A stretch of 64,000 bases of DNA from Octopus sinensis. Its lineage: Eukaryota. Each line of letters opens with the position of its first letter. Position 1 is the first letter of the stretch. This document shows positions 1 to 64,000 of the stretch, in pieces. A model generated the notes under the pieces. It was given only the letters and a program-made list of their open reading frames with translations, had not been told where the DNA came from and did no database searches. The stretch spans positions 35,774,001-35,838,000 of the forward strand of contig NC_043003.1 in NCBI RefSeq assembly GCF_006345805.1, written 5' to 3'. The translations under genes were made by a program, and so were the position numbers.

Positions 1-2517
1 TATCATTACCAACAACATCACCAGCAGCAGTGAAAACAAAAACAGCTATCAATCATCGGCAACAATGCCATCTACTCTTATAGCTACTTTAAAGCATGTA
101 ATAACTACATTAACGAAAATGCAGAGACTACAGATAATCAATCTTTATGGAAAACATATTCAACAGCATTTTCTACAATGTTCACGAGAAAGTGGACTCC
201 TTCAAACATCACAAACCTTGAAATTTCCATGGAGATACCATTGCATTCTCCGTTCTCAGGGAGTCGGGTGAAAAGACAACCAAGCCTATATGTTCGATAC
301 TTGAGACCCGAGTTGAAATTTGGCTGATTTAAATCATAGTCCTGTCAGGTGAAAATCAGCAGAAATAAGAGTTTCAACAAAAAGTATAATGTAATCAGCA
401 TCATCAGCAACTACCTCAACACGAACAGCAAATCCAACAATATCCAAAGAACACCAACAACAGGAACAATGCATAAAATAACAATAAATTCCAATGATTA
501 TTGTTACAGTAGAAACCGTGAACATTTACTAAACTCCTCAATTTTGCTATTTCATAAAATTAGAAACACAACAAAATAAGCAGAAGCAAAAGAAAGCAGA
601 TGTCTGGTAGACAGATCAAAAAGTGAAAATGACACACACGTTGATGTGACAACATAACACAAATAATTTCAAAAACTATCACCAACACCGAATGATCGGA
701 AAAGCATTTAAAACTATTCCAGTTGCCATAATTTTGTAGGCGCCAAAATTTTAAAGGAGAGAATAAAAAATGATATGAACTGTATCCCAAAACGAGCCAC
801 ATGAACAGTTAGGTAAACGGCTTGCTACCACTCTTATCGGATGTAAAATTATCAGTGACTCAGCGAGATGTTAACGTCTCTCAATAAATTATAATGTTTC
901 CAAATATTTGGTAGCGAGTAAATGTTTACATGCGTCAAGTGGACTTAAACTAGAGCCGGTTCTCCAGAATATCTCAATGGGTTTCTTTATTTTACTGATA
1001 GTGACAGCAGACGATATTAAGAATTCAGATCGTTGACTGCACAGACCACAAGTGTATTGATACACAAGTTAAGACTAGATTATATAGAGGGAAACCCGGT
1101 CAATTTGAAGCTTATATGCCGTTTCTGATGCGAAAATGCTTCTGAAACTGGTTGGTGCGTTTCTTATACAATATTTGAGTGGGATTTTAAAAATTTAGTT
1201 TCAAATAGTTGTTATAAAAAGGATGATGATAATAATAAGTAAATAAATAAATAAATATTCACATTATTTTGAAGCATTTCGTGACCAATTCTTAAAATAG
1301 TTGTCACGTATATTCCATCTGCTTTAATGCAAGAAAAGAATGTGTTAAGCGTCTCTTATACATTTTACTATAAATTGCCATATCCTCAAAGCCACGTTTT
1401 TGATGGCACAAAGAATCTATACAATCAGCCGTTCATAAAGTCCCATGAACTGCGTTATACAAACCAACAACTGACAAAATCAATAAACGACGAATTAATA
1501 AAATTGGTAAGAATGTAGCAAAAGAAGCTCATATTGTTGAACGCCCCAAACTTCATTTAAACTTGATGAATCAAACTCTACCGAAAGCTTACTTTTATAG
1601 TAGCTTCGGTTTACAGGCGAAGACATCTGGCATGTAACTAAAGGACATGTGCATTGAAGAAGATTTTAATAAGAAAAAGTGTTCGTATAAATTTAATAAT
1701 AGAGACAAAAATAAGGCCTGTCTTACCACCGTGGATAGATTGTTCATTTAAAAATATGCAGTACCAAATTTAGTCCTGGAGCTTTGTGTAGTTCATCAGT
1801 AATACTTTGTTGCAAAGAAAATCTTGCTATTTTACACTAAAACGCACTCGATGTTGAAAGACGCCTGTCTGAGTTGATTTTATATACTCTTTCAAACAGG
1901 ATTTAAACTCTTTGAAAACAAAAATGTTTTCCAGCGAAGCAACTTGAAAGCAAATATCTCAGATTATATTTGAAGTTCAAATATAATTTCAAGTTCAATG
2001 AAAATAAGTTGAAGCTGCAAGGTAAGCAACTGAATTCGATGAAAACGAAAGCTGTTTTATGTGCATTTGTTTCAAAGATTGGCTTGTTGAGACTCAGTTT
2101 GAAAAGTGGGGAAAAAGGAGCAAATGACTCAGTCGGACGTAGAGATTTGGAGATGCTGCTAAAATATGAACTGGATATAAAAATATATTAGCCTCCTTAC
2201 ATGAAACCTGTTTTTCACATTAATGAATCGAGTAATTTGTATAATTATATTGCCTTTTGCAATATAATGGTTTCAAACGTTTTTAAAATTCGAATTCAAT
2301 TCCAATTTCAAATACCAGGTTTAAGCGACTTTAATCGTCGCACTGGATATCCCGCAGGGCAAGTTCCTTCCTCGAAAAACAATACAATACTTTAGATAAC
2401 ATCTCTTTGAATATTATACAGGATGGCTACGGCTGGAATTATTTAGATCATTTTATATAATTTTAACAATTACAAGTTTACACTCCGCCTCCCAAATTAT
2501 AATTATCAAATTGCGCA

Positions 2518-2561
<44 letters not shown>

Positions 2562-3649
2562 TATATATGTATGTATGTATGTATGTCTGTCTGTATGTAT
2601 GTATATATTTATTATTATGATATATTATTATATTATTGTACTCATAGACTTCCATAGTCGCTTCCACACTGTAACTTAGAACGCCATCTGGCTTGTTTAT
2701 AAATATTGTCATATTAGACAGTTGAAGTATATATACGTAAAATTTGGCTGAAATTGACGGTTGAGCTGTTAGCCCAATCGGATACGGATGTGGCTATTTA
2801 AGCATTGATATGTGGGTTCAATTCTGGTCAGGCTTAGTTCATTATTTTTCAGTTAATTTGTTTATATATCACGTCACTTAATTCGGTGAAATTATCATAT
2901 GTTATTATTGTACTAATAGATTTCCTTACTCACTTTCTCTCTGTAAGTTACAAATCCTTCTAGTTTGTTTATAAATGTTATATATAAATATGTATGTGTG
3001 TGGATACTTTTAAATACATCCAATAGAAAATACAAGTATTTAGTATCTAATTTTTGCAACTTATTGTCTGAGACATGATATCCGAGAAGTATGGGTATCA
3101 CTAAATAATGGCATGGAAATAAGTTGGACGTATAAGTAACAATGTTAATGGAAATATCTTACATAACTGACGATGAGAGAAAATTACGGAAAAACTATAC
3201 TCTAAAATGAAACGGTGAAATATAACTGGTAGCACATATCTCAAATGGAGCAGGGATAATTAAAGAAAGTTATAGATTTTTCTTCATAGTCTGACAAGAG
3301 GTTTATTGCTTAGTGGGGTAGAAGGGACTATGCCACATCATAATAAATATGTCAATTCTAGTCAAAAATATTAATAAAAATATCAGTCAATTACACATCC
3401 TGAATAAGAATAATATCGTTGGACGCAGTGGTGAAATGTATGTATCCTGTGGAAGCATCGATTATCTCCGAAGAATAAACTTCTCAGTGAACCATAGCAT
3501 GTTTTGTAATTTTTTATTTTATGCATATTGACTATTACATTCTAGCGTATTTTCGGAGGAGATATATCTAATTACATGGGCGGTAGATGTTCAGAATCCA
3601 CTTCTCATAAAATGCTTTGAAATATTCAGTTAAATATAAGGAGGGGAGA

Positions 3650-3838
3650 TGGGAGAATCGATAGTACGTTGGGAAAATGCTTAGCAGCATTCCGTCCATC
3701 TCTGTTCAAATTCAGCCGAGGTTGACTTTGCCTTTCATCCTTTCGGAGTGGATAAATTAAGTACCAGTGAAATACTGGGGTCGATGAAATAGACTACTTC
3801 ATTCCCCAAAATTTCAAACCTTGTGCCTATACTAGAAT
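3650..3838 (+). mobile_element. tRNA-derived SINE, family A (Deu/Nin-like central domain)
   Basis: B-box-like gttcaaattc, then ccgaggttgactttgcctttcatcctttcggagtggataaattaagtaccag...ctggggtcgat, a block repeated at many loci in the window; followed by an (ATT)n tail. Confidence 0.85.
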
Positions 3839-3840
3839 GG

Positions 3841-3846
3841 ATTATG

Positions 3847-3891
<45 letters not shown>

Positions 3892-3897
3892 GTTATT

Positions 3898-3963
<66 letters not shown>

Positions 3964-3967
3964 GTTG

Positions 3968-4001
<34 letters not shown>

Positions 4002-4005
4002 CATT
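3841..4005. repeat. (ATT)n/(GTT)n compound microsatellite
   Basis: Directly visible; gives the poly-I/V/Y/C ORFs at 3735-4205. Confidence 0.98.
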
Positions 4006-4009
4006 ACGT

Positions 4010-4205
4010 CAGCGAGCTGGCAGAATCTTTACCACTTCGTACAAAATGCTTTGAGGCATCTCATCGGTCTAACGTACTGAGTTCAAATGCCACTGCTGTC
4101 GACTTTGCTCTTCATCATTTTCCGGTCGATAAGATAAATACCAGTCATGTACTGATGTCATGGATTTATTCCCCCCCCCCCGAAATTGGTGGCCTTGTGC
4201 CTTAA
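4010..4205 (+). mobile_element. SINE family A, diverged copy
   Basis: Head gcgagctggcagaatc (A-box-like), gagttcaaatgcc (B-box-like), gtcgactttgc central block. Confidence 0.8.
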
Positions 4206-4989
4206 TTGGTAATCAGTGTTAAGCTATTTATTATAAGATATGGTGTTCTATCCAGCTGTAGTCAAACAAAATCAATAATACCCTTAAAGTTGATGCCCCA
4301 ACATAGCCTCAGTTCAATTACTATATTCAGTGTGCGAATAGCCAGTGTTTTTATTTGTTCCAGTAAGAACTTTCGTGCGTATGTTTCTCTAGATTTTCTG
4401 CAGGGATGTATATAAAGTGGGGAGGGGAAGAAAAAGAAAGGAAAGTAAAGAACAAAAGCGACATAATAAAAAGAAAATTAAGAAGACTGAGAAAGGTGAG
4501 GGTTAGAAATAAAATAAGAAAATAAAAAAATCACAGGTCTAGAATTATTCTAACGAAGTGACTATAACAAACATGACAAAAGAATTACCACAGCATTTTG
4601 GAAGACAATTCAACCACTGCTACGGCTACAAGAAATTTCAATCATACAAATGAGGGTTAAGCCGAGTTCCCATTAGTGATGACATTGCTGTACGATTGGT
4701 CCTGGACAATCAACTAAATAACGGATAGGAGAAGATGGAGGTTAGGAAAGAGAATCAGGTTTTATCAACGTTCGTTATCGAATGGTGTAATTCCTATAAA
4801 TAGATGTTAAAACTTTCCTCAAGTCATATTCATATTGCCATGCTGGATATTTTGAAACGTTTTGTATAGTTCTCGGCCCCAAATTTCTTTGAAATCTTCT
4901 GATCTGGTTGTCGTATTTAACCCAGAGTTTCCATGTGAAGTATGCATATGATATTTTTCAAGCATTTTCAAGATAGAGGAGAAACAAAT

Positions 4990-5620
4990 GCCTTTTATCT
5001 TAATTGATAGGTATAATTAAAATATTACTTCCCCTTATTATTGATAACATAACTGTATCTATTTGGCAAATTGTTGATCTCCTTGAGTGCATAATGCTTC
5101 AAGTTTCGAAGAAAAGTAGCACTCGATACCGTTTTCAATCTCGTTTTAAACTGATATCTCACTTTATAATGTTACCAGGATCTGAAAAGGTGATAATCAG
5201 ATGGATCAAGGTCATGAAAGTAATAGGATCGAGGCAAAACATTTATATTGTCATAATATTTTCCTGAGTGACTCGAATAATATGTGGTCTTGTATTTACG
5301 TATAAAAGCAACACCCTTTACGATTGACGGATAATGGGTGCTTTTGTTCTGTTCATTTTTGTACAAGGTTACAATTGACCACAAATATTATGCATTAACT
5401 ATTTCGCTTTGGTCTAATGCAAACCTTTGTTTCATATCTCACTAAGCACAGAAAAGTTTTTCTGTGCGTAGGCGTAGTTTAAGGATGGAGTCTCCTTTCT
5501 TATTAAATGCTAACCATTTTCATTATCGTTAGATGTTATTGCAGAGAATCCAGTTTTCTTACTTGTGGTGACTCTAACCAGTGAATGTGCTCTAGTAAGT
5601 GTATTTTCAATGACACGAAG
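4990..5620 (-). mobile_element. Degenerate mariner transposase, C-terminal part
   Basis: Minus-strand ORF 5172-5384 contains YFHDLDPSDYHLFRS, matching the mariner YSPDLAPSDYHLFRS motif; rest broken by stops and frameshifts; boundaries approximate. Confidence 0.65.
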
Positions 5621-6420
5621 AGGGCAACAATTTGAGAAGGACACAGATGATGAGGGACCAGCTGACGAAGTTAAGACATTTTAATTAGTTCGTGGAGGTG
5701 TTTTATGATCAATGTATGAATAGAATTGAACTGATTGCATCCCTAATTTTCGGGTAGTTTGTTCTTTTTTTATTTTCTTTAACTTCAGTTTTCAGAATCT
5801 CAATAATCACTTGGTCGGCTAGATTCATAGAAATCTGCGAGGGAAAAATAAATTACCAAACCATCGTTCCCATCCCCGGACACTTAAAGCTTCATTTCCA
5901 TTGACAATGAACATTTCTTGCCGTTTCCATTGCTGAACATCTCACTTTGAATTCAAACAATGTAGCAGGGTCTGATACGAGACGGATGTACAATAATGTC
6001 TAAAAGGGTGAAATCGATATGACTGTGGGATAAAGTGGTCTACAAATTAAGATCGAACATTAGAATATACAAATTAATGTTTTTTTTTACTGAAATTACA
6101 GAAAAACTACACTGAAAGTGATCATGGCGAAAATACATTTGGAAGTTCTTTCCACAGAAGTGGGAGACAGAGGGAAGAAGCCATACACCTACATGCATGT
6201 ATATACATACATACATAAACACTGAAGTCTACCAATCTATATATCTAACTCTCTTTCTGTTTGCATACACACACACACACACACACGACCTCGAACACAC
6301 AAGTGCAAACAAGGGAGTCAGAGAAAGGCAGAATGCCACTTATATCTGAACACTACTATAGAAATATTCCTTTTAAAAAAACTTTTCTTCTAATTTTTCT
6401 AAATTTAATTATTTAATCGT

Positions 6421-6460
6421 TACAGTTGAAAAGGTCTCAAAATGACCGAAACCGGTACTG
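6421..6460 (+). ncRNA. Decayed minimal type I hammerhead motif (Penelope-type)
   Basis: cag-TTGAAAA-ggtc(tcaaaat)gacc-GAAA-CcgGTA-ctg: stem II 4 bp, GAAA intact, palindromic stem III accggt, GUA triplet; core differs from CUGAAGA at two positions. Confidence 0.5.
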
Positions 6461-6514
6461 AAAGATTCACTATAAAATTATCTTAGCATTTTCTATTTTT
6501 GACTTGTTTTTTCA

Positions 6515-6522
6515 TATATATA

Positions 6523-6600
<78 letters not shown>

Positions 6601-6650
6601 ATGCATATATGCATATATGTATGTATGCATGTATGTATGTATAAATGCAT
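6515..6650. repeat. (TA)n/(TG)n/(TATG)n microsatellite
   Basis: Directly visible. Confidence 0.97.
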
Positions 6651-7124
6651 ACATGCGTACGTGCGTGGTGTAACATAATAACAATGAGTAGATCACACGT
6701 CAATTTGGAACTATGAACGCTGACCTAACCGCACAAAATGGAAAGCGAATAGCTGTCAAGCTTAACCTGAGAACGTCATGCTTACGCCTTTTGGAAAGCA
6801 TGACTAAAGGGTGAACTACATATTCATTGGCTTAGTTATGCCATAAAGAAACAATGTTAGTAAAGATGCTTCAATATATTTACCAATCTATGAAACCGAG
6901 CATCCTATTCATCTCCCAATTTTCTCATAAATTTTCAGTTTTTTTTTAGTCATCAGGAAAGCATAACCGTTTTATATGAATCTCTATGAGTAGCCCTGCA
7001 ATTCATCAATCGCGATGATAAAAATTCTTCTTGGAGACTTTAATGCATGTATCAGAAGGACCTACGAATCATGGTCAGATATCATCGGAACGGAAGAAGT
7101 TGGTGATTGCAACGAAAATATATT

Positions 7125-7322
7125 GTTACTCCTGCAAATTTGTCCGCAAATTAGCGGCATTTCGACCGCCTTTACTTTCTGAATTCAAATTCCCCCAAGG
7201 TCCGACTTTGCCTTTGTTCCTTTTAGGGGTCGATAAAAATAAAATACCAGTCATGTACTGGGTCGATGTAATCAACTATTCCCATCTCCACAAAATTTTA
7301 GGCCTTGAGCCTATAGTAGGCA
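7125..7322 (+). mobile_element. SINE family A, diverged copy
   Basis: ttagcggcatttcg...gaattcaaattcc...gactttgcctttg...ggggtcgata...ctgggtcgatgtaatc. Confidence 0.75.
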
Positions 7323-8368
7323 CGCTCTAGACATAATCATCTTTGAGCCTTCCATTTCATTTTTGTTGGATGTTTTAAAATTAGTTGTTCGAACTTATTG
7401 TTTAATGTCTTGAAGCTAAATTGTAACTGACTGTAAGGAAATATAAATCTAGAAATCACTTTTCCCCGAGATCATTTCTTTTGTTTTACTTGCTCGAAAA
7501 TGGATAAAAGTATTACAATGGTTTATGATATTAAGTTCAAATCAGCGTAGATCAGTAAGAATTCTGCCCTTGTAACATTAAGTAGCATGCATTGACATGA
7601 ACAATACCAAGAAATAAATCGAACATAACTGAAAACAAGCTATGGACACAAGCAATTTACAGAACAGTGACAGAATAATATAGAAATGTCTATAAAACAG
7701 CCGATCAAGAAGAGAAATTACCTTCTTTTACTACTATATTGATGAAAAATGAGCATAAACCGACCAGGATAAAATCCATAAATCATATAGAAGATATATA
7801 TAAATTATTCCGGCATCTATAGCTGTTGTTTTTGATTTGTTCTTTGGAAACTATAAGAGATGTACGACTTCTTCCTCAGCAAAAGAATAGTATATCTGAA
7901 TTAACAGCGGAATCGGGAAAGTAACGTGTTTCTTACAATAAACCTTTCGAAAGTGCCAAAGCTTGCTGTCACTAGAATACACCCTCGAACAGTTGGTAAT
8001 CTGCTAGCAATGTATTTATCAACTGTATCTAAGAGAATGTCGAAAACACGGGTTATTTCTTAATATTTGATATTGTCTCTAGCTTTGTGATATTAGCTGT
8101 AAGAGAATTGATAAGTGAAGCAAATGATTATCATAATGACCAGGTGAAAAGATATTTTACTGCTAATGAGACTGGAAAAATATAATGATATAGTTTAGTT
8201 TATGTTTAAATGTCACGAATGTAGTTTCCCTTCTCTGTAATAGGGGGGGGGGAAGATCAACTATAATGCATCCAAGTGGTCGAAAGACTTACTAGAAATA
8301 ACAGCCAAATATTTTTTGAAATCCGTCCTTGCCATCTATCATGAAGCCAAAACTAGGGATAAGATATA

Positions 8369-9616
8369 CGAAGGTGGGCTGAAAATTTCATAGGCCAACT
8401 ATGAAGGAGTGATGCTAAAACTGTGCAATCCTGTAGGCATTAATTTCTTCTTAATAACTGTATTGGTTCTTTCGGAGTAAACTGATATATGAAGGCTTCA
8501 GAAATAATTAGTAGCGACTTCTCTTGAAAATGAAAAAAAATTGACATTGTGACATACTTAAGTATGTGGAGAAAAGGGTTTAGCCCCCAAACCACATGCA
8601 TTCTGACATGCTACATTAGGGGATGAGACTCCAGTTTTGTAAACAGTGCAATAGCGTGTAGCTCAATTTAGGAGTTGAAGAAAGAACTTGAATATGATCC
8701 AACGTCTGGACGTCCAGCAGGTACCACCACAGAACAAAAACATTGATTGTGTTCACCACATGATGACAGATGATAGGTGATTGACTATAAATCGAATAGC
8801 CAATGTAAACTAGCATACTCTGTGAATGAATTGAGAATATTCTGCACAGTAATCTTAGCATAACGATGGTTTCTACTCGGTAGACGCCACGTCTGTGACA
8901 CCTGATGAAATGCGCACCCGACTGATCACTCCACAGAAAAAGTCTGACATTGTTTACGGCAGATCCAACTGGTTTCTTTGAACGTTTCCGGAATGAGTCT
9001 TGGCTTTATCATTTTGAGCCAAAACAAAGAGACAATCCACGCAATGAAAATACCGGTTCTCCTCTGCTCCTAAGATAGCCAATGTCGTCCATCAGCAGTG
9101 AGAAAGGATGGCCTCAATTTCATTGAATACAAAAGGCTTTGTGTTCATTGACTATCTTTAAACGAGCTACACCATTACTGGAGAGTATTATGTCAACTTG
9201 TTGAGGCACTTGCGAAAGGCTATCAAAACGAAACGCCCAAGAGAAGTGGTGAAATGTTTTTTTCTTTAATCTGAACAATGCTCTCGCGCACATGTCCTTG
9301 TTTTCAATGGCTGCTGTGCCTTAATTGTGGCCTTGAATTGGTTGTTCTCTTGATTTGGCCCCATCTGATTATCTATTATCTGTTCCCCAGCATGAAAAAG
9401 CACTTGGTTCGGAATCAGTGTCGCAGTAATGATGACGTCATATGTGCTGTTGATGACCTTTTTGACCGACAAAATGAAAGTTCCTTTAGCAATGGAATCC
9501 AATTACTGCAACACCGATGAAAGAAGTGTGTGATACGTATTGGGGACCCTGTTGAAAAATAAAGTCATTTCATGGGTGTATCTTTGTCAGTCTACTACCT
9601 CTTCACCCGAATCGCG
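8369..9616 (+). mobile_element. Near full-length degenerate mariner (IS630-Tc1-mariner) element
   Basis: About 1.25 kb between TA dinucleotides with weakly matching ends (tacgaaggtgggctgaaa / ttcacccgaatcgcgta); broken frames give SGRP, ESWLYHFEP and DLAPSD...LFPSMKKHL motifs. Confidence 0.8.
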
Positions 9617-10613
9617 TACTATGCCAGAAAAACGAAAACCAAGTCATGACCAATTGTGATCTTCGATCTAAGCTACCAGAGATCACTGGTTGATACGACA
9701 ACGACGAAAACAATAACAACAAGAACTGTAACATCAAAACAATCAGAAAAACAATCACAAAAATAAGAACTGTAAATTCTGACAGATATTTTCGGTATCA
9801 GTAGAGTTTATTTCTAGGAGCTATATTAAATTTGCTTTCTCTATTAAGAGTTTCTCTTCACAGCGTGGAATTTTCCGGATATTTAAAGATCATGTACGTA
9901 TTACAGAGAGTAAGATTCCCACAAATTTCTTGGAAAAGTATAGGCTATACAATTTATCTCTTGAAGCCGCTCTTCACGTAGTATTCTTCGAACTCGGTTG
10001 AAATCACGGCAATTTTCACCGAAGTGAAAGATAAACTCTAGATTATAAGGGAGTTCAAATAATAATTGGGTGGTGTTATTAAGAGAAAAAACACATAGTG
10101 TATATGTTTAGCACAGATTATTACCATGATAAAGATAGACTACTACTGACTTAAGTGGTGAATTAAGCACGTTGATTAGATTTTAGTAACGGTATAGGAT
10201 AAGTATATTTAGAAATGTAGTGTCTGATGAAGTAGCAGTTTATAAAAGAAATTCATGAATATAAACACGGTTTTAAGGTGAACAGTGTCAAGTGTCAACC
10301 AGTGTATATAAGAAATAAGTAGGACTTAACATTTATGAAATCGAGTTTATGCAAATTTTTAAACGCTTTTAAACTCACAAGTATTATAGAATGGGACAAT
10401 GAATGTGTGTGTGTGAGTATGTGCGTGTCTGTGTATGTGCGTGTGTGTGTTTGTGCGAGTGTGTGTGCATGTGTTAGTATCTCTGAAAGAGCGTTACTGC
10501 TTTTATGAATATAAATTCTCTCTGTTGTACAGGTAGACAGAACAAAGAGAGAGGAAAAAGAGAGCCGCCAAATTCATTACAAACTTTGTAATTGATTATT
10601 TTGCAATTAAGAT

Positions 10614-10653
<40 letters not shown>

Positions 10654-10844
10654 TTATACATATGAGCGGCTGGTTGTTGCACATGCAAACTCTCCCTTCA
10701 GATGCGTCTCTGGAATCTATAAGTTTTCGTACTGGCACTCGGCTCTGGAAGCACACCTGTTTATAGTAGAAAGAGTTCTCAGCAAAAGAAAGTGATTACT
10801 TTACTGTTGTTCTTTTATCATTCATTTATCTATTTCTCTCTCGA

Positions 10845-10863
10845 AATCTATCTATCTATCTAA

Positions 10864-10939
<76 letters not shown>

Positions 10940-10970
10940 ATATCTATCTATCTATCTATCTATCTATGTA

Positions 10971-11026
<56 letters not shown>

Positions 11027-11140
11027 GTATACATACATACATACATATAGATAGACAGATAGATAGAGAGAGAGAGAGAGAGAGAAAGATAGATAGATAG
11101 ATAGATAGATATATAGACACAAACACCCACACACACGCAC
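10845..11140. repeat. (TATC)n/(TC)n/(TA)n/(GATA)n compound microsatellite
   Basis: Directly visible. Confidence 0.97.
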
Positions 11141-13194
11141 GAACACACATATATTAATGAATGTATGTATGTAAGTACGTATGTATGTATGGATGGATGG
11201 ATGGATGGGTGGATGAATAGTTGTATGCATGTTTTTGTACGTACCTAAATCAGAAGATGAGCGTCTTACGATATAACCATGATAAACACCTACGATATTT
11301 TACTTAATGTGGGTCAGCTTCTTCTTAAATACTTATAACACCAATCACACGTTTTGATTTCTACATTCACACTTCTATTTACCCACCTGTAAATGCATGT
11401 GTGTGGTGTGTCTATATTATTTTACGATAAACCTGCATCTCTCTCCTTCTCTCTCTCTCTCTCCCTCTCTTTGTGACTTTATTTCAAGTGGATAATTTTG
11501 TTGTCGTTACCTAAAGGAAGACGACCCTTATCTTCTGCCTTGGCTCATCTGTCACACCTGTATGTATAGTGCAGTAATGATAACCTGACTATACCCTACA
11601 ACAATGCACTACATACATCTACATACGTCCCAGACTTTTACCCACCCATCTGACAGACCAGGTATACAATCCAATGCCTACATGCATCCATAAAATTTGA
11701 TGATGCTACAAACAGCATAAATGCCCAATTTAAGTGCACGCGTACACACGGATACACTGATATACACATGATCTCACCTTAAACCTACAAACATGCTTCC
11801 ATCGTAACACCTTTACCACAACATAATACTCTAGACAAATACTCAGCGCATCAGTAATCCTACACATCTACGCACATACTCGAAACTCAATATCGAAAGA
11901 TCCCGTCTACGTTGTCTTTTCGATCCCAAGGGATATGTTTTTTTTGTTTCCTTTTTCCCGCAGATATTACTAGAGTTATATCTATGACTTTTACCCCTGT
12001 AGAGAACCTTGTGCGCGCGCGAGCGTATATACGTGAATCTCATATTTGCGCACAAATACTTACATTCATGCTTATCTGTGTTCACGTTGAAATCTTTTGA
12101 AATACGTATAGAATATCTTTTATAAAATATTAGAAAACAAAAGTGTAATTTTCTAATTTTTCTTCACTCGTAAGATATAAAAAAAGTTAGCAGTGATATA
12201 GAGGATATAAGCGAGACAGAGAGACAGACAGATACAGAGGAATAGAGATGGACAAAGCGATAGAATACCAGTGAAGGAAATTGTGTAAGAGTGAAAGAGA
12301 AAAAGTCACATTAAGATCAGAAAAGAAAGAAAGCAGTCAGGAAGAGAAAGAAAAAAAGGGGCAGAAATATACAAAACAAAAGAAAGCGAGAAAGAGGACT
12401 TGGGATGAGTAAGATTATGGAAGACAACAACACATATGAGACAGGGAAAGGTCAAAAGATAAATATACAAAGAAAAATATGTGGGATCAAATCAAGGCAT
12501 GGAAATATACAAAGAAATATGTAAAGTATTTATTAATCCGCATTTATATCGAACTGGAAGTGCCTATGAATGTGTGTAAATAGGGCAAAAGATAATCTTG
12601 GAAAATAATAGAAAGACAGAAGCGCCAAACGCGAAAAATGAACGTGTCACTGCTCTTTCACTATGGTTCCTTACAAAAGTTTCAATTCAGAAGATGAATG
12701 TGTATGCAAATATAATTTTATGAATATATTTTGCTTTCGCTAGCAGTTCCATTTTCATCATTGGAAATAATGCTTATTTGAATGTAGAGAAAAGGACAGA
12801 ATTACAAGCAAAATGACAGAGTGTAAGGAAGAGAGAAATTGTTGTCTGTGACTAAACACTCAATCCGTTTGCCCTACAATGATGTATGTAGTGATTCTGC
12901 TGAAAGTGTAGGAAAATAAAGAAATAAAAGGATTATAGGTTAAAAATCGCGTGTATGCGTGAGGTTATAGAAAATGATGAAAGTTACAAGGCAAAGTAAG
13001 ACACATACAAAATTAATGAAAAATACCTTAGTGCATATTTTATTTATGTGCATGTGTATAGCTATGTCCGCGTTTCCCTTGATGGACACCAGTATAAACC
13101 TGGTCGTTGATTTACGTTCCTCTGTGTCCCCAAGATAAGTGAATAATTCGGTGTTATAAAATTAACATCAGAAACAAATCAATTTTTGGATCTA

Positions 13195-13516
13195 TGGCAC
13201 ACCGTCGGTTACAACGACGTGTGTTCCAGTTGATCCGACCAACGGAACAACCTGCTAGTTAAATTAACGTGCGAGTGGCTGAGCACTCCACAGACACGCG
13301 TACCATTATTGCATTTCCAAGGGAGATTCAGCGGAACACAGAATATGATAAGGGCGGCCCTCTGAATTACAGGTACAACTCGTTTTTGCCAGCTGTGTGG
13401 ATTAGAGCAATATGAAATAAAATGTCCTCATCAAGGACAAAACGCACCGCCAGGATTCGAACTAACGATCTTACGATCGTGAGGCAGTTGCCCTAAACAC
13501 TAAGTCATGCGCCTTC
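13195..13516 (-). mobile_element. tRNA-derived SINE, family C (CORE-like segment)
   Basis: Minus strand: ggcgcatgacttagtgtttaggg (A-box-like), gttcgaatcc (B box), gtccttgatgaggacatt (CORE-like); 3' part matches 28488-28672. Confidence 0.75.
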
Positions 13517-14100
13517 GCTTTTGTGTCTACATGTTTGATTAAAACCCTTGAAAGTTTACCCCCATCAAGCCCGCTGTTTCATAGCTTTACTCAGGATTAT
13601 AATATATTCCTATATACACGTGTGCGTGCGCGCGTGTGCACGTATGTAAGTCTGCGCGTGCAATTTCTTTAATAACCATCGAATAATTCATGTACAGTGT
13701 TAACCTTTCGTCTATACTTAATCCGTACAGATTAACCCTCGTTTCATTAATCCTCATCAAAATTTACTTTAATATGCCCTGCTACAGACAGGCAATTAAT
13801 TTTTATCAAACTCATATCCTGAATCGAAAGTACCTTTTATTACCGAAAGTTTATTTACTCTGGAGTTTACCTTATTAAGCATATCCAGAGGTATGTACTA
13901 TCAGTTAAGACAATAATCCTCGGATTGTTTCACTGACTGTTATAATTTGAAGGACCTCAGACAATTGGCATGATGATAAAATAGATGTGATAATGAATTG
14001 GACAATTAGAGTGATAATGAAATACTGGTGGAATGAGTAACAATAAAACTATAAAATTGTTTTGCTGATAAACAAACTGGTACAATCCAATAATTTGTTA

Positions 14101-14485
14101 TCTGCTCTCTATATAAACGGCAGTTTGTCTGTGCGTGTTTCTGTGTGTCTGTTTGCTTGTACCCTCACCCTGACCACGGCTTTCAACCGATTCTGATGAA
14201 ACTTGACACACACATAGCCCAATGTCATAATTCAAAACTAACGCAGCGAAAATTTTGAAAAGTTCCCCCAGTTCTGAAAAAAATCGATAAATTCGACATG
14301 GGGTCGAGAATCAGGAATACGAACCACAAACTGTCTAGGGGACGCAACTCTACCTTTTTTAAATCTCAAAAAAAAATTTACCATCATTTTTTCCATTTTT
14401 TTGCTATTTTTTGGCTATAACTCTCTAAAAATGCTTTATAGTTATTTCCCTTACAAACCTGAGCAACGCCGGGCGATACTGCTAG
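14101..14485 (+). mobile_element. Non-autonomous Helitron-like element
   Basis: A|TC start at 14101; ends in GC hairpin cctgagcaacgccggg then CTAG|T (14482-14485); no TSD; 3' end nearly matches the Helitron end at 38764-38791. Confidence 0.75.
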
Positions 14486-14761
14486 TAGGGCACTAAAACA
14501 AATTTTTAAGAAATCAGTTTATTTTTTTTCTATTCCTTTTCTTTGGCCCGTTATTTTTCACCGTTGTTTCTGATTTTTTTATATAATGTAAATGAGATCC
14601 TGCAACTACACTGATTTAAATCTATGTATAAATGCAAGATAATTCATGACCGTTCAGAAAAAAATCTTGCATACGTAATTCTGATGAGGCTTATTTGGGA
14701 CGGATCATTTCAGTGGCATCTGAAGAGTAATCAAATTTGGCCTATACAAATGCATAATATT

Positions 14762-15551
14762 ATTTCTACTCTAGGCACAAGGACTAGTGTTTATCTGGTG
14801 CTTATTTCATCGAACCCTGAAAGGATGAAAGCAAAGTCGACCTCAGCGGAATTTGAACTCAAAACGTAGCGACTGGCGAAATACCCCTAAGCATTCCGAC
14901 CAGCATGCTAACGTTTCCGCCAGCTCACCGCCTAACAAATACATAATATTCTTTTCTACTCTAGGCATAAGGGGAGGGAGCCAGTCGATTAGATCGACTC
15001 CATTACACAACTGGTACTTAATTTATCGACCCCAAAAGGATAAAAAGCAAAGTCGACCTCGACGGAATTTGAATTCAGAACGTAAAGACAGACGAAATAC
15101 TGCTAAGTATATCGCCCGGCGTGCTAACGTTTCTGCCAGATCGCCGCCTTTACAAATGCATAATATTCTTTTCTACTCTAGGCACAAGGCCCGAAATTTT
15201 TGGGGAAGGAGGCTATTCGATTAGATCGACCTCAGTACGCAACTGGTACTTAATTTATCGACCCCCAAAGGATGAAAGGTAAAGTCGACCTCGGCAGAAT
15301 TTGAACTCAGAACATAAAGAAAGACGAAATCCCTATTTCATTACTGCCCACAAGGGGCTACATACAGAGGGATCAAACAAGGTGAGACAAACGGATTAAG
15401 TCGATTATATCGACCCCAGTGCGTAACTGGTACTTATTTAATCGACCCCGAAAGGATGAAAGGCGGAATTTGAACTCAGAACGTAAAGACAGACGAAATA
15501 CCGCTATGCGTTCCGGCCGGCGTGCTAACGTTTCTCCCAGCTCGCTGCCTT
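14762..15551 (-). mobile_element. Tandem array of SINE family A units (three units, the last a dimer)
   Basis: Four central domains; units separated by the 17-mer tacaaatgcataatatt at 14745, 14934 (variant), 15151 and 15552. Confidence 0.85.
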
Positions 15552-15602
15552 TACAAATGCATAATATTGCAAGATTGATGACATAGAGTAATTATTCCAT
15601 TA

Positions 15603-15750
<148 letters not shown>

Positions 15751-16317
15751 AATGATTGGAGAGGGTGCGCCAGCCAGACGTTTATTAAATCCTCTCTTTG
15801 TAAGGCTACTACAATCGCTATTTCAAGTGACTTTCATGTAGAAGTATTAAATATACCTCTGAAAACTGTTAAGCAGTGTTTTTTTCTTTTACATTGAAAT
15901 CATGCCAAAAAAAAAATACCGAAAGCAACTACGTATTTGAGCTCAGGAAATCCACGAGCTGTGAAAAACCTGTATGTTTGCGTGCATATTTAGAATACCA
16001 AGTAAACTGTAGGGGTCGCTATATCGGCAGTACAATCCTGTTGCTCCACACTCAGATTAAGTAACAGCTATACACACAAGCATTCTTGGTTAGGATACAC
16101 TTCAACCAAATTCTGCGCTAATGAAGAAGAAATAGCACTGCAATATTGGCAACTTGAGTTCAAGGATGTTTTTAATATCAAACGACATAAATCAGAATTT
16201 GAGAAATCTAAATGGCACGAACGAGAATTTTTAACGGCCTAATTTCTCCTGCCTTTCAACAACTCATCTCTTCTCATTTTTCTCATTCATTTCTCACACA
16301 CATTCACCATATAATTG

Positions 16318-16518
16318 GTTCAAAATTTTGGTAAAAAGCCGTCAATCTCGAGGGTGGAGTAAAGTCGATTACATCGACCCCATTCCTCAAATGGTACCGG
16401 CCGCGAAATGTTGTAAAGCAAAGTCGACTCCTCTGGATATTTGAATTCATAACGTAAAATCGGAAGAAATACCACTAAGCACTATGCCCGGTGCTATAAA
16501 GTTTTTGCCAGCTCGCAA
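16318..16518 (-). mobile_element. SINE family A, diverged copy
   Basis: gtcgattacatcgacccc...gcaaagtcgac...atttgaattc...tgccagctcgc. Confidence 0.75.
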
Positions 16519-18298
16519 TCTTCATTCGCCATTTCCTTGCAGCATATTTTACTCCACGTAAAAGCTTAGCACAACCTACCCAGTTGAAACAAAATCAGTT
16601 CCCAAAATAGCTAATTTTATCCAGCCCTGTCCGATGAAATTTCCTACTAGGCCCTCACACTCCATGTTATCATGCCATGGCATTTTTCACTGGTGCTGTT
16701 ACCATACCACACTACTTTCCATAGCTAATATTATCTTAACCAGCAACAATTATAAATAAAATATTCAGTCAATGCTTTTCGCCACAACTCGCTGACATGG
16801 CTTGCCAGTGACCACACATTTTTCCACATTAGCATACATACTATAAAGCTTGAATCATGTTCAAAATATTTAATACTGCATACGAGAACACTGATACTGC
16901 AACGTACGGAGACATCGTGTATTACATCTAGAAAAGCGACATCAGAGTGACTGACATTAAATTCCTATCGAATATGTTCCAGTCCGTAGCCTTCTCTTCA
17001 CTCTGTCTTTTCTATCGTTTCTTTAAAATGGTTATAATTTTCTCGAAATATTATAAAATCATTAAACAACCTGAATAAGATCACAAAATGTTTTTTTTTT
17101 TAAATTTGTTTCTATTGATTGACATCACCTGATATGATTGCTTAATTACTCCTTTGCATTGCTCAAGGATTTTTAAACATATCATTTATGCATATTACTA
17201 TGCTCAAAACTAATTACAACACTCCTTTATGCTTTCAATCTGCTAAGTTCAACACCTGCAGAAAGACATAAGCAAGATTCTAGAGCGACGTGTTCTGGAA
17301 GGTAAGGACTACAAATTAAGATTAGTATGGGATGTAGTAGCTGATACAAGAAGAGTAGAAAGAACAGAGGAACGAGTAAATCGAAAGTTCCTGGTATAGG
17401 ACGTACAGGACCAGCCAAATCTATACTGGAAGAGCAGTAAGAATGACTGAAAGATAGACAGGAGATAATAGCAAACCTGCTGGTTAGGATGCTCGAACAT
17501 ACCGTTAGGGATATAACGCCTGTCCGTCGGTTGGCCCATCTCTAGATGTTGTCCTTGATGATTACGTATGTTTCAGCAACACTTTCCCTGCTGTGAGAGT
17601 ATACACAATATCTAACCACATTTAAGCATTTATAAATTGTCTATGATTTGGGGCGTAATATGTAAAAGTTCTGTCACTCAAAAGACGAGCCACACTTTGG
17701 ACTGCTGCCCGAACTATAGAGAGGAAAAGGTTTAATCAGCAGAGAACTTCAGCATTAGATCGACGCAAGATTTGTAGTGAAATTGATGGCTCTAGCTGAA
17801 TGGTGTTCATGTTTGGGTGTGTGTGAAGCGGTTGTGCTTCCCTGATATGAATCGTGCCTACTTTATCTTATCGTTTTTCACGCAGTTAAACGTAGCTACG
17901 CCTCGTAGAATTAGCTAGTTGTATATACACATGGAAACAAAATAGATACGCACTCTAAAGGGTATATTATAATTAGGGTTACCGGGGCATTTTACAATGA
18001 ACTTCATGTACATTTATCACAAATATTCAGAAAAGTTGGTAAAAGTTAGGAATTATTGGGGAGTACGACGTTATGTCTGCACCTTATTATCTTCCTTCAT
18101 AATAGGCACAAAGACAGTTTCATTGACATATGCAAATATTAACACACAAACATGTGAACACGCACGCACACATCACACACACACACAAGCACACAAAACA
18201 CGCATGTATGTATTTTCGTATGTGCGTGTGTACAAAAATTTACAGGGAAAGATATTAGAAGACAGAGGGAAAGCGTGAGAGAGGATATATATATATAT

Positions 18299-18333
<35 letters not shown>

Positions 18334-18336
18334 ATG

Positions 18337-18368
<32 letters not shown>

Positions 18369-18474
18369 ATATATATATATATTATATATATATATAATAT
18401 ATATATATATATGTATACATATATGATATATACAGTATGCATTTCAAAAAAAAAAAATTGTTACACAAGAGTAA

Positions 18475-18970
18475 ACATATATTTACAGAAGGCTGAGAAT
18501 TGATTTGAAAACATGAGAAAATAAAATCGATTTTCAAACAATAGAATAAAAGATAAAACGGCAGTTGATCCCTATAAAACTGACGTGGATTTCAAATATC
18601 GCTGATTCCATTAAATTTTCTGTGAGAGTGCTGTGAGCAAGTGTGCATACAGCCACATAAACACACACACACCACACACACTTATATATGCATATATTTA
18701 TATATACATACATATATATATATATATGTATATATATGTGTGTGTAGAAAATATATATATATATATATACATACACACACATATACACATACTCACACAT
18801 GCGCGCTCTCACAAACGCATGCACAAAATTTAATGGAATCAGCGATATTTGAAAATCTACTGTAGTTTTATAGGGATCAATTGCAGTTGTATCCTTTACT
18901 CTATTGTCTGAAAATCAATTTTATTTTCATATGTTTTGAATTCAATTTCTCAGGCTTCCGTAAATATATT
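18475..18970. repeat. Long imperfect inverted repeat (about 148-bp arms) around a CA/TA microsatellite; fold-back/MITE-like
   Basis: 18475-18622 is the reverse complement of 18823-18970 (e.g. gatccctataaaact...aaatatcgctgattccattaaatttt vs aaaatttaatggaatcagcgatattt...agttttatagggatc). Confidence 0.85.
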
Positions 18971-19055
18971 TATGCTCACTTTCGTAATACATGATTTCAA
19001 TCGGCTACATACTCTATATGAACATACTTACATACCTATATATGTGTGTATATGT

Positions 19056-19093
<38 letters not shown>

Positions 19094-19228
19094 TATATAT
19101 ATATATATAATATATATATATATCTATATATATATATATCCAGAGAGAGGGAGAGAGAGACATAAAAGATAAACAGATAGATAGAACGATAGATGTCCCC
19201 CAACTCACTCTCACACTGCTTTGCTTTT

Positions 19229-19260
<32 letters not shown>

Positions 19261-19517
19261 CTTATACGCGTATGGTTATGTATCTGAAGGCGAATATGTT
19301 TATGCGTATAATATGGAGGAAGTTATTGGGATTTATATTGCAAAAACATACACACACATTTATATAAAGCCACGAATTAAATTCGATATATTTCAAATAT
19401 AATATTCAAAATGATATAATATTGAAAATTGCACACGTCAATAACATATGTATCAGTCTATATGAAGTCGTCTCTCTCCTCACCCACTTAATATACATTT
19501 GTGTGTGAGTGTGTGTA

Positions 19518-19548
<31 letters not shown>

Positions 19549-19793
19549 ATTTATACTGAGAGTGAGGGGGAGAGAGAGTTATTCAGACAGACCGACAGAC
19601 AGATAGCTAGATAGATAGATAGATAGATAGATAAATATTATTGTACATGTATATGCTGGCAGTATCACACACCGTCATGCTTAGAAATTACAAGCCACGG
19701 CCTCGTGTAATGAGTAACTAAAAAAAGATAAGGTAAATAAATACATGTAAGTGTAACTTTGATAATTTCAGAAATCTATATGAGTGTATATGC

Positions 19794-19794
<1 letters not shown>

Positions 19795-19879
<85 letters not shown>

Positions 19880-20085
19880 TATATATATATACATACATAC
19901 AACTTTATATAAATAATTTTCATATATATATATACATATGTAGGTATATATATATCCGTATGGATAATTGTACATATACATACATATATATATATATATA
20001 TGAATGTATGTACGTATGTATGTATGTATGTATGTATGTATGTATGTATGTATGTATGTATGTATGTATGTATGTACGTATGTAT
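19795..20085. repeat. (CT)n/(TA)n/(TATG)n compound microsatellite
   Basis: Directly visible. Confidence 0.95.
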
Positions 20086-20449
20086 CAGAAGTATAATAAA
20101 ATAAGTTGGATATCACATTAAAAAGGAATACTTAAAATTATATTAATTATCCATATATGTATATTCAATATTTTGCAGCAAATCATCGCTGGAAAAATCA
20201 TAACCAAATCGCATATAAATATATACGAAAATGCACCAAACAAAATAGAAAGAAACACAACTGCAGCAAGTATAACAATAAAACGATGGGAAAAGTTCAC
20301 TTTGCAAACACAAAACACATAGATATAGCCGCACCAATACCCATTTATACATATATATTTACATTTACGTACATATATATATATGCATATATGTTGATTC
20401 TTAGAGAGACTATGTGAACAACAAAGAGAGGAAACGATAAATATATGTA

Positions 20450-20690
<241 letters not shown>

Positions 20691-21244
20691 TATTTAAACA
20701 TAAATATACGTACAGAGAGTGAGTTTTTCATTAATATTTTACACAAACCAGTGACATCAATCAACAAATTTACAATCAATGCTGAAATTCGATTCCTTAA
20801 AACCTGCTCGTAAACCCGTAAATACTGGCAAAATATTGGTTTTACAGTGGTGTAGCATCATTGCATATATAATCTTAAACAAGTTTTTCCTTTTCCAACA
20901 GCAGTGATGAATTTCAATTATTTCTTGTCTTTTTTTTACGTTTATTCTGTGTTCGATTTGCGTTATAAATTTATATATATTTTATCTTATATTTTGTTTC
21001 TCTTTATATACTCTCTTAATATTTTTCGGTTTTTAATTTTTATCTTTATTTCATTATTCTGTCGTTTTGTATTTTCTTTTTCTTTGTTTTATTATTTTTA
21101 TTTATTATTACTCTTTTAATATATCGTTTTTGATTCATCTCCTTCCTGAAAATTATTGTTAAATCAATCTGAAAAATATTTCTCTGTTCTCAACTACATT
21201 TCGAATTTGAAGTTAGGAAACTTACAATATAGCAATAATAATAA

Positions 21245-21710
21245 TCCTTTCTACTATAGGTATAAGGCTTCAAATTTCTGGGAAGGGAACTAGTCGATTA
21301 AATTAACCCCAGTGTTCCACTGGTACTTAATTTATCGACCCCGAGAAGATGGAAGGCGGAGTCGACCTCGTCAGAATTTGAACTCAGAACGTGAAGTCAG
21401 ATGAAATGCCGCTAAGCATTTCGTTTGGCCTGCTAACGATTCTGCCGGCTCTCCACCTGTATAATGATAATAATAAGGATTTCAAATTTTGCCACAAGGG
21501 ACACCATTTTGGGAAGGAGATGAGTCGATTACATCGACCCAAGTGTTTCACTGGTAGTTATGTTATCGACCCCGAAAGAATGAAAGACAAATTCGACCTC
21601 GCAGGAATTTGAACTCAGAACTTAGAGGCAGACGAAATACCGTTAGCGATGGACGAACTACCGCTAACAATTTCGTCCAGAGCGTCAACAATTCTGCCAT
21701 CTCGCCGCCT
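21245..21710 (-). mobile_element. Two tandem SINE family A copies with different 3' tails
   Basis: Units 21245-21456 and 21478-21710, each with B-box-like gaatttgaactcagaac and the central domain; both end next to ctgtataat(g/a)ataataat. Confidence 0.8.
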
Positions 21711-21967
21711 GTATAATAATAATAATAATGATGATGATAATAATAATAATAATAATAATAATAATATAATAATGATAATAATAATAATAATAATAACAAT
21801 AATAATAATAATGCGATTATGTTCACACGTATGTATTTATATGTAGAGTTGTAGACTTGTCAATGCAGGAATACTTAAATGCACATACATATGTGTACAT
21901 GACAGCATTTGTGTTTATCCATATATTCATATAAATAGAACAAAGTGTACGTATGACGCTGTATGTG

Positions 21968-21998
<31 letters not shown>

Positions 21999-22016
21999 AT
22001 ATATATATATACACTC

Positions 22017-22460
22017 ATATAGAATGGGACAAGAACACAACGCATCCGGACAGCTAGGTGATACAAAAAGGGACAACAAGGCAACCAGATAGACGATACA
22101 AAGAAAGCAAGGACGGGTCATTCGAAGTTCCCCCTCTTCAGTCAAGCACCACATTATCTTCGCAAACTTCGGCTGATTATTATTTAGATTGCTCCAATTT
22201 GGCCAGCTCCAAGGAAAAACTAAGCTAAGAGCATTAGATTCCTTGGAAGAAAGCAGCGAATGTATACAAAAACAAGGACGGAAAAAACGGACAATGTTAC
22301 ACAAATATAAATACAATAAAAAAATACAATAAAAATAATAACAGGACATAACAATAGGTGCCTTTCGACTAAGGACGAATTGAATTAAGCTGGCGCGTGA
22401 TACAAAAATTCCACAAATACAGGGAAGAGTATCGATGTTGTACGGACAAGCGCGTAAATA
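22017..22460 (-). repeat. Interspersed repeat next to a TA microsatellite, with a weak hammerhead-like core
   Basis: Minus strand ctgaaga-gggggaacttc-gaat-gacccgtc (22141 to about 22112); stem II weak and no stem I; family assignment uncertain. Confidence 0.35.
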
Positions 22461-23364
22461 CATGGTTTAAAAACCTTGCATGTATATTAAGACGAAGTTC
22501 ATCCGTGGATTTTGAACCTACATGTGCTATAAACAACTAGTGTTTTACAACTAGTGGGGCCAAACAATTCTTCTAATAAAGTTTCTAAATTGGATTGAGA
22601 AATTCAAAAGCTTGCTTCAGCCCAATGCTATAAAGCGTCTATCATATTTTCGATGGCAATATTACCACTACAAAACTCTCTTAGTCTGTATGTGTTCGTA
22701 TAAATTAAGTATCGTATGTACTCATTATATAATCCTCTGTTGTTCTTTTTTATTTAAATAATTCAAACTACGTGTACAATGTGATTTCCAATGAAAATAA
22801 TTTGTTGGACCGCGGGTAACTAAATCTTCAGTCACTAACAATGTTTCGAGAATTAAAGTCTCTAAAATCATGTTGGAATTCAACAACCAAAGTGAGCAAA
22901 AGCTCTCCTACACAAGTCTGGAACTGAAGACAAAAGCTGCAGAGAGGGACTAAAGAATAGTGAAACATATGGTGTCTATGGCTAAGATGTGTATGAATAA
23001 CTGATGAAACTTGAAATAAAGCTGAATAATAACATACATACTTAACTATATAAGTTGCTACAAACGACCCTGGATGCGAAATTGCACCAGCCTATGACCG
23101 ATCAACATCTCTATGGAAACCTTTTAAAAGTGAACAATAAGAGCCCAATCGAGTGTAAAAGAGACACATGCGCGCACGCACGCACATATACATCTATCTG
23201 CGTGTGTGCTTGCATTACACTTATGATTGTGTATAGCAGAAACTATGATAAACACTAGTTTATATTATCTGATCCCTATGCATGCTTCCCCGTTGCAACT
23301 GGATGCTTAACTAAAACGGATCATCAGAAAAAAACTTTAAGGCATAATAATAATAATAATAATA

Positions 23365-23403
<39 letters not shown>

Positions 23404-23410
23404 TAATAAT

Positions 23411-23650
23411 AATAGGTGCATTAGGCATAATGAAAAAATATTCAGACAAATACATAACAAAAATACAAGGACTTACAAACACATATAATATACAGAAAAT
23501 TGCTTTACTAGGCACTGCACACATCCTACGCAGAACACTTTCATTACAGTAACCATCAGAGCATCACACCAAATCACAGCACATACCCAAGGCACACAGA
23601 GCTGCGCTCGGTAGTGAAGTGAAAGCACGCTATAAAAATAAAACTACTGA

Positions 23651-23651
<1 letters not shown>
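23411..23651 (+). mobile_element. R4/Dong-like non-LTR retrotransposon, extreme 3' fragment (subfamily A)
   Basis: Reads IGALGIMKKYSDKYITKIQGLTNTYNIQKIALLGTAHILRRTLSLQ* plus 3'UTR; nearly identical to 52760-53002; (TAA)n on both sides. Confidence 0.85.
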
Positions 23652-23697
<46 letters not shown>

Positions 23698-23699
23698 CC

Positions 23700-24452
23700 C
23701 GAACCTGATACAGCAAGTAGTAAGTCGCTCTCCGTTCTCAATCATGCGCAGCTAGGTAGCAGTGTTATGATTTGTCCACTCTTTAATGTTGTGAAAGCAA
23801 GATTTTCTGTCTATCGCTCTTTCGTCCTCCCTCAAATGTGTCCTGAAAAGTGATTTTGGACAGGGAGTTGACATGGCCGTACCAGACAAGCTTCCGTATT
23901 TATACCGGCGCAAAGAGTGTTTACTGTCTGCTAGTGTATTTGTGGTTTTGCTGCCTGAGAAAGCTGTTCGTTTTATTGTCTGCGTGCAGAATGTGTAGCA
24001 TCCTTCTGAAGTACTTGTTTCAAATGCCTGGATTTTTCTCACAAAAGGATCAAACTCACTAGGGAATTATTTACTCTGAATCTCTCGTGGAAATCTCATG
24101 GAATTGCTTTTCCATATTGTGTTAATCTTCGCTATGGCAGCAGAAAATAAACTGAGACTTGTGTTAATTCTTGATAGGACCAGCTGTCCTTGGTCAAAGT
24201 GGATCCTAAGTACTTGAAGATGTCTACTTTGTCAAGACTTTTTCCCTTCAGCATAATGTTGTTTGTGTGTTTCGGTGGTTAATTTTAAACAGGAGCTTAC
24301 TCTTTTATGGGCTGATCTGCATCCCATATGCTCCAGTTACTTTTTCCAGCCAGGTGATGAGCTTCTGTAGTTCATCTTCCTTGTGTCCTAACAGGTCAAT
24401 ATTATCAGCCACGTGCAATAAATAATAATAATGATAATAATAATAATAATAA

Positions 24453-24493
<41 letters not shown>

Positions 24494-24521
24494 TAGTAGT
24501 AGTAGTAGTAGTAGTAGTAGT

Positions 24522-24562
<41 letters not shown>

Positions 24563-24900
24563 ATAATAATAATTACTATTAAGGTGGAAGGTTGAACTGG
24601 GTCGTTCTCCAATGAAAGGTGAAGGTTTGGAGTGTCTCTTACATGGTGTTCTCCACGAATTTGTTGAAAAGCACTAGAAGGAGGAGATCCTTGTAGAACA
24701 CACTCCGTTGCCATGGAGAAATCTTAGCCGTATTTGTTCAGAAGAACTGCACTACCTGAGTTTTTATACAGTACGTGGATTACTTTGATTACTTGATTGT
24801 TGTCGAAGTTGTAATTCTTCATCATCTGCCTTACTCTATTGTGTCAAGCACAGTCAAAAGTATTTTTGAAGATGAATGATGCAAGTTACCAAGACAGGCA
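23700..24900 (-). mobile_element. Degenerate RTE-clade LINE (RT to C-terminus), interrupted by a microsatellite
   Basis: Broken frames give LYKNSGSAVLLN, VLFNKFVENTM, ADNIDLLGHKEDELQ, FKYLGSTLTKD, RKIQAFET and NIKEWT; (AAT)/(AGT)n at 24420-24580 lies between the QG and ADD motifs. Confidence 0.75.
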
Positions 24901-26049
24901 AATTAAGATGCTGCTAGAGTTATAGAACAATTAGTCTAATTAGTCCCCTCCCCCAGGAGAGTATTTCTAAGAGTCCTGTAAATCAGCATTAAGGGAGAGG
25001 CATGAGAAATTCTTGCAGAAGAAAAGGCAGGTTTTAACCCCAAAACGAGTATCTGAAGTACGTATTTAACATTAGCCTGCTTAACGATACAATATATTAC
25101 ATAGAATATATGATATCTGCACACACGCAGATGTATGTATATGTGTTTGCATGTGTTTATATGTGAGTGGAGGGTTGAACAGAAGTTAGACGAAAGCACA
25201 GCAAACGGGAAACTAGAAGAAAACTTAACAAATGGGAAATTAGACAAAGACACGATACACGGAATATTCGCAGCTAAGTTTTCCTCATGAGTCAATGATG
25301 CAAAATATCATGGCAGTTTCACGACAGTTACCATCGATACTGCTCATTTTTGCTGGCGCCAGAGTTTTTATTAAGCTACTGAGGAAAGCTAGCGAATGTA
25401 TACTAAGACAGAAACAAACAAGACATTGCATAACTATAACAGCACGAAGCCTTGCGGATACATGCAACGGAAGAAGAAATTAATAGTTATACATATACCA
25501 CCACAAATACAACAGAAAGAGCTTTGCAGCTATCGGACGAACTTAGTGGAGTTGCGCAAAGAGTAAATGGAGAAAGTCTTGGAGGACAAAGCGGGACGCT
25601 TATATGTGTGTGTATATATATATATAAATTATTGAAATGGATAAATGAATTAACTTGTTACGGATTATTCAAATGATAACGATACCTTTTTTTCAGCTGC
25701 TATATCATTAATAGCTGCTATATCTCTCTCCCTTGCAGCCTTCTAAACACACTGCCACACATACATAGGCGCACACACACATACATGTAGGCATTTTCTC
25801 ACACCCAAACACTATAGCACTCATTCTTAAAACAATTCGAATATTAACACCAGTCATACAGAATACATTCACACTCTTTGATTTTCCTGTAACCCTCCCC
25901 CCTGTTGGCCGGATTTTGACCTTGAAGTATCTCAACAGACTTTTTCGTCGGCTTTCACCCAGCCTGGCGTCAACGCATATTGAGAGACCGTTTTGTGCCA
26001 TTTATCCCATGGGCTCCTCGCGAGCGTTTGTCGAAAAGCTTGCTGTGCA

Positions 26050-26167
26050 TTTTGTTGGAGAATTAAGTCCCTGGATTTTCCTGAAGAGAAGGCTGCAAAA
26101 TGGTCTCCTTATTCAATCCGAATTAGGGACTTTGCAGCCTTTGAAACATATGTAGAAAATAACAAAA
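26050..26167 (+). ncRNA. Extended type I hammerhead ribozyme, apparently intact
   Basis: Stem I attttc (26075-80)/gaaaat (26155-60); core CUGAAGA 26081-87; stem II gaaggctgcaaa (26088-99)/tttgcagccttt (26131-42); GAAA 26143-46; palindromic stem III acatatgt; GUA triplet 26152-54; stem Ib ttttgtt (26050-56)/aacaaaa (26161-67); loop II complementary to the stem I bulge. Confidence 0.8.
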
Positions 26168-26502
26168 AGGAATTTTGTTAAATCTTCGTTCAGCTCCATT
26201 TCTTCCTACACTAAATATATATATATATATATGTATGTATGTACGAAAACTTTTCAATCTACGGAGAAATAGCTCATTTAGCCTTGTTTATATATCTTCT
26301 ACATTGGTTACATATATTATATCATGCATTGATAAATAAACGGTTAATATCTTCGCTATGCAAATTAGTAGACCCTGTTCTCTATACCTTCTGGAACTAA
26401 TGAGTATGTAAATAGATTTGCTGCTTTTTTCTATAGGATTGGTCAAAATAATATTCGCACTTCTGATGAGAAGCTAGCATCTGGTATTTAATAAATAGTT
26501 AC

Positions 26503-26555
<53 letters not shown>

Positions 26556-26562
26556 TATATAT

Positions 26563-26773
26563 ACTCTTACTCTCTTTTACTTGTTTCAGTCATTTGACTG
26601 CGGCCATGCTGGAGCGCCGCCTTTATTCGAGCACATCAACCCCATGACTTATTTTTTGTAAGCCTAGTACTTATTCTATTGGCTCTTTTGCTGAACCGCT
26701 AAGTTACGGAGACGTAAACACATCAGGATCGATTGTCAAACGACGTTAGGAGGACACATACACACCACACACA

Positions 26774-26804
<31 letters not shown>

Positions 26805-26995
26805 CACGCATATATATATATATATATAAACATACGACGGGCTTCTTTCAGTTTCCGTCTACCAAATCAACTCACAAGGCTTTGGTTGGCCCGAGGTTAT
26901 AGTAGAAGGCACTTGCCCAAGGTGTTCAGTGAGACTGAACCCGGAACCATGTAGTTCGTAAGCAAGCTACTTACCACACCGCCACTCCTATGCCT
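26563..26995 (-). mobile_element. tRNA-derived SINE, family B (CORE-like domain, internal microsatellite, LINE-related tail)
   Basis: Minus strand: aggcataggagtggcggtgtggtaag head, ggttccgggttcagtc B-box-like, caccttgggcaagtgccttct CORE-like, tail ggcgctccagcatggccgcagtcaaatgactgaaacaagtaaaagag. Confidence 0.85.
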
Positions 26996-27144
26996 GTATA
27001 TATATGTGTATGTATGTACGTTATGTATGTATATATATATATATGCATGTATGTATGTATGTATGTATGTATGTATGTATGTATGTGTGTGTGTGTGCAT
27101 TGTGTATGTGTATATGCGCCAGATTGTGAGTTGTGTGACATGTG

Positions 27145-27290
27145 TCAGCGCAAGTTTGTCAACCTGTTTTCTCGCAGATTATCGATCAGACAAATTTATA
27201 GTAAACACATTTCCAAGGTGCGACGTATTAAACTTGATCATGGAACCGCCTGATTCCGAAAGGAGTTTCTTAGCTACAACACCAAAAATA
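27145..27290 (-). mobile_element. SINE family B, degenerate head/CORE fragment
   Basis: aaacacatttccaaggtgcgacg...catggaacc matches the family B head region in reverse. Confidence 0.5.
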
Positions 27291-28037
27291 AGCTTTTATA
27301 GATAAACACTTATAAATACGTATATTCATTGCCGTATTTGTGTGTATTTGTGTGTTTTTATGTATGCAGATGTTGCTCTATATGTATGCGTTTGTTTATT
27401 TGTATATGTGCTGGCTGGATGTATGTGTGGGATCGTGTATTTACGTAATGCATACATATTTATACGTAATACATATAAAATATAATGATTTCCTATTAAG
27501 GCAAGGAGCCAAGCGCATATTAAGTATAAACTTGGAAGAAATTGCGAGAGGATGTTAGAGAAAAGCAACGAGGGTTAAGCTAGTGAGTGAGAGAGAAAGT
27601 ATGGTTAACAGAATATGAATAAATATCGATATAGATGATTTAGATATTTGATAGAAAATTTGAAGTCAGAGGGGAAAAATATATAGGGAGAATCAGAGCG
27701 TAGCAGCAAAAGAGTGAAAGCGATTAAGAGAGAGAGAGGGGGGAAGTTAAAGACGATATTTATATGTTGACGGAATTACATCACAGTGAAAATATATGAA
27801 ATTTACTTTATCACTATTTCTATAAAATATTGATACATGTGCTGCAATTTTTGTCGTTGTGGTGGTTGTTTAGCCCTCGGTATCCTTCCCCAGACCTACA
27901 GACCTACAATTAAAGACCTAACACTGGCATTCATGTTACATCCACCTTCTGACTCTTTAGCCACAGGTCAGCCCCAGTCCAACAGACCTATGTCTAAAGT
28001 CTTTCCAAATATGCTCACTCTTTGATTATTTCAAGTA

Positions 28038-28487
28038 TCAGATCATCCCATAAGTTCTGTCCGATTTTAGCTTATTTAAAATTGAATGGAATTTAATAGT
28101 ATTTTAGAATGTCTAATGGACTTAAAAATTACTTTTACGCATTTGTGTACATTTTAACTAATTAAATATTATTTTACAGAATAATAGAATTAAAATGTCT
28201 TTGATTAAAACCCTTTCTAACATGGAAGTAGCCAAAGAGCATTTAAGTACATAATGCTTTATGAGTACAAAAAAAAAAGGAAACTCTGCAGCCGAAGCGA
28301 CTCGAAACATGCACTCAGTTTATGGGAAAGAATGCTTGAATGAAAGAACTTGCAGAAGATGGTTTGCAAAATTCAGAAGTGGAGATTTCAGCCTTGAAGA
28401 TGACGATTGAACAGGATGTCCATTTGAGTGTGATGATAAGCTCCTTCAGGCATTACTTGAAGAAAATCCTGGTAGCAACAACTGACA
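28038..28487 (+). mobile_element. Mariner 5' fragment (HTH domain)
   Basis: GNSAAEATRNMHSVYGKECLNERTCRRWFAKFRSGDFSLEDDD*, typical mariner N-terminal HTH; cut off by a SINE C fragment. Confidence 0.8.
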
Positions 28488-28672
28488 CTCTATCAGTTAC
28501 GACGAAGAGGGTTCAAGTTGATCCGCTGAACGGAATACCCTACTCGTGAAAAATAACGTGTATATGTTTGCGCAATCTACAGAGACGCGTAACCTTGAAG
28601 TAGTTCTCAGGAAGATTCAGCTTGGAAAAGGATGTGACAAGGCTGGGCGTTTGAAATATAAGTACTACTCAT
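28488..28672 (-). mobile_element. SINE family C, 3' fragment
   Basis: gttacgacgaagagggttcaagttgatccg...aacgga aligns with 13205-13390. Confidence 0.7.
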
Positions 28673-28997
28673 TGTTGATAGGTGAATGGATAGAGTCACG
28701 TGAAACAAAATGTGAGACAATGCATCGCCGGGAATCGGACACACGACCTTACGATGGTAAGCCGCCTATCCCCCAACTACTAAGCCATACGCCTTCACTA
28801 TGTGGAAGGAACAACTACAGTAGGGATTTACAGGTATAGTGTAAGGTAATTTCCTCATGATGTTAGTAGTGGTCAAACGGGGATTATCCTTCTTGATGGT
28901 TATGATAGGTACAGCGAGAATGATGCGCGCAAAGCGGTTAATATGCAGATGAAGAACTTATTATAATATTGGTCAGAACAGTGATATATGTGAATAT

Positions 28998-29185
28998 GGT
29001 TTAAATTAGGGGAGGAGATAGTCGATTACATCCACCGCAGTAATCAAGTGGTACTAATTTTATCGACACCGAAAGGATGAATGGCAAAGTTGACTTTGGC
29101 GGAATTTGAACTCAGAACGTGAAGGCGGACGATATATCGCTAAGCATTTTACCCAGCGTGCTAACGATTCTGCCAGCTCACCCTT

Positions 29186-29186
<1 letters not shown>
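28998..29186 (-). mobile_element. SINE family A
   Basis: gaaaggatgaatggcaaagttgactttggcggaatttgaactcagaac...tgctaacgattctgccagctcacc; (AAT)n adjacent. Confidence 0.85.
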
Positions 29187-29236
<50 letters not shown>

Positions 29237-29557
29237 CCTTTTTATTCTAAGAACACTACCATTTCTCTCTGTGCGATAATGCAAAAGACCATATTTAGTA
29301 AATCTTAAAACTTTATTATCTACTATTAGTTTTCTTTTCTTGTTGACTCTCAGTGAGTATTCCAAAATGCAAACATCCTTTTCATTGCAAAAGTCCTACT
29401 GTATTCTCCAACTGGACAGGCAAACTAACATCGCAAAAAAACTTAAAATCTGTAATATATTACCCAAATACGAAATCACCCCTCTTATTGCAACAACACG
29501 ATTGAATTCAGAATTTCAAAAATTCAACGACGTGAATATTAATATATATGTGTGTAC

Positions 29558-29638
<81 letters not shown>

Positions 29639-29680
29639 TATATATTTATGTGTGTGTGTGCCTGCGTGTATATGTATGTG

Positions 29681-29711
<31 letters not shown>

Positions 29712-29929
29712 TTTTCTACTATTAATTACAAATAGAACAGGTTCAATTGCTTCTTTTCAAGGTAGCGCTCTCAACGGCCACTGGTAGTAGTAAACACATT
29801 TGACCTCTTCTGACCCAAAGGATTCAAAGATTCTTATGTCTCTATGGCTGACCTCTCCACCATATGCCGAATCTATTTATAGACTTGTAGGACATGATCT
29901 ATTCACCAAACTGCTACCCAACTACTGGT

Positions 29930-29976
29930 GATGGTGATAATGATGATGATGATGGTGATGAAGATAATACTAATAC

Positions 29977-30073
<97 letters not shown>

Positions 30074-30130
30074 TAATAATAATAATAATATGCTGCAGCT
30101 GCTGATACTAAATACTATTAATACTACAAT
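29930..30130. repeat. (GAT)n/(AAT)n microsatellite upstream of a Dong-like element
   Basis: Directly visible. Confidence 0.95.
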
Positions 30131-30349
30131 AATACTACAACTACTTCTATTATGATAGCACAGGAATCTGAGGCCCAACTACCACCCCCACCACTGCTAC
30201 TGTTGCTGTTGCTGCAACCACTACTGCTGCTACACATAAAAACAATAATATCAGTGATATCAGAGATGATAATAATCATAATAATGAAAGGAAACGGGTG
30301 GAGCCTCATCCTCATGGGCTGATTAATGATACTTCTAGTGATGGTGTCA

Positions 30350-33143
30350 CAATAAAAACACTGGTAATTGTGCAACCTGATAATCACTACATCATATGAG
30401 TGAAAATGCAAAAACAAAATATGAATAACGGTGGTAATGAAACTGAAGCCACTGATGGTGACAGTGTTACACCCGGTAGTCTCAGAGATTCTGGTCCGGC
30501 TCCACCTTTCGATATCCAGAAAGGGACCACCAAACGCGGCGTAGATGGAGCAAGAAAATTAATGCTGTGGTCATGGAATGTTACTACCTGAGCAGCCCGG
30601 TAGATGAAAATGGTACTCAAATTAGGGGTTACCGACAACGTATGTATGATCATTGGAGTGAAAAGAGATTTTTCAACTCACGCAACAGAGACTATGTGAT
30701 CAAGCCAGAGCAATAAAAAAAATTGTAGGTTCACAGAAGTAGAGCTCGAAGCTATCAAAAGACGAGTCATGGAAAATAGCAGCGGAGATAACAATAAAAA
30801 TACAGTTCTTACTAATAAGAGTAATTTCATAGCACAGAAAAGGAGCAATGGTAGTTTGCTTGATGAGAGACATATAGATCTAAAACAAGACAATAAAATT
30901 AATAGTGACATGACAGATGAACAAAAGGTAATCTACGACAGAAGAATGATAAGACTACAGGATAATTATAGCGACATTATTTGCAACATTCAAAATGTTG
31001 ATCGATGGAAATTGAGCCAAGAAACGAAAAATGTCAATGAAATTCTGAAATACATCGGAACAAGCAACATCACAGAAACAAATAATTTGATCAAGGCAGC
31101 AAGTATTGTTGTAGCAGAAAACGTGGATTTTGATGTCAAGAAAAAGAAACAATGGGAGTGACAAAAGAAAGGATCCACGGTGGAAGAACCCAGGCAGGGT
31201 TAAACATGCTCTGGAAGGAAATCTCTCTGTTAGACCGAAAGAAAACGGGGAGTTTAAAAGCAAGCAAAAATACAGGGTGCTGAAAAGGAAGTATAATATT
31301 GAAAGAAAGAGCCTGAAAGTAGAAGTGAAGGAACTGAAACAGCGCATCGTTGCAAAGAAAGCAAAGATGGTAAAATACAACCAAAGAATGAAGGGTTACC
31401 ACCAGAACAGGTTATTCAGAGTAGATCATAAGAGATTCTATAAAGAAATAAATGGAGAGTGTACACATGAAAAGTTGATGCCAGATAACATTGAAAGTCA
31501 AAGGTTTTGGAGTGACATCTGGAGCAAAAACAAGCAGTACAAGAACGATGCTAAATGGTTGCAAGAACTGAAACAAACAGTAGTCTATCCAAAACAGGCA
31601 GAACTAGGCATTTCAGTTAGGGAAGTCAAAATAATCAGCGGAAATATGAGCAACTGGAAGGCCTCGGGATCAGATGGAGTTCAAGGCTACTAGATCAAAA
31701 GATTTGGTGAATGTCATGCACGAATAGCTGCGCAACTCAACACCTTGTTAAATGCCTACCAAGTAACACCAGAGTGGTTGGCAGTGGGTAGGACAGTGCT
31801 GTGCCTGAAAAACATCGGAAAAGTCAATACAGTAGACAATTACAGGCTGATATCCTGTTTGCCACTCATGTGGAAATTATTAACTGGAATACTCGCAGAG
31901 TCAATGTACGAACAATTGGGAAAAAAAGGAGTCCTGCCACATGAGCAGAAGGGTTGCAAGCGTAAGTGCAGAGTTACCAAGGATCAACTCCTGATAGACA
32001 AAACTGTTCTCAGAGACTGCAAGAGGAGGAAAAGTAACTTAGCCGTGTCATGGATCTACGGAATAAGATTGATATGGAGCAGGGGTAATCGCATGAACAG
32101 TAGACGAAACAAACAGCTTAGACAAAAAGACAAGGAAGTAATTAATTAGATAAGGGTCACTCCACCCAAAAAGTGACACAGACAAGAAAAAGAGGGGGAG
32201 CAGGACTTATTGGATGCAAACATAGCATTAGAGCAAAAGAAAACAACATAGCATGGTATGTAAAAATGCTACAGAACCGCTATTATTAGAAGTAAGGTCA
32301 GGCTTGTGTAGGATGAAAGACCGCAAAGATAAAGCACTATACTAGAAATTGAAAACGAATGAAAGTGAAAATATCTGGGTAAAGATGAGAATGCATGGAC
32401 AATTTCATAGGGATAATGAAGATAAGTCAGAGAAAAAAAGATGGCTGTAGATGACTAAAAGTGATTTAAAACCGGAAACGGGGGCTCTAATCTGTGCTGC
32501 CCAAGAGCACTAAGAACGAAATACATAAAATACAGAATAGACAACACATCAGAAAGTGATAAGTTCAGAATCTGTGGACAAAATGGTGAAAACGTATGGC
32601 ATGCTACCAGCCAAAGTATGTCACTAGCCCAGGAATGTAAGAGACGCCACGACAATTTAGTCAGGCATTTTGTAAACAAGTGTGGACTTGACAGAGCAAG
32701 AAATTGGTACGACAAGCCTGAAGGCATCATCGAAAATGATAATGCAAAGATCCTGTGGGATTTTATGATTCAGTGCGATCATGAGATAGAGAATAGGAAG
32801 CCAGACATGGTCTTAATTGAGAAAGAAAATAAACTATGCTGGATCATATATATAGCATGCCCAAATAACAAGGTATGCGATAAGGAAGAAAGAAAATTCG
32901 ATAGATATGAGAGGTTACCTTGGGAGGTTAATCAGTTGAGGTCGATGAAAAAGGTCGTAGTAGTACCAATAACCGTCGGAGCCCTGTGAACCGTAAGTAA
33001 AAATCTTGAGAAGTACATGGAACAAATAGGGGCGGCAATAAGGGTGGAGCATTTGCAGAAAATGGCACTGCTTGGGCGGGATGGGTTGGGCTTCGTATAT
33101 TTTACCCCAGTGTCGCTTTGATGGCATGCACTGCTCTCTCACT
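30350..33143 (+). mobile_element. Near full-length, internally deleted R4/Dong-like retrotransposon (subfamily C)
   Basis: N-terminal RRRWSKKINAVVMECYYLSSP...GYRQRMYDHW; RT region [18 protein letters not shown]...EQKGC...DQLLIDK...SWI; QGD/YMDD region missing at about 32056; degenerate CCHC; REL-type KPDMVLIEKENKLCWII...VPITVGAL; ends at (AAT)n. Confidence 0.85.
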
Positions 33144-33159
33144 CAATAATAATAATAAT

Positions 33160-33300
33160 CCTTTTTTTATTGGCTTCAAGATCCACACACAAAAACATAT
33201 GATGAAGGCTGGAGGGTATATTAGCCGAAACGTTGTGTTAACAAGAAACAAGATGAGGAGAAATATCCGTCAAATGTAAATGATGTAGATAATGTATTAA
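33160..33300 (+). mobile_element. Short Penelope-type terminal repeat with a minimal hammerhead (C3 to A)
   Basis: aacat-ATGATGA-a-ggctg(gagggtatat)tagcc-GAAA-CGTT-gtgtt at 33194-33239; stems I and II pair; palindromic aacgtt stem III. Confidence 0.65.
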
Positions 33301-33309
33301 AAGTCTCTT

Positions 33310-33960
33310 TTGTTGGGAGTGCGCTGTAGGCTGCAGTTGTGTTCGCGCACCTCCCGAAATTTGGATCCACATGTGTCACATCTGGGCTTCCTGCCTTCCA
33401 CTATGATACGAAGTTCCACCACATTGAGTAAATGAATCAGGTCCAGGATCTTTTGGATGCTTCTGGTTTCACATGGGTTGATATTTCCAAGTTGATCCTA
33501 GAACAATTTACTCTGCTGCTCCTTTTCACCTACAGAAATGACTCTGGGTCTTGGATCACACAAGCAACAATCCAGCTGGTGGTACGGCATTCACTCTGAT
33601 TCTCATTGTTCTCTTTGAGAGGTAGGTGAGATAGAAGAACCACTCCTCAGTCCACAGGACTAACACTGCGTGTCTTTGCACGAGGTCCTCACTTTCAAAG
33701 AGGACCTCAGTGCTGGCAAACTGTCTCCCTCTCTGTGTATGAGCCACATCTATTAAATGGTCTCTGAGGGCCTTCTCAACATGACTAATGGACTCTATTT
33801 CAAACCTCCGGGTTTTATGTGATACGCATAATATTTCGGCGGGTACTAGTACTGCGGCCTTGCTACCCTCAAGTTGGATATCTTGCACTTTGTCATCCAA
33901 CGGCATCGCATATATTTCTCTTTTTGTGTTTGCTACATCAGCAAAACTTTTATTTTTGTT
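33310..33960 (-). mobile_element. Degenerate LINE ORF1 (gag-like) remnant
   Basis: ORF 33556-34080 has SFADVAN followed by an RRM-like stretch; a downstream frame reads LRIIVEGRKPRCDTCGS...HNC (decayed zinc knuckle), as in L1/Tx1-type ORF1; no ORF2 adjacent. Confidence 0.55.
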
Positions 33961-34131
33961 ATTGCTTTTGTTTTCATCGTCGTTGCTGGTGTTGTTGTTG
34001 TTGTTGTTACTGCTGCTGTTGGTACTGTTGGTGTTGATGGTGATGGAGTTGTGGCCACTTCCACCGTTTCCACTCTCCACACTGCCGCCACCGCCTTCAA
34101 TTGTGTTTTCAATTGCGTGACTGTTGCTAAG

Positions 34132-34180
<49 letters not shown>

Positions 34181-34666
34181 ATACTACTACTACTATTGCC
34201 GCCGCTGCTGTCGCCGTAGCCGCCACTGCTATCATTGCCATCACTGATGTTGCCAATGATTTCACTACTTCTACTACGGGGTGGACTTTGAACGTCACCC
34301 CCCCTGTACTATTATCAGTAATGGAGAGAAGAGGACGGAAATCTTCTACATTCAAAACATTTTTTGTTTTGTTTTTCAGCAGGGGCAGTTTATTTCCTCA
34401 ACTCTTTCAAGATGCGATCCGCTATCTTGTTGAATTGTAAGTGATTGCACACCCGACGAACTTATTTGGTCGGCCGAATATGACCCCGTGAGAGGCTACG
34501 CAAATACAGGAAAACCATTGACTAGTTCCCGAAGTCTCTATTAACAAGTGGGAACGATTGTACTATGAAATATCGTCACCAACTGGTATAAACAGTGTTT
34601 TAAAAATAAACTCACCCGAAGCGTTCGAAGACACGTCCGATGTCGTCATTAACAATAATGATAATA

Positions 34667-35250
34667 ATTCTTTCTATTATAGATACAATGCCTGAAATTT
34701 GTGGGGAGGGGACTAGTCGATAACATCGATCCCAGTGTTTAACTGATACTTAATTTATCGACCCCGAAAGGATGAAAGACAAATTCGACCTCGGTGGAAT
34801 TTGAACACAGAACGTAAAGGCAGACGAAATACCTATTTCTTTACTACCCACAAGGGGCTAAACACAGAGAGGACAAACAAGGACAGACAAACGGATTAAG
34901 TCGATTATATCGACCCCAGTGCGTAACAAGTACTTATTTAATCGACCCCGAAAGGATGAAAGGCAAAGTCGACCTCGGCGGAATTTGAACTCAGAACGTA
35001 GCGGCAGGCGAATTACCTATTTCTTTACTACCCACAAGGGGCTAAACTGAGAGAGGACAAACAAGGACAGACAAACGTATTAAGTCGATTACATCGACCC
35101 CTGTGCGTAACTGGTACTTAATTTATAGACCCCGAAAGGATGAAAGGCAAAGTTGACCTCGGAGGAATTTGAACTCAGAACGTAGCGGCAGACGAAATAC
35201 GGCTACGCATCTCGCCCGGCGTGCTAACGTTTCTGCCAGCTCGCCGCCTT
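34667..35250 (-). mobile_element. SINE family A trimer
   Basis: Three central domains; internal junctions at 34823 and 35007 are 184 bp apart; only the right-most unit has a complete tRNA-like head. Confidence 0.88.
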
Positions 35251-35540
35251 CATTATAGTATTGCAAGTATTGAAGTTATCGCTGTTATTTTTGCTTCACT
35301 TTTGTCGGTATTGTCATTCCCGTCGTCGTCGTCGTTGTTGTTGTTGTTGTAGGTGGTGGTGGTGGTGGTATCGCTACTGCTGCTGATGTTATCGGTCGTA
35401 TATAATGGTTGTAATAGAATGCTGCTGCTGACTGATTTTATAATAGCATCTATTTTTTTCTTTTGCTATTGCACTCGTGTATTAATACTGAAAATGCTAA
35501 CCGGTATAGAATTATAATTATTATTATTATCATTATTATA

Positions 35541-35590
<50 letters not shown>

Positions 35591-37687
35591 AAGAAGTAGT
35601 TGTAGTAGTGGTTTTAGTTATTGTACAACTGCAGTAGCAGCATCCCGTAATGCGTTGATGTTGGGTATAGTATCGATAGTGATGGTGGCTGTGGCAATTG
35701 TAGTATTGATGATGACACTACTACTACTACTACTACTACTACTAGTGGTGCCGGTGCCGGTGCTGGTGTTGCTAGTGATTGAAGCTGCGCGGTGTCAGTG
35801 GAAACGGCAGTAATGGTTATGGTGTGGGATATATCGGCGTTATGCGTGGTAGCGCGAACATGTTAATTTGGAATTATATATATGTATAAAGATATATTAA
35901 AAAAAAAAAAAACACGTTAATCAAAATTAATAATAAATATAATAAATATTGAAAAAGAAAAAAGAACAAAATTTCTAGGCCGCCTTTTGCAGGATAATCA
36001 ATGAAATATTATGAGAATGAAAATATGTTTCGTAATTCGATTACCGAATAATTTTATGTGGCTTCATTTGATCAATCGGTTGGAGGGCAGTTCTTGTATG
36101 AGCGTTAATGAAGTGAGTTTATCGATCAGCAATGTAACTGGTCGACTGTAACCTATACTGAACTGACTAGTATAGTTGATCTTATTGTGCATTGCGCTGA
36201 TTGTTTTACATACATTATTATATATTTAAAAGGTTTTTATTATGGGATCGTATTACTGATAGTAAGAAGCTCTGAATTGAGATTACTTGCGTTCTAAAAC
36301 ATTAACTTCTCATGTCCTTAACACTCTCATTTCCATTTTCAGCTAATGGTTTAAGGCACGAAAGAGATGTATCATGTTTAGCACCGCACCCTGTTTTACA
36401 ATATGCTGTTCTTTCTACATCACCAAATTATATGAGGAAAGAGTAGGCATGGCTCTTAATATCGAATACCTCAATCGGTCGAGTTTGACCATGTAATTCC
36501 CACATGTTATTCCCTATTCAGGCGCAATACTGGATACCGACTATTTCATGGAAGAGCAGCAGTTGTCCATGCAGTAAGACTTCCCACACAGTTGTTCAGG
36601 AGAAAGACAAAGGCTGATGCAGCTTGGCACTAGGCGAACTTCAAAAGTAAAAAAAAAAAAAAACAGGAGTAACATTGCAATGTATTTTGCCCAACGCTTC
36701 CGTCAAAACATCACTCTGGTCCGGTATTGTATTTTATCGACCTTGGTGGGATTAAATACAAAGTTGCTTCATTAGAGTAAATCACGATTCGGAAAGTGAT
36801 TTTGCTTGACTACTTAGGAGCGAATACTTCAGGAATCAACAAACACTGAAACGATGATCGATTCTCTGCTACATTCTATGTCACATCTAGATATCCTGGC
36901 TCTGGTCTTGCCTCGAGTTAGCGGGTGCTGAGACATGATAGGATGCAGGAAGTTTGATACAATACCATAAAACTGAATTAAGGCGTACATCGAAATTTTA
37001 TTCATGTCTTTCAATGTCCCAAATGAAAAGGTTGTGGAATGAATCAATAATGCAGCGTAAATGTTGCTCTGGCCATAGATTATTTTTCTCTAAGCTTCGG
37101 GGAAATTGGTCACACTACTCTGTTACTGCTTGGTCGCATCTTAAGTGAGCGTGACAGTGAGCATCAATGCACTTTCTAGATCTTCTAAAAATAACAGCTA
37201 CATCTCCCTTATCTTACTATCCACCACATTGTAATGAGAGATATTTTGCATAATGTTCTTTTTAAGAGGACAGGAATAACTATCGCTGGAATATATTTGA
37301 TCAAATTCTGTCGATTGCCTTCCAGTTTTCTTTACACATAAGGAAAAGAGGGAACGGTCATAGCTGGAATGGCATAGATCATAAACATTCTGTATCAGGG
37401 CTGACCTAGAATTGAATGAAAGCTACTGAGTAATCATATTAGGTATCAGATTAGAAGAATGGTCAAGATAATGATTTAATATTTTCTATAACTTCGAATT
37501 TGTTCGAAACATTACAGATATTCTTTTTTTTTTCATATCTGTAATCAACTAAATTCTATTTTGTTTTATCTTATTTATTTATTTATTTTTTGCATATTTA
37601 AACATCTTTTACTTTAAGTGTATAATTCTAAATCTGAAAAAGAAAAAATAGAGAGAGAGGTAGTTTTCAAGTAGCTGTTAATATATA

Positions 37688-38554
37688 CAAGGGGGTACCC
37701 AAAAGAAACTGGAATTTTGCAATATCATTTTATTCACTTAGTTTTAAATGTTTACACTTTAATCGACTTCAAAGTATTTTCCATTTGAAGCAATGCATCG
37801 GTCCAAACGCGTTTTCCATTGTTCGAAGCAGTGCTGGAATTCGATTATTTTTTCTTCACCTCTTCCACATCTAAAAATTCAGTAGCATTAGCTTTCGTCA
37901 CCAGTGATAACCTTCTAAAAATGGTCCGGATCAACTTTTCTTTCAGTTCATAACTGGCATTCAGACGTGACTGCTTTTGATTCTCCGTGAGTAATCGAGG
38001 CACAAATGTTGCTGCAACTCTTTTTATTCACAATTTCTCGCTCACAATTCGCTGGCAGGAGCCCCAGGAAACAAAAGTCATACCAACAAGTCCGTCAGTT
38101 GTTCGGTGACCTTCCCCCAAGATCAGTTCATGAATTTTCATTTTGTTTTTTCATTCATTCGGGGGCTCGACGGTCGCCCTGAACGAAGTAGGCTTTCAAG
38201 CGACAAGTGAAAACTCCTAAAGTGTGGAAACCACTCGTAAACTTGTTTTGCTCATGGCAGTGTCCTTGTAGGCTGTTTGAAGCGCAAGTGTTTCGGCGGC
38301 CGTTTTCTCCAGCAGGAAACAGAATTTCACGGAAGCACGCTGTTCCCTCATTTCATCAATCACAATAATCGACGAACAGAGGAGAAGCACTGCAAAACAA
38401 AGACACAACATGTAACAGTCCGACCCTACTGAACGACGCAGGTTGGCAGACTGATCTCTGAGCATTGCATCACATGGCTTCTAGTGACGGAAGCCTGAAC
38501 TACAATGGGTTGTCCCACAGAAAACGTTTCCGGTTACTTTTGGATATCTCCATG
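37688..38554 (-). mobile_element. Internally deleted mariner with both TIRs
   Basis: TA-flanked TIRs caagggggtacccaaaagaaactggaa / ttccggttacttttggatatctccatg; minus strand gives MREQRASVKFCFLLEKTAAETL, RSGRPSS and ATFVPRLLTENQKQ; most of the catalytic domain absent. Confidence 0.85.
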
Positions 38555-38763
38555 TAATTCAGAAAGACATATTAACATATTTTGATTACTAGTATACTTT
38601 GATTCCTTTATGGCCTTAAATTAAACCAATAATTCCAACATAATTTGATATTTGAAAACAATACATATGTATGAAACAGACGCACGCACACACACACAGA
38701 CAGACATACTCACACACACATACACACAAACACACAAACTTGTATATATATATATATAATATA

Positions 38764-39930
38764 CTAGCAGAAATACCCGGCGTTGCCCCGGTTAAGGAAA
38801 ATAATGAAATTTAAAGATGCCTTTTAGATCTCTTATATGAAAGATAGACTACGCAGGTCTCACCTCCAACTAGCTGAGATACCAGCTTTATACGTTAATA
38901 ACTTAGCGTTTCCCAGGTTATTGAAAATAATGAAATTTAGGTATGCCTATTAAATCTCTAGGTAAAATTAAACATGGACTATGCAGTTCTCAACAGTAAT
39001 TAGCTGAGGTAACAACTATTAATGACGATGATGTTCTCACTGTTAAAATTGTTTAAAAACCAGGTAGTTCTTTGTCTTTGCAATCACCTTCAATTGTCAG
39101 TACTTATTTGAAACACGTTGAAACTGAAAATGCATAAATTGGAGAAGAACCGGCCTGCGGGCGCTCCCCTCCTGTAAATAAACACATTTAACAAAAATTC
39201 TATCAGATATCGTGGGTATAAACAAATGTATTGAAACAAATCCGGGAATCAATCACAGTTTAATTATCAAGAGCTTCTAAATATTCGATGCTTTGAGTGT
39301 GTCTTTTAATTGGTGTATAAATGAAAAGATTCAGGGGACTTCCAACTCGCGAACATACTACATATAATTGCCCATGAGAGAAATAAGGTGAAGTCCAACA
39401 ACTTTGAAAGACTGTCCTTGAGACTTGTTTATTGGGAACTGGAATCGTTTAGATCCAAAGGGGAAGTCATATGGGATTAAGGGGATCTGTTGAATGAAGA
39501 CATCCTCACCGTTATAGTTACCAGTCATAATTGCTGCCTCTAGGACATGGGGTCGTATGGCTTTCACCACCAGTCTGGTGTCATTGCACAGGCGAGGTAG
39601 TTCCAAATTCCTGTGCAGCAGGGTTGGGGCTCCCTTTTTAAGAGTTAAGGGGTGAAGTAGAATCCCAGAGGGCTGAAGAGAGTTCAGGAACTCAGCTGGA
39701 AAAACTACAGCCTGGTCCTGATCAATGATAGCGTCGAGGGATTTTGAAAGACTGTTTTTGTCCGGGCAACAGCTGCAAGAGATCCCAGGTGATTTTGGTG
39801 ACAGCATCATTACATGGAGCTAAGACGGCTTGATCAGAGAGCCGTTGATTGTTGCTTAAGTTTTGTGCAATGTTTGGGAGCACATGCATTATGAGATCAT
39901 TAACAGTTGGTACCATCTCACCATAGGCTT
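38764..39930 (-). mobile_element. Helitron 3' portion with PIF1-like helicase fragment
   Basis: Minus-strand end ccggggcaacgccgggtatttctgCTAG|T; ORFs 39358-39810 and 39722-39916 read EFLNSLQPSG...LPRLCNDTRLVVK...KRFQFP.INKSQGQSFKVVGL; 5' end not resolved. Confidence 0.88.
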
Positions 39931-40429
39931 TCTAAGCTCCCTCCCCCATGATTTGAATGATGAGAACTTTCAGAAAAATGGATATTTTCTAATGAAATTT
40001 TTTACGAATATGTGTTATATCATGTAGATTCCGAATATACAAATTTTAGGGATAAAAATATTTTAGGAAGGAGTGAGGAGGATTTTCGGAAAATTCACCG
40101 GAGTCAAAATTGTCTGAAATATGTATTGGAAAATCAATGTACAATATACAGTACCTCATTTAATTAATTGAGAAAACGGTTTCTATATCCATATGAAATT
40201 CTTTTTCTGACATGCAAGTACCCTTAGAAATTCTTTTTTAATCAAAAATCGTCACAACTATAATGATGTATACATACGTGCGTGTGTGTAAATAGCTGAT
40301 TAGGACGCCAAAGATCAAACACAGGAAGCTGCGAAAACGATGTGAAGAAGTGAATCTTTATATGTAAAGCACTATTATTTATTTTTCAATAAAAACAATA
40401 AACCATTAAGATACATACAAACACACGCA

Positions 40430-40590
40430 CTTTATTAATAAAGCTGCAAAAATATCACAAAAAACTGTTACTCAGAGATGCACGTTCCCGTTCGTCGAAG
40501 ACTTTTGGTTCAGAATCGGTCCCACGAAAAGTAACATGAAACTCTGAGTAACAGTTTTTGTGATGTTTTTGTATCTTTGTTAATAAAGCA
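40430..40590. repeat. Head-to-head inverted pair of a short repeat with decayed hammerhead-like motifs
   Basis: ctttattaataaagctgcaaaaatatcacaaaaaactgttactcagag is mirrored by ctctgagtaacagtttttgtgatgtttttgtatctttgttaataaag. Confidence 0.75.
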
Positions 40591-40932
40591 TATTACTCTA
40601 ACTCCGATATTCGAGTACTATTTCTTTCCAACTTGATTCACATTTATGTGCTTGCACTGATATATATATATATATATATATATATAATCCTTTGTATCTC
40701 TGTATGTTCCCAATGCATTATCAAACGGCGTGACCAAATCCAACCGAATTTTACATGGCAATACTATCAGACACCAGGAGTGTCAACATGAAATTTGTTG
40801 GATTAGAACAATGAAACATTGACAATGGTTACGTATTACGTCTCAAAACGCGAAGACTAAAAGTGAAACCTTGAACGGAGTGACAGTTGTAAATAGTTTC
40901 ACATTTATATTACTTCATTTTAATAGTTTCAC

Positions 40933-40988
<56 letters not shown>

Positions 40989-41067
40989 ATATAGATATAT
41001 ATATATATATGCGTGTGTCTGTGTGTGTATGTATATATGTATACATATATATGCGTATCTATGTATT

Positions 41068-41129
<62 letters not shown>

Positions 41130-41139
41130 ACCGCATTAC

Positions 41140-41238
41140 TATACAATAATGCCACACGCTAGTAGGGACTTTTAAAGTAAAAACTACCAAAATAGTTTTG
41201 ACTTTAAAGTCCCACCTAGCGTATGGCATTATTGTATA
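41140..41238. repeat. 99-bp near-perfect palindrome (MITE-like hairpin)
   Basis: tatacaataatgccacacgctagtagggacttttaaagtaaaaacta-ccaaaa-tagttttgactttaaagtcccacctagcgtatggcattattgtata. Confidence 0.9.
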
Positions 41239-41382
41239 TTAATGCCCTCTATATAATATAAATAAATATATTTCAGTGAAAAAAATGGGTGGATTTTTTT
41301 TCTTATGAGGTTTTTCACGCTAAATACTTGATAATTTTTTATAAAGATCTTATCCTATTTTAAAATTGTATATATATATATT

Positions 41383-41713
<331 letters not shown>

Positions 41714-41946
41714 ATATTAAGGAGAAAAATCGGGTTAACGATTTTTAGCAAGTAGTCAGCATGGTAGAAAGATTTATAGGCAATTTCTGCATTAAATTAA
41801 TAATATAATGCACATATGTATATAATTATATAAGGGAACAAAGACGAAGTCGTTTTCGCTCTTGCTCCCTTAATATAGTTAGTATACATACATACATACA
41901 ACATACATACATACATACATACATACATACATACATGCATGCATGC

Positions 41947-41977
<31 letters not shown>

Positions 41978-41999
41978 ATATATATAATATATATATAGT

Positions 42000-42033
<34 letters not shown>

Positions 42034-42051
42034 TAATGTGTGTGTGAAAGT

Positions 42052-42088
<37 letters not shown>

Positions 42089-43024
42089 ATTATAATATTT
42101 ATTATTATTATATTCGAGTGCATGTTCAATTAGCTAAAAATCTGTTGCGAAAAATTTGCTCTTAATGATGATATCGTATGTGGCACAAATATTTATCTTA
42201 AGTGATAAGGTTTCAGAAAATAAGATTAACACAGTAAAGAGAAATGTGTCATATTCCGTGTATTATTATATTTTGCATCCACGTAATCGCTGCGAACAGA
42301 ATGAATCAGATCCATTTTAGAAAATATGTAGGCGAAAAGGCATATGTCATGTCTTTCATTTGGATGACTTAGCTCTTGTTCAATTGTATGATAGAATTTC
42401 GTAAAAGATATTACCAGAAGAAGTAGTGGAGTCGAAATCTTGAAGGTGGTACTATAATTTAGTCGCCGTTTTATGATTTAAATACACCAGATAACATGTT
42501 TTGCCTGAGTTTGAAAATAGACCAGTAACTAATATTTCAAAGCAAAAAAAACCCACTAATGTTGATTATGTGTTAGAAGAGCCCAAAACAGACACTTTAA
42601 ATCATCTTCAAATTCGTTACGACTGCTGCAAGGTAACACTACATTGTGACCAATCAACTACATTCATCGCCTAGAAATGCCGCGTATTCCACATTCTATT
42701 AGAAAACTGAAGTTAATATTAAGCTGAACGACAGAATAACAGGGCAGATACATTAATATATTTGGTTTCATTTCACTTAATGGAATAAAATTGTTATAGG
42801 ACAACGACCATTTTTGTACGCCAAATTCAAGCAGGTTAAAGCAGGTTATAGCAGGCTGAAATATTTTCATACATAAAAAGTCGATATTAATCCAACTAGA
42901 TATCTACCTGGTCGTTTTATCAGCAAGAGATTGTAGCAAAATTTTCCTCAAATCAAACATCGAAGCTTTGCAAACACGACACAACACGTCTGATAAGTTA
43001 GATCTATTTATCTGTCCATTGGCC

Positions 43025-43615
<591 letters not shown>

Positions 43616-43794
43616 TACACAGTTTTCTGTGAATCAATTTCGATAAAACTTTTCCCAGCTGGTTTGCACACTATCTGACAACACAATTGTTATATTTTCA
43701 TTATTCTGTGTAACGTCTTTTCTTTTTTTATTCCTAATTCTTCAGTTTATGGATGAACCACGCTAATAGCTTCTCTTCTCCCTAAGAATTATAG

Positions 43795-44400
43795 GATGAG
43801 GAAAATGCTTTAACGATCATGAAAATCTGTCATCATCAAGGAAAGTGCGAAAGACACCTCTCTTAATGTCATTGCAGAGAAGTTAGGTAGTCATGTGGAC
43901 ACAGTTAGGCGATTCTAGAAGGACCCTTCACCAAAGAAGAAACGACCTGATTGCGGAATCACCAAGACTATGACAGCTAGGAATTTAAGGAATACTGGTC
44001 GCAAGTTATGTGAGATAACTGGACAAACACGCAAAGCCATTTTCACCGCCTCCAGACTTTCTCATGCACCGTAAACCACCAGAAATCCCGTCCTCGGGAC
44101 CATGGCTTCCGTGCAAAAACTCTTGAAACTGTTTCCTTTAATGCTCCGTAATAGGAGTTTGAGGCTTCAATAGGTCCAAAAGTACATGATGTTAGGCATG
44201 ATTGTGTTCTGTTCACTGACGAAACCAGGACCTGATGGGAAAATGATTGGATCTATTTTGGAGCTGAGAGTCACATACGTTTACGACGTCAACAACAGGG
44301 TAGAGGAGTCATGTTGTGGGCTGGTATCATTGGGGACAGATTTGTTGGCCTAGTAAGGGTACCTCAAGTGGTTACAGTGACCTACTACTGTTATAAAATT
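43795..44400 (+). mobile_element. Degenerate Tc1-like transposase fragment
   Basis: VLFTDETR and RLRRQQQGRGVMLWAGIIGDR readable in broken frames. Confidence 0.7.
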
Positions 44401-44676
44401 GACAGATACCCTAACTAATTGGTTATCAAACGCTTAATATATATAACTACCCTTCCTTTCTGAAAAAAATGTCTAGATGGACTATTTTCATTGAAAATCT
44501 AATAGCCTGGTGCACGCAAAAACTGAAGAATAAATAAAGAACGTTACACAGTATAACGAAAGCAGCAATGGTGTGGTCACAGTGTGCAAACAAGCCGGGA
44601 AAAGTTTTATCAAAATAGATTCACAGAAAACTGAGAAATCGTAAATTTCACCCCTAAGCTATATGCGTAGTTCTGA

Positions 44677-44742
<66 letters not shown>

Positions 44743-44835
44743 TTGTATGTATGTATGTATGTATGTGTGTGTGTGTGTGTGCATATGTGTGTGAGTGTGC
44801 ATATGTGTGCACATATACATATATATATAATTATG

Positions 44836-45030
44836 TGATGGCGTGTATATCGCTGGTGATTTTCTTGCTCCGTCTTCCCTTTGGACTGTTTCTAAATTTC
44901 TGATGAAGCGCTCCGCTCGAAACGTGAAATCGTCTTTCTTTTCTTTTCTTTCCTGAGCGTCCAATAACGCAGTACTTGTTCAAGGTCCTCGCGTTGTTGT
45001 TGTTTTTTTGGCTTGTTCTTGTTTGGATTG
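44836..45030 (+). mobile_element. Hammerhead-bearing repeat family X, copy 2
   Basis: attt-CTGATGA-a-gcgc(tcc)gctc-GAAA-CGTG-aaat at 44896-44930. Confidence 0.7.
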
Positions 45031-45080
45031 ACAATATAGATACATATAGATAAAAAGATGAATAAGCATAATATAAACAC

Positions 45081-45234
45081 AGTCGCATGCGTGGCTGTAT
45101 GATAAGAAGCTTACTTCTCAACAACATGCTTCCGGGTTCAGTTCCACTGCGTGACACCTTGGGCAAGTGTCTTCTACTGTAGTTTCGGGCCATGTGAGTG
45201 GGCTTGCGAGTTGGAAACTGAAAGAGCGTCTGTC

Positions 45235-45297
<63 letters not shown>

Positions 45298-45494
45298 TGT
45301 GTTTCTCCCCTACGCATCCTTCACTCGACAAGTTATGTTGGTGTGTTTACGTCCCGTTAACTTAGTGGTTCGGCTGAGAGGACCGATAAAGTAAGTACCA
45401 GGCTAACAGAGAATAAGTCCAGAGGTTGGTTCCTTCGACTAAAAGACGGTGCTCCAGCATGGTCATTATTACATGACTGAAACAAATAAAAGAA
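45081..45494 (+). mobile_element. SINE family B
   Basis: gtggctgtatgataag head, ccgggttcagttcc, caccttgggcaagtgtcttct, internal (TA)n, tail ggtgctccagcatgg...atgactgaaacaaataaaag. Confidence 0.85.
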
Positions 45495-45594
45495 TATATA
45501 TATATATATTATGTATATATATATATATATATATATAATATATTATATTTATATGGTGTGTGCGCGTATGCATATCACTCTGTCGGCCCAGCAA

Positions 45595-45830
45595 TCGGAT
45601 GTTGTTATTTATTATGCATCACTGGTTATATGTTATGCATCGTTTTAGCTTTTGACTGATGCCATCCGGCTGGACAGGTGAGAAGGCCAACATTCTCTAT
45701 GATAGGCTACTCCATCGCAGTGTTGCCCATTTACAGCCGAGTGGACTGGTATAACATGGAATGAAATGTTTTACTGAAGAACACAACGCACCACCCTGTC
45801 CAGAAGTCAAGCCCACGATCTATTGAATGT
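45595..45830 (-). mobile_element. tRNA/CORE-like SINE, family D (degenerate)
   Basis: Minus strand gcgttgtgttcttcagtaaaacattt...ccagtccactcggctgtaaatggg resembles the family C CORE region but has a different tail. Confidence 0.5.
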
Positions 45831-46190
45831 ATATGCAATATGCCTTTGCACACACACGCACACACATCCACACACACTCACACACACACATACACACGCA
45901 TACAAACACACATTGTTTACTTTTCCGTTAAGGTAAGATCAACAAGAAAAGTATTCTATCCGGTGAGGCGTAGATATTGTTCAATGTACACACTATATAG
46001 GTATGAGCTATCAATAGTTTTATTCATTGGAGACGTTTTCTCGGCAGATTTTAGTAATGCGCCTAGTATCTCCAATTCTGAAGACGACTTGATGACACTA
46101 AGCATGTTATCAAAATGTGCCTAAGCAACATCTCCAATGTATGAAACTATCAGTACCTCAAAAGTACAATCTGTGCGCATTAAACAGCAT

Positions 46191-46232
46191 ACAGCATGGC
46201 CGCATGCAAATGACTGAAACAAATAGAAGAAA
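46191..46232 (+). mobile_element. Isolated 3' tail of SINE family B
   Basis: cagcatggccgcatgcaaatgactgaaacaaatagaaga. Confidence 0.6.
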
Positions 46233-46261
46233 TAATGTAAGTGTATGCGTGTGGGCGGGTG

Positions 46262-46322
<61 letters not shown>

Positions 46323-47311
46323 CCATACATATACACACGTGTGGTGGGTGAATAAAAGAATGGGCGGCATGCATTTGACCATTGATCTCTTCGATTAAGA
46401 TTGACTTAGAAATAAAGCAAAACAAAAGAATCAATGAAAAAAATTAACGTCTCTACTTATTTGGGTGGAGTCTGTCACTAGAATAATCATAATGTTTCTA
46501 CAGAACAAAAAATAATCTAAGAATGAAATATTTGTGACGGGAAAATTGTTAGATGTCTTGCATTTCTTTCATATCAAGCTCAGAGAATAATGTAATACAA
46601 TCTCATATTCAGTACTGAAAATCTATTTACTGTTAAATAATCGGGCTTGAACTGACCCCCTTTACTCTTAATTGAATTAAGGTCAAATAATTAAAATTTT
46701 AAAATAAAAGACATTATAGTTATTAAAATTGAAGCAAAAAAATTAGAACTCTTCCTCCGTCACATTAACAACTTACTTGTAATCAAATTTTATGCTTTAA
46801 GTGGGTGATTACATTTTAGATAGGAAATTATAAATGGGCTCACTTTAAAAATTTTCTTAATATACTTAAGAAATTCTTGTATCATCAAATCGCAATACGG
46901 AGAGAAATTAATGAAGTAATATGAAATGTGATGTCTCGCCTAATTTCCTCTACGAATTTATATTCTCTACAAATTTCAGTAATGTTTTAATATTCGTTTT
47001 ATAGCGACCACACCCTACTGTCCTCTGTTCTGTGGACCTAATGGTGTCTACTGTTTATTATCGCATTCCATATCACATACGCATACATGCACAAGCACGT
47101 ATGTATGAGTTCATACACAATATGTACACAGGTACGCAATCAGTTTGCACACACACACACACTCACACACACACATACATATTCAGAGACAGATATTCAT
47201 TTCCTATATATATATATGTATATATATGTGTGTGTATACATATAAATATATATATATATATATACATGCATACTCACACGCACACACAGACACATATATA
47301 TGTGTGTATAT

Positions 47312-49366
47312 ATCCTTAAATCCTTAAATCCTTAAAAATGTTTTAGCCCGAAGGCCGCGGCCATGCTGGGGCACCACCGCTGAATGAGCCACACTAGTTT
47401 GTGAATCCACCTCTGATACGTGGCACTTGATCAACAAGGGAGTTCGATGCTGCTGCCCGCATCCGCGTCTCCTGTCGTGAGGTAGGTTCATCTGGGACTT
47501 CCAACAAGAAGAGATCCAGTTTAGTTTTAAAGAAACCCACATCCACACCATGTAAGTCTCTCAGGCATTTAGGGAGGATGTTGAAAAGCTGTGGTCCTCT
47601 GAAACCCAAGCTGTTGCAGTATCTGGACCTGTATTTTGATGGTGATGTTGGAATCCTTGGCACCACGCAGCGGCGCCCCGTTCTGCGGTTGGAGTAACTT
47701 TGAATGCCAAAGTTTGGGATAAGACCCTCCAGGATTTTCCAGATGTATATTACTGCATATCTCTCCCGCCTCCGCTCCAGGGAGAAGAGGTTTAATACCT
47801 TCAGTCTTTCCCAGTAGCTGACATTTTGCATTGAGACGATTTTCTTTGTGTAGCTTCTCTGAGTTGCTTCGAGTTCTGCTGTTTGTTTTATATTGTGTGG
47901 TGACCAAAGTTGGGAGCAGTAGTCCAAGCGGCTGAGGACAAATGTTTTCCATAGGACCATCAGTGTCTCCTTCTCTCTTGTTCTGAAAGTTCGGAGAATC
48001 CATCCAGCTAGCCGTCTGCATTTTATCACCAGATTAGCAATATGCATTTGGAAAGATGCATCATTGCTCATGTCAATGCCCAGGTCACGCACTGATTTTG
48101 ACTCAGGGATTGCAATTCTTCCTGGGCCAGTGTATCCAGTCTTCACGTCATTTACCTTTGTGTGCCAGTAGCGCAGGGCCTGGAACTTACCTGCATTAAA
48201 CTGCATGTTGTTGTCCTCAGCCCACCTGTATATTGTGTCCAGCTCATGTTGCAGATGCGCAATATTTTCAGGGTTCTGTATTGCGTGGGAGACCTTTGTG
48301 TCATCTGCATAGCTAGCAAGGGTGGTCATCGTAGCAACTGAAGGCATGTCTGAAAGGGCCACTATGAACATCAGTGGCCCCAAGACAGTGCCCTGTGGGA
48401 CACCGCTTGTTATTTGCGTTTCCCTGGAGGTGGCTCCATTGCTCACAACTGCCTGTTTTCTGTCTTTTAGGAAGTGTGCAGCCACTCTCCAAGTTTCCCG
48501 CCTATGCCGAGACCACGCAGTTTATGACAGATCATACCATGGTCGACTTTATCAAAGGCTTTTGCAAAGTCAAGATATATTACATCCACATTTGAGCCAT
48601 TTAGTAGCTGTTTCAACACCCAGTCATAGTGCTGCAGGAGCTGTGTTAGGCAGCCTCTACCTGGTCGAAATCCATGCTGGGTGTCAGACAGTAAGTCATT
48701 TTCTTCAAGGAACATGATTAGTTTCTTACGGACTATTCGTTCCATGACTTTGCTGATGTGTGAGGTCAGAGAGATAGGCCTATAATTTTTAGCATCTGCT
48801 CTGCTACATCCCTTATGGATAGGGCATATTACCCCCTCTTTCAGTTTGACTGGGAGCTTACCACTTGCAAGAAAGCTCTGAAAAAGAAGCTGTAGCGGTT
48901 TTGCAAGGGCTCGTTTGCACGATTTGAGAAGGATCGCTGGGAATCCATCAGGTCCAGCAGCTGAGTTTGTGTCAATCTCATCAATGGCTAGTGTGATATC
49001 ATCTTCTTCGATGTTGATGTACTCAATTTTTGTCTCTTTGGCCGCTGGTAAAGTGGCAAAGAATTCTTCTGGGTTGTTTACTTGCCTGTGTCCTAGAGGT
49101 GTAGTGAACACACTTTGGAACTGTTCGTTCAGTATTTCACTTATCCTCGTGGGATTTCCTGTGAGAGAGCCATCTTTTTGGAAGAGAGGTCCTATTCTCT
49201 GGTGCACTGTGGCTGTCTCTTTGGCAAACTTAAAGAAAGCTTTAGGGTTTGATTTTATATTTTCTATTACCCAAGCTTCTTTATCTGCTCTCTCCTTTTC
49301 ATGGGACTGATGTAGACTTTTCTCAGTTTCCATTAGCATTCTTTCGAGCCGAGACTTCTCACCACT

Positions 49367-49367
<1 letters not shown>
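47312..49367 (-). mobile_element. 5'-truncated CR1-type LINE (CR1/L2 group); ORF2 RT and C-terminus with one frameshift
   Basis: ORFs 48467-49453 and 47394-48485: NPKAFFKFAK, NYRPISLTSHISKVMERIV, QHGFRPGRGCLTQLL, YLDFAKAFDKVDH, SGVPQGTVLGP, YADDTKV, LERRRERY; 3' end (TTAAGGAT)x3; inserted in TA repeats. Confidence 0.95.
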
Positions 49368-49400
<33 letters not shown>

Positions 49401-50997
49401 TGTGTATATATGTATACACACATACATATATATATATATGCAGATACACGCATATATGTATGTTTAATTATATATATATATATAAATGTCTACATACATA
49501 TATTATATACGCATATATATGTTTATATATATTATGTATTTATATGTGTATGTGTATGTTTACACATACGTACATACATGTATATACGTATATATATATA
49601 TATATGCGCGCATGAATGTATGAATGTATGTATGTAATATGCATGGAGAGATAGATAGTGATAGAGATAGAGTGAGAGACAGAGATAGAGAAAGAAAAAG
49701 AAAGAGGGAGTTAGGTAAGTTTATAGTTTGGATAAATAATTACCAACATTATCGATACTTTCACTCCGAAATAAACGGGTAGAAAATAATCGATGCTGTT
49801 CTATCATGTATTTTAATGAAATTCCAGCTTGTGGAAAAAATTATAAGATTGTATGTGAATACTCCGATAGTTCACATAATAAGTATTGATTCTGGATGCA
49901 AGAAAATATCTAAGCACACTCAGATTTATTTTATAAAGAGACATCGATGATTTGATCAAAGAGAATTCAAATTCTTGCGCTGAGCTATGAACACTGCGGA
50001 ATGAAAGAATGTCTCAACTGATATAATTTGTTTAAAGAAAGTATAAATTTAGTTTTTGATGTCAGTGCGATTGGTTGGTGCAATTGTTTGAAACAATACG
50101 TGATCTGAAAAATGCTTGTTGAACATATCTTGTCATCTGTCGTTTGATTATGACCCGGCACTTCATGAGTACAAACAATGAAGGAGAGGAAAGAAAAATA
50201 ACAACAATAATAATATTAATGATAATAAAAGATAGGGATAATTTCATCACCATCCTCCTCCTCCTCCTGCTCCTCATCATCATCACCATCATCACCATCA
50301 TCCTCATCGCCACCGTCCTCATCATTGATGCCATGTCGTCGTCGTGAGCGGTGGCGGCGGCAGTGGTTGCAGCGATCATCGTCAGCGTTGTCTTCGTTGT
50401 CGTTGTCTTCGGCGCCGCCGCCGCAGCCGTCGTCGTCGTCGTCTTCGTCGCTGTTATCTTCTTCACAACCGCAACTTCGTTAGGGATCGGTAACAAAATG
50501 TCAGTTGTCGACGATCAGTGGACTAAAGCAACAGTCTTTTACGAGATCACAAGTACCCTGCAAAGTATTTCTGCAGTTTTTCTTCACATTCACTCCTTTT
50601 AATCAAGTTTGTGAGCTTGATATTTAAATTTCCCAAAGCTCCAACAACAACGACTACAACGTTCATGAATAAACACATTCTTTTTATCTTCAAATCCAAA
50701 TAATAATTTTTGATGAGCTTGTTCTCTTTCCAGTAATTTTGTCATCATCAGGGCAAGCAATGTTAGTGATTAAACAGATTTCTTTTCCTTCTTATTCGTA
50801 AGCACGTAAATATTTCTTGAAATTTTGACAACGATGCAGATATATAGGTGAGGAGTATCTCTGTCTGAATTAAATGCAGTTCTTTAGATGGCAGTAATTT
50901 GTCTTTGAAAGACGAAATCAGCCCCTAAGCTCAAAAGAAACAAGAATAAACTAAAGGTAATTGGGAGAGTAAGATGGATTTTACCAATACATCGATT

Positions 50998-51058
50998 CAT
51001 AATAATAATAATAATGATAATAGTAATAATAGTAATAATCGTAGTAGTAGTAGTAATA

Positions 51059-51108
<50 letters not shown>

Positions 51109-51143
51109 TAATAATAATAATAATAATAATAATAGTAATAGTA

Positions 51144-51191
<48 letters not shown>

Positions 51192-51209
51192 TAATAATAA
51201 TAATAATAA
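50998..51209. repeat. (AAT)n/(AGT)n microsatellite
   Basis: Directly visible. Confidence 0.97.
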
Positions 51210-51449
51210 TCAGAACCATGTCTCAGAGAATTCCAAAAGATTGTGCTGCCAATTCCCTCCCACATCCTTAGAAAAACACTATCAATTTATATGTTTGTGT
51301 TGTATTCGATGAAGATATTTCGCTACTGCCCCTGCCACTTTCCCAACCCAAGCTTTCAGTCATACTGTAACATCTCTTATCCTTCACTCGCCCCAGGACG
51401 CTGGATGTGTTTCGGCAAATAATTGTAACAAACATGCAGATTAAAAGTA
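51210..51449 (+). mobile_element. R4/Dong-like 3' fragment (subfamily B)
   Basis: Reads EPCLREFQKIVLPIPSHILRKTLSI, homologous to QKIALLGTAHILRRTL; has its own 3'UTR; (TAA)n on both sides. Confidence 0.65.
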
Positions 51450-51498
<49 letters not shown>

Positions 51499-51501
<3 letters not shown>

Positions 51502-53002
51502 TCACACTAGATAAAACCAATGAAATAAAAGAATTAGACCAAAGCCAAACTTACAAATACTTAGGAATCCATGAACTAGATAAGACACAACACACACAAA
51601 TGAAAGAGAAAATAAAAAAGAATATTATAGACGAGTTAGATCAATACTAAAAACAGAGCTCAATGCTAAAAACAAGATAATAGGTATCAACACTTTAGCT
51701 GTCCCAGTTATAAGTTACAGCTACAATATCCTTAACTGGACACGAAATGAACTGACCAAAATAGATAGGAAAACAAGAAAAATAATGACAGGATCTAGAA
51801 TGCATCACCCAAAATCTGACATAGAAAGACTATATATACAACGTATAGAAGGTAGTAGAGATCTTATGCAGCTGGAAAACTACTATAAAATAACCACCAT
51901 AAGACTGCAAAAATATCTACTTCAGAAGGAAGGAAAACTGATACAAATAGCGGCAAAACACGAGCAAAATAAAAAACTGTTCTCAGTATTTAAGGAAGCT
52001 GACAAATACAAACAAGAAATCATACCACCTAATAAACATGAAGAAGAAGAAGAAGAAGATGAAGAAACAACAAAAGCTATAAAACAAATGAAATCCAAAC
52101 TAAAAATAGAACAGCAACGTACCATGATAAAACGATGGCAAGAAAAGCCCCTTCATGGTAAATACTGGACTAAACTAAACGCAAAAGAAATAGACAAATA
52201 AAAATCCCAGCAATGGTTAAGAAGCTCAGGACTCAAAGCAGAAACAGAAGGATTTTTAATTGCTGCACAAGACCAAAGCCTCCCCACCAGAAATTACCAA
52301 AAACATGTAATGAAAAGAAATATTACAAGTAACTGCAGAATATGTGGAGATGGACAAGAAACAATAAATCATATTATCTCTAGCTGCCCAGTCCTGGCTA
52401 AGAAGAAATATATTCACAGACATGACAGAGTTGGAACCTACATACATTGGAAGCTATGCCAACATTATGGAATAACAACAGAAAAAAGATGGCATAGGCA
52501 CACACCAGAAAAGGTCACAGAAAACGAGAAAGCAACCATACTCTGGGATATGCCGATACACACAGATAGAGAAATTAAGGCCAACAGACCAGATATAGTT
52601 GTCAGAGATCATGAAGAAAAAAAATGCTTTCTAATTGATGTAACAATACCGGCAGATGACAACGTGTCTCTAAAAGAAATGGAGAAACTCTCAAAATACA
52701 AAGACCTGGAAATAGAGGTAAATAGAATGTGAAATCTGAAAACAGAAACAATTCCTATCATAGTAGGTGCATTAGGCATGATAAAAAAATATTCAGACAA
52801 ATACATAACAAAAACACCAGGACTTACAAACACATATAAACATACAGAAAATTGCACTACTAGGCACTGCACACATCCTACGCAGAACACTTTCCATACA
52901 ATAACCATCAGAGCATCACAACAAATCACAGCACATACCCAAGGCACACAGAGCTGCGCTCGGTAGTGAAGTGAAAGCACGCTATAAAAATAAAACTACT
53001 GA
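51499..53002 (+). mobile_element. 5'-truncated R4/Dong-like retrotransposon (subfamily A)
   Basis: YKYLGI, HHPKSDIERLY, CRICGDGQETINHIISSC (CCHC), RPDIVV...FLIDVTIP...EKLSKYKDL (REL endonuclease); a few stops and frameshifts; (TAA)n on both flanks. Confidence 0.92.
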
Positions 53003-53329
53003 ATAATAATAATAACAATAATAATAATAACAATCATAATAATAACGTTGGTCACACACATCGATCTTGACGTATGAGCGTTTGTAAGAAAGGATTAACA
53101 TAAGAAGTTTTAAAAATATAAGAAGCTGCATATATTTGCGATTGATACATAAATGTAATTTGAGTCCAGGTGTGGATTTTGCTATGAAGTCACCATGGGG
53201 TAAATGATGATTTTGACTTTACCTGGGAGCGAACATATGTGTCTGTTGATTGCAGGATATAGTTATTTTATTGTTCTGTTTCTTCAACTCAAATTGTTTA
53301 GATGCATCATGACACATTTTACGCCACCC

Positions 53330-53720
53330 AGATCAAGCTAGGCAATAACCTACCTCGAAATGTTAAATTAAGCTCTAGGGATTATAGTGATTGTTACCAC
53401 TTATGCTTACACCTAAAGATGGGTCTTCCTTTACTGCGGAATCCATCTACTTGATGGCCATACAAAAGAATTTTCAGAATGTGAACATCTTGCATTTAAA
53501 CATGTTCTGCCTATCTGCACTGAATTCCCAACAGCTTGCTTTCTGTACTGGAGATATCACACTTTTCTAAAATGTTGACATTTAACATCTTATCTTGCTA
53601 TTTTATGTTGCAGATATTGAGCAAATAACGCATGTGAAAATTTTCAAGTTTCTTTAGATATCTAGTAAGGAATCCATGATTCTACCCAATACACGTGTCT
53701 GCTCAAAATACAAGGTTTGT
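53330..53720 (-). mobile_element. RTE-clade C-terminal fragment
   Basis: Minus strand KLENFHMRYLLNICNIK*QDK... and LKILLYGHQVDGFRSKGRP. Confidence 0.65.
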
Positions 53721-53787
53721 ATGCACTTATTCTGATTTTCAAACTGACTCCGTGTTCATCCCACGAACAATGGGTAAGTTTTCCAAA

Positions 53788-53877
53788 AGCGCATGTAGTC
53801 TTCGATATTCTTATATAGATTACGTCGTCAACAGCGCATGTAGTGTTCGATATTCTTATATAGATTACGTCGTCAAC
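53788..53877. repeat. 45-bp tandem duplication (one mismatch)
   Basis: agcgcatgtagt(c/g)ttcgatattcttatatagattacgtcgtcaac twice. Confidence 0.95.
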
Positions 53878-54195
53878 AGTACTCTTAAAGTATACTGTAC
53901 TTCCAAGATATTTAAATAACCTGCCCTATTTGACTGGACTATTGTCAATCCTCACTTTTAAGTCTTGATTATGTACTGTCCCGGGCTTTAGGTGGAATAT
54001 AACGTCACTTTTCTGAATAACGGTAGACAGCCCAAATATCAAATATTTCCTGAATTCCTTCAAATGTATGAGAAATCAAAGTGCAGCCATCAGTGAACAG
54101 AAAAATCGCGGGGTATCTCGTCCTCGGTACTTTTCTTTGGTCTGATACTTTGCTTCATTTATGAAAAGGTAATGGACGAAAAGGACAGGTATGGT

Positions 54196-54562
54196 GTTAG
54201 AGCACCGAAGGCTGGAAATAGAAACCTTTAGGAGGGAGAAGGAAGAATTCCTGATAATCGACGTGGTAGTGCCAGGAAATCAACATATTATCATGAAAGA
54301 CAGAAAAGATTGGTAAATATGGTGACCTAAGAATTGGGATCGCTAAGATGTGGCAGCTTCTAGAGTCAAGCATAAAGGTTGTCCCTATTGTCATTGAAGC
54401 ATTGGGTTCAATACCAACCAGCCCGTAAAAAACATCTGGAAACTTTAGAAATACCCTACAATCCAGATGTATTGCAAGCATCGGCATATTGTGTAAAGTA
54501 CTGTCTGTCTGAGGTCCTTGTTTTGACTTGACAGACAGTACAAAAACCCCTTGTACACAATA
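54196..54562 (+). mobile_element. R4/Dong-like 3' fragment with 3'UTR hairpin
   Basis: FLIIDVVVPGNQHII, KYGDLRIGIAKMWQ, KVVPIVIEALGSIP; 12-bp stem gtactgtctgtc (54498-509)/gacagacagtac (54530-41); ends at (AAT)n. Confidence 0.75.
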
Positions 54563-54573
54563 TCTTAATAATA

Positions 54574-54632
<59 letters not shown>

Positions 54633-54640
54633 CATCATCA

Positions 54641-55574
54641 TCATTGTTCGACCGTGGTCGAGACAATGGTATTTACCATGTTGCGCCAGACTTCACGGTC
54701 CATCATAGCATTACGAAGGTCCTGTTGCTGGATGCCTGTATCCCTGGAGATTACATCAGGGTAGGAGAGTGTGCGCCCTCTGGTGTTGCGAGTAGATGGC
54801 TTCCAGAGGAGAAGAGTAGAAATTACTTCTTTTTCAGCTCTACAAAAATGTCCAGCAAACTGGACTCTCCTACCTTTCACAAGAGATGACACAGGTGGTA
54901 ATTTCCCATATATTTGCATTTTAGTTGGATGGCGCCTCCACGAGAGATTTTGAGCTCTCATAAGGAGGCGAGTGTAGGTTCCATCCAACCGCCTCTCAAG
55001 CTTCTTTGATAACGTCCAGGTTTCTGAGCCATATAGTAGGATTGGTTCGACTGTGGTTTTGAATATTTCAAGTTTGAAGTCTCTACTTAGATTTGATGAC
55101 CAGATCTTATGCATGTCATTACAGGCTGAGCAGGTCATACCCTTTCTAGTTAGAAAGTCTTTTCCAGATGATATGTATGACCCAAGATATTTATAATCAG
55201 AAACCATATTTAAAGGTGCACTGTTGAGAGTGTGGATGATGCAATCCCTGTTGGACAGGCACTTGTTTATGTATTCAGTTTTGGTCTCATTGAGGTAAAG
55301 ACCTACACAGTTTGAGGCTTGTTCAAGAGATTGTAAAAGAGACTGGGCATTGGAGAGAGAATCACTGATAAGAGCGATGTCGTCAGCAAAGTCAGTGTCT
55401 GTCAAGTACTCAGCTGGGTGTCTGGAACTTCTTCTTGGTTTTATTTCAAAGCCCTTGCCAGAGATGGTATCAACTGACATACGTAGCACATAATCAACAA
55501 CAATGATGAAAAGAAATGGGGCGAGTGTGTCTCCCTGCAGTATTCCGGCCTCGATCGAGAAAGATGATGTTTCC
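54641..55574 (-). mobile_element. RTE-clade LINE 3' half (RT motifs to C-terminus), open frame
   Basis: ORF 54641-55600: GILQGDTLAPFLFIIVVDYVL, FADDIAL, YKYLGS, ILLYGSETW, WKP...RGR...DREVWR; followed by a (TGA)n(TTA)n tail. Confidence 0.92.
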
Positions 55575-56049
55575 AATGTGTGTAGTAGTGGCGCGCGCAC
55601 ATATTATTAGCCATTTGAAAAGACTATGGAATTTACAATTAACTGCACCAGGGTTCCTCTTCCCCAGGGAACCAGACCTAATGGTATACCTGCGGATGTA
55701 GGTCCAGGCCCTGCTTTGCCGGGTCCTGTCTCTGATCATGTTGCACCTCCAAGGGCATCCATTGACGGTGATGCCCTCAATCTTAACAGACGGGTATCAC
55801 CTGATGGAGAAGAGTCAGCCCCCAACCAAACAACACCAAACAAACACCTCATCAGCTGTAAAAATCATACGATACTCAGCACCCTCAATGCCCGCACCCT
55901 CGGCTCTCTTGGCCGTCTAGAAGAACTTGGTGCAAATGCAGAATCACATGGCATTGATATAATAGCTGTCCAAGAACACCGATTTTACCACCCTGACAAC
56001 ATCCTCAAATACCATCAAGTCGGTTCTTATCAACTTGTAACCTCCTCAA
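55575..56049 (+). mobile_element. RTE-clade LINE 5' end and start of APE endonuclease, inverted relative to the adjacent 3' half
   Basis: ORF 55626-56066: LSTLNARTLGSLGRLEEL...GIDIIAVQEHR (APE motifs); abuts the minus-strand RT half and runs into (AAT)n. Confidence 0.85.
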
Positions 56050-56060
56050 ATAATATAATA

Positions 56061-56120
<60 letters not shown>

Positions 56121-56539
56121 TAATAATAATAATAGTAATAATAATAATAATAATAACAATAATAATAATAACAATAATAATAATAAATAAATAAATAAAT
56201 AAAAATTCAAAAAATAATGCTCATGCGAACTGCCTTTATCCAACGAAAAATATTGTCTGTGTAATGGAAAACCAAAATATATGGCACCCTAGTCAACGGC
56301 AACTCGAACTTCCAACTTGTTCTTGAAGTCTCTGGATGAAACTTGGCATCATCTTGTGCAAATACAAAACCAAAGCCAAACAAATGATGATGATGATGAG
56401 GAGGATGATGAGGATGATTTAGATGACAAAAAGACGGGCAGTGCTGATATAGGAAGGCAAGAAAAAGTGAAGGGAGGTCAGTAAATATTGACCTATTACT
56501 TGCTTCCTATTACTCTGGAAGCTATTAACCGGCTTCATA

Positions 56540-58830
56540 ACGGATTAAGTATATAATTTTCTGAAAATGGAAAATCTATTTCTAGAGGAGCAAAAAGGTT
56601 GTAGGTAGAAATCAAAGGGAACTTCTGATCTGTTATATACAGATAGTAGAATGTAAAATGAGATATGTGCAGGGAAGAAGAATTTGGCCCTTGGAAGGAT
56701 AACTTATAGGAAGACCTACGAAAGTATCCCACACTGATGAATATTAGGGTAACTGACAACGCTCAGAGTCAATGAGAAGATAAACACCATTTTGGAAGAA
56801 AGTTATGAGTGTGGAAAGGAAAATTGGCATGTGCCAATGGAATAGCTAGGTTGTGCATAAACTAATCCAGTCTGGTTTTTAAATTTCATGTCCTCTCCAG
56901 TTTCCTCTTCAGTTTTGCGCAGTCCTGGGCTAGATGTAAGAAAATCCTGGATAGCCCAAACGTCAGGATTCCTCTCTCGACCTTGCTGATGTAGTCCAAA
57001 GGAGTGCAGAGCATTACGTTTGGCACCGGCTTGGTTGCAGGAGCTGCCGGAAGAGTGTCGAGTCGAATCTCAAACCGCCTACGAGGCTCCACTCCGGATT
57101 TCTCTGAAGGTTGTCTCTTTTCCGTAACCCTGGATAGGGGCCCATACTGGGTACTGTCAGCCGGAGCCAGCTGAGCCCGGGATTCGTGTCAAGCAGGGTC
57201 GTCACTCCCTGAAGTAGTGAAGAAAATCGTTACCCACTACCTATAACGTCAAAAATACGCGAGTTTATTTTCCAAGGAGACTCTTTCTCTCCCTTACTTT
57301 TCGCCATTGCACTAATCCCTCTGACAAGTACACTGAGAAACTCCCAGCATGCTTATGAGTTTACCAATACCAGTATGAGAATAAATCACCTACTTTATAT
57401 GGATGATCTCAAGATATATACTAAAACTGAGACAGACCTGGGTTCTCTGATCCAAACATTGAAAGTATTCAGTAAAGATATTGAAATGTAGTATGAGGTA
57501 GATAATTGCGCGCTACTAATAATGGCAAGAGGTCGGAAGATAAAGTCTGATGGCATAAAATTACCACAAAACAATATAAGTAAATTGCTGTGGAGAAGGA
57601 GGGACACAAAATACTTTGGAGTGTTGCAAGACGATAAATTAATGGAAGGAAAAATGAGAGGGAATGTTACTAAAGGGTACAAAGGCAAAATTAGGAAGAT
57701 GCTCGAAATAAAATTAAATGGAGAGAACATCATTAAAGCCATAAATGCATGTGCAATAGCATTATTGAGACACTCTGCTTCCTTTCTGAAATGAACATAG
57801 ATCGAGCTTCAGAACTAGGATAGAAGAACTGAACAGCTGCTCACAATGAACAACGCATTCCATCCTAAAAGTATCACAGAAAGTCTACATGTGCCAAGAA
57901 CGGAAGGTGGTATAGGACTATTAAAGGCAGAGGACATTATTAGTACTTCGATACTGGGTCTTGAAAAATTACGTTGCACAGATCAAGAAAGAATACCTTC
58001 GCAACATGAGTTATTCAAAAAGTGAGTGGAACAATAGAACAATTCAAAGAGAAAAAGTAGAACAGCAGAATAAACAAATAGAAAGAAATGGAACTACATG
58101 GCCAGTTCATGCAAAGAACGAAGAATTAAAGTTGAAGATTGTTGGCTTTGGTTGACGGACGGGAACTTGGAACGAGACAGAAATGCTAATGATAGCCACT
58201 CAGAAGCCAACCCTTAGAATAAATTTGATACAGGCAAAAATCGACAGAATGCACTCAAACAACATATATAGAACCTGCAGGAAAGGAAATGAGAGTATCA
58301 ATCCCATATTGTGTGAGTGCAGTCTACTAGCACAATAGGAGTATAAATGCAGGCGTGACTGAATATGCAAAAGAATGCATATGGACGTTAGCCGAGAATG
58401 AGTTTTCAAAATAGGAGTTACAAGATCTTTGACTTCACCATAAAGACTGACCATACCACTGAGGCAAGAAAACTAGACATGATTATAGGGAACAGAATAA
58501 ACGAACAGTATAAGATCATAGATTTTGCAATTCCCTATCATTGCAGAGTTGATACCTAAGAAATTGCATAAATTGAGATATATTAGAGAGCTGAGGAGAC
58601 GGTGAAATATCAGACAACAAATATTCTTGTAGCAATTGGAGCATTTGGCATTGCACCCAAAAGACTGGAAGTGATTGGAATTGAAATTCACATTGTCGAC
58701 CTGAAAAAGAAAAAAAATACTCTTCTACATTTGGCAAGAATCGTAAGAAATATTATTAATGTTTGAGGAAACTTGTTGACATCAAACCTCAAGATTAAAT
58801 ACTTGCTAATTAAATTAGATACACTAACGA
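56540..58830 (+). mobile_element. Degenerate R4/Dong-like element (subfamily D) with a nested RTE fragment
   Basis: EEQKGCR...YRKTYESIPH (56560-56730), resuming at 57245 with IFQGDSFSPLLF, HLLYMDDLKIY and FHPKS; ends at aataataat. Confidence 0.8.
56890..57243 (-). mobile_element. RTE (BovB/Expander-like) 5'UTR and N-terminal leader fragment
   Basis: Minus strand aaatccggagtggag...FRQLLQPSRCQT...PLDYISKVERGILT, recognised as the leader upstream of the endonuclease in RTE elements. Confidence 0.6.
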
Positions 58831-59432
58831 AATAATAATAATAGTTATTTCTAACAAAAATGTTGTGCTGCACATATTTGTAGATAGGGGATTCACTGAT
58901 TACATAGATCCCGGTTGTTCATAGGTAATTTATTCTGTCCAAATATAAAGTATAAATCAATCCTCGAAGATGGAAAAACAGCTTTCATCTCTGGAAGCAA
59001 TTTTTAGTCTTCGTAAATTATCAGAACTTAAGAGATGTTAGAAACATCACGCCATTTAATATAGTTACATGTATCATCAGCACTGAACATCTTTCCTTGT
59101 TGCCCCATATGCCACCACGAATAAATGCAGAGCCAAAGGCCAGCATTGTCTCCATTGCCTTTCACGGGGATATCTGTGGTTCCTCGTCCCTTATATTTTA
59201 GATTAACCAATGAACTAGTTCAGTCCGTTTTTTTTCCGCTCCTCAGATTTGATGTAAATACACAAACATATCCGTATATATATATGTGTGTGTGTGCATG
59301 TATGTATATCTATATACATGCATACATGCATAGATACATACATAAATACATACATGCATGCACAGATACATACATAAATACATACATGCATGCATAGATA
59401 CATACATACATAATACATACATACGTACTTAC

Positions 59433-59600
59433 GTGTGAGTGCAGTCTACTAGCACAATAGGAGTGTAAATGCAGGCGTGACTGAATATGCAGAAGAATGC
59501 ATATGGACGTTAGCCGAGAATGAGTTTTCAAAATAGGAGTTACAAGATCTTTGACTGCCATAAAGACTGACCATATCACTGAGGCAAGAAAACTAGACAT
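59433..59600 (+). repeat. Local near-identical copy of 58311-58480 inside an (ATAC)n tract
   Basis: gtgtgagtgcagtctactagc...gaggcaagaaaactagacat at both sites, with about 4 substitutions and a 2-bp indel. Confidence 0.92.
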
Positions 59601-60768
59601 ACATACATACATACATGCATACATACATACATGCATACATTTGTCCTGACCCGCTAAATATACTGTATACTGCATTCTACCTATCGACTTTAGCTATGCT
59701 GTTGGTAGCACAAGAAAGGCTCGAGTTACTATCCAAATATACCACTTCAAGTGTTTGTTTTCCCTTACGCAGCACTAAGAAATGCTTTACCCAATTGATC
59801 ATATCTTATAAATCTAAACTTCACGGATTGCAGGCAACACTGAGAATGTGTAAAAACTCTTACTCTCAAATCTCACAGTGTCAACTTGAATAGATTGGTA
59901 TTTATCTTCAAGGACAGAAACTAGTTTATCGCTAACAATATGTTGGTCCTATGAAAATAAACAAACTCATCATACAGCATATAACCACTACACATCAACA
60001 CGCTATATCACACATTATATATGTTCTACCTTTACAATAACATTGTCTCGCATTGAAACGAGGAATATGTGAAGTATTTTCACATGCACTCACGTTTCGC
60101 ATTCACGTCCTGTGAAACTGTAACGTCTCTGTGCTGTAGATTAAACCTTTATTTATCTTGTATAATTCCCATAAAGATTCCTATAAATGCTCCGTGTAAT
60201 ATGCTGTTTCTTTAAGTAGAATCTTCTAGATTTCTATCCCGCTATCTGTTTTCACTGGCAGGTATCTAACTCACAATGCTTACTGTCAACAACGAAGGCA
60301 CTGATGTTGATAATAATTCCTACAATATGAAATATCATAAACATCAAGTAAAGTCAAAGCTCTTCCTTCTAAGATTAAATTTTAAATGTAAGGAACAAAA
60401 AACAATGGTTTCGCTCCTAGGAAAACGAATTTAATTGACACAGACTCACAGAAAATATTCGTAATGATACATGTTGTATTTTATATCGTGGGTAAAATAA
60501 TAAAGTTTTGAAAATGCCCTTACTCACCATGAGTAAATAAACAGAGCTAAATAATGCCAAGGTTTTAAAGACTCGGTGCGTCAGTCTGGTTCTTTCATAG
60601 CATGGGAATAATTCACAGTAATAATTGCAAGTAAAAATTGAAATCAATTAAAATTTGAAATGAATATTAAGAAACACTCATCACATACACACACACACAC
60701 ACACATATTTGTGATGAATATATTAAGGCACACTAATTAATGGCATATATATATATATATATATAATA

Positions 60769-60829
<61 letters not shown>

Positions 60830-60931
60830 ATTAATACTTCAAATATACCGTAAATGGTCTTTACATACCGAATACCGAATACTGCTTGGTCGAATTTATT
60901 AACAATTAATTAATTCGACCCCTTTTTTGAT

Positions 60932-60982
<51 letters not shown>

Positions 60983-61609
60983 TAGTAAATAATGAAATAA
61001 CTGTTAATTTTAACATTTAGTATGAAAGAAAGACGAATGCATGAATAACAAACAAAACACACAAATTGAAACACGAAACACAATTAAAAATTTACATGAG
61101 GAAAATATAAGATAAAATAGAAAGCAAAGAAAGAAATAATATATAGAAGAAAAAAGAAAAGAAATGTAGAAAGAAAGAAAACAAAGAGAAGAAAAGAGAA
61201 TATAAATCAAATGTGATCAAAAGATGGTGGAAATTTGAAGAGAAACTAAATGAAGTAAATTGAATAGACTGGGGAGGTAGAGAAGAAGAAAAAGAAAAGG
61301 AGGAGGAGAAGGGAGAGGTGGAGATGGGGATAGGAGGAGAGGAGGAGGAGAAGAAGGAGGACCAGAACGACGACGTCGACGGGGATGACAACGATATTGA
61401 GTATGATGATGATAATGGTGTTGATAAGATAATAATTATAATGATGATGAGGACGATAATGACATTCACTATGTGATGTTGATGATGATGTAATGTAGAG
61501 ATGATGACGACATGATGACTTTTATGATGGTGGTGATGATGGTGATGAGGATGATGACAATGATGGTGGCGATGATGATGACGACGACGACGACAACGAC
61601 GACGACGAC

Positions 61610-61655
<46 letters not shown>

Positions 61656-62480
61656 GAAGATCCGAGAAAGAACGCAACGATAGCAACAAAAATGAATAGT
61701 AAATGAAGAGAAACAAAAGACAAGGAGGAAAAGAAAGAGCAGAGTAAAAATGAAGAGTGTGATGCGGGGGAAGATGTAGGGGGCGCTGAAGAAGACGAAT
61801 TAAAAGTAAGATTTAACAGATGAAGACATAACAAATGAATGATGTGGAAGTCGAGTAAGGACGAAAGAAAAAATATCGAATGAAATAAAATAAGACAGGA
61901 TAAAATGAATGTATATTAATGAAAAGAATTAGTAAAAGAAAGGACAAAAGAGAGAGACACACACACAAGCATTCACGTACACACACACACATACATACAC
62001 ACACGCACACAGAGGTGCTCATATATATGTGCGCGTATATACTTTAATGTGTGTGCGTGTATGTATTAATGTGTGTATTTGTCTACATATATATGCATGC
62101 ATTTGTGCATACACCTTGTGTACGTGTTTGTAATGTATATGGATATATATATATATATATATATACGTACATATACATATGTGTATATATTAATATTTAA
62201 TAGTGTGTGTGTGCGCGAGTGTGTGAGTATGTATGTATCTATATATATATATATATATATGTATCTAGCTATATACGCATGTATGTCTGTGTGTATGCAC
62301 ATTCACACATACACACACACAATATATCAAATATCGACGAGAAGAAATTAGAGTAGAGTGTTTTTGATGTAGAATGAAAATATGAAAAATGAACGCTGAC
62401 AGCGGAACGGATTCGAGGTGTGAATTCATTGCTTTAAAGGAGTCGTCTGGCGGGTAAAGAAAGAAGAGAAAAGGAAAGAA

Positions 62481-62536
<56 letters not shown>

Positions 62537-63000
62537 AGGAAAGAAAGTAAGAAAGTATTTAAAAAATATATGGCCGAAACAAAGAGAGATAATTACAAAA
62601 AAAATATACGAAATAAGAATACAGAAAAATAAAGCAAAAAAAATCATACAATTATCGCTTAAGTGTCGGTATGAGATTGTTGGCAACGACGAGCGAAGCA
62701 AATGTGATGAAGACGGTATGATATTATATATATATAGGAAAGGAATGATGGTAAAATAGTGAAGAATTGAGAAAGGAGAAAGTGAAATTAATTATAGAAT
62801 TACTCTGAGGGAGAGTATAATGTGTCGAAGACTGACAGAGAGTCGCAAATTGAGATAAATAGAACGGGTTGTGAATTGGAAAAGGAGATGAAGATTATTG
62901 AAACAGAAATGTGATGAAAAGAAGAAAGATAAGTTTGAGAGAATAAGAGTGTGTGAAAGATATATATATATATGTATTATATATATATATATATATATAT

Positions 63001-63040
<40 letters not shown>

Positions 63041-63424
63041 TATATATTCATATATTTATATATGTTATGCAATGTATAGAACGCATGATTCGATTCAGCC
63101 GATGGAGAAAGTTAGTAACCAAGACACACTTGGATAAATAAAGATTTGGTTATTCGGTTATAGGAGCGACAGGAAAACAAAGCGAGACAGCGATATATAC
63201 AAAGAGAGAGAGCGAGAGAGATAGAGAGAGAGAGAGAGAGAGACAAAGAATAAGAAAGTGTGTGTGTGTAAAAGAGAGAGAAATAGAGAGGTGCAAGAAA
63301 GAATTAGGGGCAGCGAGTGAGAGACTGTGAAAGAGAGAACAAAATATTGACATATCGATAGACAGACAGACAGATAGAGAGATATATAGAAATAGATAGA
63401 TAGATAGATAGATAGAATCATTAC

Positions 63425-63550
63425 TGTACCGGACAAATGGTTAGCGGCATTTCTTCCGGCTTTATACTACAAAGTTCAAATAACACCCTGGTCGACTTTG
63501 CCTGGGGACGGATGTAATCAGCTTACTCCTCCCCTGAAGTAACCTATTTT
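63425..63550 (+). mobile_element. SINE family A, deleted and degenerate copy
   Basis: ttagcggcatttc...aagttcaaat...ggtcgactttgcc...gatgtaatc. Confidence 0.55.
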
Positions 63551-63569
63551 AGGAACGATATCGTCACAT

Positions 63570-63577
63570 AGGTTTGT

Positions 63578-63659
<82 letters not shown>

Positions 63660-63785
63660 ATAATTATATTAATATATAATATATGTATATATATATTTAT
63701 ATATGTATATATATATATATATATACATACATACATACATACATACATAATATACACACATACATTCACACACACACATACATAC
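63570..63785. repeat. (TA)n/(ATAC)n/(CA)n microsatellite
   Basis: Directly visible. Confidence 0.97.
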
Positions 63786-64000
63786 TAGGTTATGTAAAAG
63801 AGGATTTTCGAATTTTTACTAATTTTTGACTTGTATCGCCATGTTCAGTATTTAATTTGATACCACTTGTTCTCCAATCGTTGCTAAATTCTTTATTCTT
63901 TGTTTTCATGTATACCGTAGACATTAATTGTTTATTCTTCACTTTACATCGTTGATAATAAGTGGTGAAAAATTGCAATTAGGGCCATTTTATGCTAACT

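What the first reader, a model, noticed from the sequence alone, without database searches (positions are those of the whole stretch)
26050..26179. Apparently intact extended type I hammerhead ribozyme with a loop II/stem I kissing pseudoknot
Seen: all catalytic positions are canonical (C3-A9 = CUGAAGA 26081-87; G12-A15.1 = GAAA 26143-46; C15.2-G16.2; U16.1 and A17 at 26153-54; predicted cut after 26154). The only deviation is a G10.1-U11.1 wobble. Stem Ia is 6 perfect bp. After an 18-nt 5' bulge (26057-74), stem Ib adds 7 bp (26050-56/26161-67). Stem II is 12 bp with a 31-nt loop. Loop II uuagggac (26123-30) is complementary to bulge gucccugg (26067-74; 6 WC + 2 GU), and ggaga (26057-61) can also pair with ucucc (26104-08). 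A 3' hairpin (26161-67/26173-79) competes with stem Ib and could act as a switch. Stem III is the palindrome acauaugu. Known: loop II-stem I contacts are what make natural hammerheads fast at low Mg2+; short palindromic stem III is typical of metazoan type I motifs; vertebrate introns carry conserved domesticated hammerheads (HH9/HH10). Inference: this motif is far more elaborate than the other hammerheads here, is not decayed, and is not repeated in the window, so it may be a domesticated cis-acting ribozyme or the marker of an undescribed retrozyme-like family.
Basis: partly seen in the sequence, partly recalled or inferred. Interest (0 to 1): 0.9.

Follow-up and report, generated by a model that had tools for sequence, protein, structure and literature searches.

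The report
Hammerhead motif of a Penelope-like retrotransposon
The hammerhead ribozyme motif is real, but it is the standard 3'-end hammerhead of a very abundant Penelope-like retrotransposon, and this locus holds one dead, truncated copy rather than a domesticated ribozyme.

Summary
My descriptor finds it as the only hit in the window. None of 300 simulated windows gave stem I >=6 with stem II >=8.

It is not single-copy. The exact 29-mer across the cleavage site occurs 304 times in the genome, and the DNA search raised 1903 candidates at 93-97% identity.

Window 25687-26221 is the last ~535 nt of a ~3.4-kb retroelement. Its RT folds like telomerase RT, and it has a C-terminal GIY-YIG-like domain. 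It shows the Penelope-like element (PLE) insertion hallmarks: 5' truncation, head-to-head inverted pairs, partial tandems, a "tail" at one end only, and (TA)n targets. PLEs are known to carry minimal type I hammerheads there (PMC4209133).

The hammerhead belongs to the family consensus. The window copy has two private T>C changes in it, which is the neutral expectation.

The "31-nt loop II" folds on itself. The kissing helix is no better than 16-47% of shuffles.

Helix III is a perfect palindrome, and the predicted homodimer is a double hammerhead.

No Rfam hammerhead model matches. G10.1-U11.1 replaces G-C.

Domestication is rejected. Cleavage is untested.

The parts
25601..25686 (-). (TG/TA)n microsatellite (25601-25626) followed by a 60-nt fragment (25627-25686). 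The fragment is the element's ~165-nt 'tail' module in inverted orientation, read here as an inverted 5'-truncated partner copy at the 5' side of the insertion.
   Evidence: BLAST of the window against 29 other copies and the flank listing. In 11 loci the same module follows the element's 3' end (ACTAAATATATA|AAACTTCAAATTTCC...) in the opposite orientation with an identical junction. In 6 loci, including the window, it lies upstream with variable truncation. It is seen at one end only, as reported for the PLE 'tail' (PMC8557442, PMC11167929).
25687..26221 (+). 5'-truncated copy of the retroelement: the last ~535 nt of its 731-nt 3' UTR.
   Evidence: Homology to full copies (L038 7692-8226; L044) starts sharply at 25687. 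The copy differs from the consensus by 3.6%, and 9 of the substitutions are private.
26065..26071 (+). AAGTCCC (family consensus AAGTTCC). This short box upstream of the hammerhead also occurs upstream of the hammerhead-like motif of PLE family X. 26069 C is private to this copy.
   Evidence: The 29-mer with Y at this position has 334 genome matches, and the first 100 listed all carry T.
26075..26080 (+). Hammerhead stem I, 5' strand (AUUUUC).
   Evidence: It pairs with 26155-60.
26081..26087 (+). Catalytic core C3-A9 (CUGAAGA).
   Evidence: The sequence is the family consensus.
26088..26142 (+). Helix II: a 55-nt imperfect hairpin with a 12-bp basal stem (G88-U142 wobble at 10.1-11.1), then 4+3+4 bp and an AAUCC loop.
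   Evidence: The hairpin folds at -27.0 kcal/mol, against -14.8 when the 31 nt are forced open.
26143..26146 (+). Core G12-A15.1 (GAAA).
26146..26153 (+). Helix III palindrome ACAUAUGU: 2-3 bp in a monomer, 8 bp between two copies.
   Evidence: The homodimer MFE of -66.6 (against 2 x -28.9) forms the double hammerhead.
26154..26155 (+). Predicted cleavage site, between A17 (26154) and G1.1 (26155).
   Evidence: Position follows from hammerhead numbering. No cleavage data exist. 5' ends of truncated copies do not pile up here.
26155..26160 (+). Stem I, 3' strand (GAAAAU).
26172..26187 (+). ATTTTGTTAAATCTTC box downstream of the hammerhead, shared with PLE family X (ATTTTGTTGAATTTTC).
   Evidence: The local alignment of the post-hammerhead tails was matched by 2/1000 shuffles.
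26216..26245 (.). (TA)n(TGTA)n microsatellite at the 3' end of the insertion, which is also the preferred target.
   Evidence: Nearly all copies end in (TA)n.

Best explanation
Window 25687-26221 is a dead-on-arrival, 5'-truncated copy of a young and very abundant Penelope-like retrotransposon (PLE). The full element is about 3.4 kb. [quoted passage not shown]

The hammerhead at 26075-26160 is the element's own sense-strand type I hammerhead. It sits about 60 nt before the 3' end, where PLEs characteristically carry minimal hammerheads.

Shown here:
- The motif, its presence in the family consensus, and the copy number.
- The PLE-type protein and the PLE insertion architecture.
- Stronger conservation of the last ~170 nt than of the rest of the 3' UTR.
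- Hammerhead-like motifs at the same place in two other PLE families of this genome, with different stem I sequences.

Inferred:
- The RNA is not a good monomeric ribozyme. Helix III is only 2-3 bp, and the 5' strand of stem I is sequestered in a fold about 10 kcal/mol more stable.
- Two copies in one transcript (pLTR-ORF-pLTR partial tandems) or on two transcripts would pair through the palindrome ACAUAUGU into a double hammerhead and cut after A17.
- That would release a unit-length RNA with 5'-OH and 2',3'-cyclic phosphate ends, as proposed for PLEs and animal retrozymes.

At this locus there is no partner hammerhead and no sign of selection, so the copy most likely does nothing.
For: Motif and chance.

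Copy number:
- 1903 first-look candidates, with 44 matches at 93-97% identity.
- 304 exact 29-mers across the cleavage site, against 0 for the reversed control.
- 334 and 269 matches for two other 29- and 31-mers.

Element extent and 5' truncation:
-.
- 655 first-look candidates for the 5' part against 1903 for the 3' end.

Insertion architecture:
- Head-to-head inverted pairs: L013, L014, L024, L044, and many -/+ pairs 50-480 nt apart.
- Tandem copies: L011/L012.
- Tail at one end only, and (TA)n ends.

Protein:
- RT motifs KDHK, FDI..FYPS, MGS, YRDD and FLDV.
- AF2 model with pLDDT 82. The best PDB folds are telomerase RTs (6zdq, E 4.5e-10), ahead of DRT, retron, group II and LINE-1 RTs.
- C-terminal domain has invariant Y, Y-x-G, R, H, E and N.
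- GIY-YIG is the only Pfam family hit recurrently, in 6 of 19 members, best E 5.8e-4.
- Its best PDB fold is T4 endonuclease II, E 0.17, probability 0.80.

Consensus and decay:
- The hammerhead is the family consensus.
- Variation among 29 copies is 1.1% in 26050-26179 against 4.6-5.7% upstream.
- The window copy's private changes are 2 of 9 inside the hammerhead region, with 2.2 expected.

Other families: X and Z, plus retrozyme-like families with the same CUGAAGAG...GAAACAURUGU flavour.

Dimer prediction.

Literature:
- PLE hammerheads have a long helix II, a short palindromic helix III and low activity, and occur as opposite-strand pairs 100-700 bp apart (PMC4209133).
- PLE structure, tail and (TA)n bias (PMC8557442).
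- The tail explained by internal RT initiation (PMC11167929).
- PLEs annotated in Octopus (PMC13282606).
Against: - No Rfam hammerhead model scores the motif, even at E<=10.
- 10.1-11.1 is G-U, not the G-C that is highly conserved in canonical and PLE hammerheads.
- Helix II (12 bp plus extension) is longer than the 6-8 bp reported for PLE hammerheads.
- The monomer's active fold is about 10 kcal/mol above the MFE.
- 5' ends of truncated copies do not pile up at 26155. Only 1 of about 15 ends falls there in a 29-nt interval, and the sample was biased.
- The youngest related family, Z, has C at core position 4 in 13 of 13 copies. So catalysis may not be what is conserved.
- The 3'-terminal 36 nt are about as conserved as the hammerhead. 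Conservation may therefore reflect RT recognition.
- The GIY-YIG assignment rests on sub-threshold matches.
- No RNA or cleavage data exist.
Confidence: 0.85

Rival explanations
1. The hammerhead-shaped module is kept as a structural 3'-UTR element of the retrotransposon. It might serve RT binding, the start of target-primed reverse transcription, or template switching. On this view it is not an active ribozyme, and the canonical core of family A is inherited rather than selected for cleavage.
For: - Family Z is near-identical in 13 copies, and copies of this family carry intact ~717-aa ORFs. It has CCGAAGA (U4>C) in 12 of 13 copies and CCGAUGA in one.
- Family X has only a 2-bp helix II with a GCAA loop.
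- All three PLE families lack G10.1-C11.1.
- The whole last ~170 nt is conserved, not only the hammerhead.
- Flanking boxes are shared by families A and X.
- Junctions of inverted pairs often fall in the helix III palindrome.
- PLE min-hammerheads cleave poorly in vitro (PMC4209133). Hammerhead-dead mutants do not affect insertion in vitro (PMC11167929).
Against: - Family A keeps all 11 invariant core positions in its consensus and in nearly all of 36 sampled copies.
- Stem I covaries between families, and helix III stays palindromic. That is what a dimeric ribozyme needs.
- Canonical, Rfam-scoring hammerheads with the same core flavour exist in the same genome.
Confidence: 0.3
2. The ~550-nt unit is a non-autonomous retrozyme in its own right: a small hammerhead repeat that makes circular RNA and borrows PLE enzymes. 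On this view it is not simply a truncated PLE.
For: - Tandem copies with a 1050-bp period (L011/L012).
- Animal retrozymes are thought to derive from PLE pLTRs (preprint 10.64898/2026.07.22.740005; PMC7229834).
- Retrozyme-like 431-bp tandem hammerhead repeats without RT/EN exist in this genome (L036/L037).
Against: - Copies form a continuous 5'-truncation series into the RT/EN body. Starts are seen at 25687-25909 and up to 3.4 kb upstream.
- 25687 is not a shared unit boundary. Most copies run on upstream of it.
- The window holds a single copy.
Confidence: 0.07
3. One reading: a domesticated, locus-specific cis-acting ribozyme with a loop II/stem I kissing pseudoknot and a 3' hairpin switch.
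For: - The motif is intact.
- The two private substitutions of this copy (26069 and 26163, both T>C) each turn a G-U into a G-C in the proposed kissing helix and in stem Ib.
Against: - Hundreds of near-identical copies exist.
- Private substitutions occur at the neutral rate.
- The kissing duplex is matched by 16% of shuffles for the window copy and 47% for the consensus.
- Its partner bases are self-paired, and opening them costs 12.2 kcal against a gain of 7.8-10.7.
- Helix II places the loop 12 bp or more from the core, while the stem I bulge starts after 6 bp.
- Family X keeps the AAGUUCC box but has no such loop.
Confidence: 0.02
4. A chance match to the hammerhead consensus, with no biological meaning.
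For: - No Rfam match.
- Relaxed descriptors hit random sequence at about 0.09 per 64 kb. That implies thousands of chance hits per genome.
Against: - None of 300 simulated windows reached stem I >=6 with stem II >=8.
- The motif sits on the sense strand, at the position where PLEs carry hammerheads.
- Related families carry the motif at the same position with covarying stem I.
Confidence: 0.02

Closest known systems
Minimal type I hammerheads of Penelope-like elements (Cervera & De la Pena 2014, PMC4209133; Arkhipova lab, PMC8557442, PMC11167929)
   Same: - Sense-strand type I hammerhead in the 3'/pLTR region of an RT plus GIY-YIG element.
- Helix II longer than canonical.
- Short palindromic helix III that implies action as a dimer.
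- No recognisable loop-loop contacts.
- Thousands of dispersed, mostly truncated copies.
- Frequent opposite-strand pairs 100-700 bp apart.
   Different: - Helix II is far longer: a 12-bp stem within a 55-nt hairpin, against 6-8 bp.
- 10.1-11.1 is G-U instead of the conserved G-C.
- Stem I is a full 6 bp.
- The 'tail' is ~165 nt rather than 30-40 bp.
- The host is a cephalopod. No hammerhead report for cephalopods was found in the searchable library.
Animal non-LTR retrozymes and satellite hammerheads (newt satellite 2, Schistosoma Sm-alpha, mussel, axolotl; PMC7229834)
   Same: - Type I topology with a CUGANGA...GAAA core.
- Weak palindromic helix III and activity as dimers.
- AT-rich repeats.
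- The same genome holds such repeats with the same core flavour (L031, L035-L037).
   Different: Retrozymes are 170-400-nt tandem units without an ORF. They have a 4-6-bp helix II, G10.1-C11.1 and often loop1-loop2 contacts, and they score with Rfam RF00163. The window motif sits in the 3' UTR of a coding 3.4-kb element and does not score.
Conserved intronic hammerheads of amniotes (HH9, HH10)
   Same: Type I hammerhead in a metazoan genome.
   Different: HH9 and HH10 are single-copy, orthologously conserved and match Rfam RF02275/RF02277. This motif has hundreds of copies, matches neither model, and shows neutral decay at this locus.

Membership tests
Hammerhead ribozyme, type I | Invariant core: C3 U4 G5 A6 N7 G8 A9, G12 A13 A14, A15.1-U16.1, H17 | tested here: met
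   CUGAAGA at 26081-87, GAAA at 26143-46, U at 26153 and A at 26154. The same sequence is the consensus of 36 copies.
Hammerhead ribozyme, type I | Three helices around the core, with helix I open-ended (type I) | tested here: met
   Stem I is 6 bp and stem II is 12 bp. Stem III is 2-3 bp in the monomer and 8 bp in the predicted homodimer.
Hammerhead ribozyme, type I | G10.1-C11.1 base pair at the base of helix II | tested here: not met
   G26088-U26142 is a wobble in the window copy and in the family consensus. PLE families X and Z also lack G-C in register.
Hammerhead ribozyme, type I | Match to a curated covariance model (Rfam RF00163, RF00008, RF02275, RF02276, RF02277) | tested here: not met
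   No hit at gathering score in the window and none at E<=10 on 25950-26250. RF00163 does find 7 other hammerheads in this genome. A plausible cause is the 55-nt helix II in a 45-position model; this was not tested.
Hammerhead ribozyme, type I | Loop I/loop II tertiary contact that gives fast cleavage at low Mg2+ | tested here: inconclusive
   The complementarity exists, but 16% of shuffles (window copy) and 47% (consensus) do as well. It also competes with 12.2 kcal of self-pairing in helix II. It is not conserved in family X.
Hammerhead ribozyme, type I | Site-specific self-cleavage after H17 | not testable with these tools
   No RNA or biochemical data are available. 5' ends of truncated genomic copies show no pile-up at 26155 (small, biased sample).
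Penelope-like element (EN+) | Reverse transcriptase of the telomerase-related type | tested here: met
   RT motifs are present in the ORF and in 28 homologues. The AF2 model (pLDDT 82) has telomerase RTs as its best PDB matches (E 4.5e-10 to 4e-8), ahead of other RT classes. Pfam RVT_1 itself did not match.
Penelope-like element (EN+) | GIY-YIG endonuclease fused to the RT (C-terminal) | tested here: inconclusive
   - Pfam PF01541 gives E 0.011-0.0006, below the cut-off. It is the only family hit recurrently, in 6 of 19 homologues.
- TIGR01453 gives E 0.0023.
- Invariant Y...Y-x-G...R...H...E...N and a Cys cluster upstream.
- The best PDB fold for the domain is T4 endonuclease II, a GIY-YIG enzyme by my own knowledge, at E 0.17 and probability 0.80.
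- A profile search of PDB sequences found nothing.
Penelope-like element (EN+) | Insertion architecture: strong 5' truncation, partial tandems (pLTR), adjacent inverted 5'-truncated copy, 'tail' at one end only | tested here: met
   The tail here is ~165 nt, longer than the 30-40 bp reported.
Penelope-like element (EN+) | Hammerhead motif in the pLTR/3' region on the sense strand | tested here: met
   The hammerhead lies at L038 8086-8159, about 590 nt after the ORF stop (7495) and about 65 nt before the element end (8226), on the ORF strand.
Domesticated intronic hammerhead (HH9/HH10 type) | Single-copy locus under purifying selection, conserved at orthologous positions | tested here: not met
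   There are >=304 exact copies. This copy shows a neutral share of private substitutions. Orthologous loci in other species could not be examined with these tools.

The most novel reading that the evidence does not exclude
In this octopod-type PLE clade, the hammerhead-shaped 3'-UTR module may be selected mainly as a structural element for retrotransposition. It might act as an RT docking or initiation site, or its palindromic helix III might be a template-switch point that generates the head-to-head inverted copies. Catalysis would then be dispensable. This is suggested by a very young family with U4>C in every sampled copy, by the loss of G10.1-C11.1 in all three families, and by conserved boxes flanking the motif.
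Probability: 0.25. Interest if true: 0.55.

Novelty: new member of a known kind. Interest (0 to 1): 0.25.

Why it matters
The practical lesson is for annotation. A canonical-core hammerhead with a long helix II escapes all Rfam hammerhead models, and read in isolation it can look like a unique, elaborate ribozyme. Copy number and flanks show it is transposon cargo.

It adds a cephalopod PLE family to the hammerhead-bearing PLEs. It also offers a natural series in one genome: family A with a canonical core, family X with a 2-bp helix II, and family Z with U4>C. That series could be used to ask whether PLE hammerheads need to cleave at all, which is an open question in the PLE field (PMC8557442, PMC11167929).

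It has no bearing on host gene regulation at this locus.

Tried and rejected
- Rfam scans at gathering score and at E-value thresholds found no hammerhead. The 296 weak hits are miRNA models landing on TA/TG microsatellites.

- I looked for hammerheads in the 3' UTRs of distant protein homologues: Argonauta hians L063 and two metagenome contigs, L064 and L065. No strict motif was found. Only a decayed look-alike appears in L063 at about 5990-6080. No cross-species covariation could therefore be obtained.

- I tested whether truncated copies start at the cleavage site. Of about 15 ends inside 26135-26163, one is at 26155. The sample was chosen to fall in that interval, so this says little.

- I tested whether the 'tail' is a tRNA-derived SINE. 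ARAGORN finds nothing.

- A profile of the EN domain against PDB sequences gave no GIY-YIG hit. A whole-protein profile gave only E~0.9 to group II intron-type RTs. Pfam RVT_1 gave no hit.

I used targeted fetches instead.

- The kissing pseudoknot, the ggaga/ucucc pairing and the 3' hairpin switch were considered and rejected as unsupported. The subfamily change C>A at about 26105 breaks the ggaga/ucucc pairing and one pair of the helix II extension without compensation.
Full report
**1. The observation**

- CTGAAGA at 26081-87 and GAAA at 26143-46.
- The palindrome ACATATGT at 26146-53, with A17 at 26154.
- Stem Ia 26075-80/26155-60, six Watson-Crick pairs.
- Stem II 26088-99/26131-42, twelve pairs starting with G88-U142.
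- Stem Ib 26050-56/26161-67, and a competing 3' hairpin 26161-67/26173-79.
- The 8-nt complementarity 26067-74/26123-30.

I wrote a relaxed type I descriptor: stem I >=4, CUGANGA, an optional bulge, stem II >=4, GAAA, helix III, UH. It finds this motif and nothing else on either strand of the window. In 300 first-order Markov simulations of the window it hit 0.087 times per window. None of those hits had stem I >=6 together with stem II >=8. The motif is therefore more than chance.

No Rfam hammerhead family matches, however. There is no hit at gathering score over the whole window and none at E<=10 on 25950-26250.

**2. It is a repeat**

A DNA search of the window's own genome (2.72 Gb) with 25900-26260 raised 1903 first-look candidates. 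The 44 scored matches are 93-97% identical.
- The exact 29-mer spanning the cleavage site occurs 304 times, against 0 for the reversed control.
- A 29-mer over stem I and the core occurs 334 times.
- A 31-mer just downstream occurs 269 times.

Aligning 36 copies shows that the hammerhead is the family consensus. The window copy differs from it at two positions, 26069 and 26163, both T>C and both absent from the other 28 sampled copies at that column.

**3. What the repeat is**

Extent. Homology to other copies begins sharply at 25687 and ends at 26221-26243 in a (TA)n tract. In most other copies it runs on upstream. Longer fetches define an element of about 3.4 kb (L044 660 onward; L038 5579-8226).

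Truncation. Copies start at many different points: 25687, 25788, 25801, 25846, 25858 and so on. The 5' part raises 655 first-look candidates against 1903 for the 3' end. This is the gradient expected of target-primed reverse transcription.

ORF. It starts at the first bases of the unit (Met at L044:663). It carries RT motifs (KDHK, FDIANFYPS, PMGS, YRDD, FLDV) and then a C-terminal domain with the pattern VVY...YIGxT...R..NH...E...N.

Homologues. A protein search found 136 homologues of about 700 aa. One is a hypothetical protein of the octopod Argonauta hians, 40% identical.

RT fold. Pfam does not recognise the RT. An AlphaFold model of a homologue (pLDDT 82) has telomerase reverse transcriptases as its best PDB matches (6zdq E 4.5e-10; also 6usq and 3du5). 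These rank ahead of DRT, retron, group II intron and LINE-1 RTs.

Endonuclease. The evidence is sub-threshold but convergent:
- GIY-YIG is the only Pfam family matched recurrently, in 6 of 19 homologues, best E 5.8e-4.
- TIGR01453, group I intron endonuclease, scores E 0.0023.
- The isolated domain (pLDDT 86) has T4 endonuclease II as its best fold match, E 0.17 and probability 0.80.

Insertion architecture. It is the one described for Penelope-like elements (PMC8557442):
- Head-to-head pairs of 5'-truncated copies: L013, L014, L024, the inverted copy upstream of the full-length L044, and many -/+ pairs 50-480 nt apart.
- Partial tandems (L011/L012).
- (TA)n at the ends.
- A ~165-nt 'tail' present at one end only. 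It either follows the 3' end with an identical junction in 11 loci, or lies inverted upstream of the copy.

In the window, 60 nt of this tail (25627-25686) lie inverted just upstream of the copy.

Location of the hammerhead. It lies on the ORF strand, about 590 nt after the stop codon and about 65 nt before the element's end. This is where PLE hammerheads are found (PMC4209133; Fig. 1 legend of PMC8557442). Octopus genomes are already annotated as holding active Penelope families (PMC13282606). An endonuclease-domain query raised 21,641 first-look candidates here, many within intact ORFs of about 720 aa.

**4.

Loop II. The minimum-free-energy fold extends stem II into a 55-nt imperfect hairpin: 11+4+3+4 bp with an AAUCC loop, at -27.0 kcal/mol. 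Forcing the 31 nt open gives -14.8.

Kissing helix. It is worth -10.7 kcal/mol in the window copy and -7.8 in the consensus. A duplex at least as good arises in 311 of 2000 shuffles for the window copy and 943 of 2000 for the consensus. A loop that starts 12 or more base pairs from the core also cannot easily meet a bulge that starts 6 bp from it (inference).

Bulge box. PLE family X keeps the 'bulge' box AAGUUCC upstream of its motif but has no such loop.

Private changes. The two T>C changes do strengthen the proposed helices. They are 2 of the copy's 9 private substitutions in 534 nt, where length alone predicts 2.2 for the hammerhead region. I read this as neutral decay.

**5. How it most likely works**

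As a monomer the active fold is poor. Enforcing stems I, II and III gives -32.6 kcal/mol, against an MFE of -42.6 for 26040-26185. In that MFE the 5' strand of stem I pairs with 26057-64. Helix III has 2-3 pairs.

Two copies are predicted to form the classical double hammerhead. The homodimer MFE is -66.6, against 2 x -28.9. It has an 8-bp intermolecular helix III (ACAUAUGU with itself) and both stems I formed in trans.

This matches the literature on metazoan type I and PLE hammerheads, which act as dimers in tandem transcripts (PMC4209133, PMC7229834). The inferred role is processing of pLTR-ORF-pLTR transcripts into unit-length RNA. Same-strand copies 2.5-4.3 kb apart do exist.

The window holds a single truncated copy and no partner. 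At this locus the motif is most likely inert.

**6. Evidence for constraint, and its limits**

Among 29 copies, mismatches to the consensus are 1.1% in 26050-26179 and 1.5% in 26180-26215, against 4.6-5.7% upstream. The counts are not independent, because subfamily differences are shared among copies. Five copies from subfamilies 84-96% identical are 97-100% identical over the hammerhead. The last ~170 nt are therefore constrained among master copies, but that includes the 3' end and not only the ribozyme.

Two other PLE families of this genome carry a hammerhead-shaped motif at the same place:
- Family X: CUGU|CUGAUGA|A-CG-GCAA-CG-A|GAAA|CUCAGAG|U-A|ACAG.
- Family Z: GAUAA|CCGAAGA|GAUG..22 nt..CAUC-U|GAAA|CUCAGAG|U-U|UUAUC.

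Stem I differs in sequence yet pairs in all of them, and helix III stays near-palindromic. Retrozyme-like repeats that do score with RF00163 share the flavour CUGAAGAG...GAAACAUGUGU. These are L031 and L034-L037, with a 431-bp tandem in L036/L037 and no RT/EN within 1.5 kb.

Against catalysis, family Z has C at core position 4 in all 13 near-identical copies. None of the three PLE families has G10.1-C11.1. Truncated copies do not preferentially start at 26155 (biased sample). Published PLE hammerheads cleave weakly and are dispensable for insertion in vitro (PMC4209133, PMC11167929). Whether this RNA cleaves is open. I put it at roughly even odds.

**7. Comparison and verdict**

The feature works like, and is best filed with, the minimal type I hammerheads of Penelope-like elements. 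It differs from them in four ways:
- A much longer helix II.
- A G-U at 10.1-11.1.
- A longer tail.
- A cephalopod-type host, for which I found no hammerhead report in the searchable library.

It fails two hammerhead membership tests, the Rfam models and G10.1-C11.1. I therefore call it a hammerhead motif of PLE type rather than a proven ribozyme.

It is not a domesticated element and not a new class. Novelty: a new member of a known kind. Interest: low to moderate.

Noticed in passing
window, e.g. 40997-41069, 2527-2604, 19025-19093, 6569-6641: The permissive Rfam scan gave 296 sub-threshold matches. Nearly all of those shown are miRNA models (mir-297, mir-3149, mir-1277, mir-466) landing on (TA)n/(TG)n microsatellites. 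These are composition artefacts, not miRNA genes.
   Followed up: no
L069-L081 (own genome, e.g. C5:61734200-61735500): PLE family Z has 13 near-identical 3' ends with a hammerhead-shaped motif. Its core reads CCGAAGA (U4>C) in 12 copies and CCGAUGA in one. An extra U lies between helix II and GAAA.
   Followed up: partly
L066, L067, L082-L089 (own genome, e.g. C2:110634100-110634140): PLE family X has a minimal hammerhead-like motif with only a 2-bp helix II closed by GCAA and flanked by an A-A mismatch. It lies 37 nt before the (TA)n end. It shares an AAGTTCC box and an ATTTTGTTrAATyTTC box with the window family.
   Followed up: partly
L031, L034, L035, L036/L037 (own genome): Canonical type I hammerheads scoring 34-48 bits with RF00163 (GUAC CUGAAGA GACCC..GGGUC GAAA CAUGUG U). 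One occurs as a 431-bp tandem repeat. No RT/EN lies within 1.5 kb, so they look like retrozyme-like non-autonomous repeats.
   Followed up: partly
L090-L097, L100 (own genome): In close head-to-head inverted pairs of the window family, one partner often ends at 26147-26150. That is inside the helix III palindrome ACATATGT. Another junction sits in the palindrome TCCCTAATTAGGGA at about 26121. Palindromes may be template-switch points during insertion.
   Followed up: partly
window 25601-25686; L009, L013, L014, L017, L018, L022-L024, L026, L027: The element's 'tail' is about 165 nt, against the 30-40 bp reported for PLEs. It is present at one end only and shows no tRNA-like gene by ARAGORN.
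   Followed up: partly
window 26503-27061: A second, unrelated abundant repeat lies about 280 nt downstream of the PLE copy. Copies 70-84% identical occur next to PLE copies in many other loci, probably because both insert in (TA)n tracts.
   Followed up: no
L047 651-2090: One copy has an internal deletion that fuses the RT reading frame directly to the hammerhead region. The ORF ends ...HFVGELSSWIFLKRKLQNGLLIQSELGTLQPSKHM, which is the hammerhead read as protein.
   Followed up: no
own genome: An endonuclease-domain query from the Argonauta homologue raised 21,641 first-look candidates. Many lie within uninterrupted frames of 650-727 aa. This PLE clade is very abundant and probably still active in this genome.
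   Followed up: no
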